Shown here in pieces: positions 1 to 64,000 of a DNA stretch of 64,000 bases. This DNA is from Eledone cirrhosa. Taxonomy: Eukaryota. Location: assembly GCA_964016885.1 (NCBI GenBank), contig OZ024746.1, forward strand, positions 8,990,001-9,054,000, read 5' to 3'. Each line of letters opens with the position of its first letter. The first letter of the stretch is position 1. Under the pieces are notes generated by a model, which saw nothing but the letters and a program-made list of their open reading frames with translations, made no database searches and was not told where the DNA came from. Made by a program: the position numbers and the translations under genes.

Positions 1-23
1 ATGCACACTACACATGCTAACAG

Positions 24-56
24 AAAACCACCCGAAGGGGTGGTTTTTTCTGCTAG
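24..56 (+). mobile_element. Probable Helitron 3' terminus (element extends left of the window)
   Basis: Hairpin AAAACCACCC-gaag-GGGTGGTTTT (24-47) followed by CTAG (53-56) and a host T, the canonical Helitron 3' signature. Confidence 0.6.
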
Positions 57-327
57 TATCAATAAAAAGGGGAATCCTTTAAGGGCTCTCGTTATCTTCC
101 TTACATTTTTGCCATGTCTATACAAGGAAACGATAAACCAAAACTAGAAACTAACTCCACTGAAACATTATATCTAAATAACAATACAACACAAACAGGT
201 CACAATTCCAAAAACAACACGTAAAAGAAAACCACACTATGGCAAGTACTCCGCAAGACATAACAAATAAATAAGCCAAAATGAAAGGCAACTATAGCTA
301 AAATACTCCGGACTAAAAGCAAAAACA

Positions 328-379
328 GGTATATATATCTATAGGTATATATATCTATAGGTATGTATATCTATAGGTA
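328..379. repeat. 16-bp minisatellite (GGTATATATATCTATA) x~3
   Basis: Direct tandem copies visible. Confidence 0.85.
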
Positions 380-483
380 CGTTTCCCTCTTCAGATGATT
401 CTCTCGTACTATTTATCAGTTCAGCTTATTTAATTCCATTTATTATATCAACAAGTTGATTTGAGGTTTTGCCTTAAAATAAT

Positions 484-667
484 TGTTTCTACTATAGGCA
501 CAAGGCCAGCTATTACCCAGTGCATTACTGGTACTTTATTTTATCGACCCCGTAAGGATGAAAGGCAAAGTCAACCTCGGCGGATTTGAACTCAGATCCT
601 AAAGGGACGTAACTATGCTGGAAAGCATGGCGTCCGACCCTCTACTGATACTGCCAATCCATCCCCA
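484..667 (-). mobile_element. tRNA-derived SINE, main family (A), with 15-bp TSD
   Basis: Minus strand carries A-box-like TGGCAGTATCAG, B-box GAGTTCAAATCC, core CTTTGCCTTTCATCCTTACGGGGTCGATAAAA and tail GTAGAAACAATTATT; flanked by TTGCCTTAAAATAAT at 469-483 and 668-682. Confidence 0.9.
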
Positions 668-849
668 TTGCCTTAAAATAATATTACAAAGCTTATTTAG
701 AAACACCAAATTCTTATTGGATATTAAAGGGACACGAAAGAGTGTTTGTTGCCATGCCTACGTAACAACTAAAATATATGTTGGCAGATTTACCCCAAGT
801 GTTGATCACAATTATTTTCTTGTCTGCCATTTTTATCCTTCCAAATAAT

Positions 850-1071
850 GGTTTCTAATTTAAGCACAAGGCCACCAATTTTAGGGGAGGGAGGGGAAAA
901 TGTCGTTTAAATCGACCTCTGTACGTGACTAGTACTTTATTTTATCAACCCCGTAAGGATGAAAGGCAAAGCTAAACTCGGCGGAATTTGTAGATAGAAC
1001 GTAAAGGGCCGTAACTCTCTGCTGTAAAGCATGTTGTCCGACGCTCTACCGATTCTGCCAATCCAACGACC
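850..1071 (-). mobile_element. SINE family A, longer 3' variant, with TSD
   Basis: Same core; flanking TTATCYTTCCAAATAATG duplicated on both sides. Confidence 0.85.
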
Positions 1072-1651
1072 TTATCTTTCCAAATAATGATTATAGAACA
1101 AAGATAACATTTTTGTTTCCCTGATTTATTTATTTCACTCATATTTCTCGTCTCTATCAAATGACTTAGTACCTGCATAATAAAAAATGGTCAGAACTAG
1201 AGAAAGTCGACATCAAACGGTCCCTCATCTTCGTATGGATTGGTCAACAATTATATATATTAATATCCTATTCTACTTTATTAATATATTCTCTACTTTA
1301 TTACAATAAAGAATGTTATACACAAAGAGTAAATGTCATATTTGTTTCAAGAGCGACTACAAAATTATAAATAGAAAAAACAAGCCTTCTCAAACCTTGA
1401 TTAATCACGTGATGTTTTAATATTACTTTCAGTAATATTAATCGTACTCACATGATGTTGTTGATATCATGAAATCATTTCAAGAATAAAACACATGACA
1501 AATCTTCGAGAGTCACACACTTCGGTTAGAGAAAAAAAACTATCAGGAAAGCCAAATAATCTTCTTTTATAACATTATCTCTAATTGTTGGTATATATAT
1601 ATATATATACATACATACCCCCCCCCCCATATATATATATATAAATATAAT

Positions 1652-1873
1652 ATGGAAAACGAAGAATCAGAGATGCATCGGAACACAATTTATTACGTAT
1701 TACAATTGTTTCTCCGACGAACAGCTCGAGGTACGATCTGTTTGTGGATGGAACCTGACTCTGGATTCGCAAGTTCCTCAGATACGTCTAGTGACTTCGA
1801 AAGAGGATTTCGAAAGAGGATTTGCTTCGAAACTAAACGTATGTGAGGAACTTGCGAATCTAGAGTGAGGTTC
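1652..1873. mobile_element. (TA)n-embedded fold-back element (Penelope-like pseudo-LTR / retrozyme-like)
   Basis: Inverted arms 1751-1792 and 1832-1873 (38/42 match), TA tracts on both sides, minus-strand hammerhead motif followed immediately by AATAAA (1689-1694). Confidence 0.75.
1695..1787 (-). ncRNA. Type I hammerhead ribozyme motif
   Basis: ACGTAT-CTGAGGA-[ACTTGCGAAT...GTTCGTCGGA]-GAAA-CAATTG-TA-ATACGT: 6-bp perfect stem I, canonical core, paired stem II base, palindromic stem III ACAATTGT, GUA cleavage triplet. Confidence 0.8.
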
Positions 1874-1902
1874 AATATATATACAGTATATATATATACA
1901 GT

Positions 1903-1960
<58 letters not shown>

Positions 1961-2215
1961 AATATAAATTTAGCGAGAATCGTATTTCGGCTATTGGAAA
2001 TTAGCGAAAAACAACTTCCGAGATGTGTGGCAAGCGCTCCATAGACGCTAATGGACTAGAGCTACAACATAAGTTAAAAGGCCAAACACACTGAGACGAT
2101 GGTTAAACCATTATCCGCACAGCCATAGAAACGACCAAGTAATTCGGGTCAAACAAATAAAATATGATTGAAAAATTATACTCGGACCCCTGGAAGGTTA
2201 GTAAAATATCCAGCA
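1961..2215. repeat. Unclassified dispersed repeat abutting (TA)n; inverted homologue at ~56820-57070
   Basis: GAGAATCGTATTTCGGC..GAAATTAGCGA..CAACTTCCGA..AAGCGCTC..ACATAAGTT..AAAAGGCCA aligns to the reverse complement of 56880-57070; both copies start at a TA tract. Confidence 0.7.
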
Positions 2216-2592
2216 TTTGGGTTTCTGCAACTCCTAAATCAAGTACTGTCCGCTTAGACAAATAATGTTAAGCTTTTGGTAAGATGATTGAACAAGGAAG
2301 TCACTTTCTCAAGAGGCTTTTAGTTCAAGTGCCAAGTGAAGGACTGACCGTTATCAAAACCCACGTGGGGCTCGACAAGGGGGGCAACCCTTAGTTTTGG
2401 CGGATGAATTCAGTATGTGTGTTATTATTGCAAAATTGCAAAATATCACAAAACGAATTAAGTTCTCAATAGAATGATTTTTAAATTAACAAAAGCTATT
2501 CATCAGTCAATAGAATTAAATAAAAAAAAAAAAAAATATATATATATATAGTTTTGCGAGGTTTATTGATATGAAATCGTGTGTCGAAACAA

Positions 2593-2735
2593 ATATTGTT
2601 ATACTTGGGGAGGGTCATATTTGTGTAATAATATTGCCAGAATTAATAACAGAACACACTCACTGTGAGTGTGTTCTGTTATTAATTCTAGCAATATTAT
2701 TACACAAATATGACCCTCCCCAAGTATAACAATAT
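2593..2735. repeat. Near-perfect fold-back palindrome, 71-bp arms, 1-nt loop
   Basis: 2593-2663 vs 2665-2735 with one mismatch; TA tracts nearby on both sides; related sequence at 55930-56012. Confidence 0.95.
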
Positions 2736-2757
2736 ATATATATATATATATGTATAT

Positions 2758-3085
<328 letters not shown>

Positions 3086-4086
3086 GAGGAATGCTTCAAT
3101 CAGAGACGTGTTAGACTAAGAGCGATGTGAGTCTAATAGGAAAGAACAAGAATAACGTTAACAACAGTAACTACAACGACGACCAGGGACTGTATAGCGG
3201 CAAACACGCCGTTATGGATAAGCAGAATATATTCTGTTTTTCCACAACGGCGTGGAATGTATAAATATTGGTCCGTTTGCTTCTTCAACCATACCAATTG
3301 ATAAAAACTAGATGCAATAACCAGAGTCATATAGCGATTATTGAATATAAATACATATCACGATTTATCGTCCAAAGAGATACGTTATAACTCATTAATT
3401 CAGTAAATATTATATTATTTGTGAGGGGTGGGATGGATTAGCGAAACCAGTAGACTGATGGATGGACAAAATTCCTTGTGACATTTAGTTACGTAACTGT
3501 TTGCTCTGAGTTCAAATCCCACCAATGTTTTCTTTGCGTTTTCCTATTCTCGCTCTGCAGTCGATCGTATCCATATTCTATATTTCTTGTGAATTAATAT
3601 ATTCAGACATTCAGTTAAGGCAACCAACCCTTTAAAATAAACATTGCATCATCGTTAACTTGCGTTATTCATATTTGTTAAGTATGACGAAATGTTTAGT
3701 ATTATGTAACCCCATGTGAGCTGCGTGTGTGTTCTGTGAGGCGGTTTAAATGTGGATGACTTTAAACTTCACTTGTACTCCGAGGATAATATCCCAAGAG
3801 TTAGAAACAGCAATAGCGAGGCTTGGTGGATTATATCGATTATAACTGAACGGATAATATTTTAAAAAGATAATTCGTTTGTGTTTGTATGCAAGAACGC
3901 TCGATGTTCTAAGATAAAACAGCGAAATATTATGGAAAAAGAAAGGGATAAATTAATTTAAATTATGACAATTCAACTATCAGAATGCTTTCAAGAAAAT
4001 AACAACAAAAGGAAGAGTAAACATGCAAGCAAATATTTTGGAACAATCACGAGTTTTGTTACTTGTAATGAAGTTTATGTGAAAGC

Positions 4087-4385
4087 AGGTGGCTCTGTGG
4101 TTAGGGTATTCGGCTCACGATTGTAAGGCCGTGACTTGATTCCCGGCGGTGTGCTGAGTCCTTCAGCAAGACACTTTATTTCACGTTATATTGCTCCAGT
4201 CCACTCAGCTGGAAAAAATGAGTTGTACCTGTAATTCGAAGGGCCAACCTTGTTACATTGTGTCACGCTGAATCTCCCTCAGAACTACGTTAAAAGTACA
4301 TGTGTTTGTGGAATGCTCAGCCACTTGCACGTTAATTTCATATGAACTAGAACACTCGTCGTCGAAACCGATGGAGTGCCACTAC
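4087..4385 (+). mobile_element. tRNA-derived SINE, family B
   Basis: tRNA-like head TGGCTCTGTGGTTAG...GATTCCC then GTCCTTCAGCAAGACACTTTATTTCAC; related copies at ~36280-36530, ~42228-42350 and 48665-48878(-). Confidence 0.8.
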
Positions 4386-5059
4386 AATGAAGTTTCCTCT
4401 TATTGCTATTGTTATTTTGGTTGTATCGATTATACTCAGATCAACTCTGACAGAGCAGATCTATGATAAAAGACGTTTCACAGCTTGGATCATTCTGTTT
4501 GTTTGTTTGTTTGTTTGAGTTAATGACTAAAATAAATCGGTGGTTTCTAGCATGTAATTATACGTACATTAAATTTATGTTCGATTTATTAATATTTATT
4601 ATTGAATTAATTGTGTTGCCAAACTAATTCGCATTATACACATTAGACTGGTCATTTCAGTTAAAACCTGGCATGTGTTCGACATAAATAAAAAAGATAT
4701 TCACATAGGCAAAAGGACAGGGTACTTAAACAGACACCTAATGTGTCTTATGTACGAAGAGTGTGTTTAACAGTAGAACATAATATATAACGAGACACAC
4801 AAACACACACACACACAAACACACGCAAACACACTCACCCACACATACACACCCAATATTACATTATATTATATTATACTATGCTATACTATATCATATT
4901 ATATGTGGTTACATCTTTAATTCTGTTCTGAGCAGGGATTGTCATTATAGACAAAATCTTTCAACAGGAAAAAACCTGCTAAAAGTGACGTTGATGCACC
5001 CCCAATCCAAACGCTGTCATTTAATCTACTACAAAATTATGAGATAATGTGACAAGAAA

Positions 5060-6350
5060 GATCTGTGTAACACCAGGGTGATGACAAGTGCAACATATCA
5101 AACAGCTTATCACCTCACCTTGTCCACTGCCAGCTCAACATCCGCTCTAAGCCTAAGTCTAAGATGAGAAACAGCCCCCAGAAGAGGCGCAAGCATGCAA
5201 AGCTCCATCATGACATGTGACTCAAATGGCAGAGTGATGACTACCCAGCTGACGTGTTACCTGAAACACTTTGGGACCCCTCCTCCCAATAACATTATTC
5301 TGTACACTGAGAAAAAACGTGAAATCCTGGGGTTCCTCTCGGAGAAGAGTTCAGTACTCCAGGCTTACATAGTTCACCCTTCCTGCTCTCAGAAGAGGGT
5401 AGCCTTCCAGTACACCTTGAATTAAGGTTTGGTGCAGGCACCGGGAAATTCAAAACAAGTGGTAGACGAGTTTTGAAGAGAAAGTCCAGGCATTAGCAGA
5501 CACCTGGAACTATGGTTTGTTCTATCAAGCCCTGAAAGCAACCCCCGGGCCATCATACTTACCACTGTGCCGACTCTGAATGTCTGATGGAAGAGTTGCT
5601 AAATGACAAGGGCTACATACGCTGGTCTGAACACTTTCCAATTCTTTTACCACCCATCACATCGTCCATATCGCAGCAGTTTAAGCCATTCTATATCTAC
5701 CTGTGAAACGCACTTGACACAACTCCATTGTTCCGAGAAACCATACACACCCTTATACTGTTGAAAACCGTTAAAGCCTCAAGTGCTGACGGCATTCCCT
5801 CAAATGTCTGTCTCAATGGAGGGACTCCTCCACACTAAACTCCATGAATTCTTCTGCAGTTGTTGGGCGCAACGCACTCGTACTCCAGACCTCTGTAATG
5901 CAATCAGTATCACCCTTTGTAAGAACAAAGAGGGAAAGGTAGATTGCTCCCTGCTCTCCCTCAGGAAAGGTCCTGACCGGAATACTGCTCAACAGACTAA
6001 CACCTACCTTGCTGAAAACCATCTCCCCGAGAGCCTGTGTGGATATAGAGCAAAGCGTGCACCACGGACATGGTGTCTGTCTTGCGGCAACTCCAGGAGA
6101 AATGTCGTGAACAAGATAGTTGTCTGGTCATCATCTTGGTCGACTTAACCAAACCTTCGACACGATGTACAAAGATGGGAAAAGTCTGGAAAAGCTGGGC
6201 CTCCCACATAAATTTCCTGACTATTCCCCACGATAGGGAATTTGGTAAAGTCAAACTTGGAAAGAACTTGTCTCAACTCTTCGAAATCATCAACCACTTG
6301 AAGTAAGGTTGTGCTATTGCCCCGACACTGTTCTCATTATTCTACAACAT
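5060..6350 (+). pseudogene. Decayed RTE-clade LINE (end of APE domain to reverse transcriptase)
   Basis: Frameshifted peptides KASSADGIPS, PDLCNAISITLCKNKEGKVDCS, LAENHLPESLCGYRAKR, DMVSVLRQLQEKCREQ..VDLTK and LK*GCAIAPTLF match RTE/BovB-type RT motifs (LPESQCGFR, RQLQEKCREQ, GVKQGCVLAPTLF). Confidence 0.9.
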
Positions 6351-6429
6351 ATAGGTTATGATTTGAGAGACACAGTTGCTATTTCAAATGGTTGAAGCTT
6401 AACGCATGACTGCATGACTTGTGACAATG

Positions 6430-6650
6430 ATAATGGCTTCTGATTTAGGCACAAGGGCAACAATTTCGCGGGGGAAGAAAAATCGATTAAATTGGTTCAG
6501 TACATTATTGGTACTATATTTTATCGACCCCGTAAGGATGAAAGGCAAAGCTAACCTCGGCAAAATTTCAACTCAGAACGTAAAGGTCCGTATCCATACG
6601 CCCCAAAGCTTATTGTCCTACGCTTTACCGATACTGCCAATGCCCCTACC
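6430..6650 (-). mobile_element. SINE family A
   Basis: Core TTTTATCGACCCCGTAAGGATGAAAGGCAAAG and tail match family A. Confidence 0.85.
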
Positions 6651-9600
6651 CACTAGTATTAATAAGAATAAAGCTCCGCCATTATCATGAACACGTTTAG
6701 ATGGAATCATACATAATTATAAAGTATGAAATTAGAGGCGGTTTAGCTGTTACTTTTGTTTCAGATAGACACGAGGAAATACAACTACTTGTGGAATGTT
6801 TTTATACGAGTGACTATTTTAAATCTCTTCGTTTGTATGTTTATCTATCTGTCTAATAATCTTATTTTCTTTCTATGTCTGTCTTGTTTAAGTTATCTAT
6901 TTTTAATAAAAGTTTTACACACATCTTAAAAATTTAATGATCAGTTAAAAATGTTTTTATTCAATATTCTTGTTTTCTTCCTAAATATTGTACGGTTGTC
7001 TTCCATTTAAATTGTTTGGTTTGTTGAATCCAGACATTTTTAATCTCTTTGTCTCATCTTATGGTGTGTACATGAAAGTATAGATTAGCTTTCATGAGGA
7101 TTTTCATCTTATCTGATGTTTATAAAACAATAAAAAGAAAGATAGTTGATATCGCATTGACTTGATCCACACATTAATTAGATATCTATCGGGAATGAGG
7201 AAGAGTTTATGTAGATTAACTCGCCTATATTTGTTTGATATATGAATAGCACAAGAAAAGTTATACATATACTGGTTGTAACAATAGTAATCGAATGTTA
7301 AATTGTAATTTAAACAACATTTACATGCACAAATCATCTACTTAATATTTGTTTCACGCAGTTTACAAAACTAAGATTTCTATTTTCCTTAAACCTTGAC
7401 ATTCCGATTTTGGAAACTTATCTGAGCTGTTTTCCTCATTGAATCAGGAGTTGCTTTCGTGATTAAAGTTGCAAAAATCTGATGGATTGATCCATTCTCA
7501 TATTAAATCATATTAAAATATCTGTCAATATTGAAATATTGATTTATTTTCACCCCGAGAGTGAAAGATAATTAAAATGATGCCAATTCATCTTACTAAC
7601 TTCTGAAGGGATAAAATGCAAAATATTCTATTATAGGCAAAATCACTTCTGCCCCTTTACAACCATCTGTAAAAAGGAACTTCTAGAATGTTCGTGATGG
7701 TCAAAATTGAAATTTCGATTACGATTAAATAAGAACCAGGAATAGAAGGGAACTTTGGTTAAAGAGAGAATACCGGTTAACGCAAATTTTCTATTTAAAT
7801 CTATTTAATTTCTGTTTGCATACAACCTTTTAGGACATCACATTTGCGCTCTTTTTCAAATTTCAGATGTAGTAAAAATGAATCACTATTATTTAAAAAA
7901 CATATATATGAAAACGTCGCTGATTATATGATAATGACCGATACAAGACTACTTTAACTAACGGACACTATCACCCCTTGTTTGTTTAATGATGCCAGCT
8001 GATGGAATTAATTGTTTTTTCTTAGAAATAATGAACTTTTCTGTATCAATACGCTTGCCTCTAATTATTTCTAAAGGTGTTTTTAAACTCCATATTAGGC
8101 ATGGAACGCCTTATCAAATAAGTGATTCAGAATTACAGTTAAACAGTTAAACTCTCGGTTAGCTGAGTGGACAAATTAATTCTAATTCCTGGATAAAGCC
8201 ATTTCCCTTTCAATCTATTACTAATAACATTAAGTCAAGTGTGGATCCATAAGATTTAATTTAATTTATATATATTTAAAATTATTTTCAAAAAAGCAAT
8301 ATAACGTAATCTGTGTTAGAAATTTCTTTTGAAGAAAATACCAATATGGCATTCAAAAGGAAATATTAGAACGTTTATATGTAATTACGAAAGTTAATAA
8401 ATAGAATATATTTGGAGAGGATATGAATTCTATTGAACAACCTGTTACTGTGTCATAGACAATAACAACTTCACAAAGTTAATGTTACCGCGCTAAAACA
8501 CTGTAATCATTTTTATATAAAATTATTGCTTTAGAAGATCTTGTACCGATTGTCTCTGTAAATAGACAAAAAGATTAAACATAAAAATGAAAATGAATAT
8601 TGAAACTACTCTTGTTAAAAAATTCTTTTATTCTTTGTCAGCTTATATTCCACAATATGAGAATCCCTCCATTCTCCAAACACTACAGAATTAATCAATA
8701 CGTCACAAATGAAAACAAAAGCTGAGTGATACCATTCTTCATGTATTCTGTGCCTGACGTAATGTGTCTGACCAATTTCATTTTGTAGATGTTCGAGATT
8801 ACACACACACAGACACACACACCGACACACACACCGACACACACAGACAGACACGCACACACACACACACACACGCGCACACACACACATATATATGTTT
8901 AATTCCAAGTAGACCACATTAGTTGATCAAGCAGTCCATTGTCTATAGTGTAAACAGGTATAAGCACTCCACTACGTGGGTACCTTAAGGTATTATCTAT
9001 AAAATATCAGAGGGAGTGTCAATTTTATAAAAAAAGAGAGACGCCATTACGTATATCTCCCTTGTTTATTACATCATCAGTCTCTCTATATATGGTCAGT
9101 TGTTTAGATGCGATTATTGAAGCTCTTTGAAATGTAACTAACACTTTCATTACTAATCCCGAGACGACGGGACTCACAAAAGCAAAACATACCAACGAAT
9201 TATAACATTTGAACATCACACACTCTCTATCACTAATTTATACATTCTTATAATTTGAGCATATCGCATGATTTACTTTATTGTGTAACTACATAATGCT
9301 ATTTCAGCAATTCTATCATGGGTAGTCTTTTATTTTTTATCCTTTGTAATATTGTAGAATTGCTTTCTATATATAAACCTTTTTTACGCGATGTACAGCG
9401 TAAAAGTAGAAAGTATCTTTAATTATTGATGTAAAAATCAATACACAAATATAGATCACATTTTTATTTTATCCATATACAATATTAATAAGATGTCTTT
9501 TCAGCCTCTTTGATATATAATGTTTCTCTGGACTGCAAAATCCTCTTCTATTCAGTATTATTTGTCTTAATGAAATAAATCGAAATAGATTTCAATTGTC

Positions 9601-10028
9601 AGAGACTATCATTTTGTGCGAATTCATAACTTAATGCCTTTGAAGAAGTTATACCTTGTCCTGTTTCATTATGAAATAAATAGATTCACTTGATTTACAT
9701 CACCATTATCATCTTATGTAAAAGACGAGCTAATGGATAATCAGTCGGCAGTTAGGCGATACATTAAATAGTTAAGTAAGAACCGATGGAGGAAGTAAAA
9801 CACCGGTAACAATGAATGAAATACAAAACAACACAGCAGAGAAAAGGAAACTGAATTGTGGTATTAATAAATAAATAAGTCCACAGAGAAGTATGAGAAG
9901 ACCGAATGGCCCAGCCATTAGTCTTCTAGGAAAGTGTCGTGATGTTTATCTTAAAAAAACATGGAGTCCATTTTATCATGTATCGTTCATAATGCCGTGA
10001 TCTACTCATTGTTTGTTTGTTAGCTTCA

Positions 10029-10029
10029 T

Positions 10030-10080
<51 letters not shown>
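10029..10080. repeat. (CTTT)n microsatellite
   Basis: Direct reading. Confidence 0.95.
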
Positions 10081-11137
10081 CTTTTGTCTTTTATTTGACG
10101 TAGATCCTATTAAAGAGTTGTTATATAGTATATATAGAGAGAGAAAGAGGAAGGGGAGACAATTACGTCAGAGTTCGATTTGAATAATGGCTTTGCTCTA
10201 TTGCTGACGTTATAAAGACGTCAGCTGGATTATCAACGATTATTGCACTTGTCAGAAGCTTTGATCTGTTGCTTAGGAATATACGTCGGGACAGTTGATA
10301 TCCACTATACAATGTACAGTTTTGTGTTGGCTGATCGTTAATATTCAATTGCTATCTTTGCTTGCATTTCTTGTTAAAGATAATGATAATTTTTATATCA
10401 GCCACAAGGGCTTGTACTTAGACCACATTAATCAATATAAACATAGGTGTTACAATGCTTGTGGACTGGACAGGAATAGTTATATAAAAACGAGAGCAGG
10501 GGCAGTAGACAGATTAATTTGGTAAAACCTGAAATAGGTATTATAGTGTTATAAAGCACGCCTTACATTACACGACACTCGACATGAAGCGTTAAAATAT
10601 TTTGGGTTACCCACTCACACACAAGTGAGAACCTACTAGTTATGTAATACAAGAACATTTCTGCTAGCTCACCTTACATTATATAGTTCTCAATGATCAC
10701 CAAAAATCCCAGGTAAGCATTTATTCAATGGTTTCATCAACACAAGCAACTTCTACAGAGGTACCATTTCTCTTTGTATACTGTTTTTGTTGTTAGAATT
10801 AAGAACCTACTACCTGGGAGATCTCGGTAACAATTTATTATGTTCGTGTTCATTCACATATCATTTCTGTTTTTTCCACCTTCATTTTATACATTTGGTT
10901 AAACTCACCTGCCTTTTTAGACTGTGTATTTTAGGGAAACACGTTGTTTATCGACTTTTATCGACAATTTCTGACAGCTGCTTTTTGTTTTGTTTCTGTA
11001 TATTTTCTTTTTTTCTTTCCTGTTGTAACAGTCTGCTGGTCTTCCTCCTTCATTCCGCCCATGTCATCAATAATAGATGAGGTGGTACATTTAGGAGGAA
11101 CGATTTCTGACACAGAGGTGTGACGCCAGAACTTGAC

Positions 11138-11850
11138 CAGTACTTTATTTGATCGACCTCAGAAGGATATATGACAAAGTTGATTTTGGCGGTATTTGAA
11201 TCAAGTAAGTCAAGAGCCGTAACTAACATCGCAAACCATTATGTCCGACGGTGTAAAACTTCTGTCCATCTTTATAATAATTGTTTCTACTTTAGGCACA
11301 AGGCCAGCAATTACCCAGTACATTACTGGTACTTTATTTTATCGACCCCGTGAAGATGAAAGGCAAAGTTAACCTCGGCGGGATTTGAACTCAGACTGTA
11401 AAGGGACGTAACTATGCTAGAAAGCATGGCGTCCAACCCTCTACCGATACTGCCAATTCACTTGTAATAATAATATCTAATTCCGAAAAAAAGACCAACA
11501 ATTTGGAGGAGAGGTAGACGATCGATTAAATTGACAATATTTGAATGGTACTATATATTCTAGGCATCTATACTTGAACTCAGAAAGGAAAGAGCCGTAA
11601 AAATTACAGCAAATCATTTTAATTCATGCTCTATCAATTCTGTTCCCCTTCCTAATCATAATTATTTCTAGCCTTCGTACAAGGCGAGAAATTTGGAGGA
11701 GTGGAAAAGTCGATTAAATAGACCCTAGTCTTGGACTGGTACTTTATTTCATCAGATGGAAAGTTGATCTCAGCCGGATTGGAACTCAGAACGTAAAGAA
11801 TACCGTAAAGCATTTTAGGTGACGCTCCAGTGATTCGGGCAATGCATCAT
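11138..11850 (-). mobile_element. Cluster of about four same-orientation SINE family A copies of different ages
   Basis: Copies at ~11138-11270, 11275-11462 (near consensus), 11480-11645 and 11655-11850. Confidence 0.8.
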
Positions 11851-12229
11851 CCAGTAGAATCATGATTTCTTCATCTAATTTTATAACGAAACCATTACAG
11901 TTGAGTGCAGTGCAGTGGCAGTATCATTGCAGCATAGTATACTAATAATAACAAAAATTCATAATAGCAATGATAATTTCTGTTAATGGCCACAAGGAGG
12001 ATATTACAGGAAGAGTTTACAAAAATATGGTCGTTTTCCTTGATATCAAATGATTGAAAAGAGAAAAAAAATACAAGCGGTTTTACATAAACTATCTATG
12101 TATTAGGGTTATATCCTCGGCCCATTTAGCTCGTTCCACAGATCTGTGATTAAGCTGACTTTTAGATACCTTTGTTTCCAAAATGCCATTTGTTTTCCTA
12201 CACATACTTGTTGAGCGCAGGAATATTCA

Positions 12230-12400
12230 CTGGGGCTTTGATCGATTAAATCGACCCCAGTGCGTGACTGGTGCTTCATTTTATCGACCCCGTAAGGATG
12301 AAAGACAAAGCTAAACTAGGCGGGATTTTAACTCAGAGTGTAAAGGGCCGTAACTCTATGCCTCAAAGCAGGGTGTACGAAGCTCTACAGATACAGCCAA
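12230..12400 (-). mobile_element. SINE family A (3' part missing)
   Basis: Core and B-box region present. Confidence 0.8.
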
Positions 12401-12474
12401 TAAATGAAATTACTTTTGAGAGTGACTTTAACGGAGACTGTTTATATATCCTATATATACACATATATAGGATA

Positions 12475-12632
12475 TAGGAAAAGAGTCTAGATCCGAACTG
12501 TTCGGATTTAGCTGTCGAAACGGCCGGAGCTCAGACGTCGGGGTCCTGACTCTTTTCTTATTACCCACTCTACTACCCTAAGTATCGAGTACTCTGGTGC
12601 GTTATGATCCACCTGGTTCCTTACCACACTTT

Positions 12633-12636
<4 letters not shown>
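12475..12636 (+). mobile_element. (TA)n-flanked element with short inverted 5' piece; family of 51911-52075 and 57131-57190
   Basis: Shared GATYTAGCTRTCGAAAYGRCCGGAGCTCAGMCGTCGGGGTYCTGA; TAGGAAAAGAGTC (~12475) is the inverse of GACTCTTTTCYTA; 3' end runs into (TA)n. Confidence 0.75.
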
Positions 12637-12683
<47 letters not shown>

Positions 12684-12691
<8 letters not shown>

Positions 12692-12850
12692 TAACAGATT
12701 AAAGTTTATGCAAAAAATCGCTGCTTTCACCCTTAACGGGATCTTCTGAAACTCCCGTTAAGGGTGAAAGCAGCGATTTTTTGTTTAAACTTTAATCTGT
12801 TATTTTAATAAATATTTGTACTAGGGTTCTTATATATTTGATATATATTT
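12684..12850. mobile_element. (TA)n-abutting fold-back, ~58-bp arms; family of 43718-43860 and 48467-48635
   Basis: 12684-12741 vs 12753-12810 near-perfect inverted repeat; AATAAA in the right arm then a unique tail. Confidence 0.9.
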
Positions 12851-12860
12851 AATATAGAAT

Positions 12861-12911
12861 GGCTTCTACAGGGCTAGAAATGTTTCATTCAAGAGAAATC
12901 ATCAGGAAGCC
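12861..12911 (-). ncRNA. Type I hammerhead ribozyme motif
   Basis: GGCTTC-CTGATGA-TTTCTCTTGAAT-GAAA-CATTTCTAGCCCTG-TA-GAAGCC: perfect 6-bp stem I, short stem II (TTC/GAA), stem III ACA/TGT, GUA triplet. Confidence 0.8.
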
Positions 12912-13329
12912 GACTGTCCAAGTAATATGGTGGTATTTATACCTTTCTGGTGGTAAGACAGGGTGTAGTGATTGGTTGATGGATTTAAGGAAAGGGAATA
13001 CTTTAAAAATTATATTTAGAGTAACAAAGGTGTGTGTGTGTCTTTGTGCCTCAGTTGCTGTCAGTCTCTTTCTTCTATTGTTACGGAAATATAAGGAAAT
13101 ATACGGAAATATACGGAAATATACCTAAATTTCGCAAACGTAAGCATTAAGCAGCTTTATCTCTCTTAATTAGCAGTAGCAGGCACATACTTATACATAC
13201 ATACCTACATACACACATATAATATCACACTCATACGCAAATACATACACATACAGATATACAATACATATATATGTGACCAGCGGCGCCGATTGGCGCC
13301 CGACAGACTGGTCGGTCAAGGTGATCAAG

Positions 13330-13594
<265 letters not shown>

Positions 13595-14047
13595 CAGTGG
13601 AGGACTGGGTCTATAAATATTGGTTGCCAGGAGATGAAGGGGGTTCCACCCACATATAGAATGCTATCATTTAATTTTTATAATGAATAAATAAGATTTT
13701 CGAAAAATACATAAATGGAAACAAAATAGTGCAGTCAAAATTTTGCGGAAAAATATCTTACCTTCTCCAATAAAAATATTATGTATATTGCGAAATCAAG
13801 AGACTTTCAATAATGACCAGAAGTCAACCCTAAATGTTCCTAATAGCTCCAGGAAAGCCATGAACACACATCTTTTTAACTTTGATTTTGAGAGTAGGTT
13901 TGTAATTATCAATTTTCACAAAACTTTTGTAGCTCGGTGGCCTACCTGGAGGAATCGTAGACGGTGGTGAACCTGGTCTGAAGTTCGATCCTGGTCTGAA
14001 GTTCGAAACCTTTTCAGTTTTTTTCTATTGGTTGTAAAATAAAAATT

Positions 14048-14616
14048 GTATATTCCTTTTCAGAAACTAATTAGTTGGAGTGAAATTTAAGTAAGTAAGC
14101 TAATTACTATAATTTTCTTATTTTACGTTTTTCATATAATTGTTCTGCATTGAACCACAAAGTTACTAAGACAAAACCTATATATTTGCTTGCATAGGTA
14201 TACATCTGTATATATATATTGGTAGATATACTAATTCTTTATAATTATCTCCAAATTATTTTGTTGAACAAAAATTTTGCCAAAATTACTACTATGGTTC
14301 ATGGTATGAACTTGGCTACTGTCTTTTTAACACCCCACTCCTCACTGATTAACCTCGATGTCACGTGATTGATTCTTTTGAATTTGCCACCGAACAAGAA
14401 GGCAGTGATTTTTTCAGAGTCTTGGAATTTAGTCCCCGCTTGCTCTTTTCCATCCACTGAATAATTATTTTTATATAAGTTCCCTGTGACAGCGCATCGC
14501 CAGGTATCTTAGCTGAGAATGACTCCCTGATGAAGTATATTCCCTTTCAGAAACTAATTAGTTGGAGTGAAATTTAAGTAAGCAAGCTAATTACTATAAT
14601 TTTCTTATTTTACGTT

Positions 14617-14625
<9 letters not shown>
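14048..14625 (+). mobile_element. Partial-tandem (about 1.2-mer, 487-bp period) non-coding element ending in (TA)n
   Basis: ~90-bp direct repeat 14048-14138 / 14535-14625 covering the 3' half of a hammerhead motif; second copy abuts (TA)n. Confidence 0.8.
14522..14568 (+). ncRNA. Type I hammerhead ribozyme motif (weak stem II)
   Basis: ACTCC-CTGATGA-AGTATATTCCCTTTCA-GAAA-CTAATTAG-TT-GGAGT: perfect 5-bp stem I, palindromic stem III ACTAATTAGT; stem II pairs poorly. Confidence 0.65.
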
Positions 14626-14688
<63 letters not shown>

Positions 14689-15129
14689 TTAAGTCTTGAA
14701 TCAATTGAAAAACAAGCATGATTTTCTCATAGGAAAACATGTAATATAAAACTATAAAATATCGGGCGTGCTAGACGAAACATGAAAGTTATTAGTATAC
14801 TCTAAAACAGCTCAAATATTCAATTCAGAATAAAGAACTGTATGCGAAATTCATTCATGCTTAATGAGGCTAACGTTTCTTAGCTATTTAAAATTTTGCT
14901 TTGAAGACTTGCATCAGTTGGTGAAATACGTTGATTGCTAACAGCAGAATACATTATTATGAGTACGGCAAAGTCAGCATTCGCTGTGTTAATTGGGTGT
15001 TGGACTAAAAAGAATCGACATATTATATCATGTTTCGAGGAGAGATTTTGTGTAAATAGCCAAGAAATTTAGCTTTGTGAATGTCCCATTTATTGAAAAG
15101 AACATAAAAAATCTCTTTGTGTTACCTCT

Positions 15130-15800
15130 GGTTAGTCGTTGATTTACAACCAAAGTCATAGAAACCATGACAACCCTAACGTTTCGGATATATGTGCATC
15201 AAATAACAATCCAGTTGTAATGTGTCCAATTTTGGTAATTGATTTAGCCAGGACCAGTTGTCAAGATTTGCTCCCTTGGATGCGTAACCTTTGTGCGTCC
15301 AGCCAACCCCTCCCACGACAGGTAACAGGCTCTTTGTCAGTTCTTGCAACGTTGGATGTAGACTGCAATCTATTTTTCGAACAAGCTACTCCAATTAAGG
15401 CCAGACCTTATCCCTTGTTATCCGAGTTCAAATCAACAAATAAAGTATTCTGGCCGACCATCTTCTCCACCTCTGCTACAATTTGAGCTCATAGTGAAGA
15501 TGAATACTTTATTTATTAGGACCAAGTTTGGGATGAGTTACACTGAAATTTCCCTTGTGTATTCAGACGACAAGGCTTTCCGGCTGATACTAGGTGAAAC
15601 TCCAAGGTAACAAGTCTAACACTTCGGGATATTCGGGTCGGTAACCTGTGTCTGGTCATCCGATATTTCCACTTCGCCAGCCTTTTCCGCTTGTCACCTT
15701 AATGTCATCGGCTTCGCATCCGGTAACGGAAACTCGGGCTCACGCATCCAGAGGAAACAGCAGCTGAATTTCTTTGCAAGCCTCTAACTTCTATAGCCTA
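15130..15800 (-). mobile_element. Possible decayed LTR-retrotransposon gag/protease region
   Basis: GC-richer island; minus frame reads LFVDLNSDNKG*GLALIGVACS...RIQGSKS*QLVLAK...TLGL, loosely like a retropepsin, but no intact D[ST]G motif. Confidence 0.2.
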
Positions 15801-16259
15801 ATGCCCTCCCCTCTTCCTCTGATCTACCCACGCTCATGCCCCATCCACGTGCACACTGAAACACATGCACCACGCTGAAATACTCACGCACGCACACTTA
15901 GATACAACAAAAATCTTGAACACATTCACTAATAAACACACACACACGTCTGCCCTTCTACACACACAATTCACACTTATCGTTGTATATTATTACGTTG
16001 CTATGACGATGTTACTGTTGTTATAATGTTTATTTTAACTTCTGCTATTTCATCGTTTGGAGTTAAGTTTTGTTTTTTCACTAAACAGCTATTTTTGTCG
16101 AAAATATGTTTATTTATATTTGATACACACAGAGAAACCACGCACATATACAATGTTAATACAAGTAGACACACACATAGAAGCCACCACCAACAATATA
16201 TACACCACTCCAACTCATGCACATACGCACTAGAAGATTTTAAAACAACAAACAACCAC

Positions 16260-16590
16260 ATGACTCATTTTGTATCTCTTCCTAATCTCTGAACCTAAGT
16301 TTCTTGGTTTCTTCTTTTTCTGATGATGAAGAACTAAAGTCCAATACGTTAACATTCCTGTTTTTAAGCGTGTAACTAATAAGGCTACTTGTTATCATAT
16401 CGCCGTGTTTGTCATATTTAAATCACTATATGTATGAATTGTTTTCCGTTTTTTTCAATTCTCACTTTTTATCCTTCAATTTCTTCTTTTACATCTCATT
16501 CTGTTTTCTGGTGAAGGATTAGTGTCCGAAGCTTTGACTATCTTCCTGCTATATCAAGCGTTAATCTAACATATTTCTTCATTACACTGT
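16260..16590 (+). mobile_element. Two tandem decayed copies (~190-bp period) of the minimal-hammerhead element
   Basis: TTTTCTGATGATGAAGAACTAAAGTCCAATACGTTAA (~16316) and TTTTCTGGTGAAGGATTAGTGTCCGAAGCTTTGAC (~16504); downstream CTTCCTGCTATATCAAGCGTTAATCTAA shared with 38565-38785(-). Confidence 0.65.
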
Positions 16591-16624
16591 ATGTACATAC
16601 ATACAAACATACATATAGACACAG

Positions 16625-16711
<87 letters not shown>

Positions 16712-16737
16712 AATATATACGTCGGTGTGTGTTTACA

Positions 16738-16962
16738 TATGCAGTGTCGGTAGAGGGTCGGACACCATGTTTTGCATCATAGAGTTACGCCCCTTTATAG
16801 TCTGAGTTCAAATCCCGGCGAGGTTCACTTTGCCTTTCATCCTTACGGGGGTCGTTAAATAAAGCGCCAGTAACGTACTGGGGTCGATTTAATCGACTTT
16901 CCTCTCCACAGCAATTCCCTGGGATAATTGCTGGCCTTGTGCCAAAAGTAGAAACAATTATT
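16738..16962 (+). mobile_element. SINE family A
   Basis: Head, B-box GAGTTCAAATCC, core and tail GTAGAAACAATTATT. Confidence 0.9.
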
Positions 16963-18630
16963 AATTCAAAGTAACAGAAATTTACAACTTTAGAAACGTA
17001 GTATTAGATCTTAAATGAATAAAATGTCAATTCAATGTTAGATTTCAAAATTGATGTTAATCAATGGTGTCTACGATTTTAACGGATAAAGAAAAATATT
17101 TGTAATTAAAGATGTCTCTAGGCTCGGGAAAGAATTCAACTTTTTGCAGTGAATGAAAATATGTAAAACTAATATTTATTCCTCGCATTGAAAAACCTTT
17201 ACCAACACGGCTAATTGGTCACAAATGCAACGATTAAACATGCCTATTACACAAACTGCTACTTCTGATAAAGCCGTATTTATTTTTAGGAGGCTTAAAG
17301 TTATAAGAAAGAAGGTGGATGGGAAGAAACAGTTATTGCAATTAATGGATGTCTTATAAGATACGAGAATAAAAAATGAACGTGCTGGTTGATATAATGT
17401 AAAAGTGCACGGACGAACTGAAGCAGAAATGCATTATAAATAATAAAAGAATAAGGTTACACACCATCAGAAATTGTTAGTATAGTCGAAATCGGAACAG
17501 GCTGGAAGAATATGTTAGGAAGAAAATGTATTGTAAAAGAGAATAATCGTTAACATATTTTAAACTAAATATCGGTTAACGATATTTGATCGGAAGAAAT
17601 GTAGCACTATGGAATCTGTTAAGATCTATGCTTTTGAATCATGCATAAAATCCAAGGGAACACACAGATCTCGTAATTTCTTCTGCCTGTCATATGCAAA
17701 GTAAATAAATAAAAAAAAAACATCTCGCGTTACTGCTTCACTTGCTCTTTGATTAGTTTTCGCATCACTTTCTATCTGAAACAAAAAATATTTCTATTTC
17801 ATTTGCAGCTCATCGTAGACAATACCCCTTGTCATCACCAAAATCTATATTATTACCATAAAAATGGTAGATTATTACTTAGGTTACCAAAGCCAATGTT
17901 GCGCTTTCAATCAATGAATTAAATAGTTAAAAGTATTATTGCAGCATCATTTGAAACATGTTATATTCTGTACCCAATTGGTCAGTTAATAAATGCTATT
18001 TGTATGGAAAGTTGTAAAACTCGAACATAATTTTGGAAATTATTCCGGGCTCTAGGTGAGGAAAATGTAATAAAAAGGCTTCAGGAAGGAAGTCACAGAG
18101 AAAAATGTGAAACGTATTTAAAACAATCCCCGCCTTAATTTATTGACAGTTTTCAGAATTTTGAAGAACCAGTAAAAATGGTTTGAAATGAAAACAGAAT
18201 CATTAATATTTATAATCGATTACACCTTACTGTTTCCAAGAGTGACATAAATAATCTGTTCCAATCACTCGAACAAGAACGCATATTCAAAGATTCATTG
18301 AAATAGAGGACCACTACGAACATACTGAAGACATAACAATGACAAATTGTGTTTAGTTGAAGGACTCAATGGAGTCTTTTCACTCATTTTATGAAACGTC
18401 AAGGTTTTCGAATCAAAAGGTTCAAATTAGGTGGCGCATTGATAAACTTTAGAATGTTGGATATATTGATTTGTGGTAGTTCTCCTGATTCTGTGTATTC
18501 CGTGTTCAAATCCTATTGAAGTCAATTTTATCTCTCGTCATTTCGAGGTCGATAAAATAAGACCAAGATCAGTGCTGCGGTCCATTTGACATCTTTCTTA
18601 TTTCTTCTTCTTCATTCTCTTTCCTTCTCT

Positions 18631-19292
18631 GGATTTATCGAAGTGTTTGGATGATTTTAAATTTGAAAACATTAAAATCTAAGGACAAATTTGATACAGT
18701 AACAATAGCGTTAGAAAATCGGGTATAGACAAAAAGAATAAGTGGTCACCTGCCTCTACAGAGAATTGAACATTCTATGATCTGATTTCCGGGCCGCAGC
18801 GTTAGCTACCAGGCCAAATGACAGCTGCCAACATCTGATGTCCAAATTAGAAACTATATCAAAAATAGTTTTTAGCAGCTATAGGATTAAGTAAACAAAT
18901 CCTACGATTTATCAAAGCTTTTGGAAGATTTGAAATTTGAAAACATTGAAACTCAAATACAAATTGATAGTGATAATAACTTTAGAGAATCAGGTAAAAT
19001 ACTTTTATAGACGAGAACATAAGTGACCAGAAGCAATTTCATAGAATTGAACTATATATAATAGATTTTAGTGGCTAGAGTCGTAGCTACCACTTGTAGT
19101 GGTTAACGTGCTTAACAGGAATTCAAGAGATAAAGATTTCAATTCTCTGTAGAGACTGCAGTCCCCTACATTTTCTGTCTCTAAGGGTAGTTTACTCGAT
19201 TCTGAACGCTATTATTACTGTAGTGACTTTGTGTTTGGATTTCAATGTTTTCAAATTGCAAATCATTAAAACGCTTTGATAAATCGTAAGAT
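18631..19292. mobile_element. Three diverged copies of a ~200-bp tRNA-headed element (two minus, one plus, the last two head-to-head)
   Basis: Shared GATTTATCRAAG..GATTT..AATTTGAAAACATT.AAA; minus-strand head TGGCCTGGTAG...GTTCAATTC (A/B-box-like); copies ~18631-18830, ~18900-19090, ~19095-19292. Confidence 0.6.
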
Positions 19293-19328
19293 GTATATAT
19301 ATATATATCATTATCTATATATTATCAT

Positions 19329-19403
19329 TACGGGGTCGATAAAATAAAGTACCAGTAATACAATGGGTATTTGCTGGCCTTGTGCCTAACGTAGAAACAA
19401 TTA
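19329..19403 (+). mobile_element. 5'-truncated SINE family A
   Basis: Core end and tail only. Confidence 0.85.
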
Positions 19404-20586
19404 TCTATAAAAGGCAGATTGTTGTTGTGTGTGTGTGTGTTTGCATGTTCCATGTTTATACATTTGCACAATTTCAACCCGATTCGTCTCAAAGTATGTA
19501 AGAATATTTATATCATTCACATATTTATATCATTCACAAACTTACCGAAATAATCAATAAAACTAAATACATGACGCTTACCCTCTAATACGATCACATT
19601 TCCTCTCTCTACTCCCCTTAAAATTTAAGAGAGAGAGAGAGAGAGAGCGTGAGAGGGAGAGAGAGCACGTTTGTTTTTGAGTGTGGAACGGTCAAACATT
19701 TATTTACTTCAATGACAAAGAGAACTTATTACATTTCATACGAAACAACAATTATTCAAAGCAACAGATAAATTTATTCAACAACAACAAAAATAGCGAT
19801 AAATCTTTTTTAAAACATCTATCAACGAACGTGGAAGAAAGAAGTATCAGTTCATTTACTATACACAATAATATCCTCTATGAGGTCACTAAATATTATA
19901 GAAACAGCAGCTAACTCTCCCCCATATCACACCACTCCCTACTGTCTTAAATTTAGAAAACATATCCTCTGCGAGGTCAATAAACCTGCTAGAAACAGCA
20001 GCTAACTCTACCCCATATTCAAAAGCAACAGATAAATTTATTCAACAACAACAAAAATAGCGATAAATCTTTTTTAAAACATCTATCAACGAACGTGGAA
20101 GAAAGAAGTATCAGTTCATTTACTATACACAATAATATCTTCTATGTGGTCACTAAACCTTCTAGAAACAGCAGCTAACTCTCCCCCATGTCACACCACT
20201 TCCTACTGTCTTAAATTTAGAAAACATATCCTCTATAAGGTCACAAACCTGTTACAAACAGCAGCTAACTCTCCCCCAAATCACACCCCTCCCTACTGTC
20301 TTAAATTTAGAAAACACACATTAGACAACCATCGCAGCTCTGTTGTTCGGCTGGCATCGTCTACGCGCGTGTTGCGCAAGTACTGTGAAACAATAAATTT
20401 CAACACTTCTTTGCACAGAGATAATATCCATAGGCGAAACTACAATTGTCACTGCTGGCGCAGCTCCTGCTTCGGCAGTCCAGGTCTGCAATTCATTCAC
20501 CCAGTGCCTGGCAGACAAAAAAGTGCTGCCATAAAATGGGTGGTGCAAGCTAACTTTGGTAACTTACTGACCCCGAGCAACGCTAG
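19404..20586 (+). mobile_element. Putative non-autonomous Helitron with internal microsatellites and nested tandem duplications
   Basis: A|TC start (TCTATAAAAGGCAG) then (GT)n; ends CCCCGAGCAACG-CTAG|T with half of the terminal hairpin missing; internal ~263-bp duplication (19755-20017 / 20018-20280) containing ~91-bp subrepeats. Confidence 0.55.
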
Positions 20587-20752
20587 TATATATATATATA
20601 TATATTTTTTTTTTAGTATATGTTGGTTGTTTACCGACACCTCGGTATACAGATTGGAGCACTCGACGAAGTGCGCAGGTTGGTTTGGTTACTCCGGAGT
20701 AATGTAAATTAAAATAAATAAGTCAAATATTTAAAATTTGGCTTCGTTTATT

Positions 20753-20807
20753 ACTGCTATATATATTTCGGTGACAGCCATCTTTGGCTGTGACCTCTTC
20801 AGGCAGT
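20753..20807 (-). ncRNA. Type I hammerhead ribozyme motif
   Basis: ACTGC-CTGAAGA-GGTCACAGCCA-AAGA-TGGCTGTCACC-GAAA-TATATA-TA-GCAGT then AATAAA: perfect stem I, 10/11 stem II, palindromic stem III. Confidence 0.85.
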
Positions 20808-20971
20808 CCGAATTAGTGTGGTAGAGACGGGTACACATGTTGTTGAGGTGTTTAACTCCGTCAATATGCCCAGTTCCTGGTTGGGTTGTTATTTCTCTGA
20901 GGAACTGGAATCATATGACGGAGTTAAACACCTCAACAACATGTGTACCCGTCTCTACCACACCAATTCGG

Positions 20972-21026
20972 ACTTCCTGAAGAGGTCACAGCCAAAGATG
21001 GCTGTCACCGAAATATATATAGCAGT
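20972..21026 (+). ncRNA. Type I hammerhead ribozyme motif (inverted copy, one stem I mismatch)
   Basis: Same as 20753-20807 but stem I is ACTTC/GCAGT. Confidence 0.75.
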
Positions 21027-21129
21027 AATAAACGAAGCCAAATTTTAAATATTTGACTTATTTATTTTATTTTATATATATATATATATATGTATATACA
21101 CACACGTATATATATATATGAGATATAAA

Positions 21130-21209
<80 letters not shown>

Positions 21210-21412
21210 TGATCCAGAAATGAAGCTGGGGGTAACAACAGTTAATAAGATACTCAATACATAGAGTGACAAAAACGAAGATGTAATATGAAACAGTTCT
21301 AGTTCTCTAGAAGTCTTTTCTGTATTAAATGTTCGTTATATATACGTATATATATATATATATCTATCTATATATATATATATATATATCTATATATATA
21401 TATATCTATATC

Positions 21413-21446
<34 letters not shown>

Positions 21447-21601
21447 AGTGAGAACTCGCTACCTAACTAAGGATACCTCTTGTTGAGTCAAACAACGACG
21501 TACGTTAAAACTACCCATACTACATACAGAGCACTCACAACCGCTAACTGGATTACCTAAAACGATAACTTTTTATCCCATATATATATATATGGGATAA
21601 A

Positions 21602-21625
21602 TATATATATATATATATATATATA

Positions 21626-21717
<92 letters not shown>
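21602..21717. repeat. (TA)n followed by long (GT)n microsatellite
   Basis: Direct reading. Confidence 0.95.
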
Positions 21718-21721
<4 letters not shown>

Positions 21722-23702
21722 CGTGTGCGGCATGTGCGTCTGTATGATTGATCGAGAAAGAAAGAAAAGGCAACAGTGAATGATAATAAACATGGAAAAA
21801 AATCGAGTGAACATGTATGAGACGGTTTCTTTAATCAGAGTGATAAACACCATAAATGAGAAGAAGGCAATTAGAAAATATTAGCAATCTCATTAGAATG
21901 CTACAACCGGTAAGGATCACAAATCGCTTCTGTGAATGTGAATAATTTGGCCGTTTCTTTCCACAATCTTGGTACGTTTTTTTCTCTAAGAAAACTAATT
22001 ACATATCTTTTGTAAAGCGGAGTAGTGATATTTTCAATCAATTAATCATTCTCCGAATAAACAAAGAAAATCTCCCCCCCCCCCCCTCCCCACTACACAT
22101 ACCATCCTTGTAAATTCATTCCGGGAAGGGCAAATGAATAAGGTTTTGAATTCTTTTAATTTACATTTTTTTTTATCTCATTTAGGCTAATTGAAGGATC
22201 TGATGCAGCGATTTCCAGCTTTATAGATAACTGTATACGTCACTTGAATGTAAAATATTGGAAGTCTCGAAAGAAAAAGAAAAAAAAAACATAATTAGAC
22301 AGTCTGAGAAATAATTGATTTTGTGTGTGAGGCATGTGTTTGTGTGTGTGTAGAAACACGTGTGCGTACGTGTCGCTTCTATTGATAATTCATTCCAATA
22401 TATAAATGAATAGAATTGCTGAAAAAATAATGATGGCAATAATGATAACAATAATGATTTCTTTTGGTCATATAGAAAGTTAGAGATTTCCAATGTAATG
22501 GGATGTTGTGAAGATGAATCATTTCCGAATGTATTCACATTGTAAAGTGAAATAAAAAATAGTCTGATTAAGAAATGATTGTTATTATTCGTACATGTTA
22601 ATATGGTTTCTTTTAACCGCACAGGTATACGCACAAACATGCACACACAAACACACACATACACGCCGACACGCGCACATAGACCTTTACGAACATTACT
22701 AATACAGCACTTTATGTTCATGTTCTCTTTTAGGACGTAGATTATGATAAGAGAAACCAAAACACGAAACTAGATGTCAATAGTGACTACAAAATAAAAT
22801 CAATATAGATTTGTTAATATATATCCTCAAACATGACAACAGATTAGGTCACAAGAAATCATCGCACTATTCTTGACATTGTTACATAGACCATTGATAT
22901 GTGTCCCATAATAATGTGTATAACATTTGAAATAAAGAATTAGAAATTTCGGGCACACCAATGTCGGGAGCACCGTTGAGGAACTACTTTTCGATGGTAT
23001 TGTTTGTGACTTCCAAGTTTTAAGTAGGTTCTTTATTGCAATAAAATAATTGCGTCTTTGATCTGCAGCACATGTACTATTCTATGTGTAAGATGTTGAC
23101 AAATATTTAACTGTTTCATATCTTGCAGAAAAAAGAGAGGTGATTAAATTAAAATTGGTAGAACTTCAGCTAGAGTGCCACTGCGAGATTTGTTCTGGGT
23201 TTTTACGTTCTAAAATTCCGTTGAGGTCACCTTTGTCTTTTATGCTTTCGTGGTCAATAAAATAATGTACCAGTCAAATACTGGGTAAGATTTAGTCAGC
23301 TTTGTCCTCTGCCCAACATGTGCTGGCCTGGTGCCTAAATTAGAAATCAATATCTTCCAGACAATTACTCTAGACATTCCTTGAAAGTATACACGTAATT
23401 GAATTTGGTGATATTGAAGAAAACCAGATCAATTGATCATTAAGCAGGAATATGATCAATAGATCTCACAGATCAGATAATCAAGTGTTCATGTCAAGCA
23501 CATTGCATCGAGGACGATATACACATCATGTTTTAAGCGGGTACTATGTATTTTGGGAAAAATTTGGTTATCGTTTTTAAAACGTCGAATGAGCCTATAA
23601 GTGGTTCTATCCGATCTAATCCCAAAGTCTGAACTAATGTTAGTCATTGTAGGTAGAAGATAATTTAAGTGATAGAGTTTCGCATGCATGTCACATTTTG
23701 TT

Positions 23703-23934
23703 GATGCCATACGGGAGGCTTGCCAGGAAATTGATGCTGACATAGACCTTCGTGCCAGTGTATGCATGGGTGTCCACAGCCGACTAGTGGAGTTTGTGAA
23801 TGCTAGGGGCAAACACTTTGAACATTTGAGGGATTAATATGTTCATTATTGATATGTTTGCATATTCAATCAAATACGTTTTGTGTGCACGTTTTGTTTT
23901 CATTACTGTATACCTACTTTTGTAGACCCATCTA
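23703..23934 (+). pseudogene. Tc1/mariner-superfamily transposase C-terminal remnant with decayed 3' TIR
   Basis: 23703-23837 reads DAIREACQEIDADIDLRASVCMGVHSRLVEFVNARGKHFEHLRD*, with the G.HFEHL* terminus typical of Tc3-like transposases; TIR-like CTACTTTTGTAGACCCATCTATA follows. Confidence 0.65.
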
Positions 23935-24204
23935 TATATCGGTCTGTTTTACCGGTGTTTAAGTGCACTATGAAGTATTCTAGGAAATAAATAAAAGATC
24001 TGTAGCGCTAAAAGTGTTAAATTATACCAATAAACTATAAACTACATGTGGTTTATTGGAAGTTGAATCACAGCTAAGGAACTTGATCTTTCTCTAGAGT
24101 TTGCTGTGCAGTGGCATATAATTTATATAGTGATATATAATTTTATATATCAGCAATTATATATATAGCACTCTCGGTATGATGCACTAACTGTTGTGTT
24201 ACCA

Positions 24205-24255
<51 letters not shown>

Positions 24256-24684
24256 ATACGCACACACGAACACCAAATCAGTGAATGTTTGTTGTTATAT
24301 TTCTACCCATAAAATACAACCCACATTAACATTAATCTAAGAAGGTGTGTGTATATATAATCACGGACTTACATACATAAACACAGATATATGTTTATGT
24401 ATAAGTGCTTTCGTTATTTAACATAGCACACTCATAGCACCTAAAGAAATTTACGGTGAAATATTTTGGAAATCATGAAGCTGGTTGATGACTTCGAAAG
24501 GATGAGTGAAGAAGTTGCCTTCGCGGTGCATTTAATGTCGATCTAACGGAATGTATTTTTGGTTGATGATTTATATTGCAAACTATTAAGTATCAATCTA
24601 TTTTTCTACACTTCCATACGCTATTGTAACATACCCATCCCAGGAACTAGCGGCGAGTCGATACAAGCCAAATTTCTGCTGTTT

Positions 24685-25204
24685 ATAAACAAGTTGTATC
24701 AGAAAAGTAACAAGACTTAGTGTGAACTGTGAGCTATGAATAGCGGGTTATGTCACCATGTAACATAATATCCGGAGAGTATATAACTGCGATCTCACTC
24801 TCTGCGGCTTTTGTATGTTTTTTCAAGTGCTTAACAGTTTCTCAATTTAGGCCCTCGTGCGATAGGTTCAGAGCAACGAACCAACATAAAATCACTGGTC
24901 CTGCTGCGGGAAACTCCGTCAGAAGCACTCGGAATACTGCAGCAAGTGTACGGAGATGTGACGATGTCGTACTCATGGATTCTCGAGTGGCACAAAAGGT
25001 TCAAAGAGGGACGTGAGAACTTGGAAAAGAAGCTCAGGAACGGAAGGCCTTCAACGAGCAGGACAGAGGCCAACGTTGAGCGTATGAGGTAGGTGGCGTC
25101 TGGTGACCATCGGCTGGCTGACTGCTCGACTGATCGCAAGTAAGCTGGGGATTAACCACGACAACATTTGGAGGATTATCACCGAAGATTTGGGTTTGCA
25201 GTAA
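24685..25204 (+). pseudogene. Mariner transposon 5' fragment (decayed TIR plus HTH DNA-binding region)
   Basis: Frame from 24862 reads EQRTNIKSLVLLRETPSEALGILQQVYGDVTMSYSWILEWHKRFKEGRENLEKKLRNGRPSTSRTEANVERMR* then, after a frameshift, TARLIASKLGINHDNIWRIITEDLG; WHKRFKEGRE and GRPST are mariner motifs. Confidence 0.9.
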
Positions 25205-25213
25205 TATTTGAAA

Positions 25214-25362
25214 GTAATTATTTCTACTTTTGGCACAAGGCAAGAAATTATTCCAGTGCATTACTGGTACTTAACCTCGGCGGGATTTGAACTCAGACCA
25301 CAAAGGGCCGTAACTCTTTGCTGCAAAGCATGGCGTCCGACCCTCTACCAATACTGCCAATC
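25214..25362 (-). mobile_element. SINE family A with internal core deletion
   Basis: Head and tail intact; TTTATCGACCCC..GGCAAAG segment absent. Confidence 0.85.
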
Positions 25363-25554
25363 CAATGTGTGCCTATATGTGTGTGTGTTTTTGCATATGT
25401 ATATGACTGTGATAAGCTATGTTACCCACGGAAGGTTGGTATCATCAAGCAGGAAGTAGTTTTAGATCATATACTTTATAGAGTATATAATCATAACTGA
25501 GTCAGCAATGACTTTCTTATTAGATCGATAAAAAGAAAAGTACTAAATTGAAAA

Positions 25555-25652
25555 CACATACCTTTACAAACATATACCTATACAAACATATACCTATACA
25601 CACATATACCTATACACACATATACCTTTACAAACATATACCTATACACACA
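25555..25652. repeat. 16-bp minisatellite (ACATATACCTWTACAM) x~6
   Basis: Direct reading. Confidence 0.85.
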
Positions 25653-25810
25653 CGTAGACACAGTGTAGTCGATTTCTCCTACATGACTACACATATTCAC
25701 CTCATTAGTAACATATTTGTACCCTCTACACATTTCCTTGTTTGAATACGTGTAAATGAGAGAGAATGAGAGATGGGAGAGATGGAGACAGAGAGAGCAA
25801 AAAGAGAGAT

Positions 25811-25852
<42 letters not shown>

Positions 25853-25928
25853 AATGACAAAAAATAGAAAGTGATACGTACATATATATGTTATTATATA
25901 TGTCTCTCTCTCTCTCGCTCTCTCTCTC

Positions 25929-25961
<33 letters not shown>

Positions 25962-28067
25962 CAAACAAGAGAGACGAAGAGGGAGTCTTTGTGTCTATGT
26001 CGTGTGTGTATGATTAAATTATTCCTTCCTTGATCAAGAGTAGAATATTGTATTTTAAAACGCGACCTATGGTCTGTTTGGAAGTAGAATGAACAAATTT
26101 ATTTCACACACACGGACACACACACACTCACACACTCTCTCCAACAAACACGTGCACACACACATTCACGCACATACACTCTCTCTCTCTCTTTCTCTCT
26201 CTCACATACACGCACACCCACATTCTCTCTCTCTCTCACACACACTCTCTCTCCTCTTCCTTTCTCTCTCTCACACACACACACATTCTCTCTCACTCTC
26301 TTTCTCTTTCTCTCTCACACACACAAACACACACAAACTCGCACACACGTACAAAGTAGTCAGTATATTTGAAGCTAGTTATATTGCCTATTATGGTATA
26401 TGAAGAAGGGAAATGTGTATTTATTTCTAGGAAACTAAAAATAATTGTTGTTTTATAAATAAGAGATATGCTTCCTTTGACACAACGTAAAACGAAATTG
26501 TACTTTTAGGTGAGAGTATTGCTGAGGAAGATTTCCATATTCATACCAAACACTAAATAATAATTTAAGTAACAGAAATGAAGACGGATTAAACACTAGT
26601 GAGAATGTTTTGTAGTATTCGTTGCGGCTCTCTAGGTTCTCTGAGTTCGAGTGGCAGCGACATCAACATATGTCCGATAAATGAATTATCAGTCAAATAT
26701 CTCTGTCTCTTTCGTCTTCTACATCCACCCGTGTAACTATTTAGAAAGTATTATAGTGTGTATCCATGAATAAATGAGGAAAGTTATCAGCTGACAATAA
26801 ATGAGAGCTGTGAACACTAAGACTAAAGCCACTAACGACACTATTTTTTTAAACTATGAAATAATGTTTTCTCGTTAAACTCTTCTGTTGAGACATGATT
26901 TGGTAGTCAAAACAAACTGGAATGCAATACAGAAGACAAAATAACAACACATAGGAATGGTCCTGACATTAGAAACCAGCGTCCTTTTAGTGGTATGTAA
27001 AGGGAGATAGAGGAAAATATATGTGAAGGAGAGAGAGAGAGGGAGGTATTGTTTTCATTGGCGATATAGATTAATAATAATGAATATTTCAACCTTTGTT
27101 CTATTGAACAATTAACATAGCTCAAGGGAGCTTTCTTGGTGAATGGAAACTAGATTTATTTAGTTGTACATACACAGATCAGCCTTCCTCAAACAGGCTA
27201 ATATATGAACAAGGAAGTACAAACTTAGAGAAACCCACCTATTTCTCGTTTAATGCATGAAGTTGATACTATTTCTTCTAGTAAGCAGACTAAGCAGGTG
27301 ATCGCAGGTAAACTCTCTAGTTGATTCGTGGATAAGTAAGAGTGTGTCTAATGTTTTACATGTCTAACTGCTTGAGCTGTACTTTAATATTGCAAGTATT
27401 TTACATTTGTAAAATGATATAAATAGCTTAGATCCAAATAGCTTTTGATTTGAACAGGAAACTTGACAATTGTAATGAAATATTGGCTCTGGGAATTATA
27501 TAGTGTTTCATGCTAGGTTATCAGAGATTATTTTATCTAGATTGTATAAGCTGTCTAGTGAGTGGTTTGGCTGTTCTTCTGATGAATAATTACTTTATAT
27601 TGCGTTTGTGTGATTAGTGATGGAGCAGATAGACATTTAATGTCCCCATTGCATGATGTTTTAAAAGCGTTATTTAAAAGATAATTTATGCCATGTTCAG
27701 TTTTTTTGGGGTTTATTTCCGGAGAAAAATGCGGCTTACATGTCCCATATCATTATACAACAGCTAAACAAATATTGCAATGTATTTAAAGGTTAACATT
27801 TTTTGCAAATATCTGAATCCTTTCTTATTCAATATAGTTTCACATTCTCATGGTAAATTATATTTTATTTAAGTTGCATTAAGATTAATTAGAATTCTGT
27901 GTCCAAATCTTTTATTGTTATTTTTGTATTTTAATATGGATTTTCTGCTGTTGTTGTTTAGTATTAGATCAGCCTTGGTTGTACTGAACTATGATAAAAC
28001 ACATTGCATCCGCATCGCATCTGTGATCATCTTGTCTAATTTTCTAGATATGGTACATCGAGAAATA

Positions 28068-28279
28068 CAGGGTGACTACAAAAAACACCCCGATCTTGAT
28101 TATCACATTGTTGTTTGCCGAGCAACAACAGAGGTCGCACATCGAGTGTCTTTGATATCAATATCACATTAAATTGTGTTACTTTATGCAACTGTAGTCA
28201 CCAATACTGTAAAAAATATTCATTTAAGTTTTCATAGTATTAGTATTTCAAATCAAGGAGTGTTTTTGTAGTCACCCTG
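28068..28279. mobile_element. Tc1/mariner-type MITE, 212 bp
   Basis: TIRs CAGGGTGACTACAAAAAACAC / GTGTTTTTGTAGTCACCCTG flanked by TA on both sides (28066-67, 28280-81). Confidence 0.92.
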
Positions 28280-29274
28280 TATATTATCCATTGTGTATAT
28301 TTTCGTGATAATATGATGTGAACTGAAGGATATTTTGTAGGTATTTCTAGTAGCTTGCTTTGTTTTAATTGGCCAAATAAATCAATTTTGCTGTTATTAT
28401 ACCTTTAACAAATCTATTATTGTGTTACACGAGAAGAATTAATTTCAACCAAGAATCGAAGCTGTGTCATCCATCAACCCGAAGAAGTGTACTTCGTAAC
28501 CAACAGTACACGTCTTTTGCTGGTTTCGTATAGGGTAGACATAGAATTCCAGAATATAGAATACAGCATTTATGCTTATCTCTAGAGAGGTTAAGGGCCG
28601 AAACACTCGCTTGGGGCGGGATGGGCGGTTCTTGTCTGAAGACCTGCTGTCCAGCTCTCCTGAGAGATTCTTGCCACTAGCATTTATGCTCTTCTTTACA
28701 TACTATATTCACATCTTTCCCTTCCATCACTCTGGAGTCTCAAGAATGAGTTGCAGCAACAAATTGGGGATTTCTTTCATCGACTATACTTCTTTTATGA
28801 AAAGATTGGTCTTGTGCCTAAAGGAAAAAATCAATATGATTAAATTTTTTAATACAAATATTTACGCAATGTTGCTATAATGACGTTACACCGGAATATG
28901 TTTCGATATATATTTAGATATTTTTGTGAATAAAAAATATGTGAATATATATTTCTAGATGTTTGACAATAGAATTGTGTTGTTCTGTGTAGAATAACAG
29001 TGTTGGGTAGAGATGATGTCAGGCGTGGTACATAGCAGAAAGGACATTACTATTTCAAAATCCGAAATAAAAAAACAACACAATTCTATATTATAATTGG
29101 TAAGTATAGTTGTGTATATATGTGTGTAACAGTGAGTTGTCTAATACATATATCAATATGAAAAAAGACTTCCGTATTCAGTGGAATTTATGTTCTTTTA
29201 ATATTCACATTAATACAAAAAACATTTACCTTAATAGAATAAGCAAATATGTTATTATGAATGTATTATTGTCT

Positions 29275-30265
29275 ATAATTGTTTCTACTTTTGGCACAAG
29301 GCCAGCAAATACACAGTACATTACTGGTACTTTATTTTATCAACCCCGTAAGGATGAAAGGCAAAGTTAACCTGGACGTAAAGGGACGTAACTATGCTGG
29401 AAAGCATGGCGTCTGACTCTCTACCGATACTGCCAATCTATAATGGGAGTGTAAGAGGTTTGGATGCTATGCTTTGCAGCTTAGAGTTACGGCCCTTTAC
29501 GGTCTGAGTTCAAATCCCGCCAGGGTTAATTTTGCCTTTCATCCCTATGGGGGCGATAAAATAATGTACCAGTAATGTACTGGGATACTTGCTGGCCTCG
29601 TGTCAAACGTAGAAACAATTATTATAATAAAAAAGCCCGGTGGATTAGCAGTCATCGTTAGAGTGTCGGACGCGATGCTTTGCGGCATAGAGTTATGGCC
29701 CTTTACATCCTGAGTGCAAATCCTGCTGAGGTTAGCATTGCTTTTTATACTTCCGGGGTCGATAAAATAAAGTACCAGTAATGCACTGGGGTAATTGCTG
29801 GCCTTTTGCCAAAAAAATAGAAACAATTATTATAATCAACCATAGCAATATTAGCAGAGTCGTTAAAGCGTCGAATACCATCCCTTGTGGCATAGAGTTA
29901 CGGCCATTTACATTGTGAGTTCAAAACCCGCAGAGGTTAGATTTGCTTTTCATCGTTACGGGGTCGATAAAATAATGAAACAGTAAGGCACTGGGGTGGA
30001 TTTAATCGAGTTTCCCCTATCCCCAAATTGCTGGCCTTGTGCCTAAATGATAAACTATTATACTCAATAATATATTCATAAAAATAAAACTCAACTCATT
30101 CGTCTTATGCTAATGAGTAGGCATTAAAATGTAACTGGATTTATGGTCTGAGTTCAAATCCCGCCGAGGTTAACTTTGCCTTTCATCCTTACGAGGCCGA
30201 TAAAATAAAGTACCAGTAATACACTGGGGTATTTGCTGGCCTTGTGCCAACAGTAGAAACAATTA
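29275..30265. mobile_element. Cluster of five SINE family A copies (one minus, four plus)
   Basis: ~29275-29440(-), 29445-29625(+), 29637-29833(+), 29845-30060(+), 30137-30265(+, 5'-truncated, TSD ATTAAAATGTAA). Confidence 0.9.
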
Positions 30266-32669
30266 AAATGTAATTGTGGATAACATTCAAGATTCGTTAC
30301 ATAGAAGAAACTACATTGGTGGTATATGTTAGATGTGAATATAAAACAAAAAACGAAGGCCTATTTGATTTTGTTAATTGTAATCAAAAGGAACGCGACG
30401 TGAAGTTCACATTGTTAGTTAAAATAAAACAATGAATTCCATTCTCCGCCAGTCTTGGTAAACACTGTTATAACGAGAATGACATGCCTGGTCGTTATAA
30501 TGGTTGTCACAACATTGGATGTATTTTCTCCTTGTGACTATCGGATTATGGGACGTTAGTGCAGCTGAATATTGCTATGGCATGACTGTTGTCTTCGGAT
30601 CTGTTAAGGACCTCAATAATATATTTAGGTGGATTACTACGGGCTAGAAAATTCTAAAGAAACTTGTATATTAGTTTACAGCATCTTATTTCTCATACTC
30701 CATGTCATCAATACTTGACATTGTTAAGCTCTTTGCAGCAGGATTTCGTTGCCTAGAAAAAGCAATTATCTATTTGCTTACCTTCAATATAACTCCGAAA
30801 GCAATTCTAAACACAAGAGGCATCCAATTTATCTAATTCACTAAATCATTATGATTTCAATTTAGATTTAGATAAAAATAACAACAATGCACTATCGCAA
30901 GATAGTTCTTCAAACCAGAAATGTTACAGTTGTTGAGGAATTGAATAATTTGAAATACTTATTTGATAAGCTAATGTTTTAAAGTAATGGATTGCTCAGG
31001 GTTCTTAGTGAAGCTAAGGCTGTTGAAAATGCTGGAAATCTGAAGGAATTTTTCAGTAAGGGAGATGAGGTGATAAAAAAAGTTATTCGGTGATGATGTA
31101 TGAAAGAGTTTAAAGTAGATATACTTGTCTCGGTCTTAAATATTATTACGTGTAACATATGTATATAGAAGTATACAAGATAAAGTAATAGGCAGCAAAA
31201 GTGTATCAAATGCTCATTAAAATTATTTCTGAACGTTATTAGCATAAATATCCGTTTCTGAAAGTAATTTGCACAACATTGTACTTTACATTGCACTGGG
31301 GATACGATTAGTGCTATATATTCTGAAAATCAGAGAAACGTTAAATCATAGCAGAACCAGACATCTCGCAAAGTTAGAACCAACAGACCGCGACATAATT
31401 AAGATATTTATATTCCAGATTAATACTGAACAATCATACACGTACTCACTTTCTTTGTCAATAAACTGAGAACTTTGCCATAATCGCATGTAATATTCAA
31501 CAATGTACATCTATGGAGAAGCAATCTATGTGCAATTGACTATGTGTGTGCATGCGTGTATGCATTTTTATGTCTTTGCTCAAGTGGAAGTGCATATATG
31601 CTCTATTGGGCAGTTATATTCACTGATGAATGCAGCCTTACGAATGCTGACGAAAAGTATTATAATCACATTATGATCGTTTATTTGGAGTTTTTACATT
31701 TACACATTTACGCATATGTAGAATATACTTCACATACATGTATAGCATATCAACTAAGATAAATTTGATTTTATCTATGCATAATACAGAACCCCTGTAA
31801 GTTACGATATAGTATAATATATAAATCTACGTCTGATGCGGTATATTATTCTTTTTATTTGCTTTTAGCAATATAATCAACGAAGGTGGTAGGATTTCAT
31901 TTGGCTTCCCGAAACCTATTGAATAATTATAAAATAAAATATAATGCAACAAGCTTTTCGAAAGAATTGGCTGAAATATTGCCTGACTACAAGTAGATAT
32001 AACACAATCGGAATGCAATTCCGTAAGGCAATACTATTCCCCAAAACACTGATCAATGATGCCGTTGTGAAAGAATGATTATCGAAAGAATCTGATGAAA
32101 TATATAAAAGAAGTTATTTAGACATATCAGTGTAAATTAACAACACAGAAGATAGACACACTTGTAAAGCAATCTGGCGTGTGTGTGATTCACTGATAAC
32201 TGATTACTATCATGTATATAACTAGATATCAAAATGATTACAACAGATGAAATCAAACTGAGGCTGATAAAGCTTTTTAAGTCTTGAGAATTTCTTTCTG
32301 TGTTTATACATCAGAGAAGAAAAGAAATCTATAACTGCAAATTAGGTCATTCTTAGATTAGAGGGGTGTATGGTTAGATAATTAACGCAGTTAATGTCTA
32401 GGAGATGAAATAGAATACATATATAGAATTTTGTGGTTGATTGTATACGAAATACTTACTAAGATATAAATACAAGTAGCATGAGTTTATCGTTGTTGTT
32501 GCTGTCTAACTGCCAATAGTTAGATCTTATTTAATTGAGATACGAAATTATCGTAAATCTGCAAAACCCGACGTATGAACCACATATCAATTGCTCATGA
32601 TGGCATGGAATGGCATGGTCCTGTAGCTCCAAAGGGAGTCGTAGGGGTGCCGTATTAACAGACGGGGCA

Positions 32670-32885
32670 CAGCTCAATCCCCTCCAGGTCTGAACATAGC
32701 AGATTTCTTCCGGAGAAATATAGAGAGAGAGTGAGAGAATGGAAGTGAGAAAGAGATATTAGAAGAAGAATTGACCCCAGTACTCGATCGGTACTTTTAT
32801 CGACCTTGAATAGATGAATGGCAAAGTTGACCTTGGTGGTATTTGAACACAGAGCGCAGAGAGCCGAAAGGAATACCGAAAAACA
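32670..32885 (-). mobile_element. SINE family A core with alternative CT-rich tail (subfamily A2)
   Basis: Tail TATCTCTTTCTCACTTCC..GGAAGAAATCTGCT..TTCAGACCTGGAG shared with 54243-54530, 57565-57810 and 60267-60530. Confidence 0.75.
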
Positions 32886-32924
32886 TTCATATCATTTATA
32901 GAATATCAATGATGTGAAGGATAA

Positions 32925-33180
32925 ATAGAGTAAGTCGAGTGTGCCCGAGGGGAGATTGGCAACAGAAAAGCTAGTTCATGGAGTAGAAACCACTGTAATT
33001 GTGGTAGAAAAGCAGAAATATTTGACAACACATCTATGGAACAGAGATTGGGATATGTGGTCGAGCATCACCGTATCAGTTATTGTAGGTTTTCCACGGA
33101 TGTGATCTGGAATATATGTGTGTAGAAGCCGCAGATGTAAGAGCAAAATTAAGTGACAGGTTGGTTGTATATTATATTGA
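32925..33180 (-). pseudogene. Decayed CR1-group (L2/Crack/Daphne-like) LINE ORF2 C-terminus
   Basis: Minus frames give CSYI..DHI..K and SQSLFHRCVV, then FYHNYSGFYS and HTRL, resembling LQSLxHRR..LFYRYY.G.CS.EL..TR. Confidence 0.45.
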
Positions 33181-33728
33181 AAACTTCGGCTTTAAATGGT
33201 TATAGGGTGTCATGTGGACATCTGAATATTTTCCATTTTACCTATGTCTAATATGTGTGTTGCTATGCCAACTTAGTCCATTAGTAGCCTGAGTAGACGT
33301 ACATTTGACTCCGTCAAATGCAATATTTGTGATATATTCTATTTTGCTGCTTAACGGCTGGTTACCACTGATTGGTCAGAGTTATGATCAAAAGTTTTCA
33401 AGACATAATAATTCTGAATTTCAAGGATAAGTAGCTCCTTTCATAATGCTGTAAGATGGTTGTGAGGGAGATATGGTTACTATTTTTACTGCTATAGCTC
33501 TAGATATATAACTAAGGATGTAAGTAGACGCAAAGGGAGGTATTGATGTTACTGCTATTTTTGTTTCTCTACTCATCTTTGATATATATATATTTCCGAT
33601 GTGAATGGCAGATATAGTATTACCAGGGTGTTAATGTGGTGCTTGTTGGATTCCAAATGTTCCTGGTCTTGTAAATAATTATATAAGTGGTAGAAAAGAC
33701 TACAAGGAGAAACGCTTGCAGTAATAAT

Positions 33729-33922
33729 TGTTTCTACTTTTGGCACAAGGCCAGCAATTATCCCAGTGCATTACTGGTACTTTATGTTATCAACCCCGTA
33801 AGGATGAAAGGCAAAGTTAACCTCGGCGGGATTTGAACTCAGATCATAAAGGGAGGTAACTCTATTCTTCAACGAATGGCGTCCGACTCTCTACCGATAC
33901 TGCCAATCCACCACCCTTTATT
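33729..33922 (-). mobile_element. Full-length SINE family A with perfect 17-bp TSD
   Basis: ACGCTTGCAGTAATAAT at 33712-33728 and 33923-33939. Confidence 0.95.
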
Positions 33923-36279
33923 ACGCTTGCAGTAATAATGCACTGAGATCCCTATCATGTCTTCATGATCTTTCATTTTGGATAATTTTGTTTCTTGTTG
34001 TTTTTGGTAATTTAATGTTATGTATCTGTTAAGAGTTTGTTACGTGAATTATTTCTGATTTTTACAGTGCATTGGAACATATTTTGATGAGATATAATAT
34101 AACAAAGCAGTAATATAATGAGGTATATAAACGGGTGTATATCAAGTGCATCAACGAGTATACAGATTGCCGAACAGAACATCAAAAAGCTACTTCCAGA
34201 AACTAGTTCAATATTGAGCGAGAAATAAAATATAATTAGCGAATAGAAATGTGTTTACTCTCTAGAAAATATCTTAATTAGTGTGTACTAAACGGTTATA
34301 CCTAAGACTTTGGTCTGTGTGTCGAAAGAAGCAACAGAAGTCGAATTAAATACCTTATAACATTTATTCACAGACGCCTACTATATATTAGTATTTATTC
34401 TGTCAATATGCACTTTACATTCTTCGTAAAAGTCCTACCATGGTCAAATTTATGTAAAGATTAACAAGAATTACCAGCAATATATATAATCTACGGACAA
34501 AATATAGTGTTGAGCTCAATAAATCTCTTCTCATTGGTTTAACATATTTCGATGTTGTTTCTGCTGTGAATGAGTATACAGAAAATAACTAATACAATAA
34601 CTGTTTAGGAATTGGAGGGGCGCCACCGATTATGGATTTATGTCTACTGTTTCCAGACTTTTTTTCTATTACAATTTTATATAGTGATCTAATTTTGTTT
34701 GAATTTCAAATGTCACGTAGTACATTTAATTTAGCCATAATAAGTAGAATATCTCATCAAACGGCGTTTTTTATGAGAAGTCAAGAACATTTTCGAGACA
34801 CGAATACACACATTGGTTCGTTAAGACAAAGTATAGCTAGTGAGATCAATTCTAATTCATCTTCGAAATTTGATCTTACTTATCGATATTCAAAGCTAAA
34901 TTACGCCGTATGATCGATGGCATAGATATTTCTTTCATCACAAGATATCAACAGTTTACAAGGATTTCTTTCTATATATGTATATCGAGAATGACTGTTA
35001 TCGATTTCAACTTATGTCAAATAATGTACAACATCCTTTCCCTGATTTATGGAATAATTTAGTACCATATCTTTAGAAACCTTAGATTTTAGCACAAGAG
35101 ATTTTACATTCTGTTACTACCACAGTTATCCTAGACTGAAAGCCTTTACTCGGCCTGAGAGATACATATCATTATATGTGTTGTTTCGTTGATATGAGCT
35201 AATGTATGATCTTTGATAACTTGCAAGGCTTTCTTTCATTTCGATATAGCTAGTACTCCATCGGAGTTTTATATTTAGAATAGTGTCAACTTAACAAAAA
35301 AGGTCCCTTAATGTTAACCATACCAACAATAACCATAGTTTAACACGGATATTTATAGAAGCAGAAAAAAGTATTCAATAAATTATTATCTATCTAATAG
35401 TCTATATTTGTGATGAAACTGGTCTTACCAAACACGAAATAATAAGTAGGCAATGGGCCTATTGTATATGGACTGATCTCCATCCCATTTACTTGTCTCC
35501 TACTATATCTAAAAGATATAGTAGGAAAACTACAAATCAATATCCTCCTCACAACAACAATCTTGAGTACGTTATAAATAGCTTGCTTTTCGTGTTTACT
35601 GAGAGAAACTTTAATCTGTGTTTGGGGGAAATATCAAGTAGTCCGGCTCTGATACATAATCTCTAACAAGCAGACGATAAATACAATGCACTGGCAATTT
35701 TCCTTTCTGCATTGTATTTATCACGTGTTCATATATCCACTAATTCTTTTCAGTCCAGTGCAATCATGGAAGATGTTTCCTTTTATATAGAAATATTGTT
35801 TGCGTTGCGTTTCACATGAGTGTCTTACTCTGTTTTGGATGTCTGTGTAGAGTTCTTCGTAATACGTCCTAGTATTTCATTGTTTATATCATGTAATTAC
35901 TACTGATCCATTCTTTTGTAAACAGGGAATCTCAAATCCAATTAAGGATGCCAGATTTTGAAACAGTATGCTAACGATCTGGATAGATTCTATATAAAAG
36001 TATGTATGTTATCAATATTTTATAAAATAGATGTATCATTTGTATTGGTAAAATGTGATGAGACATTTGAAAATATGAAGTAAATGTAGTGGACTACTTA
36101 TATGCATCTTATGATTTGCAGAGTCATTTTTAGAAAACTGTTTAGTTAATCTTTGGAACATTGGATCTAATAACGCGATGTATATTTGTACAACGAAAAC
36201 AGGCAGGTTTCATAAAGGAATTTATAGAAAAGTACATCAGAGACCTGAAGGCGTGTAGGTCAGAAGTTAGAATGTTCAT

Positions 36280-36530
36280 GACATTATTGTACGGTTGCAA
36301 TTTTGACTACCACCGACGGTGCGTTGGTTACGTGAGCAAGACACTCTATTTCACATTACCTCAGTCATGACAGCTTATAAAGACATACAATATATCACAC
36401 TGACTCTCCCTGAGAACTTCATTAAGGGCACACGTGGAGTGCTCAGCCACTTGCACGATAATTTCGCGACCAGGCTGTTTCGTTAATCAGACGGCTGCAA
36501 CATTCGTCGTCGTAAGCATCAGAAGTCCAA
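36280..36530 (+). mobile_element. Degenerate SINE family B
   Basis: GAGCAAGACACTCTATTTCAC and GCTCAGCCACTTGCACG shared with 4087-4385. Confidence 0.7.
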
Positions 36531-36829
36531 CAGACATCAGAAATAAGAAAACAGAAACATGAATGGCTAAGAGATTTGTTTGAAGATATATTTTATAAAC
36601 GAACGTAAGTATGGTTTACAGCCAGTCGTATAACAACAGCTATTTCTATGTGTAGTAATTCTCTTGGAACTGAAACAAAAGGTTTGAAGCTAGAGGTATC
36701 TGATAAGAAAATACAACTTGGAGAATAACATCTGCTTTACATAAGTGTATTAATAAACACTTATAAATGTTGCATATAGGAGCAAAAATCTAGCCTAAAG
36801 ATATTCAAGATCACAGAAATATAAAACGT

Positions 36830-37137
36830 ACACATAGGCATACCCAACACATAGGTATACCCAATACATTGGTATACCCAATACATAGGTATACCCAATA
36901 CATAGGTATACCCAATACATAGGTATACCCAATACATTGGTATACCCAATACATAGGTATACCCAATACATAGGTATACCCAACACATAGGTATACCCAA
37001 CACATAGGTATACCCAATACATAGGTATACCCAACACATAGGTATACCCAATACATTGGTATACCCAACACATAGGTATACCCAATACATAGGTATACCC
37101 AATACATAGGTATACCCAATACATAGGTATACTCAAT
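36830..37137. repeat. 17-bp minisatellite (ACATAGGTATACCCAAT) x~18
   Basis: Tandem units with C/T and A/T variants; each contains the palindrome GGTATACC. Confidence 0.97.
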
Positions 37138-37437
37138 TTCTCAATTTCTCAGCTGGTTTTATTTTTCTTATTTATAACACAGTGGCCTTATTTTGAATGA
37201 AGGGAAGTTCTCTTGAAGAGGAGGTACAAAGCTCCGCCTGATATGAATAATATTAAATACATTTTGACATTATTTCTAACCAGTAATATCAAATGAATAA
37301 GTTGCCGTATATTCATATGTATATAAATATATGTGTGTGTATCTCCGGGTATTTAGTCATTTCGGTGACTGTGTCTGTGTGTAGGGCGTGTATAGGAGGA
37401 GAGAGAGGGGGAGAAAGAGGGAGAGAGAGGGAGAGAG

Positions 37438-37515
<78 letters not shown>

Positions 37516-38154
37516 TTATAAAATACTCCACTTTCAATATAATTGTTGCATTGGTTAAGGGCAACATATTTCTATTAATGAAATTTCCAAGGAATTCAAT
37601 CTTAGATTATTTAACTCAATAATGGCATGTATTCGAAATCCACAAACTACGTTATCTTTTTCAGTATTTCCTTAGATTTGCTGGAAGAAGGCTGAGAAAC
37701 AATTATTGTCACGAGAATGTATATTAGGCTAAATGCCATAATATGACAAATTGAAAGTAAGGTTTCGTCGATATATTATGCTACCTAAACCATGTTATGT
37801 CTATACAAATAAGCACTGGCAAACAAAGTGGAAAGTATGCTCCTTACATATTTAAATATATAATTACATTCTGAGGCCATGATTTCTTTTGATAACATAT
37901 ATAAATATATAAGAACTGAAATTACCTTCATATCATCTTAAATGCTATAAGAATCGGGAGAAAGGGGTGGCCAAATTATACACACGTAAACGCTTATAAA
38001 CGCTTACAAACGCTTATTTATAATTATATGCTATGACAAACATTAGGAAACTTCTTCAAGAACCTAATCAACGCCAATTAATCTCTCTCTCTCACCATCT
38101 CTCTCTCTCTCCCTCTCTCTATCCCCCCCTCTCTCTCTACACACACGCATACAC

Positions 38155-38204
<50 letters not shown>

Positions 38205-38516
38205 TTTACATAAATTGAACTGGAGCTGTAATATATCAGGTGATACGTATCCAGAACAAGTACAGCAAGGTGGAGGACCAATCCACCCACACGGCATATT
38301 TCCTGTCAAAGGATACCCAACATCTAACGTGAGTCATCTTAGGTACCCGAGACACGGGTAACACAGCACTTCTTTCAGCACCTTCATCCTAAACCTACGA
38401 CGATTCAGTGAAAATATAACCTCAGTGGTCTGCAGCACCACCCTCAAAATGTGTAAATTTATATGTACATCTACGCAGGCTCGGTGGTTTTCTATAATGT
38501 ATATATTCAGATATAC

Positions 38517-38564
<48 letters not shown>

Positions 38565-38569
<5 letters not shown>

Positions 38570-38785
38570 AAAGGTAAACAGAAATAACAATACAATCGGT
38601 ACAGTATATGGAAGGTATATATTAGATTAACGCTTGATATAGCAGGAAGTGGGTCTTAACGTTTCGGACGCTAGTCTTTCATCAGAAGAAAGAATGAGAA
38701 ATAAAATAGATTAAGGAGACGGGTGGGGTGGAATTGGAAAAAAGGTCTTTAGAAAAAAATAATAGGTGCATTCATGTTGACATCT
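38565..38785 (-). mobile_element. (TA)n-abutting element with minimal hammerhead
   Basis: Homologous to 2758-2978 and 16440-16590; 3' end runs into (TA)n at 38520-38562. Confidence 0.75.
38654..38689 (-). ncRNA. Minimal type I hammerhead motif (Penelope-type)
   Basis: TCTT-CTGATGA-AAGACTAGCGTCC-GAAA-CG-TT-AAGA: 4-bp stem I, GAC/GTC stem II, ACGT palindromic stem III. Confidence 0.7.
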
Positions 38786-38946
38786 CTTGCAAAACTGTTG
38801 GTGCTGGCGTTTTGTGTATGATTTGTTTTTTAGAAAAGTGGATGATGGCGCGCATCTACCTCAAATGAAAAAAAAAAAACGTTTTGTAAAAAGAGCTATA
38901 CTTGAGCACGTGCGTAAGCATGAGTGTTTGTGTGTGTGCGTGTGTG

Positions 38947-38991
38947 TGTATTTCTCTCTCCCTCCCTTCTCTATGTATATAAATATATATG

Positions 38992-39061
<70 letters not shown>

Positions 39062-39106
39062 CATATATATTTATATACATAGAGAGGGGAGAGAGAGAAA
39101 AATACA
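38947..39106. repeat. Palindrome centred on a (TA)n tract
   Basis: Perfect 25-bp arms 38968-38992 / 39061-39085, extended imperfectly by (CT)/(AG)-rich sequence. Confidence 0.85.
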
Positions 39107-39779
39107 TACAGAAAGAGAAGGGTGAAGAGTGAAAATGTGGAAACACAAAGAAATATAGCTAGAATACACTCATATAAATGTAAGAAGGATGATTTACTTG
39201 GGGTCATAAATACGACTGATGTAAAATTCACTTAGCCACAGTTTTTAACACAAGGAATATGAATAGAACTTTGCTGTCAAGAGCAGATGTAAAAAACAAT
39301 AGAGATGATAGTGTTGGCTGTGATTGAAAATAGAAAAACTGTATTGTTGTCAAGTTTAGCTGCTAGTGTGTGTAAACCTCTCCTGTAAATTCAGTATAAA
39401 AAGAGAAGAATTATGGACATTTACACCCTGCAGCTACAAAAGGTATGTTTAACAGGTTCACATATTTAACTATCATCATTAGTATAAACGGATGCGTTAC
39501 CAAATGTTTTAACAGTTGGGGCTCGTAGAAAAATAAGAAAGATATATATACATTCGTATGTTGCATATTTATACTGTAAATAGAAACATAGAATAATAAG
39601 AAGACTTAAATACCAGTATGTGGCCTAGCAGAGCTATTGTTGTTTTAATTCTAACGAGGGAGATAGTTTCTTAGAAATCTGTTGGATCATGTTTTTGTTT
39701 TTATTCAATGTGGTTTGTAGGAGGATTAAAAGAAAAATGTTTCATAATATAGATATAACAATTTTAGGCACATTATTTG

Positions 39780-39960
39780 AATTGGCAGTATCGGTAGAGG
39801 GTCGGACATTCTTTCCAGCATAGTTATGTCCCTTTACAGTCTGAGTTCAAATCCCGGCGAGGCTAACTTTGCCTTTCATCCATAAGGGGTCGATAAAATA
39901 AATTACCAGTTATGTACTGGGTAATTGCTGGCCTTGTGCCAAAAGTAGAAACAATTATTA
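39780..39960 (+). mobile_element. SINE family A
   Basis: Near-consensus head, core and tail. Confidence 0.9.
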
Positions 39961-41249
39961 TCATTGGCCACGTAGGAATAATAGGTGTACGCATATAGAT
40001 GCGTGTGTGTGTGAGAGAGAGTGAGAGAGAGATCTGAGCACGAGAATCTAGTATTAAAAACAGCTATTACAGCTATTAACGTCAACAACATCATTAACTC
40101 AGCCATATTACTACGATAGCCGTCATCATAACCAAGAGAATCAGACAGAGTAATAAGCTAAAAAACATTCCTACTCTTTCGTCAACTTTCATCCTCTCAT
40201 CCGCGTTCTTCTTTTGTTATATCTGCTTTCTTTTTCTATATTATTTGTGCGCCATCTTTCGCTTTACTTCCATTTATCATCCATATATACAAACAACATA
40301 AAAAGAATTCAAAATTAAAAGGTGATATATAATCATAATAGTAAAACAAACCAAAACAAATCTCAACAAATCAAAACCACGGGTGTTTATACAGTCGGAA
40401 GGCTGAACAGTTTAGGCCAGTGAAGGAATGTGAAAAATGTGGCTCTTCTATTTTGAGTTTCTGTGCAGACTCTTCAACAGCAAGGACTAATTTCTTCACC
40501 GGGTTGTTTGGTCGGAGATAAAATATCAGAACTTGGAAACTCTTGCTCTCTTTTTAATCCTCTGTCTGCCTTTTTGTGTGCTTTTCATTTTCACCCTCTC
40601 TCCCTCATAATTTCTATCTGTTCGTTTCTTTTAACAATTATTTACATTCATGCATTTATTTTCAGACGTAAGCTATTATCTATGTACCTCATTATATATA
40701 CATATCTCCTTCTTTCACCTACTATTTTATGTATTTATTCTCAATCCTTTCTGTAGCATGAGTATGAGTGAACCGACCAAAACAAATTAACTACAGCTCT
40801 AAATAGTAATATTATGCAAGACGTAGATATCTTTTAATATTACAATTTCTCCGAAAGAACGCTGGCTGAAGAATCCTTCATTTGCAGAATATGTGGTGCG
40901 CTGTATAAAATGGTTTGTAATATTTAGTTACATCTGATTACATTCAGAGTTCAATTCCCAGAGGTAGTGTCGTCAAGATTTAATCTCTCTCGAGTCGATA
41001 AAATAAGTGTTAGACAAGTACTGGGCTAACAGATTGACTACACATCCAATATTTGTTGGCTTATGCCAAATTTTGAAATTTATTTATATATATACATATT
41101 ACAGTACATTAATAGAGGCAAGAAAATAAAACGCAACTTCTCCCTTTCTCCAGCTTAAAATAAATGTAAAACACCTGGAAACTACATTTGAACTTAATAA
41201 GTCTGAGAATATATATATATTTAGCTATATTAACATCCATTGTTTTGGA

Positions 41250-41580
41250 GTTAGTAAGAACAGATGGAAGTATACTTGTGCTCGGTAGACAGAAGAAGAG
41301 CTGTAGGATAACGAGGTCGATTCAGTTGAAACAATTGATGGACAGTTTGTAGGTTGATGTTATGGAGGGTAAAATCATGGATAGAGGAAATTAATTCTAT
41401 AAATTTGTAGTTTTGGGAACAAGAACCAGTCAGTAAGGCACAGTATTTGATATATGTGTTGATAGTCTTAAAACGAGGTAATATTTGGGACACGGTAGAA
41501 ATAACGTAGAAATATTGGCTACATCATACAAGTATGTGTCGAGTAGTAAGGATTTGGAATAGAATTATGAAAAGGAGGCA
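41250..41580 (-). pseudogene. Possible heavily decayed Penelope-like RT fragment
   Basis: Minus frames YIKYC..FIELISSIH, SYSSS and HKYTSICSY*L loosely follow the order RYIDD..F..F...H / L.Y.SSHP...K.SIPYSQ.L; catalytic DD not retained. Confidence 0.3.
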
Positions 41581-43404
41581 TGATCAATATAGTTAATCAC
41601 CTTCTAAACTATAACATTAAGGTATATAGTAGATGTCAAAGTAACGTATATAGTAATGAGTATCATAAACACAATGACAATGGAATACTGATACACCTCG
41701 TATAAGTTGGGGGATGCATGATATACAGTATATTATAATGATATGTTGTACATACATGTCCTATATAAACTCGCTATATAATATACATAATCATTTTTTG
41801 CTATCTATTTTTGACAGAACTTTTCTTAAAGTAATATATTGAAACAATACATCGATATTTGAGTTGTTTATATTTATCGAATCTACGCAAAAATTATTTT
41901 CAAGAACTAGTTGAAATAATTCTGTTTATTTTCAAGTTTCTGAATACAATGTTGATGGTTCTCACTATTTTCATGGCCTAGGGATATCAAAGGTCATTGT
42001 TCTATTATAAAGACCCAACTGTATCTATACATATATATTATAACACCTTATCTCTATTTCTTAAGGATTTTAAAGAAGAAATATTTTATCAGTTAAATGA
42101 AGTTCGCGGTCTGAAACATTAAACTCTTTACACACCTCAGCAATTAAATTTATCAAACTTTCAATGCAGACAATTAATATTTTCCTCGATTACTGGGTTT
42201 TACAATTTCTACTCCTTATAACATGATATGTGGCTTAGTGTTTAGGACTTTAGGCTAATAATGGTAAGTTCATATGTTCGATTCCTGGATCGGACGACCT
42301 GATGTGGCCTTAAGCAACATACGAAATTTCCCAATGCCCCATTTTACTCCGTTGTGAGAAAATAAGCTACGACCTCACTGTATCGGCATTTTCCTTTTCT
42401 TTTAACTATACCAATTGGACGGAAGCATGCGTGACTTCTGGTCGTCCTCAAAGCAGTTATAAACCTTAGACAGATCCTTTCCAGGTGAAAACCTATAGCC
42501 AGTCATCACAATGATCCTCTTCAGTTGCATACTTATAGTCAGTCATCACCGAAAGGGGGATTTGTCTTGTTTCTTACAATAGTTTATCCAAAAAGAAAAG
42601 ATAACAAGTATTTATAATGTTTTCCATAAATTTGATTATATTCTCGTGTTATAACAAAATTGTTCATTTGTAGTTTTGTTATGCAAATCATATGAAAATC
42701 CTATTAAAAAGAATACCGACCAAGTAACACCAAAGTTCAATATATATAAATGATATAAAAAATAATAAATTAGATGTTAGTTTAAATAGAGCTAATAACA
42801 TAATCATAAATGAAACGAACGTTAATCTACATGATTGTTTTATATTTTTTCTCATTAACGTTCTACTGTATTGAACGTTAAACTGATATTTGAAACAAAA
42901 AACATAGTATCACTTTGATGTTTGTTTCCGAATTAATTTAATCTAATATTAGTCAGTTTAATGTAATTAATCATATTCATAAATTTTAAATAATGATCTT
43001 ATCGCTTTAATTTTGAAAAAGATTATATCATAGTTTGTATCACGTTATGTAAGGAATGTTACAGAAACAACAGCAATATAAATTGAAGGCAAAGACTTCA
43101 ACTACAAAGGTTAGATATTTCATATCCAGGTCACAGCTTTATTAATAAATGTCCATGAATATGTAGAAAAACAGTGACAATATAGTTAATTTAAATTTTC
43201 GATGACATACATTTTTACATTAATTCTTATTTATATTCTATAGATGTCGTACTTCAATTTAGATACAGTTCAACTCCAATTGTCTATGGCACAAAAAGCA
43301 TACTGAAGCATTACAGAGAAGAACAAATCAAACAGGAACTATGACACAACCCTACTTTGTCCCGTTTGTAACACCCAAGGGTTCAAAGCATTCAACAGGG
43401 CACA

Positions 43405-43492
43405 AGAACAATCTTCAGAATCAGGGATATCAAATTGAAATTGCATTTTACCACCGTGTTATTTTTACGATCCAAACTGCAAACAGTTGAAT
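43405..43492 (+). repeat. Unclassified dispersed repeat, second copy at ~51334-51421
   Basis: Shared ACAATCT..CAGAATCAGGG..ATCA.ATTGAAATTGCATTTT.CCAC.G.GT.ATTTTTACG.TCCAAA..GCAAACA.TTGA. Confidence 0.75.
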
Positions 43493-43579
43493 TGCGTTAC
43501 TTTTTTAACTGTTGACATAAATGATAAACATAATATACCCACAAGTACTTCAGCTGACATTACTACAACATAAATATAC

Positions 43580-43680
<101 letters not shown>

Positions 43681-43717
43681 CTCCCTCTCTCTCTCTCTCT
43701 CTCTGTATATATATATA

Positions 43718-43860
43718 TTTATTAAAATAACAGATTAAAGTTTAAGCAAATAATCGGTGCTTTCACCCCTAACGGGATCTTCTTATATATTTGATATATA
43801 TTTATCCTTATCAAGCCCTCTTTGGATTTTAGTCTTCACATTTATTATTATTTCTATTAA
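43718..43860. mobile_element. Inverted-plus-sense fragments of the 12684/48467 family between TA tracts
   Basis: 43718-43783 matches the left arm of 12684; 43780-43860 matches the tail of 48565-48635; the two pieces are joined in opposite orientation. Confidence 0.8.
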
Positions 43861-43865
43861 TATAT

Positions 43866-43909
<44 letters not shown>

Positions 43910-43921
43910 CACACACCACAG

Positions 43922-44092
<171 letters not shown>

Positions 44093-45105
44093 CGTGCGTG
44101 TGTCCGTCCGTGTGTGCATGCGTGTGTGCATGCGTGTGTGAAATAGCTTGAGAATATATTCGTTAAGCTGTCTAATAAAATTATCATTGGAAGTGTTGTG
44201 TGATAGATATAAGGAAAAGAGGCTTGAAAGCCAATACTTTGTTTTCTATAATAGCACTGTAAACTAACATATGTGTTTAAAATCTTTACCCATTTACTTT
44301 TAATCTATATGTTCAACATAATCTCGTAGCTGTCTTAACATTTCCGACCACTAAATAGATAAATAGTTTATATAAGTCATCATTGTATTCAAGCCTGTAA
44401 GCTGCACTGAATTCCTCTTAAATATTTATGGAAGGAAATGTATCTACATTTTCTAACTTTATTTTATTAGTTTTCCCAGTAACAACATAAAATATAGTAT
44501 TAATTCCTCATAACATTTTGTATTAATCCTATATGCTGTTATTACGGTTACCATCCATAAGGTTTTTTCCATTTTCCTCAGGAACTAAAAAAAAGAATAT
44601 CTGTGCTATTCAGTGATTATAACTATGCAGTGTTAAAATGAAAACTTTGGCATTCGGGATTTTGCTTGTGATCGAATCTTGTAAACTATTACAGGAGAGA
44701 AAAAAAACATTTAGAAATATATGATGTCCTTGATAGAAATAACCTTTCTATTTTTGTTATTTGCGTTGATATTTTCTGAAGCCTTTCCTTCTATCGCTTT
44801 ATTTAACATCTGGGTGGCCTTCAACGAAATTGAATATTAATTTATAGGAAAGCTAGATACGTCAACATACGCCCAACTTCACTAAACTAAATGAAATAAC
44901 ATTTCTACTGCTTCATTATAACTTGCACTTTTATTTCCGACCCTGAATAATTTTTTTCCTCTCTTCCTCATCACACCACACCTTTTTGTTATGACTTCAA
45001 CAACTGATTATTTGCTTGCACTATTTCTTCATTATTTCTTCTGTAATAAAGGTGTGAAGGCATAGAAATGTCAAACAGACATGCCTAAAAGACGAGAATG
45101 TGTGG

Positions 45106-45284
45106 CTACACCCACAAGTTGTTTGTTATATCCTGAACCTGGTTGGGATTACAGCTACATTCACCTTCGCAGCATCTTGCTTTTAGTGCAGAGATCTGTG
45201 GTTGGCTAAATGGATTTTCCTCGCGGATCAGATATATTTCAACATTATAAACGTTATCAAAGATCAGAGTAACATTGCGGGAAT
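45106..45284 (-). CDS. Probable terminal coding exon of an unidentified host gene (Cys-rich C-terminus)
   Basis: Acceptor ttttctcttgtatcag| (phase 1), then xSRNVTLIFDNVYNVEIYLIREENPFSQPQISALKARCCEGECSCNPNQVQDITNNLWV*; high-complexity, non-repeat sequence. Family not recognised. Confidence 0.55.
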
Positions 45285-45415
45285 CTGATACAAGAGAAAA
45301 CATATATACATATTTGTATTTATCAGAACATTGTTAATAAGTAATATTTAAATGGTCAGAGAACTTCATTAAAAATGAAATGCATGAAACCTTTTAAAAA
45401 TATGTACACGCACAG

Positions 45416-45481
<66 letters not shown>

Positions 45482-46399
45482 TCATTTATTATGGTTAATA
45501 ATTAAAACGCTTCTCTCTAATCTCTCACTCTTTCTCACACAACCAATCTTTACAAGACATGTATCCACACAGATCTTGACAGTAAAATTATATATCTATA
45601 TCTGTGTATGTATAGATGTGAGATGTCAGTCCTCCTTTGCTAAGGAGTTCTTGTGGGGCTGAAATGTTTGTTGTAGTGTCGCTGGTTCTTGTCAATGGCA
45701 GATTAGAACATTATAAGACATTACGTCAATGTTTTCTTCTCATTGCAATAATATTCCTAATTAATTAGATTTTTATCTTCACTATATTAGATATGATGAC
45801 TTGAATTCATTATGTACACAGATGGCACCCATGTGAAAATATTCTGCTAGTAATACATACAAAGTTAAACTAATTGCTTAATTATAGCTTAGATTTAATT
45901 AAACGTCATGAGGCACAAACATATCCATACAAATTGTTTTGCTAATTTTGTTGGTAAATGATGGTACAAAATACTTTCAAATGTCTAATATATCCTGAAA
46001 ATTAAGTGACATTGTATAAAGAATAAATAATATTTGCTTAACTATTCAATAGATAATTCCAGCGCAGACCATTTTCAAAGTTATGAATCCTTAGAATTTA
46101 GAAGCGCAAAAGCAATTTCTACGAGTGAGAATAATATCTCTTTTGTGTGATTGAAAACTCACAAGACATTATATCCGAGCAGTGGACATTGAATTGAACA
46201 ATGTCTACGAAAGTGGATTGTACACTTGATGCAATAAATTCCGAGTTGTTTAAAATTCTACTCACGCAGAGATGAAACTGATCACTTTCTGTACCAAGAG
46301 AAAGACCAAACGAATTTCCATTTATGATTTAGTTAGTATTCTAAATACCAAATCATTTTATGATGAACGGTTTTGTGTTTCATGAATTGATTGACTTAC

Positions 46400-46510
46400 T
46401 TTCAAAGGAAAGCAAAAAGACAAAAGTAGACGGAGAGAAATACATAATCATTAACACTTTACTCTGGTAAATTGGAGCAACATAAAAGTTCCATATGAAT
46501 AGCGGCTTCC
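46400..46510 (-). CDS. Candidate upstream exon (phase 1-1) of the same gene
   Basis: Acceptor atgtcag|, open frame GKPLFIWNFYVAPIYQ..., donor GTAAGT at 46399 (alternative GTAAAG at 46462); both options are in frame with 45284. Confidence 0.3.
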
Positions 46511-47422
46511 CTGACATAATATTGAACGGTAGAGCGAAACATAGAAATGAAAACGGCGTTTTAGAAATAGAACTCACAATGTTTATAGATTATATCTCCA
46601 AATGAGATAAATCTAAAATAGATATCTCTAAAATAATATTTCTTTTGTAATTTAATTTTATTCCAATTTAACTGTTCATATGTCATTCTAAATGGCATTG
46701 ATAGACATATATATTATTTAAGATGAAGAGACATTTAACATTCTTTAGAAAAGTTGGTAAAATGTATATAATGGTAAGATGTATATCTGGAATATATGAA
46801 AAGAGTAAGATAATTACTAGATTACTAGTGTATAGACGCCGCCTGAGAAACATTCATATATAATAGAACAAAATAGATTCAGTAGTATTCTCCGAAATGT
46901 CAAGCGCTTATATGGAATACTCCAAGGAGATGAATCTCCCAACCTCTGTCTCATACCAATTGTTACTCTAAGTGTGACAGAAATATATTTCAAACGTCTT
47001 TTCACAAAGCAATACAGCCTGAGAAACAAAACAACAACAACAACAACAACAAAAATTAAGATTAAAAAATGTATATAAAAACAGAGAACGAAACAAAATA
47101 TATTGAAATATATTAAAGTAAAAAGAGAAATGTATCTGAAATACAAACAATTTGGCACAATATAATGCGAAGTAATTGAACATAAAATTAGAAATAAAAT
47201 AATTTAAAAATATTGAGAATACCATATTTTTTATAGGAAATAAAACGTGACGTCGATGAAAGAAAATAATGAATCATTATTTTGCATTGAATCCGAATTA
47301 TCTACACTTTCAAATTAAGTACAGATTCCATTGTCCAGGAATATACATACAGACAGACACACAAACAAACACACACTCACACACACACACACGTATATAT
47401 ATACACACACACGCACACGTAT

Positions 47423-47454
<32 letters not shown>

Positions 47455-47898
47455 GTAGCTAAATCTACCAAAATATACGGTAGTGTCCAATCCGTATGAA
47501 GAATTCAATGGAATCCAAATATCATGAAAAGAGATGTATTCAAAAGTTTTTTTCGATGAAAATCACAGGAAAACATAGTCAAGATAAATTAATAAAAACA
47601 ATGAATAAAAACAAAGAAACAGTTCCTTATATTAAAAAATTCATCATTTTACGATCGTTTCTAGGATATATATGTGTTTGTTGGTATGTATATCATATAG
47701 ATCTATGTAAACATTTTACAAACTATGAGGGGAAATATACATACCTACACATATATATGCTGTCCTCAGAAATAATAAAATTTTTACATAGATCTATATG
47801 ATACCAACAAACACATATATCTCCTAGAAACGATCGTAAAATGATGAATTTTTCAATATAAGGAACTGTTTCTTTGTTTTTATTCATTTTTTTAATTA

Positions 47899-47904
<6 letters not shown>
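47455..47904. mobile_element. (TA)n-flanked head-to-head fold-back with ~130-bp arms and a hammerhead
   Basis: 47584-47718 vs 47776-47904 inverted with a few substitutions and a small indel; left arm has a longer tail to the TA tract. Confidence 0.88.
47645..47774 (-). ncRNA. Type I hammerhead motif with ~100-nt extended stem II
   Basis: TATTT-CTGAGGA-[CAGCATATATATGTGT..GGTATGTATAT...ATATACATACC..ACACATATATATCCTA]-GAAA-CGATCG-TA-AAATG; palindromic stem III ACGATCGT, GUA triplet. Confidence 0.75.
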
Positions 47905-47984
<80 letters not shown>

Positions 47985-48291
47985 AGGAGAGAGAGAGAGA
48001 GTGAGAGAGAGAGAAAGAGAGGAGAGAGAGAGAAAGAATGTCGCGCGCGGCAAAAATTAATTAAAAAAAGGTGGGCGAAGATAACAGAAAAAAGATGAAA
48101 CACAGGATAGCCCCTTTTTATCTCCGTAGGTCCCTATGATTTTAATACAGATCGACATCACTAGAACCATTGCACATAGGACAATGAAAAATAGACACAT
48201 GACAGAACAATTGTTATTATATATATATATATATTTGTTCTACGGTTCTATATAATTTATATATATATTATACTTATCGATCCTTCTTCAC

Positions 48292-48337
<46 letters not shown>

Positions 48338-48340
48338 TAT

Positions 48341-48408
48341 GGCTCAGTGGTTAGAGAATTGGATTAGACCAATGGAAACATTGTTTCCTCGCTCCGATTC
48401 GACGAAAG

Positions 48409-48416
<8 letters not shown>
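48341..48416 (+). mobile_element. Internally deleted inverted copy (head plus tail only) of the SINE at 48665-48878
   Basis: GGCTCAGTGGTTAGAGAATTGGATT joined directly to AGACCAATGGAAACATTGTTTCCTCGCTCCGATTCGACGAAAGTCGAT, both matching the minus-strand copy. Confidence 0.8.
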
Positions 48417-48466
<50 letters not shown>

Positions 48467-48469
<3 letters not shown>

Positions 48470-48635
48470 TTATTAAAATAACAGATTAAAGTTTAAGCAA
48501 AGAATCCTTTGGATTCTTTGCTTAAACTTTAATCTGTTATTTTAATAAATATTTGCTCTTCGGTTCTTATATATTGGATATATATTTTCCTTATCGAGCC
48601 CTCTTTGGATTTTAGTCTTCAATTTTATTATTATT
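48467..48635. mobile_element. Perfect 41-bp-arm hairpin (3-nt loop) plus tail, 12684 family
   Basis: 48467-48507 / 48511-48551 exact reverse complements; TA tracts on both sides. Confidence 0.95.
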
Positions 48636-48664
<29 letters not shown>

Positions 48665-48666
<2 letters not shown>

Positions 48667-48878
48667 CGACTTTCGTCGAATCGGAGCGAGGAAACAATGT
48701 TTCCATTGGTCTTTCCAATTGCTAATACTATCTATCCGTCGCAACTCCAAGCAGAAGGAGCAACGTGAAATAATAAAGTGTCTTACTCAAGGACATAACG
48801 CATCGCCCCGTTCGGGAATCGAACTCACAACCTCACGATTGTGAATCCAATTCTCTAACCACTTAGCCGCGCACCTCC
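48665..48878 (-). mobile_element. tRNA-derived SINE, family B-like head with distinct tail
   Basis: GGCTAAGTGGTTAG A-box, GAGTTCGATTCCC B-box, GTCCTTGAGTAAGACACTTTA; ends in (TA)n. Confidence 0.85.
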
Positions 48879-48974
<96 letters not shown>

Positions 48975-48976
<2 letters not shown>

Positions 48977-49141
48977 CCGAAACTCGAGTCCGGGAACTAC
49001 TATAGGCACCCGTTTTACGTGTGTTGTATTGAAGCGAATAACTATGTGTATACTCTGGGAATGTATCCTACATAAACTAATGAGTAAGCTGAGATACAAC
49101 CGGTCCTGGCATTGATAAATATGCTGGGTCCGTCAACTCCT
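48975..49141 (+). mobile_element. 5'-truncated copy of the hammerhead-bearing element at 52217-52791
   Basis: Colinear with 52629-52791 from GAAACTCGAGTC to GCTGGGTCCGTCAA; bounded by (GT)n and (TA)n. Confidence 0.85.
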
Positions 49142-49312
49142 TATATATATATATAAGATCAAAAGATGGTTAAAAGAGTTCCAAATATTTTATTATACGC
49201 ATTTAAAAAACAAATATGATTCATGGGATGATATTTGCTTTCTTATCAGATAAAATAGGGAAACATGATATGAAGCTTAAAAAACACTTGTGAGCAGTGA
49301 AGTTTTAAATCA

Positions 49313-49390
<78 letters not shown>

Positions 49391-49429
49391 GATATTAACA
49401 AATGGAAACTATATTTATAAAACCATATT

Positions 49430-49494
49430 TATTTTATTATACATATTTCAAGGACACGACGTTAAATTATGGTGTGCTTTCATCAGACAAAATA
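49430..49494 (-). ncRNA. Type I hammerhead motif within a TA-flanked ~180-bp insert (49390-49570)
   Basis: TATTTTGT-CTGATGA-AAGCACAC..GTGTCCTT-GAAA-TATGTA-TA-ATAAAATA: 8-bp stem I (one G-U), 7/8 stem II, near-palindromic stem III. Confidence 0.78.
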
Positions 49495-49588
49495 TAATAT
49501 AGATCAGTTTTATAAATAAATATTGACATACCCTTAAAAAATGCAACCATTACTGTTGGAAGCTCCCGGATATATATATATATATATC

Positions 49589-50304
49589 TCAACTAGAAAT
49601 TGATTTCATATATATATATTTAAAATAAACACATGAAACAATCACAGGGAATAAATTGTACAGTGTGTAATCACACATAGCTAGGTAGCTAACTAATTAA
49701 AGTTTAACTAGAACTTCAAATATTACCTTTTAAAAATGATTAATCTTCATTGTATATATTTCATTAAAGAAATATATTTCACCAATTAATCCGTAAACTG
49801 ACAGTAGTCAAATCTGAATCTTCAGCAAGGAGAAGATTCAACTATCTGTGTTTACACATCAAATGCAAATCTGCGAATGACCAGTCGCACGTGTTGCATT
49901 TTTAAAATACACACATCGTGCCAGCGTCATCCCAGTGGCGTGAGTAGGGTTATCGACAGCTAGAAATTGCAGCCGAGTCCTTTAAACTGAGTTAGCTCTA
50001 CAATAAAGGGGCCGTGTATATATCAAAAATTTAGTTAAATTAAGGGACTCATGTCCGAAACATGCGCCATATCCACCATAGAATAAGCTCAAAGATTCCA
50101 ATGAATAGATCCGAGTATTTTATATCAACTAGAAATTGATTGACATTATATATATATTAAAAATAAACACATGAAACAATCACTGGGGATAATTTGTACA
50201 GTGTGTAATCACATATAGCTAGGTAGGTAACTAATTAAAGTTTAACTAGAACTTCAAATATTACCTTTTAGACTCCCTTAATTTAACTAAATTTTGGATA
50301 TATA
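49589..50304. mobile_element. Partial-tandem (536-bp period) element with terminal inverted fragment, between TA tracts
   Basis: Direct repeat 49589-49732 / 50125-50270; inverted repeat 50017-50047 / 50274-50304. Confidence 0.85.
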
Positions 50305-50312
50305 TATATATA

Positions 50313-51199
50313 TTTTTTTTTATTTTTTTTATTAAGGCCAAATGGCGTGTTTTGTCACTCTGCTGTTACACCTGCTTCTCACAGAGCCACCAGTCAAGAA
50401 CATATGTTTATGTGTGTAGGTACGTGTGTGTATATATTCCAAATTGCAGGTCAGAATTGTGCAAATATCTGACGTGTTGCTAAGTGGCATTTTTCAAGTA
50501 GTAAATATATTGCATTCATTATCACTTTGAACTCCAGCTAAAACAAACTTACGAGTTGTTGTCTTCCTGTTTCTTCTACAACAACTACAACGGTACACGA
50601 TGGGGCCCACCCACAGCCCCGGCGGACAGAATGGAAAAGGCGTTTCCCTGGAGAACGGCAAAGGAGACGCGCTGGAAAAGCCACTCCAACTCGCGGGGCT
50701 CACACCTGCGGCTGGCCAGCTCAGCGCCTATGGTGGTGAGTAAGGAGGTAGCTCAAGGGCCGAGGACACGAGAGGACTCCACAGCCAGGGGTACGACCGC
50801 AAACCTGTCGGAGAGCGACCGGTATTTGAGGAGTTTGGCCCCCTCAGCCCGACGCGCAGCAGAACCTGGGTCAGTCGCAGACTGCCCCAGGTTGCGGCTG
50901 CAGAAAGTGTCGGTGCAAGTGACATCCCAGACTAGGGGTTTGCCACCGCGGAATGGGAAGATGGTCATGCCATCTGGCCTTTTGCCGTCCCCTCGATCCA
51001 GCCCCACCGGCTCGAGCTGAGAAGGGAAGCCTTCAGCGTCCAAGCCATGCTTAATGACCTCGTTGAGGGCAGCATGGCGTGGAATGCGGCCGGCATTATG
51101 GCGACATTATGGCGACAGGAAAGCGGGTGGAGGCTGAAAGAGTCCACGGTGGGACCGCAGCGACATTGGTGTGACATTGGCAGATCCTAGCCTAAGCAA
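50313..51199 (-). pseudogene. 5'-truncated CRE-clade non-LTR retrotransposon (zinc knuckle plus restriction-like endonuclease), 3' UTR and poly(A)
   Basis: Repaired frame [107 protein letters not shown]; 11-bp duplication (51094-51115) and stop (50753) inactivate it; natural stop 50585; AATAAA/poly(A) at 50313-50333 next to (TA)n. Confidence 0.88.
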
Positions 51200-51846
51200 C
51201 ATTTTTTGGTACTTATAAAATGCGACTCGTCTGTTGATGAAGAGGAAACCGTTTTCTCAGTTCTTAGACGCAGTGACAATCGTGTTGATGTTGTTTCAAA
51301 CTTATATTTGCAATTATTTTCAGCTCGGCACAGAAACAATCTCTCAGAATCAGGGGAATCATATTGAAATTGCATTTTTCCACTGGGTGATTTTTACGTT
51401 CCAAAGCCGCAAACAATTGAAGGTTGTTGTTGTTGTCATGTTCCCGTAGACCCCTTTCAAGTGCCGGAGTGAATCGGAGATCTTGAGGGAGATAGTAAAG
51501 GCCATTGACAACATATAATAAGGCATTTAATGTAATTATGAAAAGTCGCATTGTATTTTGAAAAGATAATTAACATAGAAAAAAAAAACGAAAAATAATT
51601 ACACAATTTTCGCTTTCATGTGGTCGATTATTTATTATTTTTATTATATTTATTTATTTTATTGTTTGCATATTTATTATTTATGAAGCTCAACGTTTCT
51701 TCATCGCTAGGAATAAGTAATTCAGACTGACTCTCGGGACACCTGAAGATCGCCAGAAGTTATTAAAGCAATCTATCCAAATGATTTTATTAATGCTACG
51801 TATTAATAAACCAGTAACCATCGGGTTATTACTACTTATACACACA

Positions 51847-51897
<51 letters not shown>

Positions 51898-51910
51898 TTA
51901 TATATATATA

Positions 51911-52075
51911 ACAAAGAAGGTATGGTAAGATACCAGGTGGACCATATCGAACCAGAGTACTCGATACTTAGGGTAGTAGAGTGGGTAATAGGAAAAGGGT
52001 CAGGACCCCGATCTAGTTCAGATCTAGCTATCGAAACGGCCGGAGCTCAGCCGTCGGGGTCCTGACTCTTTTCCT
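51911..52075. mobile_element. Head-to-head TA-flanked element, 12475 family
   Basis: 51911-52010 is the reverse complement of 12539-12636; 52021-52075 is the sense 5' part; overlapping arms TAGGAAAAGGGTCAGGACCCCGA / TCGGGGTCCTGACTCTTTTCCTA. Confidence 0.88.
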
Positions 52076-52147
52076 ATATATATATATATATATATATATT
52101 TTCATCATAATCATCCACGTTTATCGTCTATTTATCCACGCGCTAGC

Positions 52148-52199
<52 letters not shown>

Positions 52200-52216
52200 G
52201 TGTGTGTGTGTGTGTG

Positions 52217-52791
52217 CTCTTATAAATTCTGGTAGAGTTGTAGGGGCTCTGTATTGATATTCGGCGTTTCTTTGGCATTTTAAGCCCGGAGGAGCTCACC
52301 CTTCTCCAGGCCTATATGAGACACGTTGGCTGACGGCTTCTAACAGGAACTAAAAGATTGATTCTTTTTAGCTTCCCGTCCCCACGTAAAATTTGTAAAT
52401 CAGTGGCTAGTTGAGAGATAGAGTCCTATCGGGTGCCAGTTGCTAATCGCTTTACCGTCTCGGTTGTCACAAACAGTCATGACCGGCATGGGCTGGTGTT
52501 TGGATTCTGTCGATCGATTGGTTATTGATTAGGCGATACCGGCTGATGAAGCCACATAAGCCGATTGTGCATTGTTGCATAATATATGTAGACAGATGGT
52601 GCAGTGCACCTTACTGCTGCATTAGTGCGGCAGAAACTCGAGTCCAGGAACCTTATAGGCACCCGTTTTACGTGTGTCGTGTTGAGGCAAATAACTTTGT
52701 GTATACTCTGGGTATGTATCTTACATTGCCCATTGAGTGCGCTGAGATACAACCGGTACTGGCATTGATAAATATGCTGGGTCCGTCAAAC
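52217..52791 (+). mobile_element. Microsatellite-flanked non-coding element with hammerhead motif
   Basis: GC-richer insert between (GT)n and (ATT)n(TA)n; 3' 160 bp duplicated at 48975-49141. Confidence 0.7.
52539..52648 (+). ncRNA. Type I hammerhead motif with 83-nt stem II insert
   Basis: CCGG-CTGATGA-[AGCC...GGCA]-GAAA-CTCGAG-TC-CAGG: palindromic stem III ACTCGAGT, GUC triplet, stem I 3/4. Confidence 0.62.
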
Positions 52792-52797
52792 TTTATT

Positions 52798-52865
<68 letters not shown>

Positions 52866-53680
52866 TTCCATTGAGTTCTGTTTTGCTGAACATCATTTAG
52901 CACGCACATGTATACAAATATATGTGTACGTTTGTGTGTCTCTTTGTGTTAACGTACGTGTACTTATATTTAGATTTGCGTTTAAGAGCATTTACTTTTG
53001 CGTGTGTGTATATATATATCTGCAAAGAGTGCCAAAATCAACATTCTAATAGTTGATCCCGTAATATTAAGTAGGAATACATCACATTTGTGTAAGACTG
53101 ATAAACAACGGAAACATTTCCAACATATGCAAATATCCGGCTACACACAAGACGATAGAATCAGTATATATTATAAAGCCAAAAGCGTTTCGAAATCATA
53201 ATATATAACAATACAGATAAAGTATGCCCTATATACCGTAACACATTCATAAACGGGTTTCTACAGATAATAAGGTAACTTGTAACTTTGGTTAAAGGTT
53301 AGGGTTGGGGTTAGGTCGAAATTTTCATTGACTCGAAAGGCGAAAGTTTAACAGGATCATTGGAACGTTCGACAGAACTCGTCTTCACTATACGTGTCCA
53401 ACTCTTTAAGCTAGTACAGCGTTCCTTTGTCAGTGTTGAACAAACGAGCAACGGTGGTTGCTAGACACTACGGCTTAATACGGGATGTTTGTTTACAAAC
53501 ACACCGAGCATTATAATAAATGTTTGGTGAATCCATACGTACATATATATATGTGTGAATGTATGTATATATATATACATACTACTGTACGTCTGTATAC
53601 ATATATGTATGTATGTATACATACTTATATTTAAGTAACAGCCGTACTAAGAGTGGGAAATGAAATTTCGTTTCATTTTT

Positions 53681-53711
<31 letters not shown>

Positions 53712-54242
53712 GCATTATGTGTGTGGGAGTAGTTGCGTATACTGACGTGATATTTTATATGAAAATTAATTTTTGACGGTTAAGTTCCTTCTATCTCTTT
53801 TACTTCAAAGAATGTTTCTTTAGTTTCAAGAAACGAATTTCTCTCGAGAGCTGAAATGATATTTAAATATAATTTGTAATTGCTATCACATAGATAAATT
53901 TAACAATTAATAGTTAAAAGTTAAAAATTAATTTGATATATGAGAAAGAAAAAAGTAATTAGAATATTATTCTTGTGGAATTAACATAATTAAGCACATA
54001 CACAATTAAATTTCTCTCGTGTGTGTATAATGAATATATAGAAACAAAGCTATGTACTTTATAAACGTCACAGTTAAGAACCATAGGAAATAGTAATATT
54101 CCAAAAAATTGAAAGGATTTGTTGTTAACATTAAACATTGTAATGAAGTTTAGAAGAAAGTGTAGAAAATCGACTGGATGACATCTTTGGACAATATTGA
54201 TTTTGAACAGAGGTAGGGAATAACGGGGCTTATACAGACCCT

Positions 54243-54530
54243 CGGTGGTCGAATTGGCAGAGTTGTTAGAACCTCGGATAGAATACTTTGCGGTATTCGT
54301 TTCGGTTCTGAGTTCTAGTCCCACCGAGGTCAACTTTGTCTTTCATCGTTTCGAGGGCGCTAAAAATAGTGCCAGCCAAATATTGAGGTCGATTCTTCCT
54401 TTATATCTCTTTCTCACTTCCACTCTCTCACTCTCTTTATCCTTCTCTGGAGGAAATCTGCTATATTCAGATCTGGAGAGAAGATGGACGCCGTCAGGTT
54501 TAAAGAATTCCCTAGAAACGCCGTAAAAAA
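54243..54530 (+). mobile_element. SINE subfamily A2
   Basis: tRNA-like head, family A core, CT-rich tail. Confidence 0.75.
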
Positions 54531-55902
54531 CCTGTAAGAAATATGAGTGATTCCTCAAAGCAAAAATATGTTTTCTTCTTTAAATCAATTGACGTATCCA
54601 AATTGCAATTAAAAACGCGACTAGGCAACACCTTCGTTTGATCTTTAGCGGACACGTTGAAAAGTTTGGGCAAGTTTCGACCTTATAATATCTCCTACAA
54701 TATTGCTATCGTGTTTCTGTTTGATATAACCAGACTTTATACAGCTCAAAAGAGGTAAACATGGCGTATCATCATTATCGATATCAAATAGGAATGCTAG
54801 GATACTTAATGTGACGAAGATGCTAACATTATTAAAAGTATTATTAATGTGCTTCTGCTTTGAGGCTTTTGCTTTGATGAGTTTATAACACATGCAGCAT
54901 TAACTATATTACGTACAGCAGTATGATAACGTATGCTGATAATTTCTGTTCAATATTTTTCTTTGCTAGAATTAAGAAAGAATATTGGATTTACTCAGGA
55001 AAATAACAGAATATTGCTTACAAAACTACTGCCTTCTACTTAATCAGAAAAAGTAACATGTAATAAAAAGAAGCTTCTTATTATTAACTACAAATTGTGT
55101 AGAACATTTTGTTTAAGAAAATTAGTATTGGCACTCTAAACTCTCTTATATAGAAAGTTTAGGTAAAGCGAGAATAGCAGTGTCTATGGAATTTTGCAAG
55201 TTTTCTAAACCAGATTGTATAAAGAACTAAAAGGAAAATGTTGCCCTCATTCGGAGTCATTGCTTGATTTCTTCAATTAGAGTAGTCTCTGCAAAAGGCA
55301 GCTAGTTTTAAGTGGTAAGTATTAAAACAAGTGGTGGAGTAAATCTCCAACAGAGGAACAGCTACAGGTATGACGACTTGACCTTCAATATCTGGTTACG
55401 ACATTTATTTCATTCACGAAGATCACGCCGAGCTGAACGTATAGTAGAAATAACTTATCTGATGTTCCATATAGTAGGATGGAACCTAAAGCCACATTGT
55501 TGCGAAGCAAATAGAAAACACAAATAATATGCGCCATCAGATTTCAAAATTGCTTTTGAGCATTGTTATATTTAGCAGATGCTACTGTAAATGAAGTAAA
55601 CATCAATAATAACTTAAATTAGTTTCTATATCTAATTTATTTAATTTGTCGGCAGTTGTTATGTAAACTGGAGGCGGGCACTTATCATACATAACTTAGT
55701 CTAATTATGTTGTCTGAATACTTCCAAGAAATAGCATTAGGTGTATTGTATTTCCAAACACATATTATAAAGTTGATTTTCGTCAGCATTTTTTGGAGCA
55801 GGTATTTTATTCTTTTCAAAAACGAAAAAGAATTAACTGGAAAATGGCCTGTTTATTTGAAACATGATTCCGTAAAATCTATTGCTGTATATATATATAT
55901 AT

Positions 55903-56274
55903 ACTTCGTTTTTGAATTTGTTTGGCAACATTTCTTATCTGAAAACGTGTGTTGAAACAGATATTGTTATACTTTGGGAGGGTCATGCTGCCAATAAAAA
56001 CACACGCACCTGTGATTTTTAATTCAATTTATTATAAATTTCCGATTGGCTGGATGGTTGTTTATAAATTGTCAAAGTTCTTTCTTCACACATTCTGTGA
56101 CCTCCTCAATGACTGAGCTTTTATTTTGTGTCCCACCTTTCGTCACAAACGAAAGACCTTTTACAATATATAAAAAAAACCTTCCGGTTATCGAACCAAC
56201 CAACCGGAAACTTATAATAAATTGAAGTGAAAACAAGCAGGTGCGTGTGTTTTATTTGCAGCATGACCCTCCCA
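55903..56274. mobile_element. Microsatellite-flanked element with inverted terminal segment, 2593 family
   Basis: Inverted repeat 55975-56012 / 56238-56274; CGTGTGTTGAAACAGATATTGTTATACTTTGGGAGGGTCAT matches 2578-2619. Confidence 0.8.
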
Positions 56275-56301
56275 TGCGCGCGCGCGCGCGTGTGTGTGTA
56301 C

Positions 56302-56339
<38 letters not shown>

Positions 56340-56411
56340 TTATATATATATATATATGTATATTATTATTGTTGTTGTTGTCGTTATTATTGTTGTTATT
56401 ATTATTGTTAC

Positions 56412-56538
56412 CTCCCTTTATGATCTGAGTTCAAATCCCGCCGAGGTTAACTTTGCCTTTCATCCTTACGGGGTCGATAAAATAAAGTACCAGTAATGCA
56501 CTGGAATAATTGCTGGCCTTGTGCCAAAAGTAGAAACA

Positions 56539-56571
<33 letters not shown>
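56412..56571 (+). mobile_element. 5'-truncated SINE family A with (ATT)n tail
   Basis: Near-consensus core; expanded (ATT)n tail. Confidence 0.9.
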
Positions 56572-57069
56572 GGCCATACTCGATAACGAGGGGGAAGCCA
56601 TCATGTGTATATATATATATGTATGTATATATATATATATATATATTGGAGTTCACATGTATATATATATATTGGAGTTCACATGTGCTTTCAAAACACT
56701 GTGAGATCCTCGCGCAGAACAAAATGCATGTTGAGAAAATGATATCCTTGTTCGATCATTATACCAAAAGCTTATTATTTTTTTAAGCAGACAGTATTAT
56801 TGATTTAGGTGTCGCAGAAACCCTGTATCGGATTTTACCACCATTTCCGGAGGAGGGGGGGGGTTAATATTTCAATCATATCTTATTTGCTTGCTCGCTT
56901 TTTTGGCTTAGGTGGTTAATTGCTTCATAACCATCCTCTCAGTTTTTATGGCCTTTTCAACTTATGTTTATTGCTCTGGTACCTTCGTATCCATTGAGCG
57001 CTTGTCAACACAAATCGGAAGTTGCGTATCGCTAATTTCTACTCGCCGAAATGCGATTCTCTCTGAATT

Positions 57070-57130
<61 letters not shown>

Positions 57131-57132
<2 letters not shown>

Positions 57133-57190
57133 GGGATCTAGCTGTCGAAATGACCGGAGCTCAGCCGTCGGGGTTCTGAATCTTTTCATA
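57131..57190 (+). mobile_element. Short fragment of the 12475 family inside (TA)n
   Basis: GATCTAGCTGTCGAAATGACCGGAGCTCAGCCGTCGGGGTTCTGAATCTTTTC. Confidence 0.8.
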
Positions 57191-57192
57191 TA

Positions 57193-57233
<41 letters not shown>

Positions 57234-57320
57234 ATGTATATATGTATGTATGTATGTTTTTGTGTGTGTGTTGTGTGTTGTGTGCGCGTGTGTGTGTTGT
57301 GTGCGTGTGTGTATGTGCGT

Positions 57321-57352
<32 letters not shown>

Positions 57353-57564
57353 ACATGTGTGAGTACTGATCTCATTAAATAAGCTGATGAATGGCATATT
57401 TAATCCGGCCTGTCGGTGAGATATGGTAGTAAGAGTGTAGTTTCTGTAACAAGATTAAATAAAGAGTACAGTGCCAATGTTTAGTGAACATTATGGATAT
57501 CAAACTAATTCCTTGGCGAAAATCATATCAGTTACTGATAGTTAGCCTATCTTAAGCAACATTA

Positions 57565-58105
57565 TGCGGCGATTTGACAGAGCCGTTAAAATATCGACTA
57601 GAATGTTTTGTGGCATGCGTCTCGGCTGTCTACATTCTAAGTTCAAATACCACCAAGATCACCTTAGCCTTTCATCCTTTTGAGGTCGATAAATTGAGAA
57701 CCACTCCAGTACTGATGTCGACTCTGCATCCATGTTGCTTTCTCATTTCCTCTCTATCACTCTCTCTTTCATTCTCTGGAAGAATCTGTTGTATTTAGAC
57801 TTGAACACCAGGTTTTAAAAATGTCCCCAAAAGGTTGTAGTTGATACGATCCCTAAACGACTCCACAAGGATTTACCGGGTAAAGGACAAAGGGAAGCAA
57901 TATTATCAACTAATAATTGTTTCTACTTTTGGCACAAGGCCAGCAATTATCTCATTGTACCACTAGTACACTAGTTTATCGACCCCTTCAGGATGAAAGG
58001 CAAAGTTAACCTCGGTGGGATTTGAACTCAAACCGTAAAGGGACGTAACTATGCTGGAAAGCATGGCGTACGACCCTCTACCGATACTGCCAATTCACCG
58101 ACCTT
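57565..58105. mobile_element. SINE A2 (+, ~57565-57810) and SINE A (-, ~57918-58103) with imperfect TSD
   Basis: Family motifs; TTRTCAACTRATAAT flanks the minus copy. Confidence 0.85.
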
Positions 58106-59361
58106 GTCAACTGATAATGAACAATATACACCTTTTTGAGTCTATGCGCCTCATTATTGGACTATGTTATAGTAAAACTATTACAGTGTACCTTCATTAC
58201 CTATTTCAATTCTAAACTGCCAGGTTTAGAATAATAATAAGATTAAATATAAATACAACGAAACTGAGAAGACTCTTGAAAATAGAATTGATATACATTT
58301 AAAAAATATTACATCATACATTCTCTATCAATATATAGTATTTACGTTAAAATTGATATATTATCCTGTTTTTCACTGTTCTTATACCTAAATGTATTTT
58401 TTTCTTTTTGCTTAAATATGCTTACTGCTATCTGCTTGACAAAATGTAATAATTTCGTTATAATTACATAATATATTTCTATAATTCCCACGGGAGTTTA
58501 TTCCTGTATGTAAAGTTCAAATATCTAATGTTATAATGTTAAAATCTACGTTTCGAATACTTTCATCACCAAATCAGATTCGGTGTAATTTTTTGCTGAT
58601 ATTTCACCTTTTTAGTAATCATGAGTTTTTACAAAACGTATACAGGCAGCAAAATTCTCTTACATGTTTGCTGTTCCATATATATGGACATCACATGTCT
58701 ATGTAATTCTATGAAAGTCTAGAGAAGATATAGAATATATCATGTATTTATTTCAATATGCAATGAAATGAAATCTCATAGAACAAGACTTCCCATTCCA
58801 TATATATCATCATATAAAGGAGGAGGCGTTAGGGCAAAAACTATTATTACGAAACTGTGAACTTCAAAACTATCGTGTCAATTCGCAAAAGATGTGAAAT
58901 CATTATACAAGACAAACTACCAAACAAGGTTGAAGAGAAAGAAAGCTAGGAAAGGGTTTGTTAAGCAACATCAAGGAAGAGAGAAGGAAAATAGGATTGG
59001 TAAAAAAAAGCTGGAATAATGACAGAGAAATACGTAGAGAGACGATTGTCTTTTGTTATGCATGAACTGACGTGGATATCATTTCTGATTGATAGAGATA
59101 TTTAATCGATTTCTGGTTTTAAAAGAAAAGGAACTAAAATAAAGTCTTTAAAGTGAACACTATATTAATAGTTTTACACCAAAATGAAAGAGAATTCATA
59201 ATAAGCTGCTACCAGATGAAAAAGAAAGGGTAAGTTCATTTATTATTATTCACAGGTATTAAACATAATATCACTCAATATCTTTTCGTGATGCCTTTAA
59301 TTAGTATAGACATCCACAGGTTACTGTAGGTTACACAGAGAACAATATTCATGCATACTAC

Positions 59362-59407
<46 letters not shown>

Positions 59408-60266
59408 AGAGGTTATATATTAAAGTCACCTTATTGTATGAGAAACTATCATTTCTAATTTTATCACAAATGTTGCGAATGCAGTGCTGCATACTACCAA
59501 CATGCAGGTTCAACTAGAGGTTCACAGCTTCTTGTAGTCTGAAATGAAGATACATCGCTCTACTAGTAATATTTTTAGTAATCTCAGGAAAATATATTAA
59601 AAAGTCGATATCAGTATGATTTGAACTCCGAACCCAGAGCGACCAATCTAAATATTATTTTACGTCAGTCCTAATAGTTATGGTATTTGCCTACTTAACT
59701 TCTTAGCAATAATAAAAAATAAATTCTTAATGAAACATGACTTAGAATTCACGAGAATGATTTTGAGCTATGAATCGACCTTATGTATAACTATTACTTA
59801 CATAATCGTCCCGGGGCGCATGGAAGCTTAGGTAGAGTCACCAAGGTATTATTTAAACAACTACACACATAGAGGCATCAGAACTGAACTCAGCAACGTC
59901 GGCACTCTACCAGTTTCACCAATCCCTCAGATTTCATCACCTTTATAATATCACGCAAAAATAGAAATATATATGAAAATGACTCGACTTGATCTCTTAA
60001 TGTGGTAGAAATCCTACACTGATAAAAAATGAATGTTTACCATTAAGACGTTTAGATTAAGCCTGACCTATGTTTAAATATGTACACAGAAGGATAATTT
60101 GCAGCATCTTATTTTGCCTCTTTTCCTTCTACATTCAAATCATTTTGATTTGCTAATTAAAAATAAATTTGAACATGGGTTATTTTCAGTCAATTACTTT
60201 TACTCTTATTCAAATTTGAAATTATGTTTTAGATCAATAATTTCAAGCAGTATATTTCAAATATAG

Positions 60267-60530
60267 CCGGTGAATCGGCGGAGTCGTTAGAACGTCGGAT
60301 ATAATGCTTTATGATATTCGTTCTGGCCGTCTACTCTCAGAGTTAAAATCTCGCCGAGTTCAACTTCACCTTTCATCCTTTCGAGGTCGATAAAAAAAGT
60401 ACCAGTCTAGTACTGGGGTCGATTCTTCCTCTATATCTCTTTCTCATTTCCTCTCTCCCACTTTCTATCTCTCTCTGGAAGAAATATGCTGAACTCAGAC
60501 CAGGAGAGGGATGGGCTCCACCAGGTTCTA
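60267..60530 (+). mobile_element. SINE subfamily A2
   Basis: Head, core CCTTTCATCCTTTCGAGGTCGATAAAA, CT-rich tail. Confidence 0.8.
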
Positions 60531-61092
60531 TCAGAAGTTACGGGAAAATAAAGAAGAAAGATATTTCAACTATGTTTTGTTATTAACCATCTGTGTTATA
60601 TATCAAGGGGGAAACTATTTAATCAAATCTCATCTTAATGATGTTGTCTCACACATAATTCTAAATGATAAACAAGAAGAATCTTTCGCTGTCATTGTCT
60701 GGGAAACAAGCTAAATAACACTAAATTTGCCAACTTCTTCAATCACTCATCTAACAACTCAAATCAAACATCACATTTATTTTTATTTCTTAATGAATAT
60801 CTATGAAAATGAACAATGTTAGACATTACCTTAGGTGAAACGTTAAATTTACAATTTTCAATCAACGGAATAACTTCTTATCATTAAGTCAACTTAGTTA
60901 CTTCTAATTATATATTAAAGCATTTAAATCATATAGTCACACATTGTTGTTCAAAATGCTAGCACACATAGATTAGAATGGTGGCAAGACTTTTAATGTT
61001 TTAGTTGTATTAGCGTTACTTTATTTTGATAAGATGTCGAGACAGTTCACGAAAGTGAGTTTCGGAAATCATATTATTATACAATTATTACA

Positions 61093-61715
61093 TATAGTTA
61101 CGCCCCTTTATATTCTGAGTTCAAATCCCGCCGCCCAGGTTAGCTTTGCTTTTCATCCTTACGGGGTCGATAAAATAAAATACCAGTAATGGACTGATGT
61201 AATTGCTGGCCTTGTGCCAAAAATAGAAACAATTATTTCCGGATCTTTAGTTTTTAAGCTCAAACCCTGCCGAAGTCCATTTGTGAGACGATGAAATAAA
61301 GACCTAGTCAATTACTGCTAGTCAATTATCTAATCGACTGCCCTATCTCCTGTCCAGCAAACACCTGGCATTGTGCCTATTTTAGGAAGTATTATTACGT
61401 CATGAAATTATGTTCTTCATTCATTCTTCAGCATAATATTGATCTTTGAAACATGCCGGTGTTGTAATTAGAGGTGTTGTACAGCTGATTATACCAGCCT
61501 CCCTATTTCCTGACACTTTTGGAACTTTATTTTATCGACTCAGGTTTGATGAAAAACATATTTGAACTTAGTCGAATTTCAGCTCGTCTTTTATTTAGAT
61601 ATTTGCGTTTCATCCTTCCTGATTGATTAAATGATATACCAGTCATGTACTGGGTACATAATCGACTTCCCGGTCCACATTAATGTTTTGTATCTAAATT
61701 AGAAGCAATTATTAT
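61093..61715. mobile_element. Cluster of SINE family A pieces
   Basis: Young truncated copy 61093-61236(+) plus degenerate pieces near 61240-61395, 61500-61580 and 61600-61715. Confidence 0.7.
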
Positions 61716-62616
61716 TATTTTGAGACTTTCATGTGAGTATCTGTGGCATCAAGGACGCCTCCGTGTTTCTCAGAAGTGTGCAGCATTGTGGGTTTTTTAA
61801 GGACGATGTGTCATTAAGCCTTGTGGGTTATGAGGCTTTAGTCTGCTGTGTCTGGCGTTTAGGTCATGTCTCGTCTATGTCTGGATCATGTGAGCTGTAT
61901 CAATTTGGGTTATTGTAGTGAATGCTTGTTTGTATTAGAGTGTAGAATATTGTTAAATATGTGTATGCTGTGTGTTTGTATTTATGTGTATATTATTGAT
62001 ATAGGTACAGTGTGATGTGTGCGTATGCCTGAGACAAATTTAGTGGATTAATCCGGGTGTAAGACTGGTATTTTCTGTGACTGGGCCTGTATTATGCCCT
62101 GCTGTAAGGAGACGTGATCTTATATATGGTCATCCTCTAAATTAAGTACTCAGAATGACTTCCACGATTGACCCCTTCAGGAAAATTGTGGGCTTGTGTT
62201 TATGTTAGAAATTAATATTACTAATACCTTGTTGTTGAAGTTTTGCAATTTACTATGTACGCAACCACGACATTTATTAAAATGAAAATCATATCAATAA
62301 GATATAAACTACTTCTATGAAATAAAACTACGCCTATAAAATGTATCGAAATATAGCTCCAAGATATGTTACTCATTTACTCAGTATTGTTGCTTTTATT
62401 AATCAGATAAACTAGTACTTCGAATCTATGAGAGTGTTTTGCATGGATAAGTTCAGCATTAGACGGATATTTGTTTTCGTTTTCGCTTTTTGCAAGGAGT
62501 AAAAGGGACAATTTCGTGGAAGCATATTATTGATATAAATATCATCTTAATAAGTACAGACAGACGGATGACACCTTTCACTAGAGTATAACTTTAGAAA
62601 TGTCCACATTAACTAG

Positions 62617-62795
62617 ATAATTGTTTCTACTTTTGGCACAAGGCCAGCGATTACCCCAGTGTATTACTTGTACTTTATTTTATCAACCCCTTAAGGATGA
62701 AAGGCAAAGTTAACCTCGGTGGGATTTGAATTCAGACCATAAAGGGACGTAACTCTTTGCTACAAAGCATGGCGTCTGATACTGCCAATCCATCG
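62617..62795 (-). mobile_element. SINE family A
   Basis: Near-consensus; flanked by ACATTAMCTAGA. Confidence 0.9.
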
Positions 62796-63380
62796 CTACA
62801 TTACCTAGAAACTAGTTTCGAGTATCATACATCCGTGTGCAAATTCTGTAGTAGTGGCATGTATTTAATAGGAAAATATTAATATCAGTAAAATCCTTCA
62901 TTCGAATGTTTTCCTCAAATATATCACTCGTACACAGAAACTAATCATTTATGTTGAAATATTTATATTGAAAAATGGTGACATAGTAGATTTCATTAAC
63001 ATAAATGAGATTAAAATATATTATGAATAAATTAATTCAATATACATTAACGTAGATAGAAATGTTTGGATCCTAATATGACAATCTATATAGTTTGATA
63101 GAGCTTAGCTAGCGGTTTTCATACGTTGAATGTTGCTTATATATAATGAAATGATAAATACTTTTTCTCTGAACTGATACTAAAACCAGAGAGAAATATG
63201 TAAATGTTAATTATATTTAACAGTGTGACTTTCATTTCATATTTAGTTCATAAGTAAAGAAGACTAAAATGTTAGATGAACTAAAATATATTTCCTGAAT
63301 GATCAAAGATCAAATATCGATCGCTTGGCACACAAGCCAATAAAACGATTTAATAACGGCGCCTAGAACTATTTCCTTAC

Positions 63381-63465
63381 AAGTCTTTTGTGGAACTGGC
63401 GGAAAACAGGAGAATATCTTCATCACAATGAATAGCCAGAATAGGAAATGTGTCGTTACTTTACT
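63381..63465 (-). CDS. Candidate 5' exon encoding a signal-peptide-like segment
   Basis: Acceptor ttttctggcag|, open frame SKVTTHFLFWLFIVMKIFSCFPPVPQKT, donor GTAAGG; link to the 45106 exon is unproven. Confidence 0.25.
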
Positions 63466-64000
63466 CTGCCAGAAAACTTAGATAATTTGTTATGATTAAG
63501 TTGTATAGTGAATGAAGCAATGCTTCTTTGAGAAATTACTGGGGCATTAACTAGAACCACTACCGAATAATTCATATGAAATTAACTCCAAATTTGAGTA
63601 ACGAACAAAAATATTTTATTATTTATCATTTTGTTTTCCAGAACAATGCATTAAATTCTAAATGTTTTGTTCTCTCTTAGAAGCTGTCCTGAAATATATT
63701 ATATATTCCGGTTCACATTCTGGTGTCATTGCCAATTTACTTGCCGAGTAAGAAATAAGAATAAATTAAGAGTTACTCTACAACGTAGAAAGTAATATTT
63801 TAATATATCTATTGTTGTAGTAAATGTATAGACATCGCAAATATTAGTGCAGAGTGATTGCAAATATACGAAAACAAATATTTATAAGCAATTATTTAAA
63901 AGAAAAATATTTAGACAATACTTCTTCATGTCATTAGTCATGATAATTATAACAAACTATCGAGCTTAATGACCAAATGTAGAACTTTTCTCCTAAATTA

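What the first reader, a model, noticed from the sequence alone, without database searches (positions are those of the whole stretch)
14048..14625. Retrozyme-like 1.2-mer with predicted cleavage sites 487 nt apart
Seen: a ~90-bp direct repeat spanning the hammerhead 3' half flanks ~400 bp of non-coding sequence and ends in (TA)n; the upstream copy is truncated inside stem II. Known: retrozymes are non-coding units bounded by hammerheads that yield circular RNAs, and reverse transcription around a circle gives more-than-unit-length inserts. Inference: a ~487-nt circular or monomeric RNA intermediate.
Basis: partly seen in the sequence, partly recalled or inferred. Interest (0 to 1): 0.75.

Follow-up and report, generated by a model that had tools for sequence, protein, structure and literature searches.

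The report
Dead copy of a hammerhead retrozyme
This is one decayed, slightly-more-than-one-unit copy of a non-coding repeat present in thousands of copies that carries a hammerhead-like ribozyme motif and was likely spread by Penelope-like retrotransposons; it is an ordinary member of a kind of element already described in animals.

Summary
Bases 14048-14138 and 14535-14625 are a 91-nt direct repeat (89/91 identical), 487 nt apart, followed by about 30 TA units.

The repeat is not a local oddity. The 396 nt between the two copies belongs to a dispersed family, with 3223 first-look candidates and 39 other scored copies at 92-96% identity.

The family unit is 518-529 nt, not 487. The window copy has a private 35-nt deletion that removes helix II of its only complete hammerhead-like motif. 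The upstream motif lacks the catalytic half. This locus is therefore predicted to be ribozyme-dead.

Across 30 loci the family shows the marks of Penelope-like (PLE) insertion:
- copies longer than one unit that run across the predicted cleavage site;
- variable 5' ends;
- 3' ends fixed at two internal TATA sites fused to (TA)n;
- head-to-head inverted partners in 22 of 29 loci;
- tandem arrays.

The genome is rich in RT + GIY-YIG elements.

The hammerhead-like motif has the full conserved core, a 5-bp helix I and a palindromic helix III. Its helix II is about 50 nt long and shows two compensatory pairs against an 80%-identical sister family. No Rfam model recognises the motif.

Verdict: a new member of the animal non-LTR retrozyme / non-autonomous PLE class. 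A circular RNA template remains untested.

The parts
14047..14076 (+). 5'-truncated start of the copy: family positions 500-529. It holds the 3' strand of helix II, GAAAC and palindromic helix III, up to the predicted cut after 14076. There is no catalytic CUGAUGA half upstream.
   Evidence: BLAST to the reference unit L017:1422-1950. Flank compared with family copies.
14077..14535 (+). Unit body, family positions 1-465, 92.8% identical to the reference unit. It ends with helix I 5' strand ACTCC (14522-14526) and core CTGATGA (14527-14533).
14535..14536 (+). Private deletion junction. Family positions 466-500 (35 nt) are missing: the 5' strand of the helix II base stem plus the distal hairpin. 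One G is shared between the two sides.
   Evidence: The junction 28-mer occurs once in the genome at up to 2 mismatches. No helix II can form.
14535..14563 (+). Family positions 501-529: helix II 3' strand CCCTTTC, extra A, GAAAC, helix III ACTAATTAGT, U17. The predicted cut falls after 14563.
14564..14625 (+). Terminal partial second unit, family positions 1-62. It ends at ...TTTTTCATATA, one of the family's two standard 3' ends.
   Evidence: 20 of 48 examined ends stop at this base
14626..14685 (.). (TA)~30 run fused to the 3' end. It is either the target microsatellite or an RT-made tail.
14048..14138 (+). Upstream arm of the 91-nt direct repeat
14535..14625 (+). Downstream arm of the 91-nt direct repeat (89/91 identical to the upstream arm)
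13597..14046 (-). Abutting, older, 5'-truncated copy of an unrelated dispersed repeat ('U'), which has a tRNA-like head in full copies. It lies in the opposite orientation and is cut at the apex of its own long hairpin, exactly where the retrozyme copy begins. It is the flank, not part of the family.

Best explanation
Bases 14047-14625 are one copy, about 1.17 units long, of a dispersed non-coding 518-529-nt repeat family with a hammerhead-like motif, and it was likely inserted by reverse transcription by a Penelope-like element (PLE), making it a 'non-LTR retrozyme'.

**Shown**
- Family membership and copy-number scale.
- The family's more-than-unit copies, fixed 3' ends at two internal TATA sites joined to (TA)n, variable 5' ends, inverted head-to-head partners and tandem arrays.
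- The private 35-nt loss of helix II in this copy.

**Inferred**
- A reverse transcriptase primed at the UAUA site at family position 57-62, downstream of the ribozyme cut site.
- It copied back across that site on a template that was uncut or re-ligated: a multimer or a circle.
It stopped at the same hairpin base on the second pass, giving the 5' end at 500/501.
- With one motif lacking helix II and the other lacking its catalytic half, this locus is predicted to make no self-cleaved 487-nt RNA.
For: **Family**
- 3223 first-look candidates. All 40 scored hits are at 92-100% identity, on many contigs.
- A 37-mer across the motif's 3' half has 214 exact hits against 0 for the reversed control. 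That suggests roughly 1-5 thousand copies (arithmetic).

**Architecture in 30 loci (29 others plus the window)**
- 28 of 29 non-array main arms run across the predicted cut site into a further partial unit.
- 38 of 48 examined 3' ends stop exactly at position 62 (20) or 179 (18). All but one of these are followed directly by TA repeats.
- None of the 49 ends examined (the 48 plus L026, which ends at 526) stops at 529.
- 22 of 29 loci carry an inverted family segment at the 5' end.
- L029 is an array of at least 7 units.

**Match to published PLE marks**
- Partial tandems (pLTR), an inverted 5'-truncated copy, a (TA)n bias and non-autonomous head-to-tail derivatives are described in PMC8557442 (passages read).

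**PLEs in this genome**
- 10595 GIY-YIG first-look candidates. All 150 scored are over the Pfam cut-off.
- RT + C-terminal GIY-YIG ORFs of 636 and 938 aa.

**Motif**
- Full core CUGAUGA...GAAA...UU.
- 5-bp helix I and palindromic helix III.
- An unpaired base after A9.
- A long helix II that folds in three variants.
- These are features listed for PLE hammerheads in PMC4209133.
- Sister family B is 80% identical, with 34 exact pattern hits. It keeps the core but has 2 compensatory A-U to U-A pairs in the helix II base and a different distal hairpin.

**Hairpin skip/stall**
- The deletion's 3' edge and the copy's 5' end coincide to within 1 nt, just 3' of the distal hairpin.
- The junction is unique in the genome.
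- 4 of 51 arms begin at positions 493-501, against 0.87 expected. This window was chosen post hoc.
Against: - No Rfam hammerhead model matches. This holds in the window at gathering score, at E<=10 around the finding, in four loci with intact copies, and on 116 nt of an intact motif.
- The helix II base is not the canonical G10.1-C11.1 next to the core. An extra C/A and an extra A face each other.
- The unconstrained fold is no better than shuffles (z 0.10).
- Covariation rests on two lineages only. Helices I and III never vary.
- No autonomous PLE sharing the family's 3' end was found among 22 PLE loci.
- The window copy has no inverted family partner and no TA repeat on its 5' side.
- The unit (518-539 nt) is longer than the ~170-400 nt given for animal retrozymes in PMC7229834.
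- The loci sampled were the best matches to the internal 396 nt, so they favour long copies.
- The deletion could be a later DNA-level event.
Confidence: 0.72

Rival explanations
1. A ~487-nt hammerhead-processed circular (or monomeric) RNA was reverse-transcribed around the circle, giving this 1.2-mer. The 487-nt period would then be that of the RNA intermediate.
For: - Copies always run across the predicted cut site, and none of 49 examined 3' ends lies at position 529. The template was therefore uncut or re-ligated, and a circle would fit.
- Rolling reverse transcription of circles is the model proposed for PLEs and retrozymes (PMC4209133, PMC7229834; passages read).
Against: - The 487 period exists only here. 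Neighbouring motifs elsewhere lie 510-530 nt apart.
- Genomic tandem arrays exist that could give multimeric linear templates (L029; the array at C1:152.49 Mb).
- The monomer is not strongly self-paired (z -1.44).
- Repeats within a copy are only slightly more alike than repeats between copies, which gives no power either way.
Confidence: 0.3
2. The 35-nt loss of helix II is a later DNA-level deletion, from replication slippage at the hairpin. Its coincidence with the copy's 5' end would then be chance, or a shared structural hot spot. The insertion itself was an ordinary 1.24-mer.
For: - Hairpins provoke deletions in DNA replication (general knowledge).
- Only a 1-nt microhomology (G) lies at the junction.
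- Helix II length already varies in the family: the 11-nt shorter 'A-short' form is present in 21 of 49 aligned motifs.
Against: - A match of two independent end points to within 1 nt has a chance of about 0.006 for a 529-nt unit.
- Three further arms (L002, L003+ and L024) also begin just 3' of this hairpin, which points to the polymerase that made the copies.
Confidence: 0.25
3. The family is a SINE-like element moved by a LINE whose copies carry microsatellite tails. On this reading the hammerhead-like motif is incidental and has no role.
For: - 3' ends carry (TA)n, or (CT)n followed by (TA)n, like the stuttered tails of some LINE/SINE pairs.
- No PLE partner was found.
- Rfam sees no hammerhead.
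Against: - There is no fixed 5' end.
- Copies exceed unit length and form arrays.
- 22 of 29 loci have head-to-head partners whose outer ends also sit in (TA)n. These are PLE marks (PMC8557442).
- The motif's core is identical in a sister family that is 80% identical overall, and helix II shows compensatory changes.
Confidence: 0.12
4. The repeat is a local tandem duplication or piece of satellite DNA made by unequal crossing-over, with no RNA step.
For: Tandem arrays of the same unit exist (L029).
Against: - Thousands of dispersed short copies share the same two 3' end points and have variable 5' ends.
- This polarity fits copying from a fixed priming site, not recombination.
Confidence: 0.04

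Closest known systems
Animal non-LTR retrozymes (Cervera & de la Pena 2020, PMC7229834; Li, Clavereau & Pollet 2026 preprint, 10.64898/2026.07.22.740005)
   Same: - Non-coding, AT-rich units, each with a type-I hammerhead motif.
- Found as monomers, dimers and tandem arrays.
- No coding capacity.
- Co-occurs with PLEs in the genome.
- Proposed to be non-autonomous PLE derivatives.
   Different: - The unit is 518-539 nt, against ~170-400 nt in the 2020 paper. It lies within the 51-972 bp range of the 2026 preprint.
- Helix II is about 50 nt long, with an internal loop and a distal hairpin.
- The base of helix II carries a C/A-A mismatch.
- Expression and circles are untested here.
Hammerhead variants in pseudo-LTRs of Penelope-like elements (Cervera & de la Pena 2014, PMC4209133)
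   Same: - Short helix I (4-5 bp).
- Enlarged helix II.
- An unpaired base between A9 and 10.1.
- A palindromic helix III/loop 3, which implies action as a dimer.
- Motifs occur singly, as direct pairs, and as nearby pairs on opposite strands.
   Different: - Here an extra A also sits between C11.1 and G12.
- Helix III is a real 3-4-bp hairpin, not the minimal form.
- The carrier is a short non-coding unit, not a PLE with an ORF.
PLE insertion architecture, including non-autonomous derivatives such as MRC1 of Chlamydomonas (Craig et al. 2021, PMC8557442)
   Same: - Heavy 5' truncation.
- Partial tandems forming pseudo-LTRs.
- An inverted 5'-truncated copy at the 5' end.
- Association with (TA)n microsatellites.
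- Multicopy head-to-tail insertions of non-autonomous elements.
   Different: - Similarity of the 3' end to an autonomous partner is expected for such elements. It was not found here in 22 PLE loci.
- The 30-40-bp 'tail' was not examined.
Plant LTR retrozymes (Cervera et al. 2016, PMC4918200; listing and abstract seen only)
   Same: Non-autonomous, hammerhead-bearing, and thought to move through circular RNA.
   Different: Plant elements have type III hammerheads inside true LTRs, with PBS and PPT (as summarised in PMC7229834), and Gypsy-type partners. None of that applies here.
pDo500 satellite of Dolichopoda cave crickets (PMC2837043, passages read)
   Same: A repeat of about 500 bp with a hammerhead that may act in double form.
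   Different: The pDo500 hammerhead region is 49 nt (68 nt for the double form), with a short helix II. No sequence comparison could be made here.

Membership tests
Hammerhead ribozyme, type I | Conserved core C3 U4 G5 A6 N7 G8 A9 ... G12 A13 A14 ... A15.1-U16.1, H17 | tested here: met
   CUGAUGA ... GAAA ... U-U| is present in the window's downstream motif (14527-14533, 14550-14553, 14562-14563). It is also present in most of the 49 aligned family motifs and in family B.
Hammerhead ribozyme, type I | Three helices around the core, with helix I open | tested here: inconclusive
   - Family copies: helix I of 5 bp, helix III of 3 bp plus a 4-nt loop, and a long helix II all fold once the core is held open.
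- The unconstrained fold pairs core bases and scores z 0.10.
- Window copy: helix II is absent.
Hammerhead ribozyme, type I | G10.1-C11.1 pair directly closing helix II at the core | tested here: not met
   - An extra C or A after A9 faces an extra A before G12. The G-C pair comes one step further in.
- A U-U mismatch at this place is reported for the axolotl HHR_Amex2, which has reduced activity (PMC7229834).
Hammerhead ribozyme, type I | Match to a curated covariance model (Rfam hammerhead families) | tested here: not met
   No hammerhead family is listed at gathering score or at E<=10.
Hammerhead ribozyme, type I | Covariation supporting the helices | tested here: inconclusive
   - 2 of 7 helix II base pairs changed on both sides between families A and B.
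- Helices I and III are invariant.
- 92.6% of cells are paired, against 37-48% when the partners are slid.
- Only two lineages are compared.
Hammerhead ribozyme, type I | Self-cleavage at the predicted site | not testable with these tools
   Needs in vitro transcription. No RNA run was available to map RNA ends.
Animal non-LTR retrozyme | Short non-coding units, each with a type-I hammerhead, in head-to-tail repeats from dimers to multimers | tested here: met
   - L029 holds at least 7 units.
- L011 is a 2.1-mer.
- Motif positions in one array (152493869-152497083 on C1) are spaced by 528-530 nt or twice that.
- No frame above 92 aa.
Animal non-LTR retrozyme | Monomer size about 170-400 nt | tested here: not met
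   Units are 518, 529 and 539 nt. This is inside the 51-972 bp range reported in the 2026 preprint.
Animal non-LTR retrozyme | Expressed as linear and circular monomer RNAs | not testable with these tools
   No RNA holder is listed. The three runs laid are low-depth DNA contigs.
Animal non-LTR retrozyme | Co-occurrence with autonomous PLEs | tested here: met
Non-autonomous Penelope-like element | Variable 5' truncation with partial tandem (pseudo-LTR) structure | tested here: met
   The window copy is [500-529][1-465]del[501-529][1-62]. 28 of 29 non-array main arms cross the unit boundary, with many different 5' starts.
Non-autonomous Penelope-like element | Inverted 5'-truncated copy abutting the 5' end | tested here: met
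   Seen in 22 of 29 family loci. Not in the window copy, whose 5' neighbour is an inverted truncated copy of a different repeat.
Non-autonomous Penelope-like element | Microsatellite, especially (TA)n, at insertion ends | tested here: met
   Of the 38 ends at positions 62 or 179, 37 are followed directly by TA repeats. The same holds in family B, sometimes with (CT)n first.
Non-autonomous Penelope-like element | 3' end shared with an autonomous PLE of the same genome | tested here: inconclusive
   None of 22 PLE loci (12 with 1.5-kb flanks, 10 of 8 kb) shares sequence with the unit. The one nearby hit, in L051, is a separate short family-B copy. There are over 10,000 candidates, so most PLE families were not seen.
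Plant LTR retrozyme | Type III hammerheads within LTRs, with PBS and PPT | tested here: not met
   The motif is type I, with helix I open. The terminal repeat is a partial second unit of variable length, not an LTR.

The most novel reading that the evidence does not exclude
The family's genomic scars record how retrozymes are copied. Reverse transcription starts at two fixed internal UAUA sites downstream of the ribozyme cut, so the template must be a re-ligated circle or an uncut multimer. The ~50-nt helix II hairpin acts as a roadblock where the enzyme skips, stops or turns back. The window copy caught both a skip and a stop at the same base. In the boldest form, positions 465 and 501 are true RNA ends, made by a second cut that excises the helix II hairpin, and they were joined end to end by template jumping.
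Probability: 0.3. Interest if true: 0.6.

Novelty: new member of a known kind. Interest (0 to 1): 0.4.

Why it matters
Animal retrozymes were tied to Penelope-like elements mainly through co-occurrence and sequence likeness of terminal repeats. This family adds insertion-scar evidence from a few dozen loci:
- fixed 3' ends at (TA)n;
- inverted partners;
- copies that always span the ribozyme cut site.

It also shows a hammerhead variant that curated models miss, so searches based on those models alone would miss this variant. For genome annotation, the window feature is a dead repeat copy, not a source of a 487-nt RNA.

Tried and rejected
- **Rfam.** Four searches listed no hammerhead. Only chance-level miRNA and snoRNA hits on TA repeats appeared.
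- **tRNA scan.** A scan of 13000-15500 found none.
- **Cave-cricket pDo500 satellite.** Considered because of its ~500-bp unit. Its hammerhead is a short 49-nt form, so the lead was dropped.
- **Autonomous partner.**
  - BLAST of the unit against 22 PLE loci gave only TA-rich chance hits.
  - The one real hit is a family-B copy 1.9 kb downstream of a PLE ORF in L051. Four sister PLE copies lack it, so it is a separate insertion.
- **RNA evidence.** No RNA holder was listed. The three runs found are contigs of low-depth DNA from one sample. They show only that the family forms with intact helix II exist, and that the 3' flank has low depth (5-9) where the repeat's summed depth runs to the thousands. 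Their summed depths were not used as copy numbers.
- **Circle versus multimer.** Tested by comparing repeats within a copy with repeats between copies. Within-copy identity is usually 0.93-0.98 and the between-copy mean about 0.90. Under a burst-like history this has no power, so it was set aside.
- **Monomer fold.** z -1.44, so the monomer is not a clear rod.
- **5' ends at position 1.** Enrichment there would show ribozyme-cut templates. Only 2 ambiguous cases were seen (L016, L027), too few to use.
- **Helitron or MITE readings.** Rejected. There are no fixed 5' ends, and the polarity of truncation points to reverse transcription.
- **Heterologous twin priming.** Considered for the abutting repeat U. 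U copies are older (86-89% against 92-96% identity), and U abuts no other family locus, so this was not adopted.
- **Organism.** Not determined.

Full report
**1. Observation**

The repeat finder reports a two-copy direct repeat of 91 nt, 14048-14138 and 14535-14625. It is 98% identical with start-to-start spacing 487. A script counts 89 of 91 identical positions.

The second arm runs into a pure TA tract that ends at 14685.

Both arms hold CCCTTTC-A-GAAAC-TAATTAGTT followed by GGAGT. Only the second is preceded by ACTCC-CTGATGA (14522-14533). CTGATGA occurs once in 13001-16000.

**2. It is a dispersed family, and 487 is a private number**

The 396 nt between the arms gave 3223 first-look candidates in the window's own 3.0-Gb genome. 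All 40 scored hits were 92-100% identical over nearly the full length, on many contigs.

I took a real, intact copy as a yardstick: L017:1422-1950, 529 nt. Position 1 is the first base after the predicted cut.

On this scale the window copy reads [500-529][1-465][501-529][1-62], then (TA)n.

Every other copy carries about 24-36 further bases between CTGATGA(A/C)G and TATATTCC. So the window copy has lost positions 466-500.

The 28-mer across this junction occurs once in the genome at up to 2 mismatches.

Where two motifs lie in direct order elsewhere, they are 510-530 nt apart. None is 487 apart.

**3. The motif**

Family copies read:

ACUCC-CUGAUGA-(C/A)-GAAAAGG...[internal loop, distal hairpin]...CCCUUUC-A-GAAAC-UAAUUAG-UU|GGAGU

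- **Core and helices.** The whole conserved hammerhead core is present. Helix I has 5 bp. Helix III is a 3-bp stem with a 4-nt loop inside a 12-nt perfect palindrome. Helix II is about 50 nt long.
- **Folding.** With the core held open, three variants all fold to the same three-way junction. They are A-long, A-short (11 nt shorter) and the sister family B.
- **Sister family B.** It has a 539-nt unit, is 80% identical overall, and has 34 exact pattern hits. It keeps the core, helix I and helix III unchanged. In the helix II base it has GUAUGG/CCAUAC where family A has GAAAAGG/CCCUUUC. That gives two pairs changed on both sides. Its distal hairpin has an unrelated sequence.
- **Match to print.** A short helix I, an enlarged helix II, an unpaired base after A9 and a palindromic helix III are the traits listed for PLE hammerheads (PMC4209133, passages read).

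Evidence against:
- No Rfam model lists it at any threshold tried.
- An extra A sits between C11.1 and G12, so the canonical G-C pair does not adjoin the core.
- The free fold is no better than shuffles (z 0.10).
- The covariation comes from two lineages only.

I therefore call it a hammerhead-like motif that is predicted, not shown, to cleave.

In the window copy the 16 nt left between the core halves form no helix. The upstream motif has no catalytic half. The locus is thus predicted to be inactive.

**4. How the copies are built**

I mapped 30 loci: the window and the 29 best hits. This sample favours long copies.

- **Array.** One locus, L029, is an array of at least 7 units.
- **Crossing the cut site.** Of the other 29 loci, 28 main arms run across position 529 into 1 and end in a partial further unit. 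One (L026) ends at 526 in (TA)n.
- **3' ends.** Of 48 ends examined, 20 stop exactly at position 62 (...TTTTTCATATA) and 18 at position 179 (...CTAATTCTTTATA). The other 10 are scattered, several at other TATA runs. Of the 38 standard ends, 37 are followed directly by TA repeats. No end lies at 529.
- **5' ends.** These differ from copy to copy.
- **Inverted partners.** 22 of 29 loci carry an inverted piece of the same family abutting the 5' end. Both outer ends of the pair then sit in (TA)n.
- **Junction sites.** Some junctions are perfect snap-back palindromes at TAATTA sites or inside helix II (L011; L063).

Family B shows the same ends and the same direct and inverted pairs.

This set of marks is what is described for Penelope-like elements and their non-autonomous derivatives (PMC8557442, passages read).

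**5. PLEs in this genome**

- GIY-YIG gave 10595 first-look candidates. All 150 scored were above the Pfam cut-off.
- Two long frames (636 and 938 aa) carry RT plus a C-terminal GIY-YIG domain. A third, of 1096 aa, shows RT only in Pfam.
- None of the 22 PLE loci I read shares sequence with the unit. The partner is not identified.

**6. Most likely mechanism** (inferred except where noted)

1. The sense RNA carries the motif. This is shown: the motif lies on the strand defined by the fixed 3' ends.
2. Reverse transcription starts at an internal UAUA site, at positions 57-62 or 175-179, likely primed by a TA-repeat DNA end.
3. Both start sites lie downstream of the cut site, and copies continue into the preceding unit. 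The template at that moment was therefore either uncut or re-ligated.
4. My data do not separate them (one search had no power; no RNA run).
5. For the window copy, the enzyme would have copied 62 to 1 and 529 to 501, then jumped to 465. It then went on through 1 and 529 and stopped at 501/500.
6. Position 501 is the first base 3' of the distal hairpin of helix II.
7. The skip and the stop coincide to within 1 nt. The chance is about 0.006 if they were independent.
8. Three further arms begin at positions 493-501 (L002, L003+, L024). That makes 4 of 51 arms, against 0.87 expected. P is about 0.011, but the interval was chosen after seeing the data.

A later DNA-level deletion remains a fair rival for this detail.

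**7. Comparison with what is known**

The element works like, and by most tested features belongs to, the animal non-LTR retrozymes (PMC7229834). These are now argued to be non-autonomous PLE sequences (bioRxiv 10.64898/2026.07.22.740005; outline and Results section read).

It differs in three ways:
- unit length (518-539 nt);
- the very long helix II with a mismatch at its base;
- the dominance of dispersed 1.1- to 2-unit copies with fixed 3' ends.

It is not a plant-type LTR retrozyme. The supplements of these papers were not read, so I cannot say whether this species or family is already listed there.

**8. Verdict**

This is a new member of a known kind. The interest is moderate and lies in the family-level insertion scars and the model-evading hammerhead variant, not in this copy.

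Noticed in passing
window 13597-14046 (minus strand): A 5'-truncated copy of a second dispersed repeat ('U'; 2815 first-look candidates, 86-89% identity). Full copies continue into an inverted arm that reads like a tRNA on the opposite strand. The window copy stops at the apex of that long hairpin, exactly where the retrozyme copy starts. Its other end abuts (ACT)~25.
   Followed up: partly
L054-L065 (own genome, e.g. C2:125109752-125110352): Sister family B: a 539-nt unit, 80% identical to the window's family. It has the same core motif and the same two 3' end points, but a different helix II. Several copies have (CT)n between the element end and (TA)n, which suggests the tails are at least partly made during insertion.
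   Followed up: partly
L048 and L052 (own genome, PLE loci): Another hammerhead-like string, CTGATGA-T-TTC-TAAA-GAA-T-GAAAC, occurs four times near RT+GIY-YIG ORFs. It also has single unpaired bases on both sides of a short helix II. Its place in those elements was not worked out.
   Followed up: no
L011:1410-1480 and L063 near 1501: Head-to-head junctions that are perfect palindromes, centred on TAATTA (L011) or inside the helix II hairpin (L063). A snap-back of the nascent strand would give this.
   Followed up: partly
window 5783-6148: An open frame with a decayed reverse-transcriptase-like stretch, probably a LINE remnant. The whole window is very rich in TA, CA, CT and ACT microsatellites and has no clear host exon among ORFs of 120 aa or more.
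   Followed up: no
L004:999-1177: A long, near-perfect hairpin of about 180 nt that scores against several plant and animal miRNA precursor models (best 68 bits, below gathering). It is probably a MITE-like foldback.
   Followed up: no
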